NCBI GenBank assembly: GCA_016196035.1
Contig: JACPYM010000015.1
Span: 64,525-128,524, forward strand
Direction of reading: 5' to 3'
DNA from: Acidobacteriota bacterium
GTDB taxonomy: Bacteria > Acidobacteriota > Blastocatellia > RBC074
Length of the DNA stretch: 64,000 nucleotides
Shown: in pieces, positions 1 to 64,000 of the stretch
Numbering within the stretch: position 1 is the stretch's first letter
Layout: each line of letters opens with the position of its first letter
Made by a program: the position numbers and the translations under genes
Notes under the pieces: model-generated
The model's database searches: none
The model's input: the letters and a program-made list of their open reading frames with translations, nothing else
Told to the model about the DNA's origin: nothing

Positions 1-1
1 C

Positions 2-433
2 GGTTCGGCCACGCGTGAAATCTCTGACCACGAACGCCAGTATTTTCAGAGCCTGATCAATGAGATGTTCGGGCAATTCGTGGGCGCGGTTGCCGAAGGG
101 CGCAAGGGCCGGGGCGGGGAAGGCCGGCAATTGACCGATGTCGAAAAGGTCAAACAGTTGGCGGATGGCCGCGTCTTCACGGGCGAAACGGCCAAAGTGA
201 ATGGTTTGGTTGACGAGTTGGGCAATTTTGAAGATGCCGTGAAGTACACGGCCAAGCTGATCGGAATGAAAGGCGAGCCGTCGCTCGTCAGCCCACCCAA
301 AGAGCGCGATGGGTTTTCGCTGTTGGATTTGTTGTTGGGCACCACGAAACTCAAAGCGATTTTACCGGCTGAATTACCGAGGCAGTTGAGTGATCTGGAT
401 ACTTCGGTGCGGTTCCGGTATCAAATGCGGTAG
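2..433 (+). CDS. sppA: signal peptide peptidase SppA (36K type), C-terminal part; the 5' end lies outside the window
   Basis: The frame is open from position 2, upstream of listed ORF 65..433. The translation REISDHERQYFQSLINEMFGQFVGAVAEGRKG...LADGRVFTGETAKVNGLVDELG resembles the conserved C-terminal region of SppA peptidases. Confidence 0.7.
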   Translation, partial: GSATREISDHERQYFQSLINEMFGQFVGAVAEGRKGRGGEGRQLTDVEKVKQLADGRVFTGETAKVNGLVDELGNFEDAVKYTAKLIGMKGEPSLVSPPKERDGFSLLDLLLGTTKLKAILPAELPRQLSDLDTSVRFRYQMR

Positions 434-509
434 CGCTGCCGTCACCAAGTAGTAAGTGCGCTATGCAGCCAGTGATTGATTCACCCATGCAAAGAACTAC
501 GGAGGAGCA

Positions 510-887
510 ATGACCAAAGCAGAGTTGGTTGAAGAAGTCGCCCGTGCGGCCGAGTTGACCAAAAAAGACTCGGAAGTGATTGTGGACGAGGTCTTCAAAA
601 ACATTATTCAGGCGCTCAATCGCGGCGAGAAAATCGAGTTGCGCGGGTTTGGTTCGTTTCGCGTGCGCCAGCGTGACGCCCGGCGCGGACGCAACCCGAA
701 AACCGGCGAGCCGGTAGACATCCCAGCCAAAAGTGTGCCGTATTTCAAACCTGGCAAGGAATTGAAGGAACTCATCAACGATGGGGCGCCGGGTGCGGCA
801 GATGCTGATGATTCGGATGATCTGGATGATGCCGCTGATTTGGCTGCTGGGGCCGCGGAAGCGAGTGGGACGACGACGGCTGTGTAA
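510..887 (+). CDS. HU/IHF-family DNA-binding protein with an acidic C-terminal tail
   Basis: MTKAELVEEVA...IELRGFGSFRVRQRDARRGRNPKTGEPVDIPAKSVPYFKPGKELK is the canonical HU/IHF beta-arm. A GGAGG RBS precedes the ATG. The tail is D/A-rich. Confidence 0.85.
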   Translation: MTKAELVEEVARAAELTKKDSEVIVDEVFKNIIQALNRGEKIELRGFGSFRVRQRDARRGRNPKTGEPVDIPAKSVPYFKPGKELKELINDGAPGAADADDSDDLDDAADLAAGAAEASGTTTAV

Positions 888-1096
888 GCCGCTGTCGCGC
901 GCGTTCAGATTGACTTCGCCTTGAAATTGACGATTCCTCAGCTACGCGTCGCCGCCGCTCCCTCTGCGTAACTCTGCACGGCGCACCAAGCTAGCTTTGC
1001 ATACTCTTTTAACCCGCTTTTTTGCTAAACGCTTTCCGGCAGACTTCGTTTTGTCAGCCGTGAGCGCGTGACCGCCTTTAGGCATTTGCAAATGAG

Positions 1097-2182
1097 GTGT
1101 TTATGCAACCGCTGCAATCCTGGCGCTCCAACCATCCCTTATGCCAATCCGGCTGCACCTGGGTGGCCCTTTGCTTATGGGTGCTCGTCGGAAATGTGAC
1201 TGCCGTGGCGCAAGGTTCCGGTGGCGCCGCTGGTTCCAGCGGCAGCCGTACCAACACGGGGACGAATAGTATTCGCGGAAAAGTATTTCTGCCTTCCGGC
1301 CTGACGCCCGAGCAACGGTTGCGCGTGGTTTTGGAAATCAGCACTGGCGGGATTGCGGCGGAAACCTTCACTGACTCCGTCGGGAATTTCGATTTCCGCT
1401 CCGTCGCCAACAATAATTACCGCGTGACCATTTACACGGATCAGCGCTTGTTTGAGACGACGCAGGAAACACTTGAGGTGTATGGCAATTTCGCGCGCAC
1501 GTACAACGTGCAAATTTACCTGCGCGAAAAGTGGGCTGACACCCTACAGTCAAAAGACAAAATGCTCTCGGTGGCGGATACACAAGAAGCGCCCAAGAGC
1601 GCCAAAAAACTTTACGAGAAAGGTCTCAAACTCGCCCGTGAAGGCAAGCCACAAGAGGCTGTCGGCCCATTGAAAGAGGCATTGCAAGCCTTTCCGGCCT
1701 ACATGAATGCCCTTAACAAACTCGGCGAGCAGCACCTGCGGTTGGCACAGCCGGCGGAAGCGCAGGCGTTGTTTGAACGCGCCCTCGCCGTGAATGACAA
1801 ATTTGCTTTGCCGCATATCAACCTGGGCATATTGTTGCTCAATCTCAAACGCGTGCCCGAAGCGATCAAAGAACTCGAAACCGGCAACAACCTCGATGAC
1901 AGTTTCCCGATGGGCCATGTGCAATTGGGATTGGCGTTGATGCTGGTGGAGCCGTTGGATTACGAGCGGGTCGAAAAGGAATTCAAGCGCGCGCTGCAAA
2001 TCGCCGGCAAGGAGATTCCGCAAGCGCACCTTCATCTATTCAATCTTTACACGCGCCACAAAGAGTATCAGAAGGCGCTTACGCAACTGGATGAATACCT
2101 GAAAGACGCGCCAAACACCCCTGAAGCCGAAGTCGTCCGGCAAAAACGCGATGCGTTGCGGAAGGTAGCCGGTAGCCGGTAG
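1097..2182 (+). CDS. secreted TPR-repeat protein with an N-terminal carboxypeptidase-regulatory-like beta-sandwich
   Basis: The N-terminus is hydrophobic. IRGKVFLPSG...DSVGNFDFRSV...YRVTIY resembles a CarboxypepD_reg domain. The C-terminal half has TPR-like helical repeats (AEAQALFERALAVNDKFALPHINLGILL...). The exact start is uncertain (GTG 1097 or ATG 1103). Confidence 0.6.
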   Translation: MFMQPLQSWRSNHPLCQSGCTWVALCLWVLVGNVTAVAQGSGGAAGSSGSRTNTGTNSIRGKVFLPSGLTPEQRLRVVLEISTGGIAAETFTDSVGNFDFRSVANNNYRVTIYTDQRLFETTQETLEVYGNFARTYNVQIYLREKWADTLQSKDKMLSVADTQEAPKSAKKLYEKGLKLAREGKPQEAVGPLKEALQAFPAYMNALNKLGEQHLRLAQPAEAQALFERALAVNDKFALPHINLGILLLNLKRVPEAIKELETGNNLDDSFPMGHVQLGLALMLVEPLDYERVEKEFKRALQIAGKEIPQAHLHLFNLYTRHKEYQKALTQLDEYLKDAPNTPEAEVVRQKRDALRKVAGSR

Positions 2183-2204
2183 TCACAAACACTTGAGCAA
2201 GCAA

Positions 2205-2254
2205 AAAGCCCTGAGAGAGATGGTTCTTAGACCTCGCTCTCAGGGCTTTGCTTT
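2205..2254. terminator. bidirectional intrinsic terminator between convergent genes
   Basis: Perfect 13-bp stem: AAAGCCCTGAGAG (2205-2217) pairs with CTCTCAGGGCTTT (2237-2249). An A-run lies upstream and a T-rich tract downstream. Confidence 0.6.
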
Positions 2255-2269
2255 AGAACCGACTACCGG

Positions 2270-4684
2270 CTACTGCCGACTCATCACATAGACGCCGCCT
2301 GAAAACGATCCCACATAGAGCCGGTTCGGATTGAAGGGGTCGGCGGCCAGATTCTTAAACAGCACGCTGGGCAAGGCGCTGACGTCGAGCGGTTCCCAGT
2401 TCTTGCCGCGATCCAGCGAGTGATAAAAATTACCGCGCAGATGATCGCTCAAATACAACTCATCGGGGTTGAGTAGGTTGACCGAGAGCGCACTGGCATC
2501 CACCAGCATCGGCATGCCGCCGCCACGTTGTTCCCAGGTGCGCCCGCCATCCAACGAGCGGAAAAACCCTTCGGTCGTGCCCACGTAAATTGTTTCCGCT
2601 GTGCGCGGATCAAAGGTGAGCGCGCGTATGCGCAGAGGTTGCTCACCCAAAGGCAACACTTCAAAACTGTCGCCGTTATCGCGCGAAATCAACAATCCCG
2701 AATCGGTGCCGAGTAAAATCAAACCCGGTGCGTGCGGGCTGGTGGCGAGCGCTTTTAAGGTCAGGCGTGCGTTGCCGCCATCAGGGTTGGGCAGTTTCAG
2801 TATTTGCCAGCCTTTCTTTTCATCAGTGCTGCGAAACAAGCCATCCCAGGTGACGGCGATGAAGCCGGAGGCGGCTGGCTCGGCGGGCGGCGCCGTGGTT
2901 TCCACCAAGGCAGAAACCGGGGCTGACGCTCCTTCGTTCTGAACGATTGCACTTGGCCGCAGCTTGAGTGGGGCCAGTTGAAAGACCTGCGTTTGCAGAT
3001 CGGCCAGTGCGTTTTGCGGGTCAGGTGCGGCTGGCGAGGCAGGCTTTTTGCTCGTGCTTGGTTTCTTGCTGCGGCCTTGGGCTGGAACAGGTCGAGTCTT
3101 AACGACCGGTATGGGTCGTCGCAGCGGTTGTTTGTGCAGTGGATTGGCAGTTTGCAGTGCGGTTGCTTGCACATCCGCCGTGGCCGGGTCGAGTGCTTTG
3201 GCTGGTAACGCTTCCACAGCAGGGTCTTGCCGTTTCACCTGCGCCCAACTGCGACCACGATCGGCGGAGCGAAACAGCCCGCTATTGGTGCCCGCGTAAA
3301 TCGTCTCCGGTTCGGTTTCGGACTGATAGATCGAATAAACATCGCGCACGCCCATGCCCTCGACCGATTGTTTCCAGGTCAGGCCGCCGTCTTCACTGAT
3401 GAAAAAGCCGCCGTTGGCCGAGTCATACAAGACCCCCGCGTAAATGCGCCCGCGTTCGGCGCGGTCGGCGACGACGGTGTTGACGTAACGGCTGATGAAA
3501 CCGGCATTACTGAGTTCGTAATTCTCGCCGCCGTCATTGCTAATCAAAATGCCGTAATTGTCAGTTGCGGCAAAGACGCGTTCAGGCCGGTCGGGATGCA
3601 CGGCAATCGCGTTGATGACCAGCCGCGCCGTGACTTGCCGCCACGAATCGGGCGCGCCGCCTTTGACCGAACGCCAGAGTCCTTCGATAGTGCCGGCAAA
3701 AACGACTTCGGGCAGTGTCGGGTGTTGATAGATGGTGTGCGTGCGCCGGGCGGAGTAGGGAATGCCTTTGACCTTTGTCCAGTTGGCGCTGCCGTCCGTC
3801 GAGCGATAGATACCGCTGCACGCGCACATCCACATGGCGTCAGGATTGGCTTCGTCAATGCGGATCGAAAAGATGTCGGAGTCGTCAATCATGCCCGTCT
3901 CTTTCATCCCGGTCAGTTTCCAGTTCTGACCGCCATCGGTCGTCTTCCACGGCAAATGCCAAGTGCCGACGAAAATGGTATTGGGATCGCGCGGATCAAT
4001 TGCGGCGGAATGAAAGCCGGTCAACTCCTTGTCGTTTTCAGGCGTGATGCGCCGCCACGTCGCGCCGTGATCAATGCTGCGAAACACGCCGTCGCGCGCC
4101 ACCGTGACCAGCACGTCGGGGTCTTTGGCGGCTTGTGCCAGCCCCAACACGGAATGTTCGCGTAAGGCGGCAATCTCATGCCAGCTTTCGCCCTGGTCGC
4201 GCGTGACATACAACCCGCCGCCCGTCGCATCGTCCTTGGCGTCTACCACCTGTTTGACGCCGACAAAAATCGTTCCCGTTTGTGCCTGATCAAAATGGAT
4301 GAAGGTGACGGCAAAGCCCGGCGACTTAATTCCCGGACGCATGCGGCGCCAAATCTGTCCGCCATCCACCGAACGGAACAACTGCCCGTCACTCGTGCCA
4401 AGCAGCACGCGGTCGGCATTGCGCGGATCAATCGCCAACGCCTTAACGTCGCCGCCAAACGGGCCGGTCATCTGCCAGACGCGCGCGCGTTCGACCGCAT
4501 TGGCAGGCGAAACCGCCAGATCAATGTGCGCGACGTTGGTGATGCGCCAGGTCGTCTGCTTGAAATTGTCGAAGTCGGAATTCCCTTGGCCGAGCGCCAT
4601 GGCCACGCCCAGCCAAAGCCAACAGGTGAGGGGTATTAAATGGGGTAACTTGCGTATGTTTCGCCGTGTCATCATCTCTCCCAT
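2270..4684 (-). CDS. secreted BNR/Asp-box repeat (sortilin/Ycf48-like beta-propeller) protein with a central Pro-rich linker
   Basis: About 12 SxDxGxTW-type Asp-box motifs are present (SVDGGQIW, TRDQGESW, SIDHGATW, TTDGGQNW, SEDGGLTW, SLDGGRTW, SLDRGKNW and others). A signal-peptide-like segment follows Met22 of the listed ORF, so the start is probably 4684 rather than 4747. Confidence 0.7.
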   Translation of the reverse strand: MGEMMTRRNIRKLPHLIPLTCWLWLGVAMALGQGNSDFDNFKQTTWRITNVAHIDLAVSPANAVERARVWQMTGPFGGDVKALAIDPRNADRVLLGTSDGQLFRSVDGGQIWRRMRPGIKSPGFAVTFIHFDQAQTGTIFVGVKQVVDAKDDATGGGLYVTRDQGESWHEIAALREHSVLGLAQAAKDPDVLVTVARDGVFRSIDHGATWRRITPENDKELTGFHSAAIDPRDPNTIFVGTWHLPWKTTDGGQNWKLTGMKETGMIDDSDIFSIRIDEANPDAMWMCACSGIYRSTDGSANWTKVKGIPYSARRTHTIYQHPTLPEVVFAGTIEGLWRSVKGGAPDSWRQVTARLVINAIAVHPDRPERVFAATDNYGILISNDGGENYELSNAGFISRYVNTVVADRAERGRIYAGVLYDSANGGFFISEDGGLTWKQSVEGMGVRDVYSIYQSETEPETIYAGTNSGLFRSADRGRSWAQVKRQDPAVEALPAKALDPATADVQATALQTANPLHKQPLRRPIPVVKTRPVPAQGRSKKPSTSKKPASPAAPDPQNALADLQTQVFQLAPLKLRPSAIVQNEGASAPVSALVETTAPPAEPAASGFIAVTWDGLFRSTDEKKGWQILKLPNPDGGNARLTLKALATSPHAPGLILLGTDSGLLISRDNGDSFEVLPLGEQPLRIRALTFDPRTAETIYVGTTEGFFRSLDGGRTWEQRGGGMPMLVDASALSVNLLNPDELYLSDHLRGNFYHSLDRGKNWEPLDVSALPSVLFKNLAADPFNPNRLYVGSFSGGVYVMSRQ

Positions 4685-4994
4685 GCTGAAATCTCCAACC
4701 AGCCAGGGGCTTGCTGCCAGCCAGGGGCTTGCTGGTTGCGGGGGCAATCAATACAGCACTCAAAGGGACGCGCGCCATTGTAGCCGCGCCGCAGGGCAAA
4801 GCAAACCGCATAAATTCAATCGTCAGAAAGGAGGTGTGCGCTAGAGGCAGGAAGTGTGGCCCCAGATGGCTTGGCTGGAAACGCGCTGCCAGTTGCCCAT
4901 GAACGTGGCAGGCCGATTCGCAAAGCGGGCCAGGCTTGTTACATCGCCAAGCTGGATTTGCCCCGTTTCGTCACCCCTGCTAGCCTTAGGCGCT

Positions 4995-5813
4995 ATGCCA
5001 TACCAAGTACGTTTGCTGAGTTGTTGTTTAAGCCTACTTTGGGTAAGTGTGCCGGTGTTGAGCCAAACGCCGCAAGCCGTGCCGCCCAAAGCAATCCCAA
5101 AATCCGCCGCTGGCCCACGTCGCCTTGCGTTTGCCGAAGCCCAAAAATTGCTGGGCGAGGCGCGCGAGGGCGACCTGGAAAAACTGTTGCGGCGCGAGCA
5201 AGTGACTTACACGCGCACAATGCTCGCCGGCGGCCAAGTGCTGGAACTGTTTTACCCGGTCGTTGCCAACCAGCCGGGCAAAGCCGGTAGCAAAGCGCGC
5301 ACGACGACCGTGCCCGGTTACGGCGTGCTCTATGACTCGCTGGCGGCTTATAACGAAGACAAGCGCCCGCGCCACGCCTTGGAAGGGTTGATTCCCGACG
5401 GCAACGCGTTTATTGCAGCGGTGCCGCAATTGGTGGCGCGGCTGGAAAAGCGTTTGCGCACGGGACGGCTGGATTATTCGCGCGCCAGCTTGCGCAAGCT
5501 GGATTCATTCGTCGCCGCGTATCGCCGCAACCACCTGAGCAGCGAAACCGATGCTGGGCTGTTTCAGGAACTGACGGCTTATTACGGCGAAACGCTGCGC
5601 CGCGCGCTCAACGCCGAATGGCAGGTGCTGAACGAGCGTGTCGGCAAGACGCCGTATGTGCACGCCGAACCGAACTTGCGTTACACGCCCACGGGCGCGG
5701 TGCGCAGCCTGGTCGTCAAGCCGTGGAGCAGCGTCTTCAATGCGCTGTATGACGAAGCGCAACAGGGCGGGGCTGTGACGCGGGCGTTTGACGCCGATGC
5801 GGCGGGCAAATAA
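4995..5813 (+). CDS. hypothetical secreted protein
   Basis: Internal Met (ATG 4995) is followed by the signal peptide MPYQVRLLSCCLSLLWVSVPVLSQ. I recognise no family motif. Confidence 0.45.
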   Translation: MPYQVRLLSCCLSLLWVSVPVLSQTPQAVPPKAIPKSAAGPRRLAFAEAQKLLGEAREGDLEKLLRREQVTYTRTMLAGGQVLELFYPVVANQPGKAGSKARTTTVPGYGVLYDSLAAYNEDKRPRHALEGLIPDGNAFIAAVPQLVARLEKRLRTGRLDYSRASLRKLDSFVAAYRRNHLSSETDAGLFQELTAYYGETLRRALNAEWQVLNERVGKTPYVHAEPNLRYTPTGAVRSLVVKPWSSVFNALYDEAQQGGAVTRAFDADAAGK

Positions 5814-5862
5814 AGAAAGCCTCGTGAAGTTGGCGGCGTCTGTGCCGCATGCACGCCAAAGA

Positions 5863-5916
5863 CGCCGCGCTCAGCAATCCGCATAAACTACGGATTGCGG
5901 ATTGCTGAGCGCGGCG
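5863..5916. repeat. long perfect palindrome (20-bp stem, 14-nt loop) downstream of the hypothetical gene
   Basis: CGCCGCGCTCAGCAATCCGC (5863-5882) is the exact reverse complement of 5897-5916. A second 9-bp hairpin (GCGGCGTCT/AGACGCCGC) overlaps it just upstream. Confidence 0.85.
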
Positions 5917-6132
5917 GTATAAGTGCGGCGCATTTCCACCCTTTCACTCGCCGAAGTCGGGCAGTCGGCGAAACTGACCGTCAGTGGCTTAGCTGCCGAT
6001 TGCGTCACGTGTCTATGGACGGGCGTCCCGCAAGGCTTCCGGCCCAGCGCACCCGACGTCTGGGCGCGCGCCAGCTTGAGTACGATAGTTCAAGGTTCTA
6101 TCCAAGGTGGGAGTTGCTGCGATTTTTCCCCC

Positions 6133-6165
6133 TGATCCGCGGTTGTCTGCGTTGATCCGCGGTTG
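6133..6165 (+). promoter_or_regulatory. two 13-bp direct repeats TGATCCGCGGTTG, possible operator upstream of the heme/Cu oxidoreductase gene
   Basis: Exact copies lie at 6133-6145 and 6153-6165. Each contains the palindrome CCGCGG. They end about 23 nt before ATG 6188. Confidence 0.35.
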
Positions 6166-6187
6166 ATTGAGTGGAGGAAGCAAGACG

Positions 6188-7495
6188 ATGCAAAGCAAAA
6201 CGAAATTTCAAATCGCGACAATGCTGCTGGCAGTTTTTTGTGCGGGGCTGACAGGGTTCTTTTCAAGCGCGGCCAGCGCGAACAAAGAGGCCGTCACCTA
6301 CGCCAAACACGCCGCTCCCATTCTGCAAAAACGCTGCGAAGAATGCCATCACGCGGGCGGCGCGGCGCCGATGGCCTTCACCAGTTATGAAGCGGCGCGC
6401 CCCTGGGCCAAGGCGATCAAAGAGAAAGTCGTCAGCCGCCAGATGCCGCCCTTTCACGCGACCGGCGCGGTGGGCCGCTATCTGGACGATCCGCGCTTGA
6501 CCGACGCTGAAATCGCGACGATCACGCAATGGGTAGACGGCGGCGCAGCCAAAGGCAATGCCAAAGACGCGCCCACGCCGTTGACCTGGAAAAACGATTG
6601 GAAGTTGGGCCAGCCGGATTTGGTGTTGAAGGTGCGGCAGGCCTATACGGTAAAAGCGAACTCGAAAGATAAGTATGTGTTTTTTGTCTTCGATCACGTC
6701 TTTGCCGAAGACACCTGGCTGAGTTCCATCGTCACGCATCCGGGCAATCCCAAAGCCGTCCATCACGCCAACACGCACCTCGTGCCGCCCAACGTTATCG
6801 CGCCCGCCGAAGGTTATTTCGGCCCCGATTTTCAACCCGGCAAGAACGGCACCGTGATGATTTCAGGTTGGGTACCCGGCACCAACGACGTATTGCTGCC
6901 CGCTGGCACTGCCGTGAAGATTCCCAAAGGCATGCGCTTCGGCATCCAGATTCACTACGCGCCGTCAGAGAAAGAACTGACTGATGCGACTTCGATTGGG
7001 CTTTATTTTGCCGACGGAACGGTCAACAAAAACCTGCGGATGATGTTCGGCGACCGCAAGGATTTGGCGATTCCGCCGGGCGATGCAAACTATTCGCTCT
7101 CTTCAAAAGCAGCTTTTGCCACCGACGGCTTGATTCGCTTTTTTCACGTGCACATGCATCTGCGCGGCAAGTCGTATGCGTTTAGGTTCACTTATCCCGA
7201 TGGCCGCAGCGAGACGCTGTTTGATGTGCCGAATTACGATTTCAACTGGCAGCGCAGCTACATTTTGAAAGAGCCAATTCAGGTGCCGAAGGGGACGCAG
7301 GTCGAATTCATCGGCACGTATGACAACAGCACTAAGAACAAATACAACCCCGACGCCACGCAGACGGTGCACTGGGGCGAGTTCACCAACGACGAGATGA
7401 TGCAGGGCCGCATCTTTTGGGAGTCGGTGGATGAGCAATTGAATTTGAAGGTGAAGAAAGGGCGCGTGGTAACCAGTGAATCCGCAGAACGATAA
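6188..7495 (+). CDS. secreted protein with an N-terminal CxxCH heme-binding motif and a C-terminal copper type II ascorbate-dependent-monooxygenase-like domain
   Basis: Signal peptide, then KRCEECHHAGGAAPMAF (CxxCH). The C-terminal region HVHMHLRGKSYAFRF...NYDFNWQRSY...VEFIGTYDNS...NDEMMQG is typical of Cu2_monoox_C-like domains. A GGAGGA RBS lies upstream of ATG 6188. Confidence 0.6.
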   Translation: MQSKTKFQIATMLLAVFCAGLTGFFSSAASANKEAVTYAKHAAPILQKRCEECHHAGGAAPMAFTSYEAARPWAKAIKEKVVSRQMPPFHATGAVGRYLDDPRLTDAEIATITQWVDGGAAKGNAKDAPTPLTWKNDWKLGQPDLVLKVRQAYTVKANSKDKYVFFVFDHVFAEDTWLSSIVTHPGNPKAVHHANTHLVPPNVIAPAEGYFGPDFQPGKNGTVMISGWVPGTNDVLLPAGTAVKIPKGMRFGIQIHYAPSEKELTDATSIGLYFADGTVNKNLRMMFGDRKDLAIPPGDANYSLSSKAAFATDGLIRFFHVHMHLRGKSYAFRFTYPDGRSETLFDVPNYDFNWQRSYILKEPIQVPKGTQVEFIGTYDNSTKNKYNPDATQTVHWGEFTNDEMMQGRIFWESVDEQLNLKVKKGRVVTSESAER

Positions 7496-7504
7496 GGTAA
7501 GGGG

Positions 7505-8359
7505 ATGAACAGAGAAGAACTGGGCCTCACGATCATCATCTACATTTCCTTCGTTATTAGCATCGCCTTTGAATGGCTGTATTGGCAGCGCAAAGGCATT
7601 CGCGCGAAATACGATGCGCGTGATTCGTTCGCCAATTACGTGCTGCTGGCGTTGACGGTCGCGATCACCGAACCTGCCAAAGTGCTGTTCATCGTGGCCG
7701 GGCTGGGGTGGTTTTACCAGTATGGATTGCAGTGGATGCCCAGCACCGGGTGGTCGTTCGGACTAGCCTTTCTAGGTGTGGATTTAGGTTACTACTGGTT
7801 TCATCGCGCCAGCCACCGCAGCCGCTTCCTCTGGGCGATTCACGTTTCGCACCATTCGTCAGAGAAGCTGAATTTTTCGGTCGCCCTGCGCCAGCCGCCG
7901 CTGGAACACCTGCTGGACTGGCTCTGGTTTGTCTGGCTGGCGCTGCTCGGGTTTTCGCCGAAGCTGATTCTGACCATCTACGGCTTGAACCTGACCTATC
8001 AGTTCTTCATCCACACCGAACTGGTTTACAAACTGCCGCGCTGGGTCGAATACATCTTCAACACGCCCTCGCACCACCGCGTGCATCACGGCACGAATGC
8101 CGAATACATTGATATGAATTACGGCGGCGTTTTCATCATCTGGGATCGCCTCTTCGGTTCGTTTGTCGAAGAACACTCGCCGGTGTGTTATGGCATCTTG
8201 CATCCGATTCATTCGTACAATCCGTTTTATGTCGGCTTTCATCTGTGGGCGGACATCTGGCGTGATTTGCGGCAGCCGGGTTCGTTGTGGGTGAAATTCA
8301 AGCAGGTGTTTGCGCCGCCGGGTTGGGCCGAAGAATACAAACTCAGTAAGACGCCATGA
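7505..8359 (+). CDS. fatty acid hydroxylase / sterol desaturase family membrane di-iron oxygenase
   Basis: Histidine boxes are present: HRASHRSRFLWAIHVSHHSSE and HHRVHHGTN. The N-terminus is hydrophobic over several segments. Confidence 0.8.
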   Translation: MNREELGLTIIIYISFVISIAFEWLYWQRKGIRAKYDARDSFANYVLLALTVAITEPAKVLFIVAGLGWFYQYGLQWMPSTGWSFGLAFLGVDLGYYWFHRASHRSRFLWAIHVSHHSSEKLNFSVALRQPPLEHLLDWLWFVWLALLGFSPKLILTIYGLNLTYQFFIHTELVYKLPRWVEYIFNTPSHHRVHHGTNAEYIDMNYGGVFIIWDRLFGSFVEEHSPVCYGILHPIHSYNPFYVGFHLWADIWRDLRQPGSLWVKFKQVFAPPGWAEEYKLSKTP

Positions 8360-9768
8360 AAAAATATCTTGTTAGCGCGCTGGTTTTCGCGGCGGTCGTA
8401 TGGTTGACAGCGGCGGCAAAAGTAGCTCCGCCGAAACCGGTTGGCCCTTTGCCTTCACCCGCGCAACTGGCCTGGCAACAGCTTGAATACTATGCCTTCG
8501 CGCATTTCGGCATGAATACCTTCACCGATCACGAATGGGGCGAAGGGCGCGCGCAGCCAGACAATTTCAATCCCACGCAATTCGACGCCCGCCAATGGGC
8601 GCGCGTCGTCAAAGCCGCTGGCATGCGCGGCATTATCATCACCGCCAAACACCATGACGGCTTTTGCCTGTGGCCTTCGGCAACGACCGAATACACGGTC
8701 AAGCAAGCGAAATGGCGTGACGGGCAAGGCGATGTGTTGAAGGATTTGTCGGCGGCCTGTCAGGAGGCTGGGTTGAAATTCGGCGTGTATATCTCGCCCT
8801 GGGATCGCAATCATCCGCTCTATGGCACGCCGAAATACAACGGCGTTTACAAAGCGCAATGGCGCGAATTGCTCAGCAACTACGGCCCGGTCTTTGAATC
8901 CTGGCTGGATGGCGCAAACGATGGCAAGAAGCGCATGGTTTACGATTTCTGGGGCTTTTTCTCGACGATCAAGGGCTTGCAGCCGAACACGATCATCTTC
9001 AGCGACGCGGGGCCGGACATTCGTTGGGTTGGCAACGAGAAAGGCTTTGCAGGCGAAACCAACTGGTCACCGCGTGAGAACGAAGGCACGTTTCCAGGCT
9101 TCGCCGATGAAAAGCAGTTGAACGTCGGGGATGAAAACGGCACGACGTGGCTGCCCGCCGAATGCGACGTTTCGCTTCGCCCCGGCTGGTTCTATCACGC
9201 GAACGAAGACGAGAAGCTGAAATCGGTCGAGCAGTTGCTGAGCATCTATTACGGCTCGGTCGGGCGCAACGCGAATCTGTTGCTGAACATTGGCGTTGAC
9301 CGGCGTGGCCTCGTCAATGAAAACGATGAACGGCGTTTGCTCGAATTCAAACAGGCGTTGGACAGGGAATTCGCCAACAAGCTGACGCCCGCCAAAATCA
9401 CGGCGACAAATGTGCGCGGCAACAGCGCCGTGTTTAGCGCGGCGAAAGCGACCGATGCCGATGCGAATAGTTATTGGGCGACGGATGACGGTGTGACGGC
9501 GGCGGCGCTCGAATTGGATTTCGGCAGGGAAGTCGAGTTCAACCGCTTCATGGCGCAAGAACAGATTGCGCTGGGCCAGCGCGTCAAAAAGTTCTCGCTG
9601 CAAATCTGGCAGAACGGCGCGTATGAAACCATCGCGCAAGAGACGACGATTGGCTACAAACGACTGCTGCGTTTCCCGGCGGTCAAAACCAGCAAACTGA
9701 AGTTTATGATTGAAGCCGCCAAGGCTTGTCCAGTGATTAACAACGTCGCGGTATACCTTGCGCCATGA
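8356..9768 (+). CDS. alpha-L-fucosidase (GH29) with a C-terminal F5/8 type C (discoidin) carbohydrate-binding domain
   Basis: Signal peptide; YAFAHFGMNTFTDHEWGEG, ITAKHHDGFCLWPS and a C-terminal NSYWATDDG...ELDFG discoidin-like signature. The ATGA start overlaps the previous stop. Confidence 0.85.
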   Translation: MKKYLVSALVFAAVVWLTAAAKVAPPKPVGPLPSPAQLAWQQLEYYAFAHFGMNTFTDHEWGEGRAQPDNFNPTQFDARQWARVVKAAGMRGIIITAKHHDGFCLWPSATTEYTVKQAKWRDGQGDVLKDLSAACQEAGLKFGVYISPWDRNHPLYGTPKYNGVYKAQWRELLSNYGPVFESWLDGANDGKKRMVYDFWGFFSTIKGLQPNTIIFSDAGPDIRWVGNEKGFAGETNWSPRENEGTFPGFADEKQLNVGDENGTTWLPAECDVSLRPGWFYHANEDEKLKSVEQLLSIYYGSVGRNANLLLNIGVDRRGLVNENDERRLLEFKQALDREFANKLTPAKITATNVRGNSAVFSAAKATDADANSYWATDDGVTAAALELDFGREVEFNRFMAQEQIALGQRVKKFSLQIWQNGAYETIAQETTIGYKRLLRFPAVKTSKLKFMIEAAKACPVINNVAVYLAP

Positions 9769-9773
9769 AAAGA

Positions 9774-9871
9774 GAGATGACGGAACAGACGGAAATAACG
9801 GAACAGACGGAAGATTTAACCAGCCTGGCCTTTTCTGGTTGTTCCGTTATTTCCGTCTGTTCCGTCATCTC
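9774..9871. repeat. long perfect palindrome (32-bp stem) with an internal 15-nt tandem word, immediately after the fucosidase stop
   Basis: 9774-9805 (GAGATGACGGAACAGACGGAAATAACGGAACA) is the exact reverse complement of 9840-9871. ACGGAACAGACGGAA occurs twice (9780-9794 and 9798-9812). The loop carries its own 6-bp stem (AACCAG/CTGGTT). Confidence 0.9.
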
Positions 9872-9916
9872 GTTTTCTGTTCGCGTGTACGTCAATCAAA
9901 CATCAAGGAACACACA

Positions 9917-11245
9917 ATGCAGATTCGGAAATTCGCTTTTACCTTCATCGCATTTCTTTGTTTAGCCTTACCACTGCGTGCGCAAGACCGCGTTGGCACT
10001 GTGCAAGTCCGTGTTCGTACAGACCACGCTGATTGGTTGTACAAACCAGGCCAGCCGGTCAAATTCACTATGACAATCGTTCAGGACGGGCAGCCGGTCA
10101 CCAACGCCAAGCTGACCTATCGCATCGGCCCCGAACAGATGCCGCCGAAGATCGAACAAACGGTTGCGTTCACCGGCGCGGAAATCACGGTTGAAGGCGG
10201 CACGCTGAACGAAGGCGGCTTTCTGCGTTGTGTTGCTACGGCAGTAGTCAACGGCAAGACGTATCGCGGCCTGTCCACGGCGGGCTTTGCGCCCGAAACG
10301 ATCAAGCCGACGATGGAAGACCCGGCGGATTTTGACGGCTTCTGGAACGCCAACAAAGAGCGGCTCGCCAAAATTCCGCTTGATGCCAAGGTCACGCTGC
10401 TGCCTGATTACGGCACGGCCAAGACCGCCTGTTATCACGTCAATCTGCAAAACATCGGCATGGCTAGCGCGCCCTCGCGGCTTTACGGCGTGCTGTGCGA
10501 ACCGCGCGCGGCGGGCAAATATCCGGCGCTTTTGTATGTGCCGGGCGCGGGCGTGCGGCCCTATCGCGGCGCGCTCGAATTGGCGGAGCAAGGCATCATC
10601 ACTTTCCAGATCGGCATTCACGGCATTCCGGTGACGATGGAGCAAAGCGTCTATGACGCCTTGGGTGCGGGCGCGTTACAGGGCTATCAGACTTTCGGGA
10701 TGGAGAGCCGCGACCGCTATTACTACAAGCGCGTGTATCTGGGTTGCGTGCGCGCCAACGATTTTCTGGTGAACCTGCCGAAGTGGGATGGCGAACATCT
10801 GGCGGTGACCGGCGGCAGTCAGGGCGGCGCCTTGACAATCGTGACGGCGGCGCTCGACCCACGCGTGAAAGGTCTGGCCGCGATTTATCCGGCACTGTCC
10901 GATACGACCGGCTATCTGAAAAATCGCGCGGGCGGCTGGCCGCACATGTTTCGCGCCGATGCCAAAGGCGAAAGCCCGCATCGCACGCCAGAGAAGATCG
11001 CCACGCTGGGCTATTACGATGTCGTCAACTTTGCGCGCCGGGTGAAAGTGCCGGGCTTGTATTCGTGGGGCTTTAACGACGAGACCTGTCCGCCGACTTC
11101 GATGTATTCGGCCTACAACGTGGTGAGCGCGCCGAAGCGGTTGATGCTGGCGCTGGAAACCGGGCACAACAACGTGCCGGAACAGATGGAGCGCATCAAT
11201 CGGTGGTTGGAGAGCTTTTTGAAGACGGGCAAGGCCGAGCAGTAG
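9917..11245 (+). CDS. acetyl xylan esterase / cephalosporin-C deacetylase family (CE7) serine hydrolase, secreted
   Basis: Signal peptide MQIRKFAFTFIAFLCLALPLRAQ, nucleophile elbow GGSQGGAL, and downstream WGFNDETCPP and ETGHN. The N-terminal extension listed from 9758 merely reads through the palindrome. Confidence 0.75.
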   Translation: MQIRKFAFTFIAFLCLALPLRAQDRVGTVQVRVRTDHADWLYKPGQPVKFTMTIVQDGQPVTNAKLTYRIGPEQMPPKIEQTVAFTGAEITVEGGTLNEGGFLRCVATAVVNGKTYRGLSTAGFAPETIKPTMEDPADFDGFWNANKERLAKIPLDAKVTLLPDYGTAKTACYHVNLQNIGMASAPSRLYGVLCEPRAAGKYPALLYVPGAGVRPYRGALELAEQGIITFQIGIHGIPVTMEQSVYDALGAGALQGYQTFGMESRDRYYYKRVYLGCVRANDFLVNLPKWDGEHLAVTGGSQGGALTIVTAALDPRVKGLAAIYPALSDTTGYLKNRAGGWPHMFRADAKGESPHRTPEKIATLGYYDVVNFARRVKVPGLYSWGFNDETCPPTSMYSAYNVVSAPKRLMLALETGHNNVPEQMERINRWLESFLKTGKAEQ

Positions 11246-11275
11246 TTTGCTAGGCCCAAGATGAACGTCTTGGGG

Positions 11276-11326
11276 AAAGCAGGCGCATTCGCGGACATAC
11301 AAGCGAATACGCCTGCTTTTGGTTTT
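11276..11326. terminator. bidirectional intrinsic terminator between the esterase and PBP4 genes
   Basis: 17-bp stem with one mismatch: AAAGCAGGCGCATTCGC (11276-11292) pairs with GCGAATACGCCTGCTTT (11303-11319). It is followed by TTTTGGTTTT. Confidence 0.65.
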
Positions 11327-12929
11327 ATAACTCGCTTTCAAATCCCACCAGCAAATTGCAAATCTGATCCATCACGCCCGTCACCTCGCGCCCGCCGTTG
11401 GTGTAGTTGTTGCCGTAAAAACTGAAGATCAACACTTGCCCGCGCGCCGTCGTCAGATAGCCCGACAGCGCGTTCACATACGTCAACGAGCCGGTCTTTG
11501 CGCGCACGTTGCCCTCAGCAGGCGTGGTTTTCATACGTCGTTCCAGCGTGCCGTCGAAGCCGGCCACCGGCAGCGATTCGCGGAAGACGGTGAAGTGCGG
11601 ATGCGTCATCATGAATTCCAACAGCCGGGCAGTCGCGCGCGGCGTCACCAGATCGGAACGCGCCAGCCCTGAGCCATCGCGCAAACTCAAACCTGTCAAT
11701 TCAACACCAGCTTTTTGCAGGAATTGCTTGCGTGCTTCGACGGCACGGTCAAGGGTCGGTTTCGGTTTGCCGTATTGATCAAGCTCATACACGCCGTGTG
11801 GCCCGCCCAGTTGGCGCAGCAGTAATTCGGTGTGCAGGTTTTGACTCGGCTTGTTGATGACTTTGAGCAGTGTAGAGAGCGGCTGCGATTGCACGCTCGC
11901 CAATTCGGTCAGCTTCGTTTCGTCGAAAGGATTCGTCACGCGCGCGGCGGCGTCCCAATGCAACACGCGCCCGGTCAGGCGAATGCCGCGCCGTTGCAAT
12001 GCCTCTTTCAACAAGGTCGCGGCAAAGCTGGCCGGTTCGTGCACGGCGATTTCGACCTCGAAGTCTTTGGCCCCGCGCGGAATCGAACCGAAGAATTCAA
12101 CCACGTTGGTGTCGAGTTGGCGATAGACGCCGATGTGCGTCGTGCCATTCGCGCTCGTCGTCGCGCGATTGATGATGACAGGGAATTTGGTCGGCGGCTT
12201 CGTGGCAATCGTGGGCGCATCTCCGACGCGGCGGCCCGGCGTGACGACATAGGTGATGACGTTGTCATTGACGGTCAACGCGCTGACCTCTGCGCCGTAG
12301 TAAAACTGCAAATCATCCCACTCCCAGCCCACGCCCAGCTTGTCGCCCGCGAAGTAGCTGTCATCGCCAACGATGTTGCCCGTGATGACTTTGATGCCGC
12401 GCGCCTTGATCTGATCGGCCAACTGTTCGATGGCCGCGATCTTTTCGGCGGCATAAAAGTCGCCGTACTTCTGCGGATTCTCGGCATCAAAGCGCGCCGA
12501 CAGATTGGGATCACCGCGCCCATACAAAATTAAATCGCCGTTGAGCACGCCCAGCTTGCTGACCGGTTTCGCCGCATAGACCGACGTTTTGATTTTGAAC
12601 TTCGGCCCAAAGGCATCCAGCGCCGCCGTCGTGGTGTAGAGCTTCATATTCGACGCGGGCGTGAATGATTTCTCGGCATCGCGTTCAAACAGCACTTTGC
12701 CGCCAGCGGTTTGAGTATCGATCGTTTGAATGCGCGCGCCCCAGCGCATCGCCGCGAATTTTGGTTGATCGAGCAGCGCCGCGATCTGCGTTTGCAATTC
12801 GGCCAGTGTGGCGGGTTTGGGCGCGGCGGGCGCGGTTGCGTTTACGGCTTGTTGCGCCCAGACCTGGGCGGTCGTGAGCGTCAAGCAAAGCAGCCAGAGA
12901 ATGCAGCGCGGATGTTGCTGTTTGGTCAT
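11325..12929 (-). CDS. dacB: D-alanyl-D-alanine carboxypeptidase/endopeptidase, PBP4 family (peptidase S13)
   Basis: The SxxK (ASNMK), DGSGL and KTGS motifs occur in the expected order. A signal peptide follows Met26 (ATG on the minus strand at 12929). Confidence 0.8.
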
Positions 12930-13107
12930 ATATTGTCGGAGTTGTTGGATGGTTGCGGCAGCGTCCGTGTGGCTTCCCACACTGGCGGACGTGGCGCAAA
13001 GCATTGTGTGTCAGCCGCCCCTAGCCCTATGCTGGCAATGGTGTGTGGCGAGCGAAACGCCACGCAGCATAACGTGAGTTCAAGGAAGTGCCAATCAGGA
13101 GGCTGCA

Positions 13108-13710
13108 ATGTTGCACATCAATCACCGTCGTTTTACCTGCCAGGCGCACGTCGTTTTCATTTTGCTGACGGTGCTCATCCCCTTTGACGTGTTGGCGCAG
13201 TCGCCGGCAGAGCAAATGTTGGCGTCACGCGCACGAAGCGCCTTGCGTGCTTTCAAATACCGCGATGCCTCGACGCTGGCGGCCTTGACGCATCCCACCA
13301 AAGGCGTGCGCTTTTCTCCCTACGGCCACGTACTGGTCGAACGGGAGCGCAGGTTGACTAGGCAGCAAGTAGCGCGGCTCTTCACTGACCGTCGCTGCAA
13401 TGCGTGGGGCGAAGACGATGTAACGGGCGAGACCATCAAACTCAACGGGCTGCAATACGTCGCGCGCCGTGTGTACGACCGCGATTTTCTGCGCGCCCCG
13501 CAGGTGTTTTACAACCAGGTCGTTTTCGGCGGCACGACGATGCCCAACAACGTGGCGGAGGTTTATCCGCGCGCTGTGTTTATGACTTTTCATTTTTCCA
13601 ACACAGAGGAAACGGGCGCGCAGGATTGGACGAGTCTTTGTCTGGGGTTCGAGGAGCATGATGGAAAATGGTATCTGGTTGCCGTCATCCACAACGTTTG
13701 GACGATCTGA
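13108..13710 (+). CDS. hypothetical secreted protein
   Basis: N-terminal signal-like segment VVFILLTVLIPFDVLAQS. No recognised motif. Confidence 0.4.
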   Translation: MLHINHRRFTCQAHVVFILLTVLIPFDVLAQSPAEQMLASRARSALRAFKYRDASTLAALTHPTKGVRFSPYGHVLVERERRLTRQQVARLFTDRRCNAWGEDDVTGETIKLNGLQYVARRVYDRDFLRAPQVFYNQVVFGGTTMPNNVAEVYPRAVFMTFHFSNTEETGAQDWTSLCLGFEEHDGKWYLVAVIHNVWTI

Positions 13711-13735
13711 CGGCGCGTCGCCTACAATCCAACCC

Positions 13736-14488
13736 ATGTCAATTTTGATTGCCGAAGACAACGTCGCCCAACGCGCCTATCTGCGCGAACTGCTCGAACG
13801 CGAGTTCGCCGCTTACGCCCCGATTCTGGAAGCGGGCGACGGCGAGGCCGTCGTTAAGTTGGCGCTCGCCGAGCGTCCGCAATTGTGTGTGCTCGACATC
13901 CAGATGCCGGGCTTGTCGGGCGTCAAAGCGGCGCGCGCCATCTGGAAAGGCTTCCCTACGGCGCGCATCATTTTCTGGACGCAGTTCCCGCACGAGATTT
14001 ACATCAATGAAATCCGCAAGCTCGTCCGGCAAGTCCAGCCGCCGCCCGCCTATGGTTTCATTGACAAGAACAATCCCGAAGGCCGCTTCCTGCGCTTCGT
14101 CGCCGCCGTGCTCGAAGACGGCGCGGATATGATTGATCCGAATTTCAAGGACGCCTTCACGCAACCGCTGCTGACCGATTTCGAGGCCGAGGCCTTGTAT
14201 TACCTCGCGCTGGGGTTGTCGAATTGGGCCATCGCGCGCAAGTGCCATCTCAGTTTGCGCGGCGTCGAGAGCCGTTTGACCACGCTCTATGAAAAGCTGT
14301 TGCCGGCGGATGCGGCGGGGACGGCGGATGAGGGCTACGACAAACTGGCGTTCAACATTCGCACGCGGGCTTATTTCGAGGCGTTGCGGCGCGGGCTGTT
14401 GAATCAGGATGAATTGGCGAAGGCGAGCGAGCAGTTGGAACAGTGGCTGGCGCGGGATCGGAAGAAGTTTGCGACAGAACAAAAATAG
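13736..14488 (+). CDS. response regulator, REC domain plus LuxR/NarL-type HTH
   Basis: MSILIAEDN...VLDIQMPG...FWTQ...IDK gives the receiver signature. The C-terminal LTDFEAEALYYLALGLSNWAIARKCHLSLRGVESRLTTLYEKL is a LuxR-type HTH. Confidence 0.8.
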   Translation: MSILIAEDNVAQRAYLRELLEREFAAYAPILEAGDGEAVVKLALAERPQLCVLDIQMPGLSGVKAARAIWKGFPTARIIFWTQFPHEIYINEIRKLVRQVQPPPAYGFIDKNNPEGRFLRFVAAVLEDGADMIDPNFKDAFTQPLLTDFEAEALYYLALGLSNWAIARKCHLSLRGVESRLTTLYEKLLPADAAGTADEGYDKLAFNIRTRAYFEALRRGLLNQDELAKASEQLEQWLARDRKKFATEQK

Positions 14489-14526
14489 CGCGAATTGCTA
14501 TATCATCGCCCTCGGAGGAAGAGATC

Positions 14527-14760
14527 ATGGATTACATCATCAAAGTGCGAATGCCCGATGAATTGTTGAATCAAGCCGAGCGCGCCGCCACCAGTTTGGG
14601 TTTGTCCGCTGATGATTACCTGCGGATCGCGCTGGCAGAAAAAGTCAGCCGCTGGGCAGCAGACGAAGAAGCGCAACAATTGATGGATGCGCGGATGCGC
14701 TACCTGTGGGATAAACGGGGCGAAGTCTATCGTCGCCTCGCGCAATGGCCGGCGGCATAA
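14527..14760 (+). CDS. small RHH-like putative antitoxin (77 aa)
   Basis: GGAGGA RBS. MDYIIKVRMPDELLNQAERAATSLGLSADDYLRIAL has a strand-helix-helix pattern. The C-terminal tail resembles that of the next antitoxin. Confidence 0.45.
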   Translation: MDYIIKVRMPDELLNQAERAATSLGLSADDYLRIALAEKVSRWAADEEAQQLMDARMRYLWDKRGEVYRRLAQWPAA

Positions 14761-14829
14761 TCCTATTGCCAATCAGCCTGACCACGTTAGAATGCCTAGT
14801 GAGCTTATCCAAACCAATTGGAGGACGTT

Positions 14830-15072
14830 ATGACAGGTACTCAGATTGTCACCATTAGCGAGACGGCGGCGTTCACGCTGACGCCGGAATTGCTGCGGCA
14901 GATTGGCGTCGGTGTCGGCGATCAAATCGAGATTGCGTTGAACGACCGCTCACTCACCGTGCGTCCAGTGGCCGAGGCCGTCGAAAATGATGTGCGCCTT
15001 GAAGCCATGATGGATTCGATCATGGATCGTCATGACAACCTATTTCGCCGTCTTGCCGAAGGCCCGCAATAA
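14830..15072 (+). CDS. AbrB/MazE/SpoVT-family antitoxin (Phd-like partner of Doc)
   Basis: TLTPELLRQIGVGVGDQIEIALNDRSLTV is a swapped-hairpin AbrB-type motif. Its stop overlaps the doc start (TAATG). Confidence 0.7.
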   Translation: MTGTQIVTISETAAFTLTPELLRQIGVGVGDQIEIALNDRSLTVRPVAEAVENDVRLEAMMDSIMDRHDNLFRRLAEGPQ

Positions 15073-15458
15073 TGGAAGTCAGCTTCCCCGAGCTAAAAAA
15101 CATCCTCACTTTCCACCACAAACAGATTGAACGTTATGGCGGTTCGCATGGTTTGCGCGATCAGGGCGCATTGGAATCGGCTTTGGCCGCAGCGCAAAAC
15201 CGCTATGCTTATGAAGGGGCCGACTTGGCGGTTTGTGCGGCGACTTACACCTATCACTTGTCACAAGCCCACGCTTTCATTGACGGCAACAAACGCATTG
15301 CCTGGGGCGCGGCGCTGCTCTTTCTCGAAATGAACGGCGTGATTCTGACTGTGCCAGAGGCCGAAGGTGAAGCGCTTTGCCTGGGCATCGCGGACAGTCG
15401 CATCAGCCGCGCTGAAGCGGAACAATACTTCGCACAATGGATCACGTCGCTTGCCTAA
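15072..15458 (+). CDS. doc: death-on-curing (Doc) toxin, Fic/Doc family
   Basis: HAFIDGNKRIAWGAALLFLEMNG carries the Doc variant of the Fic motif (HxFxDGNKR). The size is 128 aa. Confidence 0.85.
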   Translation: MEVSFPELKNILTFHHKQIERYGGSHGLRDQGALESALAAAQNRYAYEGADLAVCAATYTYHLSQAHAFIDGNKRIAWGAALLFLEMNGVILTVPEAEGEALCLGIADSRISRAEAEQYFAQWITSLA

Positions 15459-15465
15459 AAGTGTT

Positions 15466-18400
15466 GTGCAGCATTCGATTTCACTGAAAATCTGCCTCTT
15501 GCTGGTTGCCACCTTCGTCGCGACGGCAACTCAATTACCAAACAGTTCAGTTGTTGCAGAAGAACCTAACCTATCTTCATCACTACCTCCGCAAACTGAT
15601 GACGCCACTCTCAATCTGCATCGCTGGGGCGCCGTCACGCTCTTCCACGGCCTGCCCTCCGACCGCGTGCGTGCCATCATCGAAGACCAAAGCGGAGCCA
15701 TTTGGATCGGCACTGACAATGGCTTGGTGCGCTACGACGGGCGCAATACGCAGGCCTTTGCGCAGGAAAGCGTATTGCCTTCGCGGCGGATTTTGGCGTT
15801 GGCGATAGATGCGCGCGGCGCGTTGTGGATTGGCACCGAAAGCGGAGCGGCGCGTTGGCACAATGAACAGTTGACCGTGTTGGAAGAGACACGTGGGCGC
15901 GCCATCAATGGCTTGGCGGCGGCGAATGACGCTGTTGTGGCTGTGACCAGCCAGGGCGAATTGCTGCGCTTTGCGTTGAATGCCGCGGATCAGCCGAGCA
16001 GCCAGGTGGCCGAACCGCGCCAGTTCGTCGCGGGCAAATTGGACGCCAGCAATCACCGGTTGCTGAGCCTGGGCGAGCAAGCCGATAGCGAAGGCGAGCG
16101 ACATTTGGCTCCGTTGAATCTGACCTGCGTGGCGGCCGCGTCCAATAGCGATTATTTCATCGGTTCTGGCGGTCGTGGGGCGATGATTCATCACAATCTG
16201 ACCGGCCAACCCAACGAACAACTGCGGGAGTTGGTCTTGCAACCGCCGCGTCCCTATCACCTCAACGCGGTCTTTGCCGCGGGTAATAAAGTTTGGCTGG
16301 GCGAACAAAGTGGCAAAACGCCGGGGCTGTGGCTCTATGAAAACGGTAGTGTGACGCGGCAACCCTTGGCAACGGGCACCGTGACGGCTCTTCACGGTGG
16401 CCTTGCTGGCAAAGATGCCGATGTTTGGGTGGGCACCTTTGCGCAGGGCGCGTTCCTGTTGCGCAATGGGCAGGTAGTTGAGCATCTGACCTTTGAAAAC
16501 ACGGGCGGCGGTTTGCGCGCGAATCGCATCACGGCGCTATACCGCGACCGCGAAGGCATCATCTGGTTCGGCACAGAACGTGGCGTGTGCCGCTACGACC
16601 GCGAGAGCTTTCGGGCGGCGGTGTTAAGCGAGCGGGCGCAGAGCAATTTCGTGCGCGTGATGTTGCAAGCGGCGGATGGCGAAACCTGGTGCGGCACTAA
16701 TCGTGGCCTGTTCCGGTTAAACGCGGGCGCCGATTTAGGACCGTGGAGCGAAGTCCCGGAAGTGCAGGGGCGCGCGGTTTATGCGTTGCAAGAAAACGCG
16801 GGCGTGATTTGGGCGGGCACCAGCAGCGGATTGTTTCAAAAAGCCGCTGGCCGCACGGTCTTCGAGCGCGTGCCGCTGCAACCAGTGAGTGAAGCTGCCA
16901 CCATTACTACTGCGCCCGCAGCGCTTGAAGATCAAACAAATGCTGCTGCTACGACTGACGCTCAGCCACCAACGCGCGAGAGTGTGCGGGCGTTGGCTTA
17001 TTGGCGTGGGACGCTTTATGTCGCGGTTTATGAACGCGGGCTGGCGCGTCTGATGCCAGACAAAACTGTGTCCTGGCTTAAGCGCGAACCGTCGCTAAGC
17101 GCCGCCCTTTGCCTGACGCCAGAGGGCGAACAGGCGCTGTGGATTGGCACCGAGATGGATGCACTGTGGCGCTACGATGGAGCGGAGTTCGCAGCGATTG
17201 ATCTCAACGCCATACGCAGATTGAATGACCCATACGGCGAAGCCAACATCGCCACCGACATTGCCATTCGTGCGGTTGCGATTGGCGCAAAGCAAGTCTG
17301 GCTCGGCACCAGCAAAGGGCTTTATGTGCGTGAGGGGAGCGACATTCGCCGCATTTTGCCCAGGGATAAAGCCCAAGTCTTCGCTTTGCAACTCACACGC
17401 GATGCCGAGGGCCGCGAAATCGTTTGGTGCGGGACGCGCAATAGCGGCCTGATCAAATATTTGCCCGCCGAAGATGTTTCGATTCGCTTTGATACTGAAC
17501 AGGGCTTGGCTTCTTCGCAGGTTTTTGCCATCGCCGCGCAGCCGAATGCCGAGCATTTGTGGATTGGTACGAATCGCGGCGTCGTGCGGCATCAACCGAG
17601 CAGCGCGCCGCCGCATCTGGAAGTGCGCCGTCTGGTCGCCAATGAAATTTATTTACCAGATGCGTTGCTGGCTGAATTGGCACTGCCCGCGACGCAGCGC
17701 AACTTCCTGCTCGAAGTCGCAGCCTTGGGGGGAAGAACTTTTCCAGGGCAATTCCAATACGAATTCACCATCGAGCGTCGCGATGGCAGCGAAGCGCGCA
17801 CCTTCAAAACGCCGGACGCGCAATTCGCCGTCGAGAATTTGCGCACGGGGCCATACACCATCATGGCGCGCGCCATCAGCCGCGATCTGGTTTATTCCGC
17901 GCCGCTCAGCCTGAAACTGCGCGTGCAAAATGCGCCCTTCCCCTGGCCGACGGTGTTGCTGGCAATTGGTTTGGTCGCGACCCTGGCGGGGGCGCTGTTG
18001 ATCTTGCGCCAACGGCAGCGCTTGACGCTCAGCAATACGTCGCTGGAAAAGACGAACGCCGAATTGCAGGCCATGCGCATCCGGCTGGCGAACGAAACCG
18101 AAGCCGAGCGCGCCCGCATCGCGCGCGATTTGCACGACCAGACGCTGGGCGATTTGCGTCATTTGCTGGTGCTGACCGATCAATTGCCGAAAGCCGAAAG
18201 CGGCGGCTTGGAAGGGCAAGCCGCCGCGCCCACGCCCGCTGTGTTGCGACGCGAGATTGAGAGCATCTCGAACGAGATTCGCCACATTTGCGAAGACCTC
18301 AGCCCGTCGGTGCTGGCGAACATCGGCTTTCTGCCCGCGTTGGAATGGGCGCTGAGCGATGCCGTGGCGCATTTGCCCGCGCCGGAAAAATTCGCCTATG

Positions 18401-18738
18401 AATTCGGTTGCGAACCGGAATTGGAAGAACGCCTGCACCTCTCGGCGACCGAAGAGATTCAGCTTTACCGCATCGTGCAGGAAGCCCTTAACAACATCTG
18501 TCGCCATGCCCGGGCGCGCCACGTGCGCTTGAACGTGCGCGCGGAGCAGGGCACTGATTTGTTGATCGAAGTGTGCGATGACGGCGTGGGCTTCGCTGGT
18601 GAAGCGGGCGAGCACGTGACCGGGCACGGGATCGCCAATATCCGCTCGCGCGCCAACCTGATCGGCGCGCAGGTCGTCTGGCAGGCCGCCGCCCCGGGCT
18701 GTCGGTTTACGGTGCAGCAGCGCGTTGTGGTGCGTTGA
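15466..18738 (+). CDS. sensor histidine kinase with a periplasmic two-component-regulator-propeller array, HisKA_3 and HATPase_c
   Basis: Repeated WIGT(D/E)xGLxRYD propeller motifs; a TM segment PWPTVLLAIGLVATLAGALLIL; H-box ERARIARDLHDQTLG; ATPase DDGVGF...GHGIANIRSRA. The start is ambiguous. GTG 15466 lies 8 nt after the doc stop, whereas ATG 15367 would overlap doc by 92 nt. Confidence 0.8.
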   Translation: MQHSISLKICLLLVATFVATATQLPNSSVVAEEPNLSSSLPPQTDDATLNLHRWGAVTLFHGLPSDRVRAIIEDQSGAIWIGTDNGLVRYDGRNTQAFAQESVLPSRRILALAIDARGALWIGTESGAARWHNEQLTVLEETRGRAINGLAAANDAVVAVTSQGELLRFALNAADQPSSQVAEPRQFVAGKLDASNHRLLSLGEQADSEGERHLAPLNLTCVAAASNSDYFIGSGGRGAMIHHNLTGQPNEQLRELVLQPPRPYHLNAVFAAGNKVWLGEQSGKTPGLWLYENGSVTRQPLATGTVTALHGGLAGKDADVWVGTFAQGAFLLRNGQVVEHLTFENTGGGLRANRITALYRDREGIIWFGTERGVCRYDRESFRAAVLSERAQSNFVRVMLQAADGETWCGTNRGLFRLNAGADLGPWSEVPEVQGRAVYALQENAGVIWAGTSSGLFQKAAGRTVFERVPLQPVSEAATITTAPAALEDQTNAAATTDAQPPTRESVRALAYWRGTLYVAVYERGLARLMPDKTVSWLKREPSLSAALCLTPEGEQALWIGTEMDALWRYDGAEFAAIDLNAIRRLNDPYGEANIATDIAIRAVAIGAKQVWLGTSKGLYVREGSDIRRILPRDKAQVFALQLTRDAEGREIVWCGTRNSGLIKYLPAEDVSIRFDTEQGLASSQVFAIAAQPNAEHLWIGTNRGVVRHQPSSAPPHLEVRRLVANEIYLPDALLAELALPATQRNFLLEVAALGGRTFPGQFQYEFTIERRDGSEARTFKTPDAQFAVENLRTGPYTIMARAISRDLVYSAPLSLKLRVQNAPFPWPTVLLAIGLVATLAGALLILRQRQRLTLSNTSLEKTNAELQAMRIRLANETEAERARIARDLHDQTLGDLRHLLVLTDQLPKAESGGLEGQAAAPTPAVLRREIESISNEIRHICEDLSPSVLANIGFLPALEWALSDAVAHLPAPEKFAYEFGCEPELEERLHLSATEEIQLYRIVQEALNNICRHARARHVRLNVRAEQGTDLLIEVCDDGVGFAGEAGEHVTGHGIANIRSRANLIGAQVVWQAAAPGCRFTVQQRVVVR

Positions 18739-18760
18739 TGTTCTTTCGACGCGCAAGCAT

Positions 18761-18864
18761 CTTTGGAGTGCGTGCGGCACAGGCCGCCGCTTTGGTACAC
18801 CCTTCATCCTTCAACTCACAGAGGGCATACCAAAGCGGCGGCCTGTGCCGCACGCACTCCAAAG
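18761..18864. repeat. long perfect palindrome (37-bp stem, 30-nt loop), 23 nt after the kinase stop
   Basis: 18761-18797 (CTTTGGAGTGCGTGCGGCACAGGCCGCCGCTTTGGTA) is the exact reverse complement of 18828-18864. Confidence 0.9.
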
Positions 18865-18950
18865 ACTGCGCCAATCCATTCGCGCAGGCAGCAGCGTAAT
18901 CAATGCAATTACACAACCGGCATTAACGCTTCAAACCAAAGGAGGATCAG

Positions 18951-19976
18951 ATGACGCCAACCCAACCCGTGCCGCAACCCGGCGATGTAATGATGCAGAT
19001 GATCTTTAACTTCTGGACGACGCGCGCACTGTATGCCGCCGCCAAACTCGGCCTCGCCGATTTGGTCAAGGACGGGCCACAAACTGCCGCGCAATTGGCG
19101 GCGGCGACAGGGACGCACGCTCCCTCGCTTTATCGCCTGTTGCGCGCGCTCGCCAGCGTCGGCGTGTTTGCCGAAGACGAGCAAGGACGGTTTGCGCAAA
19201 CGCCGCTGTCAGACATGTTGCGCACCGACGCGCCGGTTTCGTTGCGCTGGACGGCCCTGGTCGAACTCGGCCAGGAGCATTTCGTGGCCTGGAGCAACTT
19301 GCTGCACAGCCTCGAAACGGGCGGCATCGCGTTTGAAGATCATTACAAAATGAATTGCTGGGAGTATTACGCGCAGAATCCCGAACACGCACAGAACTTC
19401 AACAATTCGATGACCGGGTTTACCGCCCTGGTCAATCAGGCCTTGCTGGCGGCCTATGATTTCAGCGGCATCAACACGCTGGTGGATGTGGCGGGCAGTC
19501 TGGGTGCGCTGTTAGCGGCGGTGCTGCCGCGCTATCCGCACATGCGCGGCGTGCTGTTTGATCAACCACACGTCATTGCTGATGCCGGGCCGTTGCTTGA
19601 AGCAGCAAACGTGCGCGCACGTTGCGAAATTGCCGGCGGCGATTTCTTTCAGGCAGTGCCGGCGGGCGGCGATGCTTACTTCTTGAAATTCATCATCCAC
19701 GATTGGGATGACGAGCGCGCGCTGGCGATCTTGCAAACAGTGCAGCGCGCCATGCCCGCACACGGCAAATTGCTCTTAGGCGAAATGGTCGTGCCGCCGG
19801 GCAACGAGCCGAGTATGAGCAAGTTTCTGGACTTGAATATGCTGGTGATGCTGGGCGGACGCGAACGCACGGCGGAGCAGTTCCGCGACCTGTTCCAACG
19901 GGCGGGCTTCCGGCTCACGCGCATTGTGCCGACGCACTCGCCGATGTGTGTGATCGAAGGGGAAAAAGTCTCCTGA
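18951..19976 (+). CDS. class I SAM-dependent O-methyltransferase (COMT/ASMT-like, with an N-terminal dimerisation domain)
   Basis: Plant-type OMT architecture: a wHTH dimerisation region (LGLADLV...AAQLA), then LVDVAGSLGALL (motif I variant), FDQPHV and GGDFF. Confidence 0.8.
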   Translation: MTPTQPVPQPGDVMMQMIFNFWTTRALYAAAKLGLADLVKDGPQTAAQLAAATGTHAPSLYRLLRALASVGVFAEDEQGRFAQTPLSDMLRTDAPVSLRWTALVELGQEHFVAWSNLLHSLETGGIAFEDHYKMNCWEYYAQNPEHAQNFNNSMTGFTALVNQALLAAYDFSGINTLVDVAGSLGALLAAVLPRYPHMRGVLFDQPHVIADAGPLLEAANVRARCEIAGGDFFQAVPAGGDAYFLKFIIHDWDDERALAILQTVQRAMPAHGKLLLGEMVVPPGNEPSMSKFLDLNMLVMLGGRERTAEQFRDLFQRAGFRLTRIVPTHSPMCVIEGEKVS

Positions 19977-20051
19977 GCCTGTTCGATTTGCACTCAGGTG
20001 CGGGCGGCTCAATGTTGTATCGTCGTTGCGCCGCCTTTGCTTTGCGTCAGG

Positions 20052-23000
20052 TCAATCCAAACGCCAGCCCCAGAGCGTGCGTTGCCGCGTGTAAACGCGC
20101 ACCGAATTGTCATGCTCGCCCGTCACGAGCCGCTTGCCATCAGGTGCGAAAGCGACGGAGAGTACCGATGGTTTGTGCGTGCCGACATTGCCGAGAAAAC
20201 GCCGCCGCGCGACATCCCACAACGCTACCGTCTCGTCGTCGCTGGCCGAGGCGAGCACGCCTCCGTCTGGCGCGAAGGAGAGCGCTTCGACATTGGCCTT
20301 GTGCCGCCCGATGAAGCCGAGGTCTTGCAACGGCGCGACCTGCCACAACCGCAGCGCCCCGGAATTTTCGCCCGTCGCCAGCCGCTGGCTATCGGGCGCA
20401 AACGCGACGGCCACGAGGTTCTGTTTATTGGGGACGATTGCCTCTCGGAACCGCCAACTCCCAACTTCCCACAAATAGACGTGGCCGCCCGTTGCCACAC
20501 ACGCCAGCCATTTGCCGTCAGGCGAAAACGCCGCGCTGTGAATTTCCGGTGATGCAGAATCTTTCAGCGGCGCAAAATCAACCGCCACGCGCCCGTCTTC
20601 AAGCGCATAAACGCCAAAGGTCGTCGCCACCCATTTTTGATCGGGCGAGAGGGTGACACAGTAGCCGAGGTCGGACTCGCGTTTGTGCAACGGCGCAAAA
20701 CTACGCAGCAGCGCGCGCGTCGTGGCGTCCCACAGCAGCACACGTCCATAAATATCGCTGGCGACAACCCGCCGTCCATCCGCCGAAAACGCGGTGGCGG
20801 CGAGCGGCGCGCCTTGCCCTGACAGGACGCCGCGCTTCAAACCGCTGGCCGCGTCCCAAAGAATGATAGAGCGATCTTCGCTGGCCGAAGCGATCATTTG
20901 CCCGTCGGGTGAAAAGCTCACGCTGCGCACCACGCCGCTGTGTTCGGCGAAATTGGCCGCCAGTTCTTGCTCGGCGATGTCCCAAACCATAATCGCACCA
21001 TCGCCGTGCGTCGAGATCAAGCGTTTGGAATCGCGGGTGAATGCCAGACCCGTGACAATGTCGCGGCAGACGAAGCGCGCCAGTTTAGCCTGTGTTTGCG
21101 CGTCCCAGACGATGATGTTCTCGCTGCCCGTCGCCACCAGTCGGCCGTCGGGCGAATAAGCCACCGCGCGCCCGTGATCGCGGTGCGCGGGATAACGCCC
21201 AAGCAACTTGCGCACACCTGAACTCCAAAACCGGCTCACGTCCCAGAAGCCCACGAAGCCACTGTTATCCACCGTCGCCAAACGCGCGGCATCAGGCGCG
21301 AGTGCACAATAGCTCCAGCTCGGTTCGGCACTACTCGTGCGGAACTTCCCCGTCATCCACTCAAGGCTCTGCCAATCTCCGGTAATTAGCGCGCGGCTGT
21401 CGGGTGAAAACAGCTTGGGGCTGTAGCTTGGCAATTGAACGATGTTGCGCCACGTCCCCACTTCCCAAAACAGCAAATTCGCCGGCCCCGACGCAGCCAG
21501 CCAGCGGCCATTTGGCGTGAAAGCAATCGTCTCAATGCCGTGGTGCGGCGCAGGCAAGACCGCCGCCTGCGTCAAACACAGCGCGTCCCAAACAATGGTG
21601 CGCCCTTCGGAACTGGCGCTGGCAAACCATTGGCCGTCCGGTGAAAAGGCCACGGCGCTGACGGGGCCGCTATGTGCCAGCAACGTCGCGCGCCGTTCGC
21701 CACGCGCTACATCCCAAACGATCACCGCGTTATCATTGCCGACCGTGACCAGCGTCCGGCCATCCGGCGCGAGCGCCAAGGCGCGCGCCATGTCTTGATG
21801 CCCGTCGTGCAAAATCCGCTCTTGCCACTGCTCTGCGCGCGAAAGCAACGCCGCAACGCCAAACGTGATGGCCGCCACGAGCGCCGCCCACGCGGCCCAT
21901 TTACCTAGCGCATTGAACAAGCTCTTCCGCAACAACGCGCGTTCCAGCTTTCCGCTTTTGAATTCAGACGCCCGCCAAGCTGTCCACCACGCGCTGAACG
22001 GCAGCCGCGTGCCCGCGTCCAGCGCCGCCAGCGCCACGTATTGATTGAGCAGCCGATTGGCTTGTTGCACGCGCACCCAGCGCCGCGCCCCTTTTGCGCC
22101 CGGTGCTTCGGCCAAGCGGCCCGGCAACGGGGGATTCAATTCCTTGAGCGCCTCCCACAACTCTTCGGCTGAATCATACCGGTCGTCAGGACGCTTGCGC
22201 ACCGCACGCGCCACAATCACTCCCAACGCCGCTGGAATGGGCGCGGGCAATTCAGCCAACACCGCCAACTCATCCGCGCTCACCAACGCGGCCAGCTTCG
22301 CTTCCGCGCTCTTGTCTGCCAACGGATGCCGCCCAGCCAGCAGCTCCGCCAGCAATATGCCGAACGAAAAGATGTCGGTGCGTTTGTCCACTTGTGCGCC
22401 GCGCGCCTGTTCGGGCGCGAGGTAATCCGGCGTGCCGACGACCGCCCCAGCCAGCGTCAGTGATGGGGCGACAGTTGTTTCTGTTGCTCCCTGTCCTCCG
22501 GCCTCTCCGTCACCCGTTCCCAACTTGGCGATACCGAAATCCAGCACCTTGACCAGCCCGTCGCCGCGCAGCATCACGTTTTCTGGCTTGATGTCACGGT
22601 GGATAATGCCAGCTTGATGGGCGGTGTGCAGCGCGCCCGCAATTTGCGTGGCGATGCGCACAGCTTCGGGCCACATCAGCGCGCCCGCCTGCAAGTGTTC
22701 GCGCAAGGTGACGCCCTCGATGTATTCCATCACGATGAAGGGCAGCCCATCGCGCTGGCCTGTCGCGTGAATCGTGACGATGTTCGGGTGATTGAGCGCC
22801 GAAGCCGCCTGCGCCTCGCGTTCAAACCGCCCAAGCCACGCGGCGTTTTTGGCGAACAGTTCCGGCAAGACTTTGACCGCGACCAACCGTCGTTTCAGCC
22901 GCAAGTCTTCGGCTAGGTAAACACGCCCCATCCCGCCGCGCCCCAATTCGCGCACGATGAAGTAGGCATCGAATTCGCGCCCCAGCAACGCGCCGTCTGC

Positions 23001-23216
23001 GGCGGCCAGCACGCGCGCCAGCTTGTCCGCCGCCGCAGTTTCCAACAACCGGTCGCCGGTCAGGTCGTGCGCCAGCAGCGATGCCACCTCACGCCGCAAT
23101 TCGTCGTCGCCCGCGCAAGCTTCGTCCAAAAAGGCCGCGCGTTCAGCCGGCGGCAAGCGGCTGGCCTCGGCAAAGAGCCGTTCGATCAGGGCATTGCGTT
23201 CGTCGTTGTTGTTCAT
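20052..23216 (-). CDS. membrane Ser/Thr protein kinase with a C-terminal WD40 beta-propeller array
   Basis: Hanks motifs are present: GRGGMGRVY, VAVKVL, HRDIKPENVML, DFGIAK, GTPDYLAPE. One TM segment (WAAWAALVAAITFGVAALL) is followed by about 14 WD40-like repeats (SPDG...LATG...D..V.LWD). The probable start is ATG 23216, with a GAGGA RBS. Confidence 0.85.
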   Translation of the reverse strand: MNNNDERNALIERLFAEASRLPPAERAAFLDEACAGDDELRREVASLLAHDLTGDRLLETAAADKLARVLAAADGALLGREFDAYFIVRELGRGGMGRVYLAEDLRLKRRLVAVKVLPELFAKNAAWLGRFEREAQAASALNHPNIVTIHATGQRDGLPFIVMEYIEGVTLREHLQAGALMWPEAVRIATQIAGALHTAHQAGIIHRDIKPENVMLRGDGLVKVLDFGIAKLGTGDGEAGGQGATETTVAPSLTLAGAVVGTPDYLAPEQARGAQVDKRTDIFSFGILLAELLAGRHPLADKSAEAKLAALVSADELAVLAELPAPIPAALGVIVARAVRKRPDDRYDSAEELWEALKELNPPLPGRLAEAPGAKGARRWVRVQQANRLLNQYVALAALDAGTRLPFSAWWTAWRASEFKSGKLERALLRKSLFNALGKWAAWAALVAAITFGVAALLSRAEQWQERILHDGHQDMARALALAPDGRTLVTVGNDNAVIVWDVARGERRATLLAHSGPVSAVAFSPDGQWFASASSEGRTIVWDALCLTQAAVLPAPHHGIETIAFTPNGRWLAASGPANLLFWEVGTWRNIVQLPSYSPKLFSPDSRALITGDWQSLEWMTGKFRTSSAEPSWSYCALAPDAARLATVDNSGFVGFWDVSRFWSSGVRKLLGRYPAHRDHGRAVAYSPDGRLVATGSENIIVWDAQTQAKLARFVCRDIVTGLAFTRDSKRLISTHGDGAIMVWDIAEQELAANFAEHSGVVRSVSFSPDGQMIASASEDRSIILWDAASGLKRGVLSGQGAPLAATAFSADGRRVVASDIYGRVLLWDATTRALLRSFAPLHKRESDLGYCVTLSPDQKWVATTFGVYALEDGRVAVDFAPLKDSASPEIHSAAFSPDGKWLACVATGGHVYLWEVGSWRFREAIVPNKQNLVAVAFAPDSQRLATGENSGALRLWQVAPLQDLGFIGRHKANVEALSFAPDGGVLASASDDETVALWDVARRRFLGNVGTHKPSVLSVAFAPDGKRLVTGEHDNSVRVYTRQRTLWGWRLD

Positions 23217-23228
23217 AGGTATCCTCAA

Positions 23229-23267
23229 GCTGCCGGGGTGCGCTGCCGGGGTGCGCTGCCGGGGTGC
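23229..23267. repeat. three perfect tandem copies of the 13-mer GCTGCCGGGGTGC
   Basis: The copies lie at 23229-23241, 23242-23254 and 23255-23267. They sit between the kinase start and the big palindrome. Confidence 0.95.
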
Positions 23268-23349
23268 GGTACCGGGAGCAGTAGCGACCGGGTGACTCCG
23301 AGTGCGTATGACTCGGAGTCACCCGGTCGCTACTGCTCCCGGTACCGCA
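23265..23349. repeat. long perfect palindrome (39-bp stem, 7-nt loop) overlapping the 3' end of the ECF sigma gene
   Basis: 23265-23303 (TGCGGTACCGGGAGCAGTAGCGACCGGGTGACTCCGAGT) is the exact reverse complement of 23311-23349. The right arm encodes the last codons (AVPGAVATG, then stop) of the sigma factor. Confidence 0.95.
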
Positions 23350-23945
23350 TCTTTTTCACCCGTCAGCGCGCGCCGCAACCACGCCTTGCCGAATTTCAAA
23401 TCCTCCGTCACCGTCGCCGCCGAAACGCCGAGCGATTCGGCAATCTCGTTCCCTTGCATGCCGCCGAAGTATTTCAACACGACCACCTCGGCCACGCGCG
23501 GATGCCCCGCCGCCAGCAACGTCAGCGCCTCGTGCACGGCCAGCACTTCGGTCAGCCGTTCTTCCTCGACACGCACGGCCTCGTCCAGTGTGACCCGTTG
23601 CGCATCGGCGCCGTGTTTTTGATAGCCCCGCGCGCGCGCCAGTTCCACCAGCACGTGCCGCATCACGCGCGCCGCCACGGCAAAGAAATGCGCGCGGTCA
23701 CGCCAGTGCGGCACCTCGCCGCCGACCAGCCGCAGCCAGGCTTCGTGGATGAGTTCGGTCGTTTGCAGCCCCAGCCCGGCGCGCTCCCGCCGCAAATAGC
23801 CGTGCGCCAGCCGGTGCAATTCGGCGTAAACCAGCGGCGCCAGGCGCTCCAATGCCGATTCGTCGCCGTTGCTCCAGGCCAGCAGCAATTGCGTGACTTC
23901 GCCTGTTTGCGAGGGGCGTGGTGTTGCGGAATCCGGTTGAACCAT
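23319..23945 (-). CDS. ECF-type RNA polymerase sigma factor (TIGR02999-like, the kinase-associated ECF group)
   Basis: N-terminal TQLLLAWSNGDESALERL, region 2 ELIHEAWLRL, region 4 HTH NEIAESLGVSAATVTEDLKFGKAWL. It lies directly upstream of the Ser/Thr kinase on the same strand. Confidence 0.85.
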   Translation of the reverse strand: MVQPDSATPRPSQTGEVTQLLLAWSNGDESALERLAPLVYAELHRLAHGYLRRERAGLGLQTTELIHEAWLRLVGGEVPHWRDRAHFFAVAARVMRHVLVELARARGYQKHGADAQRVTLDEAVRVEEERLTEVLAVHEALTLLAAGHPRVAEVVVLKYFGGMQGNEIAESLGVSAATVTEDLKFGKAWLRRALTGEKDAVPGAVATG

Positions 23946-23998
23946 CGGTGTGCTCCACGTGCTGTTGCTGAATGTGTACGATCAAGGCCGCGCCAACC

Positions 23999-24099
23999 GT
24001 ACCGTAGGCTGCGCGAGCCTGCGGCAAACTCGGCTGCAAACCTACCGGAACAATGGGCACAAACGCCAAGCCGCCGCAGGCTCGCGCAGCCTACGGTAC
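23999..24099. repeat. long perfect palindrome (27-bp stem, 47-nt loop) in the divergent sigma / giant-gene control region
   Basis: 23999-24025 (GTACCGTAGGCTGCGCGAGCCTGCGGC) is the exact reverse complement of 24073-24099. Confidence 0.9.
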
Positions 24100-24328
24100 A
24101 GTCCGCAGCCCCGAAAAATTTACAGAAAGAATCTATTTTTGCGCGCGCCGCTAAATTTCCGCGCCGTTTTCGCGCTTATCGTGATGGAGACTGTTGCCCA
24201 GTCTCCGCAGCGGCTGATCGCCGGATTGCCTTGTCGAACATTTCGCTGATGGGCGGCACTGTAGCATCGGCTGTCAGCCGCGGCAATTCCCCTACGAATC
24301 ATTCCGATGAGCCAAGGAGAAAATAACG

Positions 24329-27300
24329 ATGCTGCATCCACATCCATTCGCATTGCCGCGCACGAAATCCACCGCTGTCACCTCGCGCGATCTGAAGGCC
24401 TGCCTTGTGCGTCTTCTGATGTTATTGCTGGTACTCAATCCCGTCTTCGCGGCACGCGCGGATTTGAAGCATCCTCAGCCGGAAAACCAGCCTGTTACGG
24501 TTGCGGGGAGGGCCGGATTGGTGAATTCGCCACCGCCCTCTGCCGCACAAGCCAAGCGGCCGCAAGATCAACTGACGCTGGCGGAGATGGCGGCGCTGGA
24601 TGATGAAATCACGCTCGACAAACGCCAAGCCGACAAAATGATTTTCGCTGTCTTTGCCGGCAACAATCTGCGGCAACGGCGCTTGAGCGAACTGCTCGGC
24701 CCTGCGCTCGCCGTCTTGGTGGAAGCCTACAAACTCAGTCCCGCCTTGAATCCGAACGAGCTTGCGCCGCTTTTTCAGATCAGCCGCAACAACCTGCCGC
24801 AGGCGCGCGTGCAACCGCCGAAGAGCCTGTTGCGCACGGGCATCGTGGCGGCCACGGAAATCGCCACGGCCATCAATGGCAAAGCGCCGGCTGTCACGCC
24901 CGCCATCGTCGAGAAGATCAATCTCGACTTGCGCACCGACGACTTTCTCGATCCCAACGCCTTCAACCCCTTCACCGACGTGCTCAAGCCGGTGCAATAC
25001 GCGCTGCTCGACGTGAAGGTGGACGAATTCGTCCAGGCCAAGCTCGAAGAGGCCTTTGATCTGGCGATTGTCAATGAGGCCTTTTACACGGCTTTCACGC
25101 GCGCCTTTGGCGATTACCTCGGTGTGGGGATGTTCGATGGCGCGGCGGCGATCTTGCAAAACAGCCCGGTCGCGCCGGATTACTTAAAAGCTTACCTCAA
25201 ACCCAATGGCAATCTGTCCGTGTTCATGGCCGACGCGGTGGCGAAATCTGACGAACAATTCGATCTGGCGAAGACGGCGACGGATGAAAATCTGAAGTTG
25301 TTGGGCGAAATCAACACCAACCAGTTCACGCCTTCGCCCCAGGCGACGCTGGCGCTGCGACAAGCGGCGAACTCAGAGACGGCGGATCTCGCCAGCCTGC
25401 TGGCAGGCGACCCGGAGGAAGACAAATTCCTGAAGCGCGAAAAGCTCATCAATCAAATCGGCAATGGCATCAACGTGCTGGCCAAAGTCGTCGGATTTTT
25501 CAGCCGCGACAATGCGGAAAAAATCAGGAAAGTCGGCCAGAGCGTGATCAAGTTCGCCAAAGATGCGAACAACTTCGTCAAATACGCGCGGTTGATTGCG
25601 ACCAATCCGTTAGTGCGCAATTTCAAGTTCGTGAGCTTGCTGCCGCTGGGCAATCCGTTGATGGCGATAGGCGTGTTGGGCATCGCGTTCGCGGCCATCA
25701 AGATTTTCAAGCTGTTCGGTTCCGACAGTCGCGTTCTCAAACAACTCAAGCAAATCGCCGCACAGATCAACACCTTGCGCCAGGAAATGCACGAACGCTT
25801 TGACCGCATTGACCACCAGTTGGACATCCTTTACTTCAAGATGACCGATGGCTTCAACCGGATGATTGAACTGGGCATTTATCCGATTCAGGAGGATTTG
25901 ATTAAGGTGCATGCGGAACTCAACCGGCTGGAAAGCCGCGTGTACGACTGGATTGACGCGGACTCACGCCGCACCCTGAACGAAACCATCAACCTTGCCA
26001 TCGGGTACAAGCGGCGCAATGGCTTGGAGATGAGTGCGCAGGATTTCGACCGCTACGCCAACACGTTTTACACTTGGGCGTTCACCAACTCGAAGGACCC
26101 TATCGCGCTCGGCTCGCTCAATCGGGATTACAGCGACAGCAAAATCTACGACGAACTCAGCAATTACCCGCTTGAAGCGAACATCAATTACCTGGCGCAA
26201 TTCCCGGCGCGTAATCTGGGTTTGCCCGCCTTGTCGAATGTGCTGTTGCCCAATCCGCGTTACTGGTCAGTGAGCACAAGTGCCGATACGCAACTGCGCG
26301 CCGAATGGCCGGCCCTCAATCAGCAAATCGCCACGCCGGAGCGCCGGCGCGGGATGTATGACCTGGGCCGCCAATTGCAGGATTTCGTCGAAGCCATCAC
26401 GCTGCTCAAAACCGCCACGGGCGTGCGCGCCAATCACCCGTTGGTTGACGCTTTGCTGTCCAAGTACGACGCCAAAGCCGATAAGCTGCGCGCGGCGTTG
26501 AAGAAGATCGAGGACGATTACAAAAACGACCCGGCCAATACCAAACCCACCGAGCAGATCAAAAACGTCAGCCTCTGGCTCGACGCCAATCAAGCACCGC
26601 CGCTGGCCGCGCCCGCCAGCGTGCCGACTTGCCTGAGTCCCGCGCCCGTCACGCTCGCGCCGCCCAGCAACATCGAACGGCTGGGCACGGCCATGCCCGC
26701 GCCGTTTCGCACGGCGGCGCGGCTGGGGCTGGGCGATTTGCGTTATTGCACGACGGTGGATTGGGGCGCGATCAGCGGGCAGACGACCAATCTGACTATC
26801 AGCTTTGAAATGCGTTACCGCGCGCAGCCGACCGACAACACGTCTTACCTCAAGCTCAGCCTGGCGGGTTTGGGGCCAATCACGGTAGGCGATTACACCA
26901 CATTGACGAACCGCTGGAACGCCAGTTGGAAAGCCGAGTTCGAGCAGCGGGCGATTTTGGAAAACCGCTACACCACGGCCCAGATCAATGCGATTGCCAC
27001 GAGCGTGGAAGAGATTCTGCATCGGCATCGCGCGGCGCTCGCCGCGAAAATCGCCAGCGAACTCGCGCGCGTCGGCCCGGCGCAAAGCGCGACACGCGAG
27101 TTGGCTGGCGTCAAAAAATTGATCGTGGCCTATCTCTCTTTTGGCATGTCGCGTTCGCTGGAAGAGAACGACGCCTTGCGCGGCCTGCTCAATGGCGATC
27201 AACAATTGCCTGACGATGTGTATCTCACACAAGTCTACGACACCATCCGCCTCGCACCGCCGGGCAGCGCCTTCCCCAACGGCGACATTCAAGTGCTGAC

Positions 27301-29545
27301 CACCACGCGGCTCAACGCGCTGGGCGAAGTCGTGCATGGGTTGCTCGATGATCTTGCGCGCTTCCGGCTGGCGAATCCACCCGATGCGCGGCTCGTGGCG
27401 AATACTGAAGGCTTGCTGGCGGTGGACAATCCCGTGCAAGACCTGGAGCTTGCTGTCCCAACCGTAACCGTGGGCAAGCAATTCATTGCGCACGCGCAAG
27501 CCGTGCCAGTCACGCTCAATCAAAATCAACCCTTCACTCTCACGGGTTTCGACAGCGATGGCGCGCCCCTGAGCTATGTCCTCAAAGAGCCGCCGAAGCA
27601 CGGCGATTTGCTGGGCGCCGCGCCGAATCTGGTCTACTCGCAAACCACGCTACGGTTCGCGGGAGAAAATTTCGTCGGACGCGACAGTTTGAAATTCACG
27701 GTGAAGGCGGGCGACCGGGAATCCGCCGTGGCGGAAGTCACCTTTACCGTGGCGGGCGCGGCCTGCGCCACGCCCGGCTATCAATCGTCAGTCGTGCTGG
27801 GCAATGCGCGCGAGCCTTATGCGCTGGTCAGCCGCGATTTCAATCGCGACGGCAATCCAGACCTGGCGGTGTGCGACGCCACGGCGAACACCGTGCGTGT
27901 GATGTTCGGCAATGGGCGCGGCGGGTTTGCCGACACTGCGACGCTGCCGGTCGGGCAGAATCCGGTGGCGCTGACCGTGGATGATTTCAACGGCGACGGC
28001 AGACCCGATCTTGTCACCGCCAATTACCGAGCGAATAACCTCACGGTTTTGCTGCAAAACAATCTCGGCGGTTTTACTGCCACCGCCGTCAGTCCCACTG
28101 TGGGCAGCGGGCCACGCGGCCTCGCCACGGCGGATTTCAACAATGATGAGCGGCGCGACCTGGTGGTGGCGAATCGGGATTCACGCAACGTTTCGATCCT
28201 CTTGGGCAATGGCGACGGCACTTTCAAGACGCCGCCGACCAATATCATTGTGGGTGGCGCGGAGGTGGTCGGGATCAAAGCCGCCGATTTGAATAACGAC
28301 GGCAAGCCGGATATTGCCGTGACAGTGGGTGAGTTCAACAGCGTTGTGCTGTTGTTCGGCAAAGGCGATGGAACATTCGAAGCCCCGCTCCCGCTGGCGG
28401 TGGATGCGCGGCCATTGTCGCTCGCGCTCGGCGATTTCAACGGCGACACTCACATGGACATTGCGGTGGGCAACTTCGGCTCCACGCGGCTGTCGGTGCT
28501 GTTCGGAGATGGCGCGGGCGGTTTCCGCGCGGCGCGCCATTTTGAAGTCGGCATCCCCTGTTACACGCTGGCGAGCGCCAATCTCAATCAAGATGGGTGG
28601 GATGATCTGGTGGTGGGCGGCTTCACCGCCAACCGCATCGCGGTGCTGCTGGGCGATGGCATAGGCAGCTTCGGCGCGCCAATCAATTACAACACGGGCA
28701 GCGGTGTGACGGACGTACTGGTGGGCGATTTCAATTTCGACAAGCGGCTCGATTTGTTGGTCGCCAACAGCCTGACGCCCAGTGTCACCTTGCTCACCGG
28801 CGGCTGTACGGCTGCCGCCACTGTGGCAACGGTTTCCTCAGCGAGTTTCAATCCGCCTCCCGCGCCGGTCGCGCGTGATTCGATTGTCTCGTTATTTGGG
28901 GCAGGTTTCTCCGCCACGACCCAGTCCGCCACCGCGCAGCCTTTGCCCACCGCATTGGCGGGGACTTCGGTGAATTGGCGCGACAGCTTGGGGACGCAAC
29001 TTACCGCGCCGCTCTTCTTTGTCTCGCCCGGACAAATCAATTGCCATGTCCCGCCGGGACTGGCGCCGGGGCTGGCGACGGTCAGCGTCAACAGCAACAG
29101 CGGGGCTGTCATTGAAGGGGCCGTTTCCTTAGCCAACGTTGCGCCCGGTTTATTCACGGCCAACGCCAACGGCAAGGGCGTCCCGGCGGCAGTGCTCTTG
29201 CGCGTCAAGGCAAACGGCGCACAGTCGTTTGAAACCGTCGCGCGCTTCGACACGGGGCAGAATCAATTCGTGCCCGTGCCGCTCGACGTGGGTGACGCCT
29301 CCGATCAGGTTTTCCTCTTGCTGTTCGGCACCGGCACGCGGGGGCGAAGTTCATTGGCTAGCGTTTCTGTAACCATTGGCGGCGTGGCGGCGGAAGTGCT
29401 ATACGCCGGCCCGCAAGGCGGCTTTGTGGGATTGGATCAACTCAACGTGCGGTTGCCGCGCGCACTGAGCGGGCGCGGCGAAGTGGAACTGGCGCTGTCG
29501 GTGGAGGGTGTGGCTGCCAATGCCGTGCGGGTCAGTTTCAAGTAA
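24329..29545 (+). CDS. giant secreted/surface protein: unknown ~1000-aa N-terminal region, Ig-like domain, FG-GAP/VCBS repeats, C-terminal TIGR03437-like (Solibacter-type) domain
   Basis: AAGGAG RBS and a signal-like N-terminus. Seven DxNxDGxxD-type FG-GAP loops are present (DFNRDGNPDLAV, DFNGDGRPDLVT, DFNNDERRDLVV, DLNNDGKPDIAV, DFNGDTHMDIAV, NLNQDGWDDLVV, DFNFDKRLDLLV). The C-terminal APGLFTANANGKG...YAGPQGGFVGLDQLNVRLP is typical of the TIGR03437 module. Confidence 0.7.
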   Translation: MLHPHPFALPRTKSTAVTSRDLKACLVRLLMLLLVLNPVFAARADLKHPQPENQPVTVAGRAGLVNSPPPSAAQAKRPQDQLTLAEMAALDDEITLDKRQADKMIFAVFAGNNLRQRRLSELLGPALAVLVEAYKLSPALNPNELAPLFQISRNNLPQARVQPPKSLLRTGIVAATEIATAINGKAPAVTPAIVEKINLDLRTDDFLDPNAFNPFTDVLKPVQYALLDVKVDEFVQAKLEEAFDLAIVNEAFYTAFTRAFGDYLGVGMFDGAAAILQNSPVAPDYLKAYLKPNGNLSVFMADAVAKSDEQFDLAKTATDENLKLLGEINTNQFTPSPQATLALRQAANSETADLASLLAGDPEEDKFLKREKLINQIGNGINVLAKVVGFFSRDNAEKIRKVGQSVIKFAKDANNFVKYARLIATNPLVRNFKFVSLLPLGNPLMAIGVLGIAFAAIKIFKLFGSDSRVLKQLKQIAAQINTLRQEMHERFDRIDHQLDILYFKMTDGFNRMIELGIYPIQEDLIKVHAELNRLESRVYDWIDADSRRTLNETINLAIGYKRRNGLEMSAQDFDRYANTFYTWAFTNSKDPIALGSLNRDYSDSKIYDELSNYPLEANINYLAQFPARNLGLPALSNVLLPNPRYWSVSTSADTQLRAEWPALNQQIATPERRRGMYDLGRQLQDFVEAITLLKTATGVRANHPLVDALLSKYDAKADKLRAALKKIEDDYKNDPANTKPTEQIKNVSLWLDANQAPPLAAPASVPTCLSPAPVTLAPPSNIERLGTAMPAPFRTAARLGLGDLRYCTTVDWGAISGQTTNLTISFEMRYRAQPTDNTSYLKLSLAGLGPITVGDYTTLTNRWNASWKAEFEQRAILENRYTTAQINAIATSVEEILHRHRAALAAKIASELARVGPAQSATRELAGVKKLIVAYLSFGMSRSLEENDALRGLLNGDQQLPDDVYLTQVYDTIRLAPPGSAFPNGDIQVLTTTRLNALGEVVHGLLDDLARFRLANPPDARLVANTEGLLAVDNPVQDLELAVPTVTVGKQFIAHAQAVPVTLNQNQPFTLTGFDSDGAPLSYVLKEPPKHGDLLGAAPNLVYSQTTLRFAGENFVGRDSLKFTVKAGDRESAVAEVTFTVAGAACATPGYQSSVVLGNAREPYALVSRDFNRDGNPDLAVCDATANTVRVMFGNGRGGFADTATLPVGQNPVALTVDDFNGDGRPDLVTANYRANNLTVLLQNNLGGFTATAVSPTVGSGPRGLATADFNNDERRDLVVANRDSRNVSILLGNGDGTFKTPPTNIIVGGAEVVGIKAADLNNDGKPDIAVTVGEFNSVVLLFGKGDGTFEAPLPLAVDARPLSLALGDFNGDTHMDIAVGNFGSTRLSVLFGDGAGGFRAARHFEVGIPCYTLASANLNQDGWDDLVVGGFTANRIAVLLGDGIGSFGAPINYNTGSGVTDVLVGDFNFDKRLDLLVANSLTPSVTLLTGGCTAAATVATVSSASFNPPPAPVARDSIVSLFGAGFSATTQSATAQPLPTALAGTSVNWRDSLGTQLTAPLFFVSPGQINCHVPPGLAPGLATVSVNSNSGAVIEGAVSLANVAPGLFTANANGKGVPAAVLLRVKANGAQSFETVARFDTGQNQFVPVPLDVGDASDQVFLLLFGTGTRGRSSLASVSVTIGGVAAEVLYAGPQGGFVGLDQLNVRLPRALSGRGEVELALSVEGVAANAVRVSFK

Positions 29546-29693
29546 CGTTGCCACGGTATGTGGCGCACAGCGCCGCCGATCCCGCGCCGGCTGTGGTTGC
29601 TGGCGCAACAAAATTTATGGGCAGGCCAATCCAGCTACGCGGCGCTGGCCGTAGCTGAGGGTGACGTACAACAAGAGAGCTTGTAGCGATGGT

Positions 29694-29735
29694 CTCCACG
29701 CCGGTTGAAAAATCGGCGTGGAGTTTTTTGTTTTG
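29694..29735 (+). terminator. intrinsic terminator downstream of the giant gene
   Basis: 10-bp stem: CTCCACGCCG (29694-29703) pairs with CGGCGTGGAG (29714-29723). It is followed by TTTTTTGTTTT. Confidence 0.7.
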
Positions 29736-29751
29736 GGGGTTGGCAGTCCGA

Positions 29752-29780
29752 ATTTGAAATTTGGAGATTTGAAATTTGGA
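29752..29780. repeat. AT-rich tandem 14-mers ATTTGAAATTTGGA (two copies) upstream of the phosphoesterase gene
   Basis: Exact copies lie at 29752-29765 and 29767-29780 inside a near-palindromic AT-rich patch, within otherwise GC-rich DNA. Confidence 0.8.
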
Positions 29781-29824
29781 CTTACGGCTCCCGTGTTCTT
29801 TACAACTGTGGTAAACACAAGGCG

Positions 29825-30538
29825 ATGCTGAACTCCGAGCAAGACAATCCAAAGCTGCTGCGGCGCATCGGCCTGCTGGGCGACATCCATTGCGAAGACG
29901 GGCGGCTGGCGGCGGCGCTGGCGTTTTTCCAAACGCAGCAACTCGACCTGGTGTGCGCCGTGGGCGACCTCGTGGATGGGCCGGGCGATGTGAATCGCAC
30001 CATCGAATTGCTGCGCGCACATCAGGTCATCGCGGTACGGGGCAATCACGAACGCTGGCTGTTCGCGGGCGAGATGCGCAGCTTGCCGGAGGTGACTTCG
30101 CGGTTCGATTTGCGTTCTTCGGCTTGGGAATACCTGCCGCAACTGCCGACGTTGCGGCGGTTAGAGACAGTCGCTGGGCGCGCGCTGCTCTGTCATGGTT
30201 TAGGGGCGGATGATATGGCGGGTGTCTGGCCAGCGGATGATGTGTTGCGGATTCATTCCAACTATCCGCTCTGGCAACTGGTCAGCCGGCGCGAATACCG
30301 GTTTGTGCTCAACGGGCACACGCATCAACGGCTGGTGCGTAGCTTTGGCGAGGCCGGGGACGAATTGACGATCATCAATGCCGGGACGCTTTACCGGCAG
30401 CATCGCCCCTGTGTGTGCGTGGCGGATTTCGGTGCGGGCACGGTGCAGTTTTTTGATCTGGTGGCGGAGTTGGCCGCCGGGCAATTCAATTTGGTGGCGG
30501 CGGAGACGTTTCGTTTTCCGGTGGCACCGGTGCTGTGA
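29825..30538 (+). CDS. metallophosphoesterase (calcineurin-like, YfcE/MJ0936-like)
   Basis: GLLGDIHCE, AVGDLVDGPGD, VRGNHE and LNGHTHQ motifs occur in the canonical order. Confidence 0.75.
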   Translation: MLNSEQDNPKLLRRIGLLGDIHCEDGRLAAALAFFQTQQLDLVCAVGDLVDGPGDVNRTIELLRAHQVIAVRGNHERWLFAGEMRSLPEVTSRFDLRSSAWEYLPQLPTLRRLETVAGRALLCHGLGADDMAGVWPADDVLRIHSNYPLWQLVSRREYRFVLNGHTHQRLVRSFGEAGDELTIINAGTLYRQHRPCVCVADFGAGTVQFFDLVAELAAGQFNLVAAETFRFPVAPVL

Positions 30539-30622
30539 GGCTGCTTGGCCGCTGGATGGATCACCCTTATCAGCCAGGCGCGCGCGTCCATGAGCGTCCG
30601 CAGGCCCTTTCAGGAAAGGTGC

Positions 30623-30651
30623 TTGCGTTGCCCAACCCTTTCGGCTAGTAT
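30623..30651 (+). promoter_or_regulatory. possible sigma-70-type promoter (TTGCGT-17 nt-TAGTAT) upstream of rimP
   Basis: Hexamers lie at 30623-30628 and 30646-30651 with a 17-nt spacer. This is a by-eye prediction only. Confidence 0.3.
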
Positions 30652-30665
30652 CCGCCTTACTTCGA

Positions 30666-30691
30666 GGTGGGCGGTCGCGCCCACCTTTTTC
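30666..30691 (+). terminator. intrinsic terminator/attenuator hairpin between the phosphoesterase gene and rimP
   Basis: GGTGGGCG-GTCG-CGCCCACC (30666-30685) is followed by TTTTT. Confidence 0.6.
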
Positions 30692-30758
30692 ATCTTCGGT
30701 GGCGGGTTTGCGTAACAATTCAAAAAGCCCGGCCACTGGCAAGCGGGAGTCCCATTCA

Positions 30759-31232
30759 GTGAAACTTGATCCGCGCGTTCAGGAATTGGTCGAGCGCTTG
30801 GTTGTTCGTCAAGGGTTGGAGTTGGTGCATGTCGAATGGGCTGACGGACGGCAAAAGACTTTGTGCGTGTACATTGACAAGCCGGGCGGGGTGACGGTGG
30901 ATGATTGCGCGGAAGTCAGTCGCCAGTTAAGCGTGCATCTGGATGTTGAGGATTTCATCCCCACGCATTACTTACTGGAAGTCGCTTCGCCGGGGTTGGA
31001 TCGCGGGTTGTACAAGGCGGCGGATTATGAGCGCTTCGCCGGGTTACCTGCCCACGTGAAGTTGTCAGAACCGCTCAACGGCCAACGCAATTTTCACGGC
31101 AAACTGCTTGGGTTGGACAAAGAAGGCGAGCTTCAAACGGATTGGGCGGCCCTGCTCGAAGATGAAACCGGGAAACAGCAGCGGCTGCCGCTGGCGAAGA
31201 TTTTGAAAGCGAACGTTGAAATAGAACCCTAG
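30759..31232 (+). CDS. rimP: ribosome maturation factor RimP
   Basis: LELVHVEW...LCVYIDKPGGVTVDDCAEVSRQLS..LDVEDFIP..YLLEVASPGLDRGL. The probable GTG start has a GGGAG RBS, and the gene sits just upstream of nusA. Confidence 0.85.
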   Translation: MKLDPRVQELVERLVVRQGLELVHVEWADGRQKTLCVYIDKPGGVTVDDCAEVSRQLSVHLDVEDFIPTHYLLEVASPGLDRGLYKAADYERFAGLPAHVKLSEPLNGQRNFHGKLLGLDKEGELQTDWAALLEDETGKQQRLPLAKILKANVEIEP

Positions 31233-31234
31233 CA

Positions 31235-31316
31235 AGGGGCTAGGAGCGAGGGATTAGAGCCAGCGCTTGAACGCGTTCTTAAGCTCTAGCCCCTAGCCTC
31301 TATTCCCTAACCCCTG
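31235..31316. repeat. imperfect inverted repeats built from GGGGCTAG/CTAGCCCC-type words in the rimP-nusA spacer
   Basis: AGGGGCTAGG (31235-31244) faces TCTAGCCCCTAGCC (31285-31298). Related words GGGATTAG and CCCTAACCCC are also present. The pairing is imperfect. Confidence 0.5.
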
Positions 31317-31322
31317 ACAAAT

Positions 31323-32867
31323 ATGAATCTGAGTTCCATTGCACAAAACATCGAGTTGCTCAGCAAAGAGAAGAAGATTGACCCCTCGGTCATCATCAGC
31401 GCGATCGAAGATGCAGTCGTTACCGCGTCGCGCAAGCAGTTCCGCACCGGCGAAGATTTACACGCGCGCTACAACTTGGATGGCGGCACGATTGAGTTAT
31501 ATGCGATCAAAACCGTAGTCGAGGTTGTGGAAGACCCGGCGCGCGAGTTGACCGTCCCCGAAGCCAATGACGAAGTCGGCGAAGGCGCCGAAGTCGGCGA
31601 CATGCTCGAATTGCCGCGCCCGATGGAAGATTTGGGCCGCATCGCCGCCCAGACCGCCAAGCAGATCATTCTGCAAAAGGTGCGCGAGGCCGAACGCAAC
31701 AACGTTTACGAGGAATACATCGGGCGGCTAGGCGAATTGGTCAACGGCTTCATCAAACGCTTTGAGAGCGGCAAGATGATTTTCGACCTGGGCAATGGCG
31801 TCGAAGCCGTGATGCCCAAATCGCAGCAATCGCGCGTCGAGAACTTCACGCAAGGCGAACGCCTGCGCTGCGTCATTAGCAATGTGAACAAGGAATCACG
31901 CGGCCCGCAGATTGAGGTTTCGCGCACCAGCCCGGAAATGGTCAAGCGGCTGTTTGAGATGGAAGTGCCCGAAATTTATGACGGCACCGTGGTCATCAAG
32001 GCCGCCGTGCGCGAACCGGGCGACCGCGCCAAGATCGCTGTGATGTCCAACGAACGCGACGTTGATCCGGTGGGGGCTTGCGTGGGCATGAAAGGCTCGC
32101 GCGTGCAATCCATCATCCGCGAGTTGCGCGGCGAAAAGATTGACATCATCGAATGGTCGGAAGACCCCGCCATCTTTGCCGCCAACGCGCTCTCGCCCGC
32201 CAAGGTCAGCAAAGTAACGGTGCTCGATTTCGAGCAAAAGAAATTGCAGGTGACCGTTGAAAATGAACAGCAGTCGCTGGCGATTGGCAAACGCGGCCAG
32301 AACGTGCGGTTGGCCGCGCGCTTAGTGGGCTGGGACATTGACATCCGCAGCGAAGAAGAAATGAAGCGCGAGATCGCGACGCAGATGGAGCAGATGCTCT
32401 CTTCGCCGGTCGTCCCGCTGACCTTTATTGAAGGCATTACGCCCTCTGACTCTGAAACGCTGGCCGAACATGGCATCGAGACCATCGAACAACTGGCCGA
32501 TGCCTCGGTGGATGACATCTGCGACTGGCTCGATCTGAGCGTGGATGAGGCGGAAGACCTGATTGTCACCGCCCAGGAAATTGCCGAGGCGCGCCGCGAA
32601 CGCCTGGCCGTCCCGGGCGACGATGATTATGTGGAAGAGTTTGAAGGCGAGGAGGCCGGGGTTGAGGCATATGAAGAAGCCGATGAAGAACCCGGCGTGG
32701 AGATGGGTGAAGAAACCGGTGTAGCGAACGCAGAGGACGCCACCAAAACCGCGGCTGAGGAAGTCGCTGAAGAGGTCGTCGAGCCGATTGCCGTAGCAGA
32801 TACGGCAGACACGACGGCGGTTGCCGCGCCAGCAACGGCGGCAGCACAAGCCCCTGAAGAAGAATAG
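31323..32867 (+). CDS. nusA: transcription termination/antitermination factor NusA with an acidic C-terminal extension
   Basis: N-terminal domain, S1 and two KH regions (VSRTSPEMVKRLFEMEVPEI, DPVGACVGMKGSRVQSIIREL, LAIGKRGQNVRLAARLVGW). Position is the conserved rimP-nusA-infB order. Confidence 0.9.
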   Translation: MNLSSIAQNIELLSKEKKIDPSVIISAIEDAVVTASRKQFRTGEDLHARYNLDGGTIELYAIKTVVEVVEDPARELTVPEANDEVGEGAEVGDMLELPRPMEDLGRIAAQTAKQIILQKVREAERNNVYEEYIGRLGELVNGFIKRFESGKMIFDLGNGVEAVMPKSQQSRVENFTQGERLRCVISNVNKESRGPQIEVSRTSPEMVKRLFEMEVPEIYDGTVVIKAAVREPGDRAKIAVMSNERDVDPVGACVGMKGSRVQSIIRELRGEKIDIIEWSEDPAIFAANALSPAKVSKVTVLDFEQKKLQVTVENEQQSLAIGKRGQNVRLAARLVGWDIDIRSEEEMKREIATQMEQMLSSPVVPLTFIEGITPSDSETLAEHGIETIEQLADASVDDICDWLDLSVDEAEDLIVTAQEIAEARRERLAVPGDDDYVEEFEGEEAGVEAYEEADEEPGVEMGEETGVANAEDATKTAAEEVAEEVVEPIAVADTADTTAVAAPATAAAQAPEEE

Positions 32868-33099
32868 CTATGAAGGCCATGAAGCTGTTATGAACAGGGA
32901 ACATTTGAAAAACACGGCGCCGGGCGGTCGTGGCAAGTCGCGCTTACCCAGCAGGCTTGCGGCACGTTGCCCTGGCGCTCTCACTGCCAGCGGAGGGGCT
33001 GATGTGAGTACGCTGAGGCTTTGATTATTCGAGCAGCGGAAAAGCAGCGCTTCCCACGCGGGATGACTTATACGCTGGCTTTTCTTGTGGAAGGAATCA

Positions 33100-36000
33100 A
33101 TGGGGTCCATCGCTAATAAGGTCCGAGTTTACGATCTAGCAAAAGAACTCAAGCTCGAAAATCGCAAAGTCATCGAAGATGCCCGCCGCCTGGGTGTGGA
33201 CGTGAGCGTTCCCTCGAACACGCTGCCGGATGCCGTCGCGGACAAAATCCGCGAAATGTATTTCCCGAAAAAAGAGCAAGCCGCCACGCCTCGCACGGCC
33301 CGTTTGATCAAACATGCGGTTCCGCCGCCGGGCACGGCGCAGGCCGACGTGATGCCCACAGCGCCTTTGCCGGGTGCGCCTGTCACAACTCCGGCAGTAC
33401 GAACTCCGCAACCAGTTGCGCCCGTGTCCGCGCTTGCCGAGGCCGCGCCACCCGCGCAAGAAGTCCGCAAACTTAGCACGCAACCGCTCGGCACGCGCCC
33501 GGTCAAACCTGCGCCCGCAGCCGAACTGCCGCCCGTTGCCATGCCCGCGCCTGCCGACGTTGCCGAGATACGCGCGGAAACGCTCGTGCCTCTGCCCGCA
33601 ATTGCGCCGCCGGCAGCGCCCGCGCTGACGGCTGAACCTGAAGCAGAGCAAGCAATCCAGGAGGAGTCAATTACACCCGCACCCGCCCTCGCACCGCTGG
33701 CTGAACCTGTTGAAAGCCCGGCGGCTCCTATAACAGAGGCACCTGCCGCCGCGCCGCCCGCGCCTGCGCCGTCCAGGCCAGCCGGGCCAGCCGTTACGAA
33801 ACTGGACGTGCCGCCGATCACCAAGCAGATGCCGGCGACGACGGGAGCTTTACCAGCTTCAGCGCGCGCGCCGCACGGTCATGGGCAACCACATGGACAA
33901 CCGGCAAACCGCACGACAGTGATCAAACTGGCGCCAGCCAAACCCTTTCAGCCGCAGCCCCAACAACCTCAACCGCGCATCGGGCGCGATGGACGCACGG
34001 GGCAATTGCGGCAGCCGGGCCAGACGGGCCAGTTAGGTCAAGCCGGAGCTCCTGGCCAAACCGGGCCGCTGGGGCGCGAAGGCCGTGGCGCTCCACGGAC
34101 GGGTGAGGCGGGAGCGGCAGGCGACCGAAAGCGCGCTCCCGGTGTCCATTTGCTGGAATCGGGCAAACCGCAATTGCACACCTACGTGCCACCGCCAGAC
34201 GCGCGTCATAAAGGCCGACACACCACACATCGCAAGGGCGACAAGGATGCTACGCCTGATCGGCAGAACCAATTGCGCAAGGGCTTCCAAGCGCCCCAGC
34301 CGCAAGTGCGGCAAGCCCCGGTCGAGTTGAAACCGTTGCGCCTGGTTGAAGGCACCACCGTGCGCGAATTCGCCGAGAAAGCTGAAGCTAAACCGCGCGA
34401 TGTGGTGGCTGAATTGATGAAGCGCGGGGTGATGGCCACGATCAATCAGGTACTCAATCCTGATCTGGCCAAAGACCTGGGCAGGCTCTATGGCTGGGAC
34501 GTCACCTTCGGCGAATTCGAAGAGATGATGGTCGAGTCCGAATTCGAGATCACGCCCGAGGCGATGGACGACACCGAAATGCGCGCTCCCGTCGTCACCG
34601 TGATGGGCCACGTAGACCACGGCAAAACCAGTTTGCTGGACGCCATTCGCTCAGCCCGCGTGGCCGAGGGCGAAGCGGGCGGCATCACGCAGCACATCGG
34701 CGCCTATTCGGTCCAAGTGGCCAACCCGGATAATCCGGTGGAACTGCGCCGCGTCGTATTCCTCGATACGCCGGGCCACGAAGCCTTCACGATGATGCGC
34801 GCCCGGGGCGCCAAGGTCACGGACATCGTCGTCTTGGTCGTGGCCGCCGATGACGGCGTCATGCCGCAAACCATCGAAGCCATCGAACACGCCAAAGCCG
34901 CCAACGTCCCGATCATCGTGGCGATCAACAAGATTGATAAAGGCGATGCCAACCCTGAACGCGTCAAGAAAGAATTGGCTGATCGCGGCCTGCTCTGGGA
35001 TAGCTGGGGCGGCGACACCACGATGGTCGAGGTTTCGGCGAAGATGCGGCAAAACGTCAACGGCGTGCTGGAAATGATTCTGCTGCAAGCCGACCTGATG
35101 GATTTGAAAGCCAATCCGAAACGCATGGCCACGGGCACCGTGCTCGAAGCCAAACTGGATCGCGGACGCGGCGCAGTCGCCACCGTGCTCGTTCAGAACG
35201 GCTCGCTCAAAGTCGGCGAACCGTTCATCGTCGGCAACTATTTCGGCAAGGTGCGCGCCCTGATGAATGATCGCGGCGAACGTGTCACCGAAGTCGGCCC
35301 CGCCATGCCGGTCGAAGTGCTCGGTCTGGAAGGCGTGCCCGGCGCGGGCGATCAATTCCAAGTGGTGGACGACATCAGCAAGGCGCAACAGATTTCCCAG
35401 TTCCGCCAGGCCAAAGCCCGCACCACGGCGCTCGCGCGTTCGGCGGCGCGCGGTCTGGATCAACTGGCGATGCAAATGGAGACCGGCGAGGTCAAGGAAC
35501 TGCTCGTCATTCTCAAGGCCGACGTGCAAGGCTCGGTCGAAGTGCTCAAGGATACCTTGCTGAAACTTTCGACCGACAAGGTCAAAGTCCGCATCATCCG
35601 GGCCGGTGTCGGCGCGATTACTTATGACGACGTGTTGCTGGCCAGCGCCTCAAACGCGACTTCGGTTGGCGCGGCCACCGTCATCATCGGCTTCAACGTG
35701 CGCCCCGAAGCGCGCGCCGAAGAAATCGCCAAACAGGAAGAGGTGGACATTCGCTTGCACTCGATCATTTACAAGGTCGAGGAAGAGATTCGCAACGCGA
35801 TGATCGGCATGCTCGACGCGACGACCAAAGAAGTCGTGCTGGGCAAGGCCTCCGTCCGCGACATCATCCGCGTGCCCAAGATCGGCAACATCGCCGGTTG
35901 TCTGGTGCTCAACGGTTTGATCAAACGCACCGCGCAGGCGCGCCTCATCCGCGACAACGTGGTGATTTTTGAAGCGCCCATCGGCAGCTTGCGCCGCTTC

Positions 36001-36129
36001 AAGGACGATGTCAGCGAAGTGCAGCAGAACTTCGAATGCGGCATCACCATCGAACGCTTCAACGATTACAAAGTCGGCGATGTGATTGAGGCGTATGTGA
36101 CCGAGAAAGTTGCCGCCACTAAGTTGTAG
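33100..36129 (+). CDS. infB: translation initiation factor IF-2 with a long Pro/Ala/Gly-rich N-terminal region
   Basis: G-domain motifs [20 protein letters not shown] and NKID. The conserved IF2 N-terminus [10 protein letters not shown] and a canonical C-terminus are present. Confidence 0.95.
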
Positions 36130-36212
36130 TTAGTTGATAGTTGACAGTTGATAGTTGTTAGTTCGCCGGAAGTGCCAGTCGCTAACACCTGTCAACTATT
36201 AACTATCAACTG
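36127..36212. repeat. imperfect AT-richer palindrome of AGTTGAT/AGTTGAC words in the infB-rbfA spacer
   Basis: GTTGATAGTTGACAG (36133-36147) pairs with CTGTCAACTATTAAC with one mismatch. Alternative registers are possible because the words repeat in tandem. Confidence 0.6.
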
Positions 36213-36218
36213 AGTTTT

Positions 36219-36626
36219 ATGTCGTACCGCACCCACAGATTGCCCCACGTCTTTCGCGAAGAAATCAGCAAGGTGTTGCTGCGCGAATTACGCGATAAAT
36301 GTCCCGGCCTCCCTTCAATCACCGAAGTCAAAGTCAGTCCCGATCTCAGCACGGCCCGCGTCTTCATCAGTGTTTTCGGTTCTCCGGAATTACAACGTGA
36401 AGCGGTTCTGAAGCTCAATGAGCAGGCGGGCTATGTGCGCAAGTTGCTCGGACAACGGCTGCGGCTACGGCGTGTACCCGAATTGCGGTTCGTGTTTGAT
36501 GACGCACTCGAACACGGTCAGCGCATGATGGAAATCTTTCAAGAAATCGCAAAGGAGTTACCCCCCGACGATTCGCCTGCGGAACCGCTCGCGCCTGATG
36601 GTACGGCGCCCGCGGCCACGGGTTGA
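36219..36626 (+). CDS. rbfA: ribosome-binding factor A
   Basis: RLPHVFREEISKVLLRELRD...TEVKVSPDLSTARVFISV... matches the typical RbfA KH-like fold sequence. The gene follows infB. Confidence 0.9.
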   Translation: MSYRTHRLPHVFREEISKVLLRELRDKCPGLPSITEVKVSPDLSTARVFISVFGSPELQREAVLKLNEQAGYVRKLLGQRLRLRRVPELRFVFDDALEHGQRMMEIFQEIAKELPPDDSPAEPLAPDGTAPAATG

Positions 36627-36657
36627 GTCAATTCCCCCGGGTCGTATTAATCAAGCT

Positions 36658-37653
36658 ATGTTAGGTCAGGTAATTGATTTGATTGAGCGCCATCAGCGCT
36701 TCGCCATCACCACACACATCCGACCGGATGGCGATGGGTTGGGTTCGTCACTCGCGCTTGGCTGGATTTTGCGCGGCCTCGGCAAAGAAGCCGAAGTCAT
36801 CACGCGCGACCAGGTGCCACACGCGTATTTGCGGCTGCCCGGTTCCGCCGAAATCCGCGTGCTGCCGGATACGGATCAAGCGTATGACGCCGTCTTTGTC
36901 ATCGAATGCAGCGATGTCGAACGGCCCGGCTTGCCCAGTCTGAAAGACCAGTTGGTCGTCAACATTGATCATCATTCGACGACCGCGCTTTACGGCAATA
37001 TCAACTGGATTGATTCGACCGCCGCCGCCGTGGGCGAGATGATTTACAACCTCGCCAAAGCCATCGGCGCCAAGATTACCCCCGAAATCGCCAGTTGCGT
37101 TTACGCCGCGCTTTTGACCGACACCGGCTCCTTCCACTTTTCCAACACCACCGAACGCACCTTCAAAATCGCCAGCGAACTCGTGCGCCACGGCGCGCAA
37201 CCGGCCAAACTCTCGCAGGCGATTTTTTATAACTACCCATATGCCAAGGTCTGTCTGGTGGGCGAAGTGCTCTCGACTTTGCAGCGTGACGAGACGGGCC
37301 GCATCGCCTGGATCACGATGAGCAAGGACGCGATGGAACGCACCGGCGCGACCGAAGACGATTCGGACGGCATCATCAATTACCCGCTCACAGTGGGCGA
37401 TGTCGAAGCCGTGGCCTTCTTCCGCGAATTGTCCAACGACACGTTCCGCATTTCGCTGCGGTCAAAGAACCGCGTCAACGTGGCCCGCGTGGCCGAACAT
37501 TTTGGCGGCGGTGGCCATTGCAATGCCGCCGGGTTCACCGTGAAAGCGGATTTCGCTGAACTGACGCAGCAGGTGCTGGACGAGTTGAAAGAGGCCGTCC
37601 GGAATGCGCCGCTTGCTGTCAATGGCAGCGCGCGCGAAATCAGGCCGCGCTGA
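36658..37653 (+). CDS. nrnA: DHH/DHHA1 family phosphoesterase (NrnA-like oligoribonuclease / pAp phosphatase)
   Basis: HIRPDGDGLGS, NIDHHST and GGGHCNAAG motifs are present. Confidence 0.8.
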   Translation: MLGQVIDLIERHQRFAITTHIRPDGDGLGSSLALGWILRGLGKEAEVITRDQVPHAYLRLPGSAEIRVLPDTDQAYDAVFVIECSDVERPGLPSLKDQLVVNIDHHSTTALYGNINWIDSTAAAVGEMIYNLAKAIGAKITPEIASCVYAALLTDTGSFHFSNTTERTFKIASELVRHGAQPAKLSQAIFYNYPYAKVCLVGEVLSTLQRDETGRIAWITMSKDAMERTGATEDDSDGIINYPLTVGDVEAVAFFRELSNDTFRISLRSKNRVNVARVAEHFGGGGHCNAAGFTVKADFAELTQQVLDELKEAVRNAPLAVNGSAREIRPR

Positions 37654-38736
37654 TCACGCCGCCGCTTGAAGCTGTGTTTCAAACGCTGCCTGGCTACGCG
37701 CCACCATCACTTCGTGCCAATTGACCAGCGGCGGGCCGTTGGCATTGCATAAATCAACATAAACCTCCTGGCACAATTGTTTGAAGGCCGGATACGCGCG
37801 CGCTAAATAACTCGGCCACGCCGCCGCCAACCGCTGCTCCCGCACATTGCAAAGCTGATAACGCCGCGCAAAGCCATACGAGAGCGGGACGACTGTCCCG
37901 TCCGCTTCCAACACCAACAAACCATGAAGTTGTGCTGGCTTTGGGTTGGCGGCTAGTTCGCCCGCGTAAACCAAGCCCGGTTCCTCACGCAAATCTTCCT
38001 GATGCAGCACGTCCAGTTGCACGGCCATTGTCTCGGCATATTTCTGCCGCAACGCAAAAGACAGCAGATAAACCTTCGCCAGCGCTTCTTCATCCGCTGC
38101 CGCCTCGGTCATCCGGTCACTCGCGCGTCCGGCCAGTTCGAGCGGATGCAGTTGCAACAGTTTGGCTCCTTGGGCAGCGGCAAACTCCGCGACCCAGAGC
38201 AAGTGCTCCCAATTCTGTTGCGTTACGGTGTGGATGATGCCGAAGGGAATTTGCGCCGCGCGCACCTGCGCCAAACCGGCCTCCAATTGCGCAAAGGCCC
38301 GCGCCGAGCCGCGAATCTGGTTATGCACATCGGGCGGCCCATCCAGACTGATGGCCAGCACGTCCACCAATGGACGCAACCGCTCCAACAGTTTCGGCTG
38401 TGTGAAATAGCCATTGGTCGTGACGGTGGTGCGCAGCCCCAAGGTTTTGGCGTGGTTGAGCACTTCCTCCAATCCGCGATACATCAGCGGCTCGCCGCCC
38501 GCGACTGAAACAACTGCGTAGCCCAAAGCCGCCGCGTCGGTGATGACCTCGCAAACGGTTTGTACATCCAGTTCCGTGCGCGCCGTCGGGCCGGAGTTGG
38601 AATAACAATGCGCGCAAGCCAGATTGCAGCGCAGCGAGGGATGGATTTGCAAAATCGGGCTTCTGGTAGGGCCTGCCGCCCTACCAGAAAGCTCCGCCAA
38701 CGAACACTCGTCCAGGTCGAACTTTGTGTCGTTCAT
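37654..38736 (-). CDS. radical SAM enzyme (PqqE/NirJ-like core) with a Cys-depleted SPASM/twitch-like C-terminal region
   Basis: CNLACAHCY is the CxxxCxxC cluster motif. VAGGEPLMY, TTNGYF and ISLDGPPDVHNQIRG are also present. The C-terminal EADGTVVPLSY...LCNVREQRL aligns by eye to the SPASM dG.v.PC...lGN.. pattern but lacks the Cys ligands. Confidence 0.8.
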   Translation of the reverse strand: MNDTKFDLDECSLAELSGRAAGPTRSPILQIHPSLRCNLACAHCYSNSGPTARTELDVQTVCEVITDAAALGYAVVSVAGGEPLMYRGLEEVLNHAKTLGLRTTVTTNGYFTQPKLLERLRPLVDVLAISLDGPPDVHNQIRGSARAFAQLEAGLAQVRAAQIPFGIIHTVTQQNWEHLLWVAEFAAAQGAKLLQLHPLELAGRASDRMTEAAADEEALAKVYLLSFALRQKYAETMAVQLDVLHQEDLREEPGLVYAGELAANPKPAQLHGLLVLEADGTVVPLSYGFARRYQLCNVREQRLAAAWPSYLARAYPAFKQLCQEVYVDLCNANGPPLVNWHEVMVARSQAAFETQLQAAA

Positions 38737-38744
38737 GGTGTGCC

Positions 38745-39101
38745 TCAGAATTTATTGATAGGGCCTGTTTCCACCGGATTGCCCAGATCAACGTTGACCC
38801 GGAAGATTTCCGGCCAGGGAATGCCGTAAGGGAAAATCTCGACGCCGCTCATGCGCGGCGTCTTGGTCAGGATGTTGGCGAAGAATTGATTCGCATTGCT
38901 GGCTTCCAGCGTGCCGCAAACGCGCAAGCCATCCACGATGGGCGGGATGCCGCGCGGAAACGCCTTGACGCCCTTCAACCCGGCGCGTTGCAACCCGGCC
39001 ACGATCCCCACCATTTCCTTCAGGTTGTCTTTGTCCAGGCCACCGAAGCGCAGTTCGCGCAACAAGGCTTCTTCAATCGAAAGTGCAGCTTTTGGTTCCA
39101 T
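38745..39101 (-). CDS. hypothetical 118-aa protein translationally coupled to the radical SAM gene
   Basis: AAGGAG RBS 8 nt before ATG 39101. Its stop lies 8 nt before the radical SAM ATG. There is an internal duplicated motif, FPRGIPPIVDGLRV and FPYGIPWPEIFRVNV. I recognise no family. Confidence 0.5.
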   Translation of the reverse strand: MEPKAALSIEEALLRELRFGGLDKDNLKEMVGIVAGLQRAGLKGVKAFPRGIPPIVDGLRVCGTLEASNANQFFANILTKTPRMSGVEIFPYGIPWPEIFRVNVDLGNPVETGPINKF

Positions 39102-39469
39102 AGCATTTCTCCTTTTCAAACGGAATTATTGGTGACAGCAGCCCACAGACTGCCGCCATAAAGCACGAGTGAAACCTCGGCATTGGCGCTGCCGCACAGG
39201 CATAGACACACGTCTCCCTGCGGCTACAGCGCCACCAATTCAGTTGATCGTCAGAGCGAGGGGAGAGAAACAGGTCGTGACGTTTTCAAGAGCAGCTTAT
39301 CTGGCGCAAGCGCCAGCAGCGTTCCCACACGAAACCGGAATTGAGAAACGCAGACAGGGTGGTGATGGTCTGCTGGGGGAAAGTGCAAATGCGCTCGCCG
39401 TTTCGATTCATTTCGACGAGCAAGCAGGACAACGAAGCTGAATGATTGTTTGCTGAGTGAACGGGCGCG

Positions 39470-39499
39470 ACTGTAGACCCGTGGTCGGGAAAGTGTCAA
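39470..39499 (-). promoter_or_regulatory. possible promoter (TTGACA-18 nt-TACAGT on the minus strand) about 370 nt upstream of the 118-aa gene
   Basis: Minus-strand TTGACA corresponds to plus 39494-39499, and TACAGT to plus 39470-39475. This is a by-eye prediction only. Confidence 0.3.
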
Positions 39500-39559
39500 G
39501 CGATTTTTCCGGCAGCGTGCGGTGTGATCCTGGCTGTATCAGCGGAACCGCTTGCGGGT

Positions 39560-39991
39560 TCAAATGAATAGCTCCGCCGAGACTTTGAAAAATTGCGCCA
39601 AGGCTTTCGCCTGCACCTTGCTGATCGGACGGACGCCGTTGATGGCTTCGGACGCGCGGCCACTGGAACCGAACAGTGGCACCAACTCTTTCTGCGCCAA
39701 GTCGCGCGCTTCCATCAAATGTTGCAAGACCTCGTGCGGCGCGGCGTCCTCGAAATCGTAATGTTCGTCCTCATATCGTTCGACCAACAGTGACAATAGA
39801 TCGAGCAGTTGATCTTCTTCGGGCGTGATGTCTTTGCGTTTGTTTAGCAGCACGTTAATCGCCGCAACAACGCGGTCGTATTCTTTCTCGGTATGAATGA
39901 CGACTGGCGTGACGTGCGCCAAAAGCTCGCCGTACTGCCGCGCATCGAACCGTAGTCTGACTCTGATTTTAGGTTTTACAGTTGCAGTCAT
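39560..39991 (-). CDS. higA: HigA-type antitoxin (XRE-family HTH with an N-terminal extension)
   Basis: It overlaps the higB stop by 23 nt. The C-terminal LAQKELVPLFGSSGRASEAINGVRPISKVQAKALAQFFKV is an XRE-type HTH. Confidence 0.75.
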   Translation of the reverse strand: MTATVKPKIRVRLRFDARQYGELLAHVTPVVIHTEKEYDRVVAAINVLLNKRKDITPEEDQLLDLLSLLVERYEDEHYDFEDAAPHEVLQHLMEARDLAQKELVPLFGSSGRASEAINGVRPISKVQAKALAQFFKVSAELFI

Positions 39992-40274
39992 CTTTCCATT
40001 TCCCACGATCGTACTCCTTGTGGGTGAGGACGGCGCGAATGTATACGCGCTGCCTTGGAAAATCGATATCAACGATTAGCCGGTACTTGTTTCCGCCGAT
40101 GTTGAAAACGATGCAGTCACCAACCAAATCCGCGTGTGGAAAATCAGCTTGTACCTCAACGAATGTTTTCCAGCTTGCGCGCTTCGTTAGCGAAATCCAG
40201 CTACGCAGTGGTGTTTCAGCATCAGGGTACGTCGCCCAAAATTGAGCAAGAGGCTTGCGCGTCAAAATTCTCAT
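39969..40274 (-). CDS. higB: HigB-family (RelE-fold) mRNA interferase toxin
   Basis: MRILTRKPLAQFWATYPDAETPLRSW...FNIGGNKYRLIVDIDF...VYIRAVLTHKEYDR matches the HigB_toxin family pattern. Confidence 0.85.
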   Translation of the reverse strand: MRILTRKPLAQFWATYPDAETPLRSWISLTKRASWKTFVEVQADFPHADLVGDCIVFNIGGNKYRLIVDIDFPRQRVYIRAVLTHKEYDRGKWKDDCNCKT

Positions 40275-40308
40275 AAATAACTTTCAGGGTAACGCGCGAG
40301 GAAGCAGC

Positions 40309-40339
40309 GACAATATCTCCCGAATTGGGAGATATTGTC
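40309..40339. promoter_or_regulatory. perfect 13-bp-arm palindrome, probable HigA operator
   Basis: GACAATATCTCCC-GAATT-GGGAGATATTGTC lies 35-65 nt upstream of the higB start. Confidence 0.5.
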
Positions 40340-40368
40340 AAGCCCACGAAAGGCGTGGCAAGGTTGCG

Positions 40369-40413
40369 AAGGCAACTGGCACACAGGCTGGAGGCATGCG
40401 TGCCAGTTGCCTT
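40369..40413 (-). terminator. hairpin directly downstream of the amidohydrolase gene stop
   Basis: 14-bp stem: AAGGCAACTGGCAC (40369-40382) pairs with GTGCCAGTTGCCTT (40400-40413). There is no clear U-tract. Confidence 0.4.
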
Positions 40414-40421
40414 GCCGAAAA

Positions 40422-43400
40422 CTACTTCGGCCCCCGCTCCCACCAATACTGCTTCTCCAGCTTCTTCTGCACTGGCCATTCCTGATCCAGCGTGTCGCCG
40501 TGATAAAGCTCGCCGTTTTTCATCACGTAACGAATCGTGTTGGTGTTGCGGATGTCGGTCAGCGGGTTTTGATCGAGCACGATCAAGTCGGCCAGTTTGC
40601 CCGCTTCCAGCGAACCGACATCGCGGTTCAAGCCAATCGCCTCCGCGCCAAAGATCGTTGCGACCTTCAAGGCTTCCATCGTCGTCATCCCGCCGGATTG
40701 CAACGCCCACAATTCCCAATGACAGCCGATGCCTTGCATCTGCCCGTGTCCGCCCAAGCCGACGCGTCCGCCCGCGCGCACGACTTTGGCGGCGCCTGCG
40801 GCGATGCCTTTGTAGCCGTATTCGTCAGGATGGAACCATTGGCCGCGCCGCCGCAGCATGCCGTTGAGCAGTTCCAGCGGTACAAAGCGCGCCAGTTTTT
40901 GGTTGTTTACCACGTCGGTGTTTTGGAAGAAGTAATTCTCTGTCCACGGCGCGCCGTAAGCGACCAGCAGCGTCGGCGTGTAAAACGTCTTGGTCTGTGC
41001 GACGAATTCGGCCATGTCTTTGTAGAGCGGTTGAATGGGCAGCGCGTGTTCATTGCCCGAATAGCCGTCCATCATTTGCGTCAGGTCGAGTTTCATATCC
41101 AGCGCGCCTTCAGTCGTCGGCGTGATTTTGAATTCCTGACAGGCCAGCGCGACCCATTGGCGCACGAGGCGGTCGCCGGTGACGTACTCCTTCAACGTGT
41201 CGGTTTGATAAGCCTCGCGGTAGCGTTTGATGTAATTGCGCGCCGTGTCCTTGTCGGTCAAGCCGTCGTTGGAAAAAACGCCGGGGCCGGTGGTGAGAAT
41301 GCGCGGGCCGACGATTTCGCCCGTCTCCACGAGGTCGGCGTAAGCATACACATCCGTCGTCGAAGGCTGCGGGTCGCGCGTCGTGGTGATGCCGTAGGCC
41401 AGATTCGCCAAGTAAGCCCAGACCTGCGTTTGATGGACGTTGCGCGGCGGACGCATGTGCGCGTGCACATCCACGAGGCCGGGGATGATCGTCTTGCCGG
41501 TTACGTCAATCACTTTGGCGTCGGCGGGGAAGACAGGCGCAGCAGCCTGTTTCTTAGCGCCCTTGCCAGTTGCGGGCAAGGGCGCGCTGGCTTTGATCTC
41601 GACGATGCGGTTGTCAACGACGGTGATGTCGCCGCGTTCGAGCACTTCGTCGCCTTTCATCGTAATGACGCGCGCGCCGGTCAGGATGACTTTGCCCGCA
41701 GGTTTGACGCGCGCGGCTTCGACGATGGCGTCAAAGGCTTCGGGCTTGTCTGCGTCGAGCGTTTGGTTGAAAAACTTCGTGCCCCACGACCACGTCACCG
41801 CTTTGCCGTCCGGCGTCCATTGCAAGTAATCGCCGCCATCCGCCGACATCTTCTTAACCGGCACAGTGGTGTTGGGCGACGTGCCGGTGATGCTGACGTT
41901 CACGGTCTCTTTGCCGGCTTTGGGAATCGTCACGATGTAGTGTTTGGTTTGCAGCGAGACAAAGGCGCGCGTGCCGTCAGGCGAAATGCGCATCTCATCC
42001 GCCGTTGGCGGATTGGGTGGCGCGCCCGCGCCCGTGACTTTCAGATGCGTGCGTTTGTCGAAACCATCAAGCCGCACCGAAGCCAGACCTTGTCCCGTCG
42101 TGTAATAAACGCGCTGCGGGTCGTTGCTGAAATGCGGTTGCTGACCGCCTTCCGCCGCTGTGATGACGGTCGAATCGCCGCCCGTGGCCGCGATATAGCG
42201 CAGTTCGCGTATGCCTGTGCCGCCCGCGCCGCCGATTTCGTTGTTGGTGGGGTTGTGCAAGGCGGCTTCTTCGGGCGAACGGAAGTTGTCGTCTTCGTGC
42301 AAGTCGGCGAACAATTGGTCGCTGATCGCGCCGTAAGTGAACACAATCTTCGTGTTGTCGGGCGCGTAACAGGGGAAGGAATAAAACGCCGCGCGCCGCG
42401 TCAACTGCTCAGGCGCGCCGCCCGCGCTGGGCACGCGGTAGATGTGCCCGCCCTCGCGCGTCCACGTGGCGAACGCGATATACCCACCATCGGGCGACCA
42501 CGCGGGCATGAATTCGCCTACCGTCAGATTGGTCAGCCGTTGCGGCTTGGCATTGGCTTCGAGCGGCATCACGTAAAGTTTGTTGAAGGCGGTGAACGCG
42601 ACACGCCGTCCATCGGGCGAGAGCGCGGGATAGCGAATCAGCCGCGCCTTGACCACCGGCCCGTCATCCACCTTGTAATCGAAATGCAGCCGCGCCGCGA
42701 TGTCCACATCCACTTTGGCGTTGAAGGGAATGGTCGTGGCCGCGCCGCTGGCGAAATCTACGCGTTTGATCTTGCCGTCAATCGTGACGATCAGCGCCTT
42801 GCCATCGGGCGTGAAGGCATAACCTGGAAACGTGTCGCGTGTGGCGCGTGATTCCTGGTCGTCGCGCGTGACGTGGCTGATGAGCCAGCGCTCCTCGTTT
42901 GTTTCCAAATCGCGCACGCGCAGCGCCGTTTGTAATTGGTAGCGCGTGGCATAGACCAAATGCTTGCCATCGGGCGAGAGCACTGGGCGCATTGCGCTGC
43001 CTTGGGCATTGGTCAGCCGCGTGGTCTCGCTGGTCTCGCGGTCGAAGCGGTAAATCTGCCAGAGCGGAAATTGCACGTTGTAACTGAAGGCATTGGTGCG
43101 TTGCGCCCAGTAAATGTATTTGCCATCCGGCGAAGCGACCGCGCCCATCTTGTTCAAAGGCGGCGCGGGCGGCGGGCCGCCTTGGCCGGGCGCGGCGGGC
43201 GGCGGCGGCGGTGGGCCGATGCTGACGCCGGTGCCGCCGTCTTTGTGCCACATATACGGGTGATAGGGGGCGATGCCGCGATCCGAACGCGAGGCGATTA
43301 TGTAGTTGCCGTCGGGCGTCCACGCGGGCGACAGGTAATAGGTGATGTCGTTGCCGCGCCCTTTGGTGATGGCTTTGACGTCGCTGCCGTCGGGTTTGCA

Positions 43401-43808
43401 GGTATACAAATTCTCGCCGCCGCTGCGATCGCTGATAAAGGTGATTAACCGGCTATCCGGTGAGAATTTCGGTTGTGATTCAAAGCCGAGGTCGCCGCCG
43501 ACTATACGTTTGGCTTCGCCACCGTTGATGGGCAGCGTGTAAATGTCGCCTGCTAGATCAAAGACGATGGTCTGGCCGTCGGGCGCAACATCCAGCGACA
43601 TCCAGGTACCTTCGTCGGTGGTGAAGCTGATTTTCCCGGCGGGTTTCAGCGGCAAGCCTTCGTCTTTTTTCTCCTCCTTCTTTTCTCCCTGGGTTTGGGC
43701 AAAAGCGCTGAGCCGGGCGGTGAAGGGAGCGTTCGCGGCGTACAACAGGCCCAGGGTTAGGACGCCCAGCGCGATCAGGCAACGCCAGGCTGACAAGGTG
43801 TGCAACAT
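40422..43808 (-). CDS. secreted TolB/PD40 beta-propeller plus metal-dependent amidohydrolase fusion protein (tricorn-like architecture)
   Basis: Repeated PD40-type motifs are present (SPDG..I.F.S.R.G...L). The amidohydrolase signature is IIPGLVDVHAHM...GYSGNEHA. The probable start is ATG 43808, with an AAGGAG RBS and a signal peptide. Confidence 0.8.
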   Translation of the reverse strand: MLHTLSAWRCLIALGVLTLGLLYAANAPFTARLSAFAQTQGEKKEEKKDEGLPLKPAGKISFTTDEGTWMSLDVAPDGQTIVFDLAGDIYTLPINGGEAKRIVGGDLGFESQPKFSPDSRLITFISDRSGGENLYTCKPDGSDVKAITKGRGNDITYYLSPAWTPDGNYIIASRSDRGIAPYHPYMWHKDGGTGVSIGPPPPPPAAPGQGGPPPAPPLNKMGAVASPDGKYIYWAQRTNAFSYNVQFPLWQIYRFDRETSETTRLTNAQGSAMRPVLSPDGKHLVYATRYQLQTALRVRDLETNEERWLISHVTRDDQESRATRDTFPGYAFTPDGKALIVTIDGKIKRVDFASGAATTIPFNAKVDVDIAARLHFDYKVDDGPVVKARLIRYPALSPDGRRVAFTAFNKLYVMPLEANAKPQRLTNLTVGEFMPAWSPDGGYIAFATWTREGGHIYRVPSAGGAPEQLTRRAAFYSFPCYAPDNTKIVFTYGAISDQLFADLHEDDNFRSPEEAALHNPTNNEIGGAGGTGIRELRYIAATGGDSTVITAAEGGQQPHFSNDPQRVYYTTGQGLASVRLDGFDKRTHLKVTGAGAPPNPPTADEMRISPDGTRAFVSLQTKHYIVTIPKAGKETVNVSITGTSPNTTVPVKKMSADGGDYLQWTPDGKAVTWSWGTKFFNQTLDADKPEAFDAIVEAARVKPAGKVILTGARVITMKGDEVLERGDITVVDNRIVEIKASAPLPATGKGAKKQAAAPVFPADAKVIDVTGKTIIPGLVDVHAHMRPPRNVHQTQVWAYLANLAYGITTTRDPQPSTTDVYAYADLVETGEIVGPRILTTGPGVFSNDGLTDKDTARNYIKRYREAYQTDTLKEYVTGDRLVRQWVALACQEFKITPTTEGALDMKLDLTQMMDGYSGNEHALPIQPLYKDMAEFVAQTKTFYTPTLLVAYGAPWTENYFFQNTDVVNNQKLARFVPLELLNGMLRRRGQWFHPDEYGYKGIAAGAAKVVRAGGRVGLGGHGQMQGIGCHWELWALQSGGMTTMEALKVATIFGAEAIGLNRDVGSLEAGKLADLIVLDQNPLTDIRNTNTIRYVMKNGELYHGDTLDQEWPVQKKLEKQYWWERGPK

Positions 43809-43926
43809 AGATTTTCTCCTTTTGCTTGCGGTGTGGTCGGTTCGGATTTGGTGACGGAATACGGCGGCATCATAGCGGTACGCGCATTGAAGGAACAAGA
43901 TGAGACCGGTTCGTTTGAATAGCGAG

Positions 43927-44087
43927 ATCGGGTTTCACTTCGGTGTAGGGTGAAAGCCGCGTCACGGGACGGTACCGCGCGCGTCAGCAAGCGGTGCGAC
44001 AAGTCTGGCGGACTGGTACAGTAGCGCAGGCTCCGCTTGCTGACGCGCGCGGTACCGTCCCCCTCACACACCAAAGTGAAACCCGAT
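43927..44087. repeat. 161-bp nested palindromic element (29-bp perfect inner stem, 20-bp outer stem with one mismatch)
   Basis: Inner stem: 43966-43994 (GGGACGGTACCGCGCGCGTCAGCAAGCGG) is the exact reverse complement of 44033-44061. Outer stem: 43927-43946 pairs with 44068-44087. Confidence 0.9.
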
Positions 44088-44487
44088 TTAGAAGATGGAA
44101 AGGCCTAGCGGCAGCGCAAGACTGCCGTTAAACAGCACGCAAACGGCCTGTTTGGGGGCACGCATTGCCGTTCATGCGCAGTGAACGTACCGCGTTGTGC
44201 AGCGCCGCCAAATGGATTTTCAACTATGCCCAAACCCAGGCTTTAGCTTTTGCGTGGCTTGTGGTATCAAAGCAGCCGCGATAACAGTTCACGAGTGTGA
44301 CTCTCCCAACAGGTTTCCCCCGCTTAAACCCGCTCAACTGTGTGACGAAGTGCTGGCTTGGTGGTTAGTCGAAGAAGGCGTTTTCGGTTTGTTCGCCAGC
44401 TTCTTTACCTGGTCGAGTTGCGCGTAATTTTACGGCGGCTTGCTCACGTTCTGATGGTAACGCTCCACCTGAAATGAGCACGCGCCG

Positions 44488-47013
44488 ATGCGTCAATCAT
44501 TCATAAATCGTCAAGCATTTTCAGCAGATATGCTGGTTGTGGCCCCGTCAAACGTCCCGTTCCCAGACAGCGGCAATCAGGTTACACCCCCTGCGCCAGG
44601 CGCATTGGCGGTAGCTGTGGCTGACCCGCAGCACGGCGGGCCCTTACGGTTAGAACTACAGCCGCGCGATTTCCCGCAGGCCTTTGCGACGGTCGTCAAA
44701 CAGGTCGCCATTGCCCTCGGTAGCGCCAGCGAACCCGCCGAAAGCGCCGCGCAAACCTTAGTCGAACAATTTCTCTTGCTGCGGTTTTTGGAAGTCAAAG
44801 GCTGGTTGGGCGAGCCTGATTTTATGCGCCAGCAATGCCAATGGCATTGGCAAGCTGCCCCGGAAGCCCCCAGCTTTTTTATCGAAGTCATCGCCCCGCG
44901 CTTGCGGGTCTTGTCCAATACAGGTTTGCTGTATAACCCAGCCACGCCAACCGCGCTGCCCGCTTTGCCCAATCGGGTTTGCAAAATTATCTGCGACACC
45001 CTCTTCGGCCCGTTCCGCTATACCATTCACGAAGTGACCGCGCAAGAAGCCGAAAAAGTGCTTGACCCGGAATGGCTCGGCGCCATGAGCGAACAGGCGT
45101 TGCTGGAACGGCCTTTGAAACAGGCGCAATCGGCCACGACACAGCGACGCATTCGCGGTTCGTTTCAAACACCGCGCCGCGTGATGCGCTGGATGTGCCG
45201 CGAAGCGCTGTTGCAATACTTGACCGGCAAGCTGGCCGAGTTCACGCATCTCTCGCCCGCCGCCTTGCGCGAACAACTGCTGTTCTTTTTCAACCTGCCG
45301 CCCGCGCCGCGCATGACCGACGACCACGTCGCCGAATTGAGCGAGCACATCTTGCGCGCCGAAGCGCAACGCATGTCGCGCGCGTTGCTGGCCTGTCGCA
45401 TCTGCGATCCGGCGGTGGGCATCGGCACGCTGTTGGCCGGGATGTTGGAAGAGTTGGCGGCGGCGCTGGCGAAACTGGATTTGCTGCTCTATGGTCGCGG
45501 CCTGATCGGGCAGCACAACTACGAATTCCGGCTCAAGCGCAAATTGCTCAGCGATTGTTTGTATGGTGTTGACGTGCAGCCGCCAGCCATCGCGCTCTGC
45601 CGCCAACGGCTTTGGCTGATGCTAGTGGCGTGCGAGCAAAGCGCACCCGACGCCGCGCTGGCCGTGACCATTCGCGAAGCCGCCAATACGCCCGCCCTAT
45701 TTCAGCATCTTGTTTGTGGCGACAGTCTGTTGGGTTGCCGCACGTATGACGATGGCGAGACCGATGCGTTCAAATGGCGACGCGCCTTTCCGCACCTCTT
45801 TCAACAACGTGGCGGCTTCGACATTCTCATTGGCAACCCGCCTATCCGCCCTTTTCTCGCCAAAGACGAAGCCGAGAAAGACGTCTGGGCGCAAATCGGC
45901 ACGCTCTTTCCGCAAGTCAAACGGTCAAAAAATACGGCGGCAGCGTTTTTTGATTTGCCGCGCTTGATCGGTGCGGCAGGCGTCATTACCTGCCAAATCG
46001 TACCGAGGTCGCTGACGTATTCAGAAGGCTGGGCCGCCACGCGCGCCTTGTTGCGCTTGAATTACCATTTGCTGAGTGCGGCGGATGTGAGCGAAGCCTA
46101 TCAGGAAGCCCAACTCGAACAGGAAGTCTTGTTCTATCGGCGCGATCCTGACCGCGACGAGTTGGTTGGTGAAGCCGCACCCGAACCGGTGTTGCTGAGT
46201 ACGGCACTTACTTCTGCCAATGTTGTGGCAGTCCAGACTGACGCGCGCACGGAAATAGAAGAGCGCTACGAGTTAAGCGGCGGCGAGATGGTGCGGCGCG
46301 AAATTGCCATACCCGTGGCGGCCGTTGTGTTGAGCGCCCCGGCCCGCGAATTACAAGAACGCTTGGCGCGGTTGCGCACGCTCGGCGAATTCGTCACGGT
46401 CAAACGCGGCCAACGCTGGCAACGCCGCACCAAACCCGCCGGACGCGCGTCCGCCGCCGTCCCCGTCATCAAAGGCACGAACCTGCGCCAGTTCCGCATC
46501 ACCGACGAATTGCCGCGCCAGGAACCGCCGGCTTACATTCAGCGCGTGCTCGAAGAGTTGCGCCAGCCCAAACTGGTTTGTCCGAACACGCTGGCGCATT
46601 TGAAAAAGCCGCACGAAATGCTGGTGCTGCTCTGCGCGCTCGACCGCAGCGGCTCAGTCGCGCTCGACACCGTGCAACAGCTTTTTCCGGCGCAGGATTG
46701 CCCGTACAGTTTGGAGTTGCTGTGCGGGCTGCTCAACAGTTCGCTGGCGCGCTGGTTTTTCTACTACGTCACTTATCAGCAGGCGGCGCGCGCCGTCGCG
46801 TTTGACGCCGCGCAAATTGGCAGCCTGCCGCTGCCGCGCGCCAACCACCGGTTGATTTCGCAAGTCGAAAAACAGGTGCGCAAGCTGCTCAAACTGGAAT
46901 TGCCGCGCAAGTATTTTCTGCGTGGTCAATTGCCGGAATACGACGCGCTGGATGAGTTGATTTGCGAGCTATACGAATTGAGTGAGGAAGAGCGGCGCGA
47001 GGTGTTGCGCTAA
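44488..47013 (+). CDS. Eco57I/PglX-like gamma-class N6-adenine DNA methyltransferase with a TaqI_C-like target-recognition domain; catalytic tetrad reads NPPI
   Basis: Motif I is [11 protein letters not shown] (45406-45426). [19 protein letters not shown] is present. Motif IV is [10 protein letters not shown] (NPPI at 45835-45846). [12 protein letters not shown] is typical of the TaqI_C specificity domain. Confidence 0.7.
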
Positions 47014-47110
47014 TAACCTGCCTCCGTATATTCGCCAAATACCGCGCGCATCCGATCCGCAATTTCACCCAGCGTCGCATACGCCTCGACCGCCGCGATG
47101 ATGCGCGGCA
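47010..47110 (-). pseudogene. orphaned original 3' end of the methylmalonyl-CoA mutase gene, displaced by the R-M insertion
   Basis: The minus-strand translation is [32 protein letters not shown]-stop. This duplicates the C-terminus of the intact mutase gene 2.1 kb away. Its stop overlaps the methyltransferase stop codon. Confidence 0.7.
47035..47110. repeat. left copy of the 76-bp direct repeat flanking the R-M cassette
   Basis: Aligns with 49178-49253 with 4 mismatches and no gaps (hand alignment). Confidence 0.9.
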
Positions 47111-47113
47111 GCA

Positions 47114-48106
47114 TCAGTAGGGACTCAGGTATTTATCTCCGTCGAAGTGAATTAAATGATCGGGCGTCTCAGCTACCCACACTTCTGTCTCCCATGCGAT
47201 CTCTACCACCCATTTTCTGAACTCTTTTTTGGTCAGGAAAGCGGTTACAAAAACCAATTTGGCAAGGCAACTTTGAGCGGCTTTTTTCAATTCCAGTACT
47301 CTGGTTTCACTCATTGGGCCATTGCTATGAACTGCTTCGATCAGATAAAGCCAGTGCAAGTCTCGATTGTAGGCGATGATGTCAGGCAATTCTTCGTGCG
47401 ACAACCGGAAGAACTTCAGCCGCTCCAGTTCTTGTTTATTGAGATAGAGAATTTTGTTCGTGGTGTCGCCAAGATAAAGGACTTCGCAGCCTTTGCCGAA
47501 ACGAGGCAGGAACTCTTCGATAATTTGTTTTTGCAATTCATTGTGACTTCCCGGCGACAACTCAAGACTGGTGCCGTCGGGTAAGCCAACCGGAAGCTTA
47601 GGGATGTTGCGTTTGCGCGCCAAAGTCTCAGCCAACAAACTTCGATTGACCCGAAAAGCAGCCAGTTCACTTGTCCATTCAGCGTGGCCGAAAGTGCGGA
47701 TCAATCGCTTGAAGCCGATGTCCAGTGAATAACCGCGCGTGGGGTTATTGGTCGCCGCCTCCGGGTTTAGCCCACTATTTATAACCAAATCCGCCAACAC
47801 CAAAAGCTTTAGGTCTTTACGTCTGATGTCGTCGTATGAGCCGCTTGAGATATTCTCACCAAAATGCTGGTTGATGAATTCAATGATGTCTCTGCTCTTG
47901 AGTGCTCTCCCATTATCAAGTCCTTGTGCCGACTGCCAGGATTCGGTTACAGCCGCGACAGCCAGAAAACTCATTGCCATTTTTTCCAAACGCCGTGGCG
48001 TCAAGCCTGCGATTGGTATGCCAACAGCATTCAAAATCGTGACTGCCTGATTCAGCAAATTCCTCGTACTTTCTGGTTTTTTACTGTGCGGGAAATAGTC
48101 TTTCAT
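47114..48106 (-). CDS. type II restriction endonuclease, BsuBI/PstI-like family
   Basis: The N-terminal region [41 protein letters not shown] resembles the BsuBI/PstI HTH domain. The C-terminal LYLGDT...LPDIIAY...[13 protein letters not shown]...[20 protein letters not shown] resembles its catalytic domain. The start overlaps the methylase stop by 26 nt. Confidence 0.65.
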
Positions 48107-49127
48107 AGGGAAATAAACTCATCTGATCGTTAATGCTTAGTTGAGCATCACTCAGCTCCGTCCTCATCAATGAGGCGCTCGCTGAAAAATAATCTTTAAC
48201 ACTTTGCGCCAGGTGTTGCGCCAGGACAGGCGGCACGGCGTTTCCTATTTGATAGAACTGACGGGCTTCGTTGCCGGTAAATTCAAACCAGTCGGGAAAA
48301 CTCTGAAGCCTGGCGGCTTCTCGTAATAACAACCGGCGTCTGCGCCCATCCGGCAATTTGATCCGCTGCATATCGCCAGTTGGCGCGGCGATATTCCGGC
48401 AAGTCAAGGTGCGCGCAGGCTTGTCAGGGTACAAATCGCGCGGGTTAATACACTTCGAAGCGATCTCATACTTCTTCACATATTGATCCATTGACGGCGT
48501 TAGAAACTTAGATTCAGGTGGTGTGGTATACATTAAATCTTCAATGGCTTCTGTTACGGTATACCGCCTCGCCTCACGGCGGGGGAAAGAGAAATTGCCT
48601 TTGTGGGCAACGACAAAAAGCCTTTCCCTGTTTTGCGGAACGCCATAATCAACCGCGTTCATTAGCTTGTAATCAATTAGGTAGCCAAGCTGCGCTAGTG
48701 CCCGCACAATCTCATCGAAGTACCACTTGTTTGAGTAAAGCAAGCCACGCACATTCTCAAATAAGCAAAGCTCCGGCTTCAGCCGTTTGACGGCTTCCAG
48801 AAAAACAGGGAAGCCGTTTCGCCCATCAGCCATTCCGAGTTGATAACCACCAACACTGAAGGGCTGACAGGGCGGCCCTCCGATAATCACCTGTGCCGGC
48901 GGATATTCGGTGGTGAGCGTCAATTCAACTTGATGGCAATCCCCCAATAAATTTTCGGCATACGTTCTCGCCGCATCCGGGTCTCGTTCAAAACCAATCG
49001 TTTCAAACCCGGCTGACTCAAAACCTAAAGCCAGGCCGCCACATCCGGCAAATAGATCAATCACCGTAAGGTTCAGGTCACGATTGGGTTTGAGCGAATC
49101 ATTTAACTTGGCAACGTAATCCAACAT
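48081..49127 (-). CDS. DNA (cytosine-5)-methyltransferase
   Basis: Motif I DLFAGCGGL, IV GGPPCQPFS, VI ENVRGL, VIII QNRERLF, X GNAVPP. A strong AAGGAGGTG RBS precedes ATG 49127. The listed N-terminal extension to 49223 reads into the repeat. Confidence 0.9.
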   Translation of the reverse strand: MLDYVAKLNDSLKPNRDLNLTVIDLFAGCGGLALGFESAGFETIGFERDPDAARTYAENLLGDCHQVELTLTTEYPPAQVIIGGPPCQPFSVGGYQLGMADGRNGFPVFLEAVKRLKPELCLFENVRGLLYSNKWYFDEIVRALAQLGYLIDYKLMNAVDYGVPQNRERLFVVAHKGNFSFPRREARRYTVTEAIEDLMYTTPPESKFLTPSMDQYVKKYEIASKCINPRDLYPDKPARTLTCRNIAAPTGDMQRIKLPDGRRRRLLLREAARLQSFPDWFEFTGNEARQFYQIGNAVPPVLAQHLAQSVKDYFSASASLMRTELSDAQLSINDQMSLFPYERLFPAQ

Positions 49128-49155
49128 CACTTTTTCACCTCCTTTCAATGCATAC

Positions 49156-50772
49156 TTACATCGTTTCTCGATACTCCCCAAACACCGCCCGCATCCGATC
49201 CGCAATCTCACCCAACGTCGCATACGCCTCGACCGCCGCGATGATGCGCGGCATTAGGTTCGCGCCCGCACGCGCCGCCGCTTCAACTTCGTTCAACGCC
49301 GCCAAAGCCCCGTCGGCATTGCGTTCGGCGCGCACCTTACGCAAACGCTCGACCTGCGCGGCTTCAGACGCCGGATCAATCTTGAGCGTCGCAATTGAAG
49401 TCTCTTCCTTAATTTGAAAACGATTCACGCCGACGACAACCTCTTGCTGCGCCTCGACGGCTTTTTGGTAATCGTAGGCCGCGCGCTCGATCTCGCGTTG
49501 CACGTAACCCGTCTCAATCGCGGCCAGCATGCCGCCCATCTCATCCAGCTTGGCGATGTATGCAGCCGCGCGCGCTTCGATCTCGTTGGTCAGATGCTCG
49601 ATCACATACGAACCGGCCAGCGGGTCGGCGGTGTCGGCTACGCCCGATTCGTAGGCGATGACCTGTTGCGTGCGCAAGGCGATGCGCGCGGCGTCTTCGG
49701 TCGGCAGGCTCAACGCCTCGTCCATCCCGTTTGTGTGAAGCGATTGCGTCCCGCCCAGCACGGCGGCCAGCGCCTGGATGGTCGTGCGGATGACGTTGAC
49801 TTCGGGCTGTTGCGCAGTCAGCGTCGAACCCGCCGTTTGCGTGTGGAAGCGCAGCATCATGGATTTCGCGTCTTTTGCGCCGAACCGGTCGCGCATCGTC
49901 CGCGCCCACAACCGCCGCGCCGCGCGATACTTCGCCACCTCTTCCAGAAAGTTGTTGTGCGCGTTGAAAAAGAAGGCCAGGCGCGGCGCAAAATCGTCTA
50001 CGGCCAGGCCCGCGTCCAAGGCCGCCTGCACATACGCAATGCCGTCGGCCAGCGTGAAGGCAACCTCTTGCACCGCTGTCGAACCGGCTTCGCGGATGTG
50101 GTACCCGCTGATCGAAATCGTGTTCCAGTTCGGCACCTCTTGGGCGCAGTAGGCGAAAATGTCCGTGATGATGCGCAACGAAGCGCGCGGCGGATAGATG
50201 TATGTCCCGCGCGCGATGTACTCCTTCAAAATGTCGTTCTGAATCGTGCCGTTGAGCCGAGCGGGCGCGACGCCCTGTTGCTTGCCGACCGCGATATAGA
50301 GCGCCAGCAAGATCGCCGCCGTCGCATTGATCGTCATCGAAGTCGAAACGCGGTCGAGCGGGATGCCGTCAAACAGCGTCTCCATATCGGCCAGCGAATC
50401 AATCGGCACGCCCACGCGCCCGACTTCGCCCACGGCCAGCGCGTGATCGCTGTCGTAGCCAATTTGCGTCGGCAGATCGAACGCCACCGACAGCCCCGTC
50501 GTGCCCTGTTCGAGCAGGTATTTGTAGCGGCGGTTCGACTCTTCCGCCGTAGCAAACCCCGCGTACTGCCGCATCGTCCACAAGCGGCCCCGGTACATCG
50601 TCTCGTAAACGCCGCGCGTGAATGGGTACGCGCCGGGCGCGCCGAGGTCAGTGTCGTAATTGACGGGCACGTCGGCGGGTTGCAGGCAGTTGGGCAGTTC
50701 GATGTCGGAGGTGGTGGCAAATCTTTCTTTGCGTTCCTGGGCCTTGCGCTCTTTGGCTTTTGTCGTCGGCAT
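49156..50772 (-). CDS. methylmalonyl-CoA mutase family protein, catalytic (substrate-binding barrel) subunit without a B12-binding domain
   Basis: [60 protein letters not shown] is the hallmark MCM N-terminal region. The probable start is ATG 50772. Confidence 0.85.
49178..49253. repeat. right copy of the 76-bp direct repeat (inside the functional mutase 3' end)
   Basis: See the left copy at 47035-47110. Confidence 0.9.
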
Positions 50773-50903
50773 AGTGTTTCGTCTCGGAGTAAAGTTGTTG
50801 CGGTATTCGGGCGGCGATTCTAAAACAGGCCGCGCAACATTGGTACAGCACAAGCATTCCAGCAAAAGTTGTACTATCATCCGCCAACCATACGAGGAAC
50901 ATC

Positions 50904-51449
50904 ATGATCGGACTGGAATTGCGTAAAACGCCTGAACAACTGCGTGAAGACAAAGCCCGCGCATCAGCCGCATCAGCCGCATTGGCAGCGGATTTGGCCG
51001 CGTTGGGTTATCCGGGGTTTGTTTACCTGCGCGCTACGCCCCGGCAACTCAACCCTGCCGAAGTCGTGCTGATGGCGCTGGGCCAGGCGGATTTGGAATG
51101 CCGTGTCGTTGAAGCTTTGCCGTGGGTCTTGTTGGCTTACCCCGCATTGGACTGGGATTGGTTGCGTGATGGCGCACTGCGCGACGGCTTGCAAAACCGC
51201 TTGGGCTTTATCACAAACATGGCACGGCGGGTGGCAGAGCAGCGCGGCGATAAGGAAATGTCCGCCTTGCTGGCGCGTGAAGAAGCGGCGCTGGAGCGGT
51301 CGCGGCTCTTGCGCGAAGACACGCTCTGTCACGCTTCGATCACCAACGCCGAGCGGCGTTTTTTGCTCGAACACCGTCCCGCCACAGCAAAACACTGGCG
51401 CTTGTTGACAGATATTGCACCGGAGCATTTGGGTTATGCCGCTATCTGA
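50904..51449 (+). CDS. hypothetical protein
   Basis: Long ORF, divergent from the mutase gene. There is no motif I can name with confidence. Confidence 0.4.
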   Translation: MIGLELRKTPEQLREDKARASAASAALAADLAALGYPGFVYLRATPRQLNPAEVVLMALGQADLECRVVEALPWVLLAYPALDWDWLRDGALRDGLQNRLGFITNMARRVAEQRGDKEMSALLAREEAALERSRLLREDTLCHASITNAERRFLLEHRPATAKHWRLLTDIAPEHLGYAAI

Positions 51450-51491
51450 AATGTCTTGGGCTTGGCGGAAGGGTGATTGTTGCTTCAGGCT

Positions 51492-51956
51492 ATGATGTTC
51501 AAACGAAAATCAACCTTGCAGGTAAGCTTCCTTATCCTGCTGCTTATGGCGGGAAGCTTGGCTTTTGCTTTTCAGCCATATCTCAGGAACAGATTTCTGT
51601 CGCCTCCGTTTGGCGAGTACACGTTTGACGTAGCTGACAATGAAGGAAACAAGATTGCGCAGGGAAAAATCATCGTCACCGTCTTTGCCCACAATGCAAT
51701 GCAAGGGCGTTGGCAACTGCATTTCTTCAAGAATAATCATCCGAGTTTCGCTCACCGCTCTAACGAAACATCGGCAAGCGCGTTTGCCGGAGAAGTGCGC
51801 GGCAATGAGGTGAAAATACATCTCAACCTCAACATGGCCGATGCTAACGATGTATTGGAAGGCGAGCTTGAAAACAGCGCGATGCGCGGTGAATTCCTCT
51901 TTTGTGGTTTTGCAGGTTGCGCCGCGATTGGAAAATTCGAGGCAGTCAGAAAGTAA
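51492..51956 (+). CDS. hypothetical secreted protein (lower-GC gene)
   Basis: Signal-like MMFKRKSTLQVSFLILLLMAGSLAFA. One 60-nt line counted 27 G+C. Confidence 0.4.
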   Translation: MMFKRKSTLQVSFLILLLMAGSLAFAFQPYLRNRFLSPPFGEYTFDVADNEGNKIAQGKIIVTVFAHNAMQGRWQLHFFKNNHPSFAHRSNETSASAFAGEVRGNEVKIHLNLNMADANDVLEGELENSAMRGEFLFCGFAGCAAIGKFEAVRK

Positions 51957-51981
51957 CTCGCTCTTCGACTGAGGAAGTCTT

Positions 51982-53829
<1,848 letters not shown>

Positions 53830-53840
53830 CACATAGAAAT

Positions 53841-54149
53841 GAGTTCCAAACAAGGAAAGAACTGATTGACGCGCGACTGACTACTGCCGGGTGGAACCGC
53901 AACGATTCATTGCAAGTTGGACTTGAAATTCCGGTTGATGGAGCGGGCGCAGAACCCTGGAATGGGGTGACGGATTACTGTCTGTACCAACCGAACGGTG
54001 AAATCATTGCTGTGGTCGAAGCCAAAAGAACAAGCCGCGACCCGCGCGTCGCAATCAAACAAATCAATGATTATGTAACCGAAATCGAAAAGGGGCAGAG
54101 CTTCCGTCCTTTTGCTTTTATGGCGAGTGGCTTGGAAACCTATTTCGAA
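53841..54149 (+). pseudogene. remnant of a type I/III restriction enzyme R-subunit N-terminal (HSDR_N nuclease) domain, truncated at both ends
   Basis: The frame reads TRKELIDARLTTAGWNRN...VTDYCLYQPNGEIIAVVEAKRTSRDP...AIKQINDYV...PFAFMASGLETYFE. No start codon precedes it. After position 54149 the frame runs into unrelated sequence, and no helicase domain follows. Confidence 0.55.
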
Positions 54150-54367
54150 CGACAACTCACGGTATGCTCAGCCGTCGCTTCAGTCGTTGCTATAGAGCAT
54201 TGCTTTGTCCAGCTTACCCACTGCTTGCTGAGGAAACGCACTCGGTATTTGTTGATCGCTCAGTTGTCTGAATTTCTGATTTCCATAGTTGGCATGGTTC
54301 TTGCAGCCTAACAGAGTAGAGAAGTTCCAAGGAGATGAAATTTCGAATGGAAGAAGGAGATAAACGT

Positions 54368-54913
54368 ATGGATCAAGCAACCAAAGCCCATTTGCCAGCC
54401 GATAAAGCGGTTGTGGCAGTCTTTTCAGAAAAGAGTTCCGCTGATCGGGCTTACGGCTTACTGAAAGCCTTAGGCTATCCCGAAGATCAGATCAATGTCT
54501 TGATGTCGGATGAAACGCACTTGATGTACTTTGAGGCGACACGCCTCAAAGTCGAAGTCGTGGGCGTAGGGATGCGCGAAAAACCCGCGCTTGCCGCCGC
54601 CGTTGGTACTGGTACGGGGGCGTTGCTCGGCGCCATGCTTGGCGCGGCGGCAACGCTAGCCTTCCCAAGTGTAGGGTTGGTGATTGTCGGCCCGCTCGCT
54701 GCAACCTTGATTGGCGCGGGGTTTGGCGGGGTGACAGGCGGATTGATGGGATCGTTAATCGGCGTGGGCGTTCCTGAATCCCATGCCAAGGCCTACGAGG
54801 AAAAGATCAAACAAGGCAAGATCATTCTTGGGGTCAATCCGCGCTCTGCCGCTGAAGAACAAAAAATTATTGATGGCTGGCGGGCGGCGGGTGGCGATTT
54901 GATCGTCCAATAG
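54368..54913 (+). CDS. YflT/general-stress-like protein with a glycine-zipper membrane segment
   Basis: AAGGAG RBS. The N-terminal VVAVFSEKSSADRAYGLLKALGYPEDQINVL is YflT-like. The central G/A-rich zipper is GTGTGALLGAMLGAA...GAGFGGVTGGLMGSLIG. Confidence 0.55.
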   Translation: MDQATKAHLPADKAVVAVFSEKSSADRAYGLLKALGYPEDQINVLMSDETHLMYFEATRLKVEVVGVGMREKPALAAAVGTGTGALLGAMLGAAATLAFPSVGLVIVGPLAATLIGAGFGGVTGGLMGSLIGVGVPESHAKAYEEKIKQGKIILGVNPRSAAEEQKIIDGWRAAGGDLIVQ

Positions 54914-55000
54914 CGGGTGAGCTTCGGCAGTCCAAAAGAGTTGCGGGGCAGCAAGGTTATTGCCGCTCCGCAACTTTGCGATCAAAGCGAACATTCATTT

Positions 55001-55861
55001 TTAGATTCCGGTGGCGACCTGGAGTTGATTATTGATGGTGGCCACGTCCTTCACCTCGCGGGCAATCCGTAAGGCCAGCGCGCGTTCAGCCCGCGAACCT
55101 ACCGTGCCGGAAAGTGTGACGCGCCCCTGCTTGCATTCCACTTTGATCGCGCCGACATCCTGGAAATTTTCGCGTTCCGTAAATAATGCAAACCCAATTT
55201 GGCGGCTGATTTCGGTATCTTTGGCAGAAATGCCGGGCACTTCCGCTTGCGCTGTTGCCGGATTGCTAACGCTCAACTGATTGGTTACCGCCGCGACATT
55301 GGCGAGACTGCGCGCCAACTGCTCCGCGCCGGTTTTTTGCGCCGGTGTCTCCACCTGGCCGGTCAAGGTCACCGTGCGATTTTGCACGCTGACTTGAATG
55401 GGTTTGCCGGCCAGTTCCGGGCTGGTCGCCAAGCGTTCGCGTAAATCCGCCTGTATTTCCAGATCGGCGATGCGTCCACTCTCGCGTAAACTAACTTCGG
55501 AAGGTTTGACGGTCGGCTCAACTTGGAGTTGATTGAGAACTTGTTTGACACCAGTGGTGTCTTGCGCCACGTTTTCAGCCAGTTCCTTATCAATTTCGCT
55601 TGGCACTCGCCCTGTCAACGTCACCACCGCAGCTTGCGTCGTTACCCCAATGTCATAGGCCGAAAGCCGCTTGGACAAGGCAAAAGCCGACGCGACTTTG
55701 CCTGTTGTCGTAGCGTCAGAGGCCTGTTGCAACACTTCGCCAGCCGCGCGTGGCACGGGCGAGTGCGGGTAGAAATAGAAATACAGCAACGCGCTCGCCA
55801 GGATGACGAGCGTGCCCGCTGCCACAAGTTTGCGTCCCAGTTTGTTCTTTTCAGTTTTCAT
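55001..55861 (-). CDS. BON-domain protein (OsmY-like), membrane anchor plus three to four BON domains
   Basis: Repeated V(T/V)L(T/S)G.V.S......A...A..V.GV..V.NQL.V units are present. The N-terminal TM segment is LVAAGTLVILASALLYFYF. Confidence 0.8.
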   Translation of the reverse strand: MKTEKNKLGRKLVAAGTLVILASALLYFYFYPHSPVPRAAGEVLQQASDATTTGKVASAFALSKRLSAYDIGVTTQAAVVTLTGRVPSEIDKELAENVAQDTTGVKQVLNQLQVEPTVKPSEVSLRESGRIADLEIQADLRERLATSPELAGKPIQVSVQNRTVTLTGQVETPAQKTGAEQLARSLANVAAVTNQLSVSNPATAQAEVPGISAKDTEISRQIGFALFTERENFQDVGAIKVECKQGRVTLSGTVGSRAERALALRIAREVKDVATINNQLQVATGI

Positions 55862-55921
55862 AACGGCCTCGTGCGGCAAATCCGCAAAATGAAATCGGAC
55901 CACGTTTGCTTGCGCAATCGA

Positions 55922-55973
55922 GACAACATGGCGCGCCGGTCATGGAGAGGAGATGCCGGCATCTCCTCTCCAT
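55922..55973. repeat. 52-bp perfect loop-less palindrome between the Cys-rich protein gene and the BON gene
   Basis: 55922-55947 (CGCGCCGGTCATGGAGAGGAGATGCC) is the exact reverse complement of 55948-55973. Confidence 0.95.
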
Positions 55974-56044
55974 GACCGGCGCGTGACTGTCCCAAGGTTG
56001 CGTGTGTTAATTTTGGCAGGGACGTTTTGATGGACAGCAAATGG

Positions 56045-56233
56045 TCATTGCGGGACAAGCGTTGCCACGGCTACCACAGCTTTCTCGCATTCAGGATGAC
56101 CGCAACCGCAAGCAAGTGTCGGCGCTTGCGGATCGTAAATCGCCCTGGCGCAATAATCGCTGCAATAACCTTTATCCGCCACGGCTGGGCACTGACAGTT
56201 CAGGTGCGCACAGATTTCTGTTGGTTGTGTCAT
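56045..56233 (-). CDS. small Cys/His-rich protein, metallothionein-like (putative metal binding)
   Basis: The 62-aa protein has 8 Cys and 2 His: CAHLNCQC...DKGYCSDYCA...ACGCGHPEC. This resembles bacterial metallothionein-like CxC...YCSxxCA...GCxC patterns. Confidence 0.5.
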   Translation of the reverse strand: MTQPTEICAHLNCQCPAVADKGYCSDYCARAIYDPQAPTLACGCGHPECEKAVVAVATLVPQ

Positions 56234-56278
56234 CGTCTTTCCCTTTACGTTGAGATCGCCGCAGTATTGCCAGCCAGG

Positions 56279-56554
56279 TCAACACATCAATCGCGCCAAG
56301 TCGCCGCGTAATTCCATCTCGCGGATGCGCGCATTTTTCAATAAAGCATCTTTTTGCGTGAGGGCCTGCTGCATAGTGATCAAGGCCCGCCGCAAAGCAA
56401 CGTTTTCTTCTTCGAGCAAGGTCTCCTGTTCGGCACGTGCCTGGCTCGGCTCCTTCCGTACAAATTCAAGCACGTCACCGCTCGGCGCTGCGCCTGCTTC
56501 TGCTGGCGGCATGGCGGCGGGCGTGGAATGAATCAATTGAATCGCTGTACTCAT
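56279..56554 (-). CDS. hypothetical coiled-coil protein
   Basis: A strong GGAGGTG RBS precedes the ATG. The C-terminal half is heptad-like (ETLLEEENVALRRALITMQQALTQKDALLKNARIREMEL). Confidence 0.45.
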   Translation of the reverse strand: MSTAIQLIHSTPAAMPPAEAGAAPSGDVLEFVRKEPSQARAEQETLLEEENVALRRALITMQQALTQKDALLKNARIREMELRGDLARLMC

Positions 56555-56682
56555 AATTCACCTCCCTGACCTTATCTTCGTCTCCGGATGTTTTGTCCTT
56601 CAGCGATTGCCTGGTATCTACGGGGCAGCGGCAGTTCGTCTGAGTGTGATTGCTGGTAAGTGGGAACCCAAAGACAACCGTG

Positions 56683-56925
56683 CTATGGGATGCTGTTAGC
56701 ACGGTTGTCGGCGGCGTCTTGATGGCCTCCGATACGACCGGAGAATAACGCCGCAAATTGCTGCTGCGGGGTAAGCCGCGCGGCTGTCTGATGCTCTTTC
56801 ACCCAAGCCCGCGCCGTTTTCACCGCAGTGCGAAGGCTGGCGGCTTGCACACGCTGGGCAGATTGCGCCTGTTTGGTTCGCTGGTTGCTCTGTGCTCCGA
56901 GTTTTATCAATCTGGCTTTATGCAT
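56683..56925 (-). CDS. hypothetical basic protein (80 aa)
   Basis: An AAGGAGG RBS lies 5 nt before ATG 56925. No recognised motif. Confidence 0.35.
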   Translation of the reverse strand: MHKARLIKLGAQSNQRTKQAQSAQRVQAASLRTAVKTARAWVKEHQTAARLTPQQQFAALFSGRIGGHQDAADNRANSIP

Positions 56926-57368
56926 AGTGTCCTCCTTGCTCACTGTCTTGATTCACTGTCTCAAGCGTTGCGCTTACGGCAACGCCTTCCTAATGAGCAA
57001 CCACTGTTCCACAAGTGTTTTCCGGCGTTCCGCAGCGTTTCGCGGGAAAAGTGAATACTTTTCTTGCAGCTTGGTGAATTGCCGAAGTACAGGCTTGTTT
57101 TATGAGAGTCGTGGCCCTTGCAAACAGCGGCTGGGCTTCAAAACGGCTGCAAACAGAACTGCCGCAGGACGCCTGTGAGAAGACTTCTTTGGGGGAGTTC
57201 CAGTTTGGAGTTCTATTTTGACGAAGTGCGCCATAGCTAGCCTGAACGTTGCTGGGCCTCGTTACACTTCATCAAATTGAAATTGCGCTACTGACTTGTC
57301 CGCGCAAATAGCTTGGGCGGGTCAACTCGCGTTGCCCGCCCGCTGTTTTGGTAAATTGACGTCAATCC

Positions 57369-58073
57369 TTATTGCTCAGCTTTGCTAGCAGAATAGCGTC
57401 CCAACGTACTCGGAAAAGGCAATACGGAACTAGGCGCATTGATCTTGCCAGCCAGCACTTCTTTGGCTGTGATGCCTGCGCCATACACATCCGACATATC
57501 GTCTTTGTCAGGATTGATCACCACGCCTTTGAGTTCCAGCCCGGCGAATAACCCTTTGCTACGCGAATAGGAAAGGATTTGCGCGTCGAGCTTGAGATCG
57601 GTTTCCGCACCGGCTTGACGGCCGACCGGCCCTGCCGCCACTGAAGCGTCTGCGCCCAGCGTGAACTTGTCGGAAAGCAAACTATTGATGCCGTCCCGAT
57701 TCATAAACAACAGGACAAAGTCGGTTGATTGGGCGCCGATTTGCAAGCCAACACTACCGCCGCCTAAATTGAGATAGATCGGGGCGCTCCAACCCGCTGT
57801 TGTGCGGCAACTCGCCACCCCGCGTCCGCCGCGCCCGCCGACAATAAAGCCAGCCTTGATGACATTCGGGAAGACCGCCACACAAGCAGCTTTGTCGAGC
57901 AAATCGCGCGGCACTTCTTTGTCCGGCGTGTCCATGATTTCGCGAAAGACCGTCGCGGCCTTCTTTGACTGGTTGGATTCATCTTTGAGTTGTTTCGATT
58001 GCGCTTGCGCCGTGGCGGTCAGTCCCCAAGCAAGACAGAACGCCAGCGCGCCATGCATCCAGGTAGTTTTCAT
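57369..58073 (-). CDS. SYLF (Ysc84/DUF500) lipid-binding domain protein, secreted
   Basis: AVFPNVIKAGFIVGGRGGRGV...GWSAPIYLNLGGGSVGLQIGAQSTDFVLLFMN...ILSYSRSKGLFAGLELKG. A signal peptide is present, and an AAAGGAG RBS precedes ATG 58073. Confidence 0.75.
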   Translation of the reverse strand: MKTTWMHGALAFCLAWGLTATAQAQSKQLKDESNQSKKAATVFREIMDTPDKEVPRDLLDKAACVAVFPNVIKAGFIVGGRGGRGVASCRTTAGWSAPIYLNLGGGSVGLQIGAQSTDFVLLFMNRDGINSLLSDKFTLGADASVAAGPVGRQAGAETDLKLDAQILSYSRSKGLFAGLELKGVVINPDKDDMSDVYGAGITAKEVLAGKINAPSSVLPFPSTLGRYSASKAEQ

Positions 58074-58132
58074 CTCATCTCCTTTTAAGTGAATGTTCAT
58101 TGTGTCACTACACGCCGTTCAGGGTTCGACTG

Positions 58133-58285
58133 CTAAATGGCCGCCCGCCGCCCCGTGATGATGTTGATGAGCAGTACGACCAACGCAACCACCAGCAGCA
58201 AATGAATAAAGCCGCCCAGCGTGTATGAACTGACAATCCCCAACAACCAAGCGATCAGCAAAATTACGAAAATCGTCCAAAGCAT
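58133..58285 (-). CDS. 50-aa hydrophobic membrane protein (lmo0937-like small protein), not in the supplied ORF track
   Basis: The minus-strand translation is MLWTIFVILLIAWLLGIVSSYTLGGFIHLLLVVALVVLLINIITGRRAAI. It is preceded by GGAAAGGAGAACAAA-ATG and predicts two TM helices. Confidence 0.6.
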   Translation of the reverse strand: MLWTIFVILLIAWLLGIVSSYTLGGFIHLLLVVALVVLLINIITGRRAAI

Positions 58286-58855
58286 TTTGTTCTCCTTTCC
58301 AGCGAACGTGTGGCTCCTGAGTTATTCGTTCAAGCCAAACCAAACCGCGTTGCCCGCGTCCTGCATCGCTAAAACGGCACGCGGTTTGGTAGGCAAGAAC
58401 GTCCTGTTTACTCAAAGCCACCCAAGCATGACTTACTCCTCGGCAAGGAGATGCTTCGCTCGTTTCCTGCTTTGCCTCTCCCGTTTACCTTTGATCTAAA
58501 GCCACACTTGCTTATTCAAGGCCGCCTCTTGTTGGGCAGCCAGTTGCACCCAGTGCAAAGTCCAGGCCACACGCTATCGTGCCCTTTACCCCTCTAAAGA
58601 CAGGGGCAAATCAAGGTAAACCCCAAAGCGCGTGGCGGCATGTCTTCACGCTGTACAACAACGTAAACGGTTGGCGCACTGCTAAAATGCAGACCGTAAG
58701 ATGGCAGTGCAGTGTGCGAGATGGCTTTGGCGGCGAGCGAATGGGCTTTGTTCAGACGTGTGGCCGGGGCTAAGCTGGCTCATGACACGCGCGTTCGGCG
58801 CGGGCAAAAGTTCAAGAGTTCTTCGCGCTGCACGACTTTATTGGCAGGAGACAAG

Positions 58856-61441
58856 ATGCACGCCCCGGTTGAGCACACTATTCTGTTGATTGACGATTCG
58901 GCGGAAGACCGCGCCGCTTGGCAACGCCACTTGGGTGCGGGTCAACAGTCACGCTATCACATTCGCGAGGCCGAAACGGGCCGTCAAGGGCTGGAACTTT
59001 GGCGCAGCGCCAAACCGGACTGTGTGCTGATCGCCGCGCGGCTGCCGGACCTGAGCGGGCTGGAAGTGATCGAGCAGGCGGCGCAAGAACCGCAGTTGCG
59101 TTATACGGCGGTGGTGATGTTGACGGCCTCCGATTATCCCAGCACGGCCGTGCAGGCGTTACGCAGCGGCGCTTCCGATTGCCTGGATAAAGCGCTAGTC
59201 AGTCCGGAACAACTACGGCAGGCGGTTCAGCATGCGCTTGAAAAGGCCGCGCTCCGCCGTGAATTAGAGGAAGAGCGCGAACGGTACCGGGCGTTGACCG
59301 AAGCTTCTTCGGTGGCGGTGTGGACGATTGATGAAAGCGGGCCGAAAGAAAAGGACTGGGCGATGTGGGAAAAGCTCACCGGCCAGTCGCTGGAAGAAGC
59401 GCGAGCAAGCAGTTGGTTGAGTAAGATTCATCCCAAGGATCGGAAAAAGCTGCTGACCGCCTTTGCCGCGCCTGACGCCAAAGAAGCGCCGTTCAAAGTG
59501 GAGTTCCGCATTCTGCATTGCAGCGGCCAATACCGGTATTACGTGTTGCGTTGCGTGCCGTTGAAAAATGCCGACGGCAGTTTCCGCGAATGGGTCAGTT
59601 CTCTCAGCGACATCCACGACCGCAAACAGGCCGAACAGCAATTGCTCGAAAACCAGCATTTCATTCAAAGCATCCTCAATACCGCGCCCGTGGCCATTTA
59701 TCTGCAAGACCTCCAAGCGCGCAAGCCGGTCTACCTCTCGACCCGTGTGGAAGAGATGCTCGGCTATTCCATCCAGGAACTGGAAACGATGGGGCCAGAG
59801 CGGGTCGAGCGTTTGGTGCACCGCGAAGATCAAGCAAATATCCACGATTACTTTGAGCGGCTACGGCAAGCTGACGATGAGGCGCTGCTTGAATTGCAGT
59901 ACCGGGTGCAGCACAAGCACGGTTACTGGCTGTATTTGCAACGCTGCGACAAAGTGTTTGAGCGGTTGCCGAATGGTGTCCCCAAAACGATTATCGGTGC
60001 GGTGCTCGACATTACCCGCAGCAAGCAGATTGAACAGCAACTGGAAGAATCCCTCGGGCACGCCCAGCAAGCCCGCGCCGAAGCCGAAGCCGCCAACCGC
60101 ACGAAAGATGAGTTTCTGGCCGTCGTCTCGCACGAGTTGCGTGCGCCGCTCAATGCCATGCTGGGCTGGGCCCGCCTGCTCAGCCAGCAATCCCCGCCGG
60201 AACCGAAGACGCTGACCAAAGCAATTGAAGTCATCTCCCGGAATGCCAGTGTGCAACGGCGTTTGATCGAAGACTTGCTCGATGCCTCGCGTATCGTGAC
60301 AGGCAAACTCAAGCTGGATTTGCGCACCGTTGAATTGCCCGCCGTCGCACAAGCGGCGCTTGATGTCGTGCGTGCAACAGCCGAGGCCAAAATGATTACC
60401 CTGCAAGCCGCGTTCGACCGCGAACTCAGACCGATCACCGGCGACCCGGATCGCTTACAGCAAGTCATCTGGAATCTGCTCGCCAACGCGATCAAATTTA
60501 CGCCGGAAGGCGGGCGTGTCGAATTGCGTCTCGAACAGGCCCCCGATCACGCGCGCGTGGTCGTGCGCGATAACGGCCACGGGATCGCGCCAGAGTTTCT
60601 GCCCTACGTCTTTGAGCAGTTCCGGCAAGCCGATAGTTCGAGCACGCGCCGCCATAGCGGCTTAGGTTTAGGGTTAGCGTTAGTACGGCATTTGGTCGAA
60701 GCGCATGGCGGCGGAATACAGATCGAGAGTGAAGGGGAAGGCTACGGCACAACGGTTACGGTGGAATTTCCCTTACAACTCGTGCAGATCGAAACGCGCT
60801 CGCCCATCTCTGCGCCGCTGGCGCAATTCGCAGCCCTAACGCTTGCCAACACGGCCTTCGACGAATTGCCCTCGCTCGCGGGCGCTGCTGTACTGGTGGT
60901 GGATGACGAGGAAGAGACGCGCGAAGTCATACGGTTGATTTTGGAACGCTGTGGCGCCCACGTTGTCACGGTCGCTACCTCAAACGCGGCTTTCGAGTTG
61001 CTCGCCGACGACACTGCAACGGTGCCCGATCTCTTGATCTGCGACCTCGCCTTGCCGCAAGAGGATGGATATTCGTTTATTCGCCAAGTGCGCGCGTGGG
61101 AAACGGCGCGCGGGCTGAATTCGGCGGAAGGCTTGCCCGTCATTGCGGTCATCGTCCAGGCGCGCACCGAAGAGCGGTTGCGCGCGTTGACCGCAGGTTT
61201 TCAAATGCACATCGCCAAACCTGTCGAACCGGCGGAACTGATATTGGTCGCGGCCAGTTTGCTGAAAAAAAACCGCTCACCGGCGTTGAGCCGGGACTGG
61301 CAAGCAAGGATAACTCGCTCCTTTTCCCAGGCGGCTGAGGGGGCAAGCAAGGCGGCAGAAAGCCAAGCGTCACCGACACGGATGCTCAGGCTTGCTCATC
61401 ATGGTGTTCATCATTTTCACCCAGCAGCTTGTATTTTTTGA
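58856..61441 (+). CDS. hybrid sensor histidine kinase: N-terminal REC, two PAS, HisKA, HATPase_c, C-terminal REC
   Basis: ILLIDDSAEDR...; PAS-like WTIDESG... and FIQSILNTAPVAIYL; H-box VVSHELRAPLNAM; N/G boxes LLANAIKFT and DNGHGI...GLGLGLALV; C-terminal VLVVDDEEETR...CDLALPQEDG. The probable start is ATG 58856, with an AGGAG RBS. Confidence 0.85.
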   Translation: MHAPVEHTILLIDDSAEDRAAWQRHLGAGQQSRYHIREAETGRQGLELWRSAKPDCVLIAARLPDLSGLEVIEQAAQEPQLRYTAVVMLTASDYPSTAVQALRSGASDCLDKALVSPEQLRQAVQHALEKAALRRELEEERERYRALTEASSVAVWTIDESGPKEKDWAMWEKLTGQSLEEARASSWLSKIHPKDRKKLLTAFAAPDAKEAPFKVEFRILHCSGQYRYYVLRCVPLKNADGSFREWVSSLSDIHDRKQAEQQLLENQHFIQSILNTAPVAIYLQDLQARKPVYLSTRVEEMLGYSIQELETMGPERVERLVHREDQANIHDYFERLRQADDEALLELQYRVQHKHGYWLYLQRCDKVFERLPNGVPKTIIGAVLDITRSKQIEQQLEESLGHAQQARAEAEAANRTKDEFLAVVSHELRAPLNAMLGWARLLSQQSPPEPKTLTKAIEVISRNASVQRRLIEDLLDASRIVTGKLKLDLRTVELPAVAQAALDVVRATAEAKMITLQAAFDRELRPITGDPDRLQQVIWNLLANAIKFTPEGGRVELRLEQAPDHARVVVRDNGHGIAPEFLPYVFEQFRQADSSSTRRHSGLGLGLALVRHLVEAHGGGIQIESEGEGYGTTVTVEFPLQLVQIETRSPISAPLAQFAALTLANTAFDELPSLAGAAVLVVDDEEETREVIRLILERCGAHVVTVATSNAAFELLADDTATVPDLLICDLALPQEDGYSFIRQVRAWETARGLNSAEGLPVIAVIVQARTEERLRALTAGFQMHIAKPVEPAELILVAASLLKKNRSPALSRDWQARITRSFSQAAEGASKAAESQASPTRMLRLAHHGVHHFHPAACIF

Positions 61442-62954
61442 TAATGCTGTAAAGGCGAGGGCGATAGATGCCGAGCAAATTTGCCGCCGCCTGTTTATTT
61501 CCGCGCGTGCGTTCGAGCGCGGCATTTACCAGCGGGCCTTCCAATTGTGCAAACAAATCCAGGGCTTCGCCATGGACTTCCGGCAAGGGCGCGCGGCTGA
61601 CGATGATGCGGCATAAATCAAGTAGCTCCATTTCGGCGGGCGCGGGCGCGACAGCCGTGCCCGCGCCATTGGCTGTTGCGGTTGCCGCCCGCGCCACTGC
61701 TGGCGTTGACCACCCTGGCGGCGCGGGCAACGGTGCGACTGGCAGCGTTGAGGACGCGGCGATCGTTTGATCGAAAGGCAGATTCTCGCGTTCAATTGCC
61801 TCACCTTTGCATAGCAGCACAGCGCGTTCGATCACGTTTTGCAGTTCGCGCACATTGCCCGGCCAGGTATGCCCAAAGAGCGCGGCGTAAGCCTGCTGCG
61901 AAAACCCGCACGCCGGACGGCCGTACCGTTTCGCATACATCTGCAAAAAATGCTGGGCGAGGCGTTGGATGTCCTCGGCACGTTCGCGCAGGGGTGGCAC
62001 GCGGATGAGAATTGTGTTGATGCGGTAATAAAGGTCTTCGCGCAAGCCGCCTTCGCTGACGGCTTGCAGTGGGTCGCGATTGGTGGCGGCAATCAAGCGA
62101 AAATCGGCGGCATGCGGTTTCTCACTGCCGACGCGGTAATAAACACGTTCCTGCAATACGCGCAAAAGCTTGGGCTGCAATTCCAACGGCATCTCGCCGA
62201 TCTCATCCAGGAAGAGGCTGCCGCCATTTGATTGGCCGATCAAACCGTTCTTTTCGCCGGTCGCACCAGTGAACGCGCCTTTGGTGTGGCCGAAGAGTTC
62301 CGATTCGATCAACTCTTTTGGCAAAGCGGAACAATTGACTTTCACCAGCGGCTTTTTCCGGCGCAAGCTGCGTTCGTGTACGGCGTTGGCGATCAATTCC
62401 TTGCCGGTGCCGGTTTCGCCGCTGATGAACACGTTGGCGTCGGATTCTGCGATGCTGTCAATCAGTTCATACAGGTCTTGCATCGCCTTGCTGGAACCGA
62501 CCAGATCGTAATATGCCTCGCGGTTGCCCCAGCGATCCTCGATCTGTTTGAGTTTGACCGCCCGGCGTCCGAATTCCAGCCCACGCCCGATCAAAAGCAA
62601 TAAATTTGAAAAATCCACCGGCTTATCCACAAAGTAAAAAGCCCCTTGCTCCGTGGCTTCGCGGGCTTTGGCCTCCGAACCGTGGCCGGAAATCATAATG
62701 ACCGGCAGATGCGGTACCGACTCTTTCAGCCGTTTAACCAGTTCGAGGCCATCCAATTCAGGCATCTGCAAATCGGTGAGCACCAGATCGAAAGCGTCCT
62801 CTTCCGCCAGCCGTGCGCCTTCCAGGCTGCTCGCGGTCGTGACCACTTCATAGCCTTCTGATTTCAGGTGAAACTCGGTGATTTCGAGCACCGTGGGATC
62901 GTCATCAATGACCAGAATCCTGACGTTGTTTTCCAGTTCTGTTTGTTTATTCAT
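61386..62954 (-). CDS. sigma-54-dependent response regulator (NtrC family: REC, AAA+, Fis-type HTH)
   Basis: ILVIDDDP...DLQMPELDG; Walker A GETGTGKE; GAFTGA sigma-54 contact loop; ESELFGH; C-terminal NKQAAANLLGIYRPRLYSIIKKY. Confidence 0.9.
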   Translation of the reverse strand: MNKQTELENNVRILVIDDDPTVLEITEFHLKSEGYEVVTTASSLEGARLAEEDAFDLVLTDLQMPELDGLELVKRLKESVPHLPVIMISGHGSEAKAREATEQGAFYFVDKPVDFSNLLLLIGRGLEFGRRAVKLKQIEDRWGNREAYYDLVGSSKAMQDLYELIDSIAESDANVFISGETGTGKELIANAVHERSLRRKKPLVKVNCSALPKELIESELFGHTKGAFTGATGEKNGLIGQSNGGSLFLDEIGEMPLELQPKLLRVLQERVYYRVGSEKPHAADFRLIAATNRDPLQAVSEGGLREDLYYRINTILIRVPPLRERAEDIQRLAQHFLQMYAKRYGRPACGFSQQAYAALFGHTWPGNVRELQNVIERAVLLCKGEAIERENLPFDQTIAASSTLPVAPLPAPPGWSTPAVARAATATANGAGTAVAPAPAEMELLDLCRIIVSRAPLPEVHGEALDLFAQLEGPLVNAALERTRGNKQAAANLLGIYRPRLYSIIKKYKLLGENDEHHDEQA

Positions 62955-62995
62955 GTGCTTGCCTTGCTAAAAACGCTCTCTGCTTTGTGCCTCTC

Positions 62996-64000
62996 TTATT
63001 GCAAATTCCGCCGCGCCAAATTGGCGATGACCAACGCCAACTCCGCCGCTTCCACCGGTTTTGGCACGTGCATTTGAAAACCGGCCGTCAGCGCGCGCAC
63101 GCGATCACCGCTGCGTCCAAACGCGGTCAACGCCACGGCGGGAATGCTTCCGCCGTGCGTTGCGGGCAACGCCCGTACTTGACGGATCAGCGCATAACCG
63201 TCTTCGCCTGGCATGGCGATGTCGGAAACAATGACATCCGGGCGTTCAGGCGGTTTGACTTTGCGCAGTAAATCAAGCGCCTCGGCGGCTGAGTTGACCG
63301 ACAATACGTCCGCGCCGTAATGCTCCAGGACGGCGGTGACCACCTCCCGCGCATCTGGTTCGTCGTCCACGACGAGAATCGTCAGCCCGGCCAGCAACAT
63401 CCGCTTGTCGGTCTTAATGCCTTTCAGTGCCAGCATTTCCTGGGTCGTCCCCGCAGTTTGTGCGCGCACGGCACGCACCGGCAACATGACCGTGAATGTC
63501 GCGCCCTGGCCTGTGCCTGCGCTCTCTGCCTGGACGGTGCCGCCGTGCAATTCGACCAGTTGTTTGACGAGCGCCAGCCCCAACCCCAGCCCGCTGTGGC
63601 GGCGCGTGTTCGAGCTGTCGGCTTGCCGGAAGCGCTCAAAAACATACGGCAGAAACTCCGGCACGATGCCTTTGCCGGTGTCGCGCACGGTGATTTGCAC
63701 ATGCGGGTCGGCCCGTTCCAGCTTGATCTCGACCACGCCGTTATTGGGTGTGAACTTGATCGCATTGGAAAGCAGATTCCAGAAAACTTGCTGCAAGCGA
63801 TCCGGGTCGCCCGTGATGATGTCGTCTTTGGCGCGAAGCTGCACCCGCAAGTCAATGGCTTTGGCCTCGGCTGCCGGACGCATGACATCGAGCGCGGCAT
63901 TGATGACATCGCTCAAATCCACCGGGCGGACTTCGAGCCGTAGTTTGCCGCTGACGGCTCGTGCCATATCGAGCAGGTCTTCGATCAGTTGGGTTTGCGT
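62996..64000 (-). CDS. hybrid sensor histidine kinase (HATPase_c plus C-terminal REC); the 5' part lies outside the window
   Basis: The frame stays open to the window edge (TQTQLIEDLLDMARAV...). N/G boxes LLSNAIKFT and DTGKGI...GLGLGLALV are followed by REC ILVVDDEPDAR...SDIAMPGEDG. Confidence 0.8.
   Translation of the reverse strand, partial: TQTQLIEDLLDMARAVSGKLRLEVRPVDLSDVINAALDVMRPAAEAKAIDLRVQLRAKDDIITGDPDRLQQVFWNLLSNAIKFTPNNGVVEIKLERADPHVQITVRDTGKGIVPEFLPYVFERFRQADSSNTRRHSGLGLGLALVKQLVELHGGTVQAESAGTGQGATFTVMLPVRAVRAQTAGTTQEMLALKGIKTDKRMLLAGLTILVVDDEPDAREVVTAVLEHYGADVLSVNSAAEALDLLRKVKPPERPDVIVSDIAMPGEDGYALIRQVRALPATHGGSIPAVALTAFGRSGDRVRALTAGFQMHVPKPVEAAELALVIANLARRNLQ

Follow-up and report, generated by a model that had tools for sequence, protein, structure and literature searches.

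How a bare Type II restriction-modification (R-M) cassette came to lie between two copies of the 3′ end of a methylmalonyl-CoA mutase gene, and whether the second copy was made by the insertion itself, is the question raised by the locus described here. It is found in a 64-kb stretch of DNA (the window) whose host is described as a soil acidobacterium. Catalogues of R-M units with long direct repeats go back 25 years, and no mechanism is accepted. The pattern is called 'insertion with long target duplication' (Nobusato et al. 2000, Gene 259:99; Furuta et al. 2010, PMC2853133), and the only suggestion on mechanism made by Furuta et al. is that double-strand breakage may be involved. A preliminary description of the window assigned the locus to this pattern and regarded the R-M unit as its own mobile element.

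Layout of the locus

The mutase gene (positions 49156–50772, minus strand) is intact and encodes a large subunit of 538 amino acids (PF01642, E = 4e-228; TIGR00641). A repeat search places its last 27 conserved codons in the right copy of a direct repeat (49171–49253, minus strand); they are followed by the tail RETM and the stop codon (49156–49170, minus strand), and the protein ends ...FGEYRETM. The left copy (47028–47110, minus strand) has the same translation and is attached to the tail TEAGY and a stop codon (47010–47027, minus strand), ending ...FGEYTEAGY. The two copies are 83 nt long and align without gaps with 77/83 identical positions. The preliminary description had listed a 76-nt pair with four mismatches (47035–47110 and 49178–49253), which is real and forms the inner part of the longer repeat. 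Its similarity claim stands as well: in the surrounding 6.5 kb the runners-up among direct repeats are only 16–27 nt long with 66–81% identity, and the 38-nt identical core of the repeat occurs only twice in the 64 kb.

To the left of the site lies a convergent resident gene for an Eco57I-family (Type IIG-like) methylase of 841 amino acids (44488–47013, plus strand; PF07669, E = 9e-13; TaqI_C), called REase_MTase_IIG by PADLOC. The stop codon of the left copy (47010–47012) overlaps that of the methylase gene (47011–47013), which gives a gene overlap of 4 nt. The description of the two gene ends given earlier, i.e. the right copy as the last codons of the intact mutase and the left copy as the same peptide with another tail and an overlapping stop, is confirmed. 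In annotation, the mutase should be treated as intact with a swapped four-residue tail, and 47010–47110 as the relic of a gene end and not as a gene.

Between the copies there are 2,060 bp in which the only ORFs with a family match are those of a C5 cytosine DNA methyltransferase (M, 348 aa; 48081–49127, minus strand; PF00145, E = 3e-61; TIGR00675) and of a Type II endonuclease of the BsuBI/PstI/SdaI family (R, 330 aa; 47114–48106, minus strand; PF06616, E = 1e-61; PF17728, E = 9e-26). M matches the structures of M.HaeIII and M.HhaI, and motifs I, IV, VI, VIII and X are present in its translation as FAGCGG, PPCQPFS, ENV, QNRERLF and GNAVPP, respectively. R contains both domains of its family at full length; its closest solved structure is SdaI (CCTGCAGG; 2ixs, E = 1e-46), and its homologues have 327–335 residues, so R is full length. 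With adjacent intact M and R genes, family motifs, full-length domains and homologue-like lengths the pair has the make-up of a Type II R-M system, and both enzymes are predicted to be active. Unlike the PstI and BsuBI systems, the partner of the endonuclease is here a C5 cytosine methyltransferase; M.PstI and M.BsuBI are N6-adenine enzymes. By family relationship to SdaI and PstI the recognition site probably contains CTGCAG. Absence of CTGCAG from the window was considered as a signature of this enzyme and rejected, because 14 of the 64 palindromic hexamers are absent and the absence is thus not specific.

The M and R genes overlap by 26 nt, and the R stop codon is 3 nt from the left repeat copy, as the preliminary description had it. 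The junction between the end of R and the relic (47111–47117, minus strand) reads CTGATGC on this strand; it includes the R stop TGA, and the ATG within it starts a relic ORF of 34 codons. On the other side, a 28-nt spacer (49128–49155, minus strand) separates the mutase stop from the M start and carries a Shine-Dalgarno-like GGAGGTG 7 nt before the M ATG. A scan of the spacer found no promoter-like or terminator-like site, so M and R are probably co-transcribed with the mutase by read-through. The statement that mobility genes and tRNAs are lacking also holds, since no other ORF of the insert has a family match and a search of the whole 64-kb window detected no tRNA. The insert is lower in G+C, as reported: its value of 0.486 is the lowest among all 2,060-nt segments of the window (mean 0.585, sd 0.028), and GC3 is 0.52–0.54 in its genes versus 0.70–0.79 in neighbouring genes and 0.78 in the mutase.

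Cassette-free relatives, the mutase tail and a sister cassette

The mutase is 96–97% identical to those of P0001–P0003, and its amino-acid differences from P0001–P0004 are spread along the protein. The cassette is absent in all four closest relatives, two of which have different cargo at the junction. On the P0001 contig (mutase 97% identical) the mutase gene overlaps a convergent gene by 4 nt, which is the geometry of the relic and the Eco57I-like gene here. Mutases of P0002 (96%) and P0004 (93%) end with TEAGY, the tail of the relic, and so does the mutase of L082. Loci L081 and L082, where the Eco57I-family methylase is conserved with 82–84% amino-acid identity, have one repeat copy each and other genes at the site, with no long repeats flanking it. 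The preliminary description had proposed to look in relatives for an empty site with overlapping stop codons and a single repeat copy. Such a state is seen as gene coordinates (P0001) and as protein tails (P0002 and P0004), not as DNA. Metagenome scans with the Eco57I-like protein and with the exact pattern of the repeat core gave no match, and in none of 80 genome loci with mutase relatives was M or R found nearby. The evidence supports that the cassette came late to the mutase 3′ end, and that the left copy is the original end of the resident gene and the intact gene now has a new tail. Both copies are equally far from L081 (74/83 each) and from L082 (76/83 each), so neither of them is identifiably native as a whole.

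The RETM tail is present in 0 of 120 mutase orthologues. On a 120-orthologue tail profile RETM with its stop scores 11.7 bits, which is inside the range of real tails, and only 14 of 300,000 random tails score as high or higher (4.7e-5). The four-residue class, with TETM and TETI, is that of the P0058/L086 clade and not of the clade of the window. Judged by this profile, RETM is a true mutase ending, of the class found in another lineage. The earlier claim that the insertion regenerated the gene end with a new tail is correct in so far as the live gene carries RETM; random insert DNA is not the source of this tail.

A related arrangement was found in L086 (GCA_037975565.1). Its gene order is mutase (ending TETI)-M-R-prfB-ftsK, and M starts 18 nt after the mutase stop. 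The endonucleases of the window and of L086 are sisters in 84 of 100 bootstrap neighbour-joining trees of the 25 nearest homologues, and these two are the only mutase-linked cassettes known. There is no repeat flanking the L086 cassette, and its downstream flank differs from that of the window. The P0050 contig has mutase-prfB-ftsK without a cassette, i.e. the empty form of the L086 arrangement. We do not claim homology of the spacers between mutase tail and M in the window and L086, as their similarity is not significant (shuffle p 0.43).

Other homologues of R are found in bare M-R pairs at several unrelated places; in L087, L089 and L090 the homologous cassettes have no long flanking repeats. 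All of the homologues end with P-Y-stop, and similarity ceases there. The nearest endonuclease is only 71% identical, and the donor genome was not found. Searches of IMG/VR viral contigs and of plasmids gave no close endonuclease homologue (best plasmid identity 41%), so that no vector was identified. A 41-aa query ending with RETM, used to look for the donor, returned only short mutase fragments. Two candidates were rejected: the P0244 (L093) fragment, tried as a copy of the relic, is a frameshifted mutase, and a placement of P0050 and the endonuclease P0222 on one contig failed on the P0050 contig being without a cassette.

Origin of the two copies

The match to the published class, asserted in the preliminary description, is formally right. 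As in that class, a bare R and M pair without transposase or integrase is flanked by direct repeats of >30 bp spanning the stop of a host gene, the host gene is intact, the insert is lower in G+C and related genomes are without the cassette. Against the list of Furuta et al., R and M homologues are present, the insert is <20 kb, the repeat is >30 bp, and there are no mobile-element genes; an empty site is visible only at the gene and protein level. The R-M unit could then have inserted with a long target duplication made at insertion, after which the copies diverged in place. Imperfection of the repeats is no obstacle, with 384/412 among the published cases (PMC2853133), where repeats often span stop codons, and the bare homologous units in unrelated contexts agree with such insertion. 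Unlike in that class, the copies here differ at synonymous sites only, the live copy has a foreign genuine tail, and another genome has a sister cassette behind its orthologous gene.

All six mismatches between the copies are synonymous, at 20.7 synonymous and 60.3 non-synonymous sites, and there is no indel, although after a duplication the left copy would be a non-functional relic. The chance of this is ~0.007 if the relic drifted neutrally after duplication, and 0.07 to 0.006 for two to four hits in the relic alone. Divergence between the copies is 7.2% (at synonymous sites, raw, ~0.29); the whole mutase gene differs by ~9.5% from those of L081 and L082, and the lineage-specific change of the window's own gene is 2.7%. 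The divergence of the repeat thus appears to be about that between orthologues of different species. With insert genes still at a GC3 of 0.52–0.54 against 0.78 in the mutase, i.e. with composition unshifted towards the host, the copies are too diverged for a recent duplication. Moreover, a duplicating insert must have started by chance in frame with a genuine mutase-like tail, and neither the sister cassette behind its orthologous mutase nor the homologous cassettes elsewhere have long repeats. The evidence leans against recipient origin of both repeat copies, and we consider a duplication made at insertion unlikely.

Quite improbable is that the cassette was inserted in the ancestor of the clade, the two-copy state being ancestral, and that the relatives lost it precisely. 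Such loss could come about by recombination between the repeats, which would leave a clean empty site. The 7% divergence of the copies suggests age, and the L086 cassette means that linkage to the mutase is old somewhere. However, so old a relic should bear non-synonymous changes or indels, M and R remain 0.25 lower in GC3 than host genes, none of the four closest relatives has the cassette and two have different cargo at the junction, and the L086 cassette is free of repeats and followed by another flank downstream. About equally improbable is an assembly ambiguity in which an empty chromosome (body-core-TEAGY) coexists with a separate 2.15-kb circle or tandem array (core-RETM-M-R): the k = 31 unitigs L084 and L085 from two sequencing runs, which carry the window sequence, do break inside the 38-nt core, exactly 30 nt into it on both sides, so that short k-mers cannot tell which of two in-edges goes with which of two out-edges, but the same linear order is found in two independent assemblies (the window's own larger contig and L083, GCA_016179065.1, an independent MAG assembly that matches the window by 100% over 12.3 kb), k >38 or read pairs resolve the core in assemblers, and a 2-kb circle would have no replication function.

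We favour, with a probability of about 0.55, the explanation that the incoming DNA consisted of a donor mutase end together with M-R and was integrated with the help of mutase homology. The synonymous-only mismatches, the genuine foreign tail and the sister cassette behind an orthologous mutase indicate that the donor carried the mutase end. The cassette is preceded by a clade-foreign mutase tail, so a homologous segment lies beside the foreign cargo, and the gene arrangement of L086 is donor-like. The 'duplication' would then be a pair of orthologous segments, as it appears one from the donor and one resident, and not a copy made by an insertion machine.

We infer the donor arrangement and the route of recombination as follows. 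The donor would be another Blastocatellia-like bacterium with M-R already directly behind its mutase, and the incoming DNA would contain the last ~100 nt or more of the donor gene (conserved codons, RETM and stop), M and R. Pairing of the donor gene end with the resident mutase would give one junction, in frame. The other junction, just after the R stop, would be an illegitimate join made 101 nt ahead of the stop of the resident gene; the 7-nt match CTGATGC may have been its site. This motif, present at the R stop, has its counterpart in CTGATGCC, which directly precedes the repeat in the relatives' mutases, with an offset of 3 nt. The displaced end of the resident gene would become the relic that abuts the Eco57I-like gene.

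Two routes can be proposed. The first is homology-facilitated illegitimate recombination of a linear fragment, a process reportedly described in natural transformation by de Vries and Wackernagel in 2002. The likeness would consist in a single homologous anchor (the mutase), an illegitimate join at a putative GC-rich microhomology of a few nucleotides, and integration of the foreign DNA adjoining the anchor. The classical process usually deletes recipient DNA beyond the anchor. Here, in contrast, the join is at the start of the homologous stretch and the resident end is kept as a repeat, and there is no significant donor tract in the anchor. In the second, Campbell-type route a circularised fragment would enter by one crossover; a short arm on the circle would place the cargo between direct repeats, each a mosaic of donor and recipient. 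Unlike in such integration, no circle was observed here. For an R-M unit, BamHI in Bacillus, excision or amplification mediated by repeats is on record (ref. 84 in PMC2853133). Both routes would lead to the same product: the resident body of the gene, a copy that stems in part or entirely from the donor and bears its tail, M-R and the relic.

Window-specific substitutions occur at about double density in the 246 nt upstream of the tail (12, against 32 in 1356 nt; nominal p 0.028), which fits a short donor tract. Corrected for the change-point scan along the mutase, this excess is not significant (p 0.12). Derived states are in the left copy at mismatch sites 3–4 and in the right copy at sites 5–6, which fits one crossover; this mosaic reading is post hoc and concerns four sites polarised with relatives that are ~9% divergent. 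Several points count against the favoured explanation: the search for a donor genome was negative, mutase-linked cassettes number only two, the spacers of the window and L086 are not significantly similar, neither copy is closer to L081 or L082, amino-acid differences from P0001–P0004 are not concentrated next to the cassette, the empty site is documented by coordinates and tails and not by DNA, an 83-nt arm at 7% divergence is a short substrate for crossover, and the 7-nt microhomology is offset by 3 nt.

Meaning for R-M units with long direct repeats

The preliminary description saw here a clean natural example, in a distant phylum, of an R-M unit that moves itself. The phylum is indeed new: Acidobacteriota (Blastocatellia-like) are not in the published lists of long target duplications. 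The pattern is not new in kind: earlier reports cover several classes of proteobacteria, cyanobacteria and actinobacteria, and there are candidates in Thermus. Self-mobility of the unit is not indicated, given the foreign mutase tail and the L086 sister cassette behind a mutase. Within a soil phylum that has been little studied, the locus is a clean case. Details of its sequence are informative on mechanism and point to host-type homologous recombination of the ordinary kind, in which a gene end was transferred along with the cassette.

It is a doubtful extension that long 'target duplications' of bare R-M units in many bacteria are footprints of such one-sided homologous integration and were not made at insertion. 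On this extension, a cassette lineage would remain linked to the conserved end of a housekeeping gene and use that end as a portable homology arm, and host recombination would move the cassette between related genomes and leave the resident gene end as a relic. If true, this would provide a mechanism for an unexplained class and would predict synonymous-only divergence between the repeats in other cases; the test of synonymous versus non-synonymous change could be applied to all published ones. The R-M units of this class that are called 'self-mobile' would then be carried along by the recombination of their hosts.

Structure of the cassette locus

The repeat search detects two direct repeats of 83 nt at 47028–47110 and 49171–49253 that are identical at 77 of 83 positions and align without gaps. 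The 76-nt repeat with four mismatches reported in the preliminary description is real and forms the inner part of this longer pair. Apart from this pair, the 6.5 kb around it contain repeats of 16–27 nt with 66–81% identity; its 38-nt identical core has no occurrence in the whole 64 kb beyond these two. On the minus strand, the body of the methylmalonyl-CoA mutase large-subunit gene (49156–50772) runs into the right copy (49171–49253) and ends with a new 15-nt tail encoding RETM-stop (49156–49170). A 28-nt spacer containing GGAGGTG (between 49156 and 49127) leads to a C5 methyltransferase gene (M, 48081–49127), which overlaps by 26 nt the gene of a BsuBI/PstI-family endonuclease (R, 47114–48106), both assigned by family match. 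The left copy lies 3 nt beyond the R end and continues into an 18-nt tail encoding TEAGY-stop (47010–47027), whose stop overlaps that of a convergent gene on the plus strand, assigned by family match to the Eco57I-family methylases (44488–47013). The junction string of the cassette locus is CCCTACTGATGCTGCCGCGCATC. Among all windows of equal size across the 64 kb (mean GC 0.585, sd 0.028), the 2,060 bp enclosed by the two copies have the lowest value, 0.486, and GC3 is 0.52–0.54 in the cassette genes as compared to 0.70–0.79 in neighbouring genes. ORF, family and tRNA scans found no tRNA or mobility gene at the cassette. Sequence, family matches and the windowed GC and codon usage bear out the earlier view of a low-GC insert with only the overlapping M and R genes, the R stop being 3 nt from the repeat. 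The host is judged to be a Blastocatellia-like acidobacterium by its nearest mutase relatives.

Both cassette genes look intact. The translated methyltransferase contains the motifs FAGCGG, PPCQPFS, ENV, QNRERLF and GNAVPP and aligns over its full length with PF00145 and TIGR00675; the endonuclease matches both domains of its family, with SdaI as the nearest solved structure (E 1e-46). Judged by family, the recognition site probably contains CTGCAG, but the partner is a C5 enzyme. The endonuclease has a C5 methyltransferase as its partner in all five homologous contexts with an identifiable upstream gene, as at 47114–49127 (minus strand) in the window. Endonuclease homologues of at least 60% identity are named from Blastocatellia, Anaerolineae and Bacteroidota, which points to wide exchange of the M–R pair across phyla. 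Since scanning revealed no promoter-like or terminator-like site between mutase and M, the cassette is probably transcribed from the mutase gene. The last 4–5 mutase residues vary freely among orthologues, so that the tail swap was probably harmless. The relic mutase end forms a 34-codon ORF (47010–47113, minus strand) whose ATG overlaps the endonuclease stop (TGATG), an overlap that could allow coupled translation; the ORF has no family match. In a metagenomic mutase gene (L093, 1733–3317), a small deletion or a frameshift close to codon 480 has left separate ORFs of 481 and 33 aa; database entries for short mutase-end ORFs of this 'MPRI...' type are accordingly mostly artefacts rather than relic copies.

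Palindromes of 6 bp are strongly avoided in the window (1–64000). Of the 64 palindromic hexamers, 14 do not occur at all, among them CTGCAG, CAGCTG, CTCGAG and GTCGAC, for each of which 12–20 occurrences are expected; among non-palindromic hexamers whose expectation from base composition is at least 10, only 1.2% are missing. Avoidance is weaker in the relatives L081, L082 and L001, the first two of which keep the mutase/Eco57I-like synteny. The pattern is suggestive of a lineage long exposed to many Type II enzymes; an enzyme with a CTGCAG core would have zero targets in the window.

The gene end in relatives without the cassette

We compared the tails of 120 mutase orthologues. RETM occurs in none of them. 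In the window's clade the tail is T/S-E-A-G-Y: SEAGY in P0001 (97% identity) and TEAGY in P0002 and P0004, which is exactly the tail encoded by the left copy. By gene coordinates, the mutase and the convergent gene overlap by 4 nt on the P0001 contig, the same geometry as that of the left copy and the Eco57I-like gene. The cassette is absent from all four closest relatives. In L081 and L082 the mutase/Eco57I-like synteny is kept, but the junction carries other cargo: one gene of low GC encoding a SEC-C-motif protein in L081 and two unannotated genes behind an intact TEAGY tail in L082. Taken together, the clade tails, the P0001 geometry and the other cargo indicate that the cassette is a late arrival at the mutase end, that the left copy is the end of the resident mutase gene itself, and that the junction is a variable spot. 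The empty site expected in relatives is documented as gene coordinates and protein tails only.

The L081 cargo (9340–10290) encodes 316 aa with the SEC-C motif at the C-terminus, and the mutase tail there is altered to QEIS; the L082 genes (4094–4978) are of host-like GC. Nothing lies at this junction on the P0001 contig (window counterpart 47010–47013). The 841-aa Eco57I-family protein (44488–47013, plus strand) has Type IIG matches mainly over the methylase core and the C-terminal TaqI_C-like part, with one weaker match back to residue 171 and the first ~170 residues unmatched. Its gene adjoins the mutase in L081 and L082 too and has no obvious partner gene. A second variable stretch of ~1.2 kb between the mutase and CstA genes (50776–51981) has no counterpart in L081; it holds two ORFs (50904–51449 and 51477–51956), neither with a family match, and GC falls to about 0.47–0.50 over 51400–52000. 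On the P0001 and P0002 contigs this stretch is occupied by other small genes, among them one for a TacA1-like antitoxin.

Origin of the second gene end

Homology-guided acquisition of the cassette together with a donor gene end is in our view the best explanation (probability about 0.55). Donor DNA with the order mutase end, tail, M, R would have paired with the resident mutase gene to give an in-frame junction. Its far end, directly after the R stop, would have entered the resident gene by illegitimate joining at a point 101 nt upstream of that gene's stop codon. At this position relatives' mutase genes read CTGATGCC, which matches CTGATGC at the R stop with an offset of 3 nt. An identical final structure would arise from one-sided homologous integration of a linear fragment or from a single crossover with a circularised one. 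The left copy is derived at mismatch sites 3–4 and the right copy at sites 5–6, which fits one crossover between these pairs of sites on a post hoc reading. The 246 nt adjoining the cassette have twice the density of window-specific substitutions (nominal p 0.028), which would fit a donor tract but is non-significant after scan correction (p 0.12). The donor genome was not found, the nearest endonuclease homologue being 71% identical.

That homologue, the closest by identity, is in L086 (GCA_037975565.1), where the M start lies 18 nt downstream of the orthologous mutase, whose tail is TETI; prfB and ftsK follow the cassette, and there is no flanking repeat. The contig of another orthologue, P0050, has the order mutase–prfB–ftsK without the cassette. 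In bootstrap trees of the 25 nearest endonucleases, those of the window and L086 group as sisters in 84 of 100 replicates. Linkage in L086 and this sister relationship indicate that association with the mutase is a property of this cassette lineage, of which two mutase-linked members are known; the spacers between tail and M have no significant similarity. Other homologues are always bare M–R units between unrelated genes, extending from the M start to the R stop, and no long repeats were found at the three loci with both flanks present (L087, L089, L090).

The preliminary description regarded the cassette as a self-moving R–M unit with long target duplication. Insertion at the mutase end and the new tail stand, but a true duplication made at insertion is unlikely. 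Read in the mutase frame, every one of the six differences is synonymous, in a segment with 20.7 synonymous and 60.3 non-synonymous sites, and both copies encode the same 27 residues despite the relic being non-functional. Under neutral drift of the relic after duplication the chance of this is ~0.007, and 0.07 to 0.006 if two to four hits are assigned to the relic alone. The copies diverge by 7.2%, as compared to ~9.5% for the whole gene against L081 and L082, from which both copies are equally distant, and 2.7% for change specific to the window lineage. An old duplication does not fit, because cassette composition is still far from that of the host and the four closest relatives are cassette-free. 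Furthermore, RETM-stop scores 11.7 bits on the profile of the 120 tails, which lies among the scores of real ones; of 300,000 random tails with insert-like composition, only 14 do as well. RETM belongs to the four-residue class x-E-[A/T]-[I/M/L/V] used by 91 of 120 orthologues, and TETM and TETI are tails of the P0058/L086 clade, not of the window's. The live tail is thus of genuine mutase type, foreign to the window's clade, rather than arbitrary insert DNA, which indicates that the incoming DNA carried a mutase gene end. The repeat-free linkage in L086 also speaks against duplication. An old insertion followed by repeated loss in relatives we consider improbable. Slightly less credible still is an assembly ambiguity, an empty chromosome plus a 2.15-kb circle: the 38-nt core makes a different graph traversal conceivable and unitigs of two sequencing runs, which also match, break inside it, but two assemblies give the same linear order, the public MAG contig GCA_016179065.1 being identical to the window over 12.3 kb.

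Relation to known R–M insertions

'Insertion with long target duplication' has been described in epsilon-, beta- and gamma-proteobacteria, cyanobacteria and actinobacteria, with a candidate case in Thermus where the repeat covers a tRNA gene (Furuta et al. 2010, PMC2853133). In that study the repeats often span stop codons, and the mechanism was left open. The arrangement in the window agrees with the operational definition of this class and comes from a phylum new to it. What the locus contributes is internal evidence that its repeat, if not those of other cases, consists of two orthologous segments brought together by homology-guided integration, an idea open to testing on the published cases.
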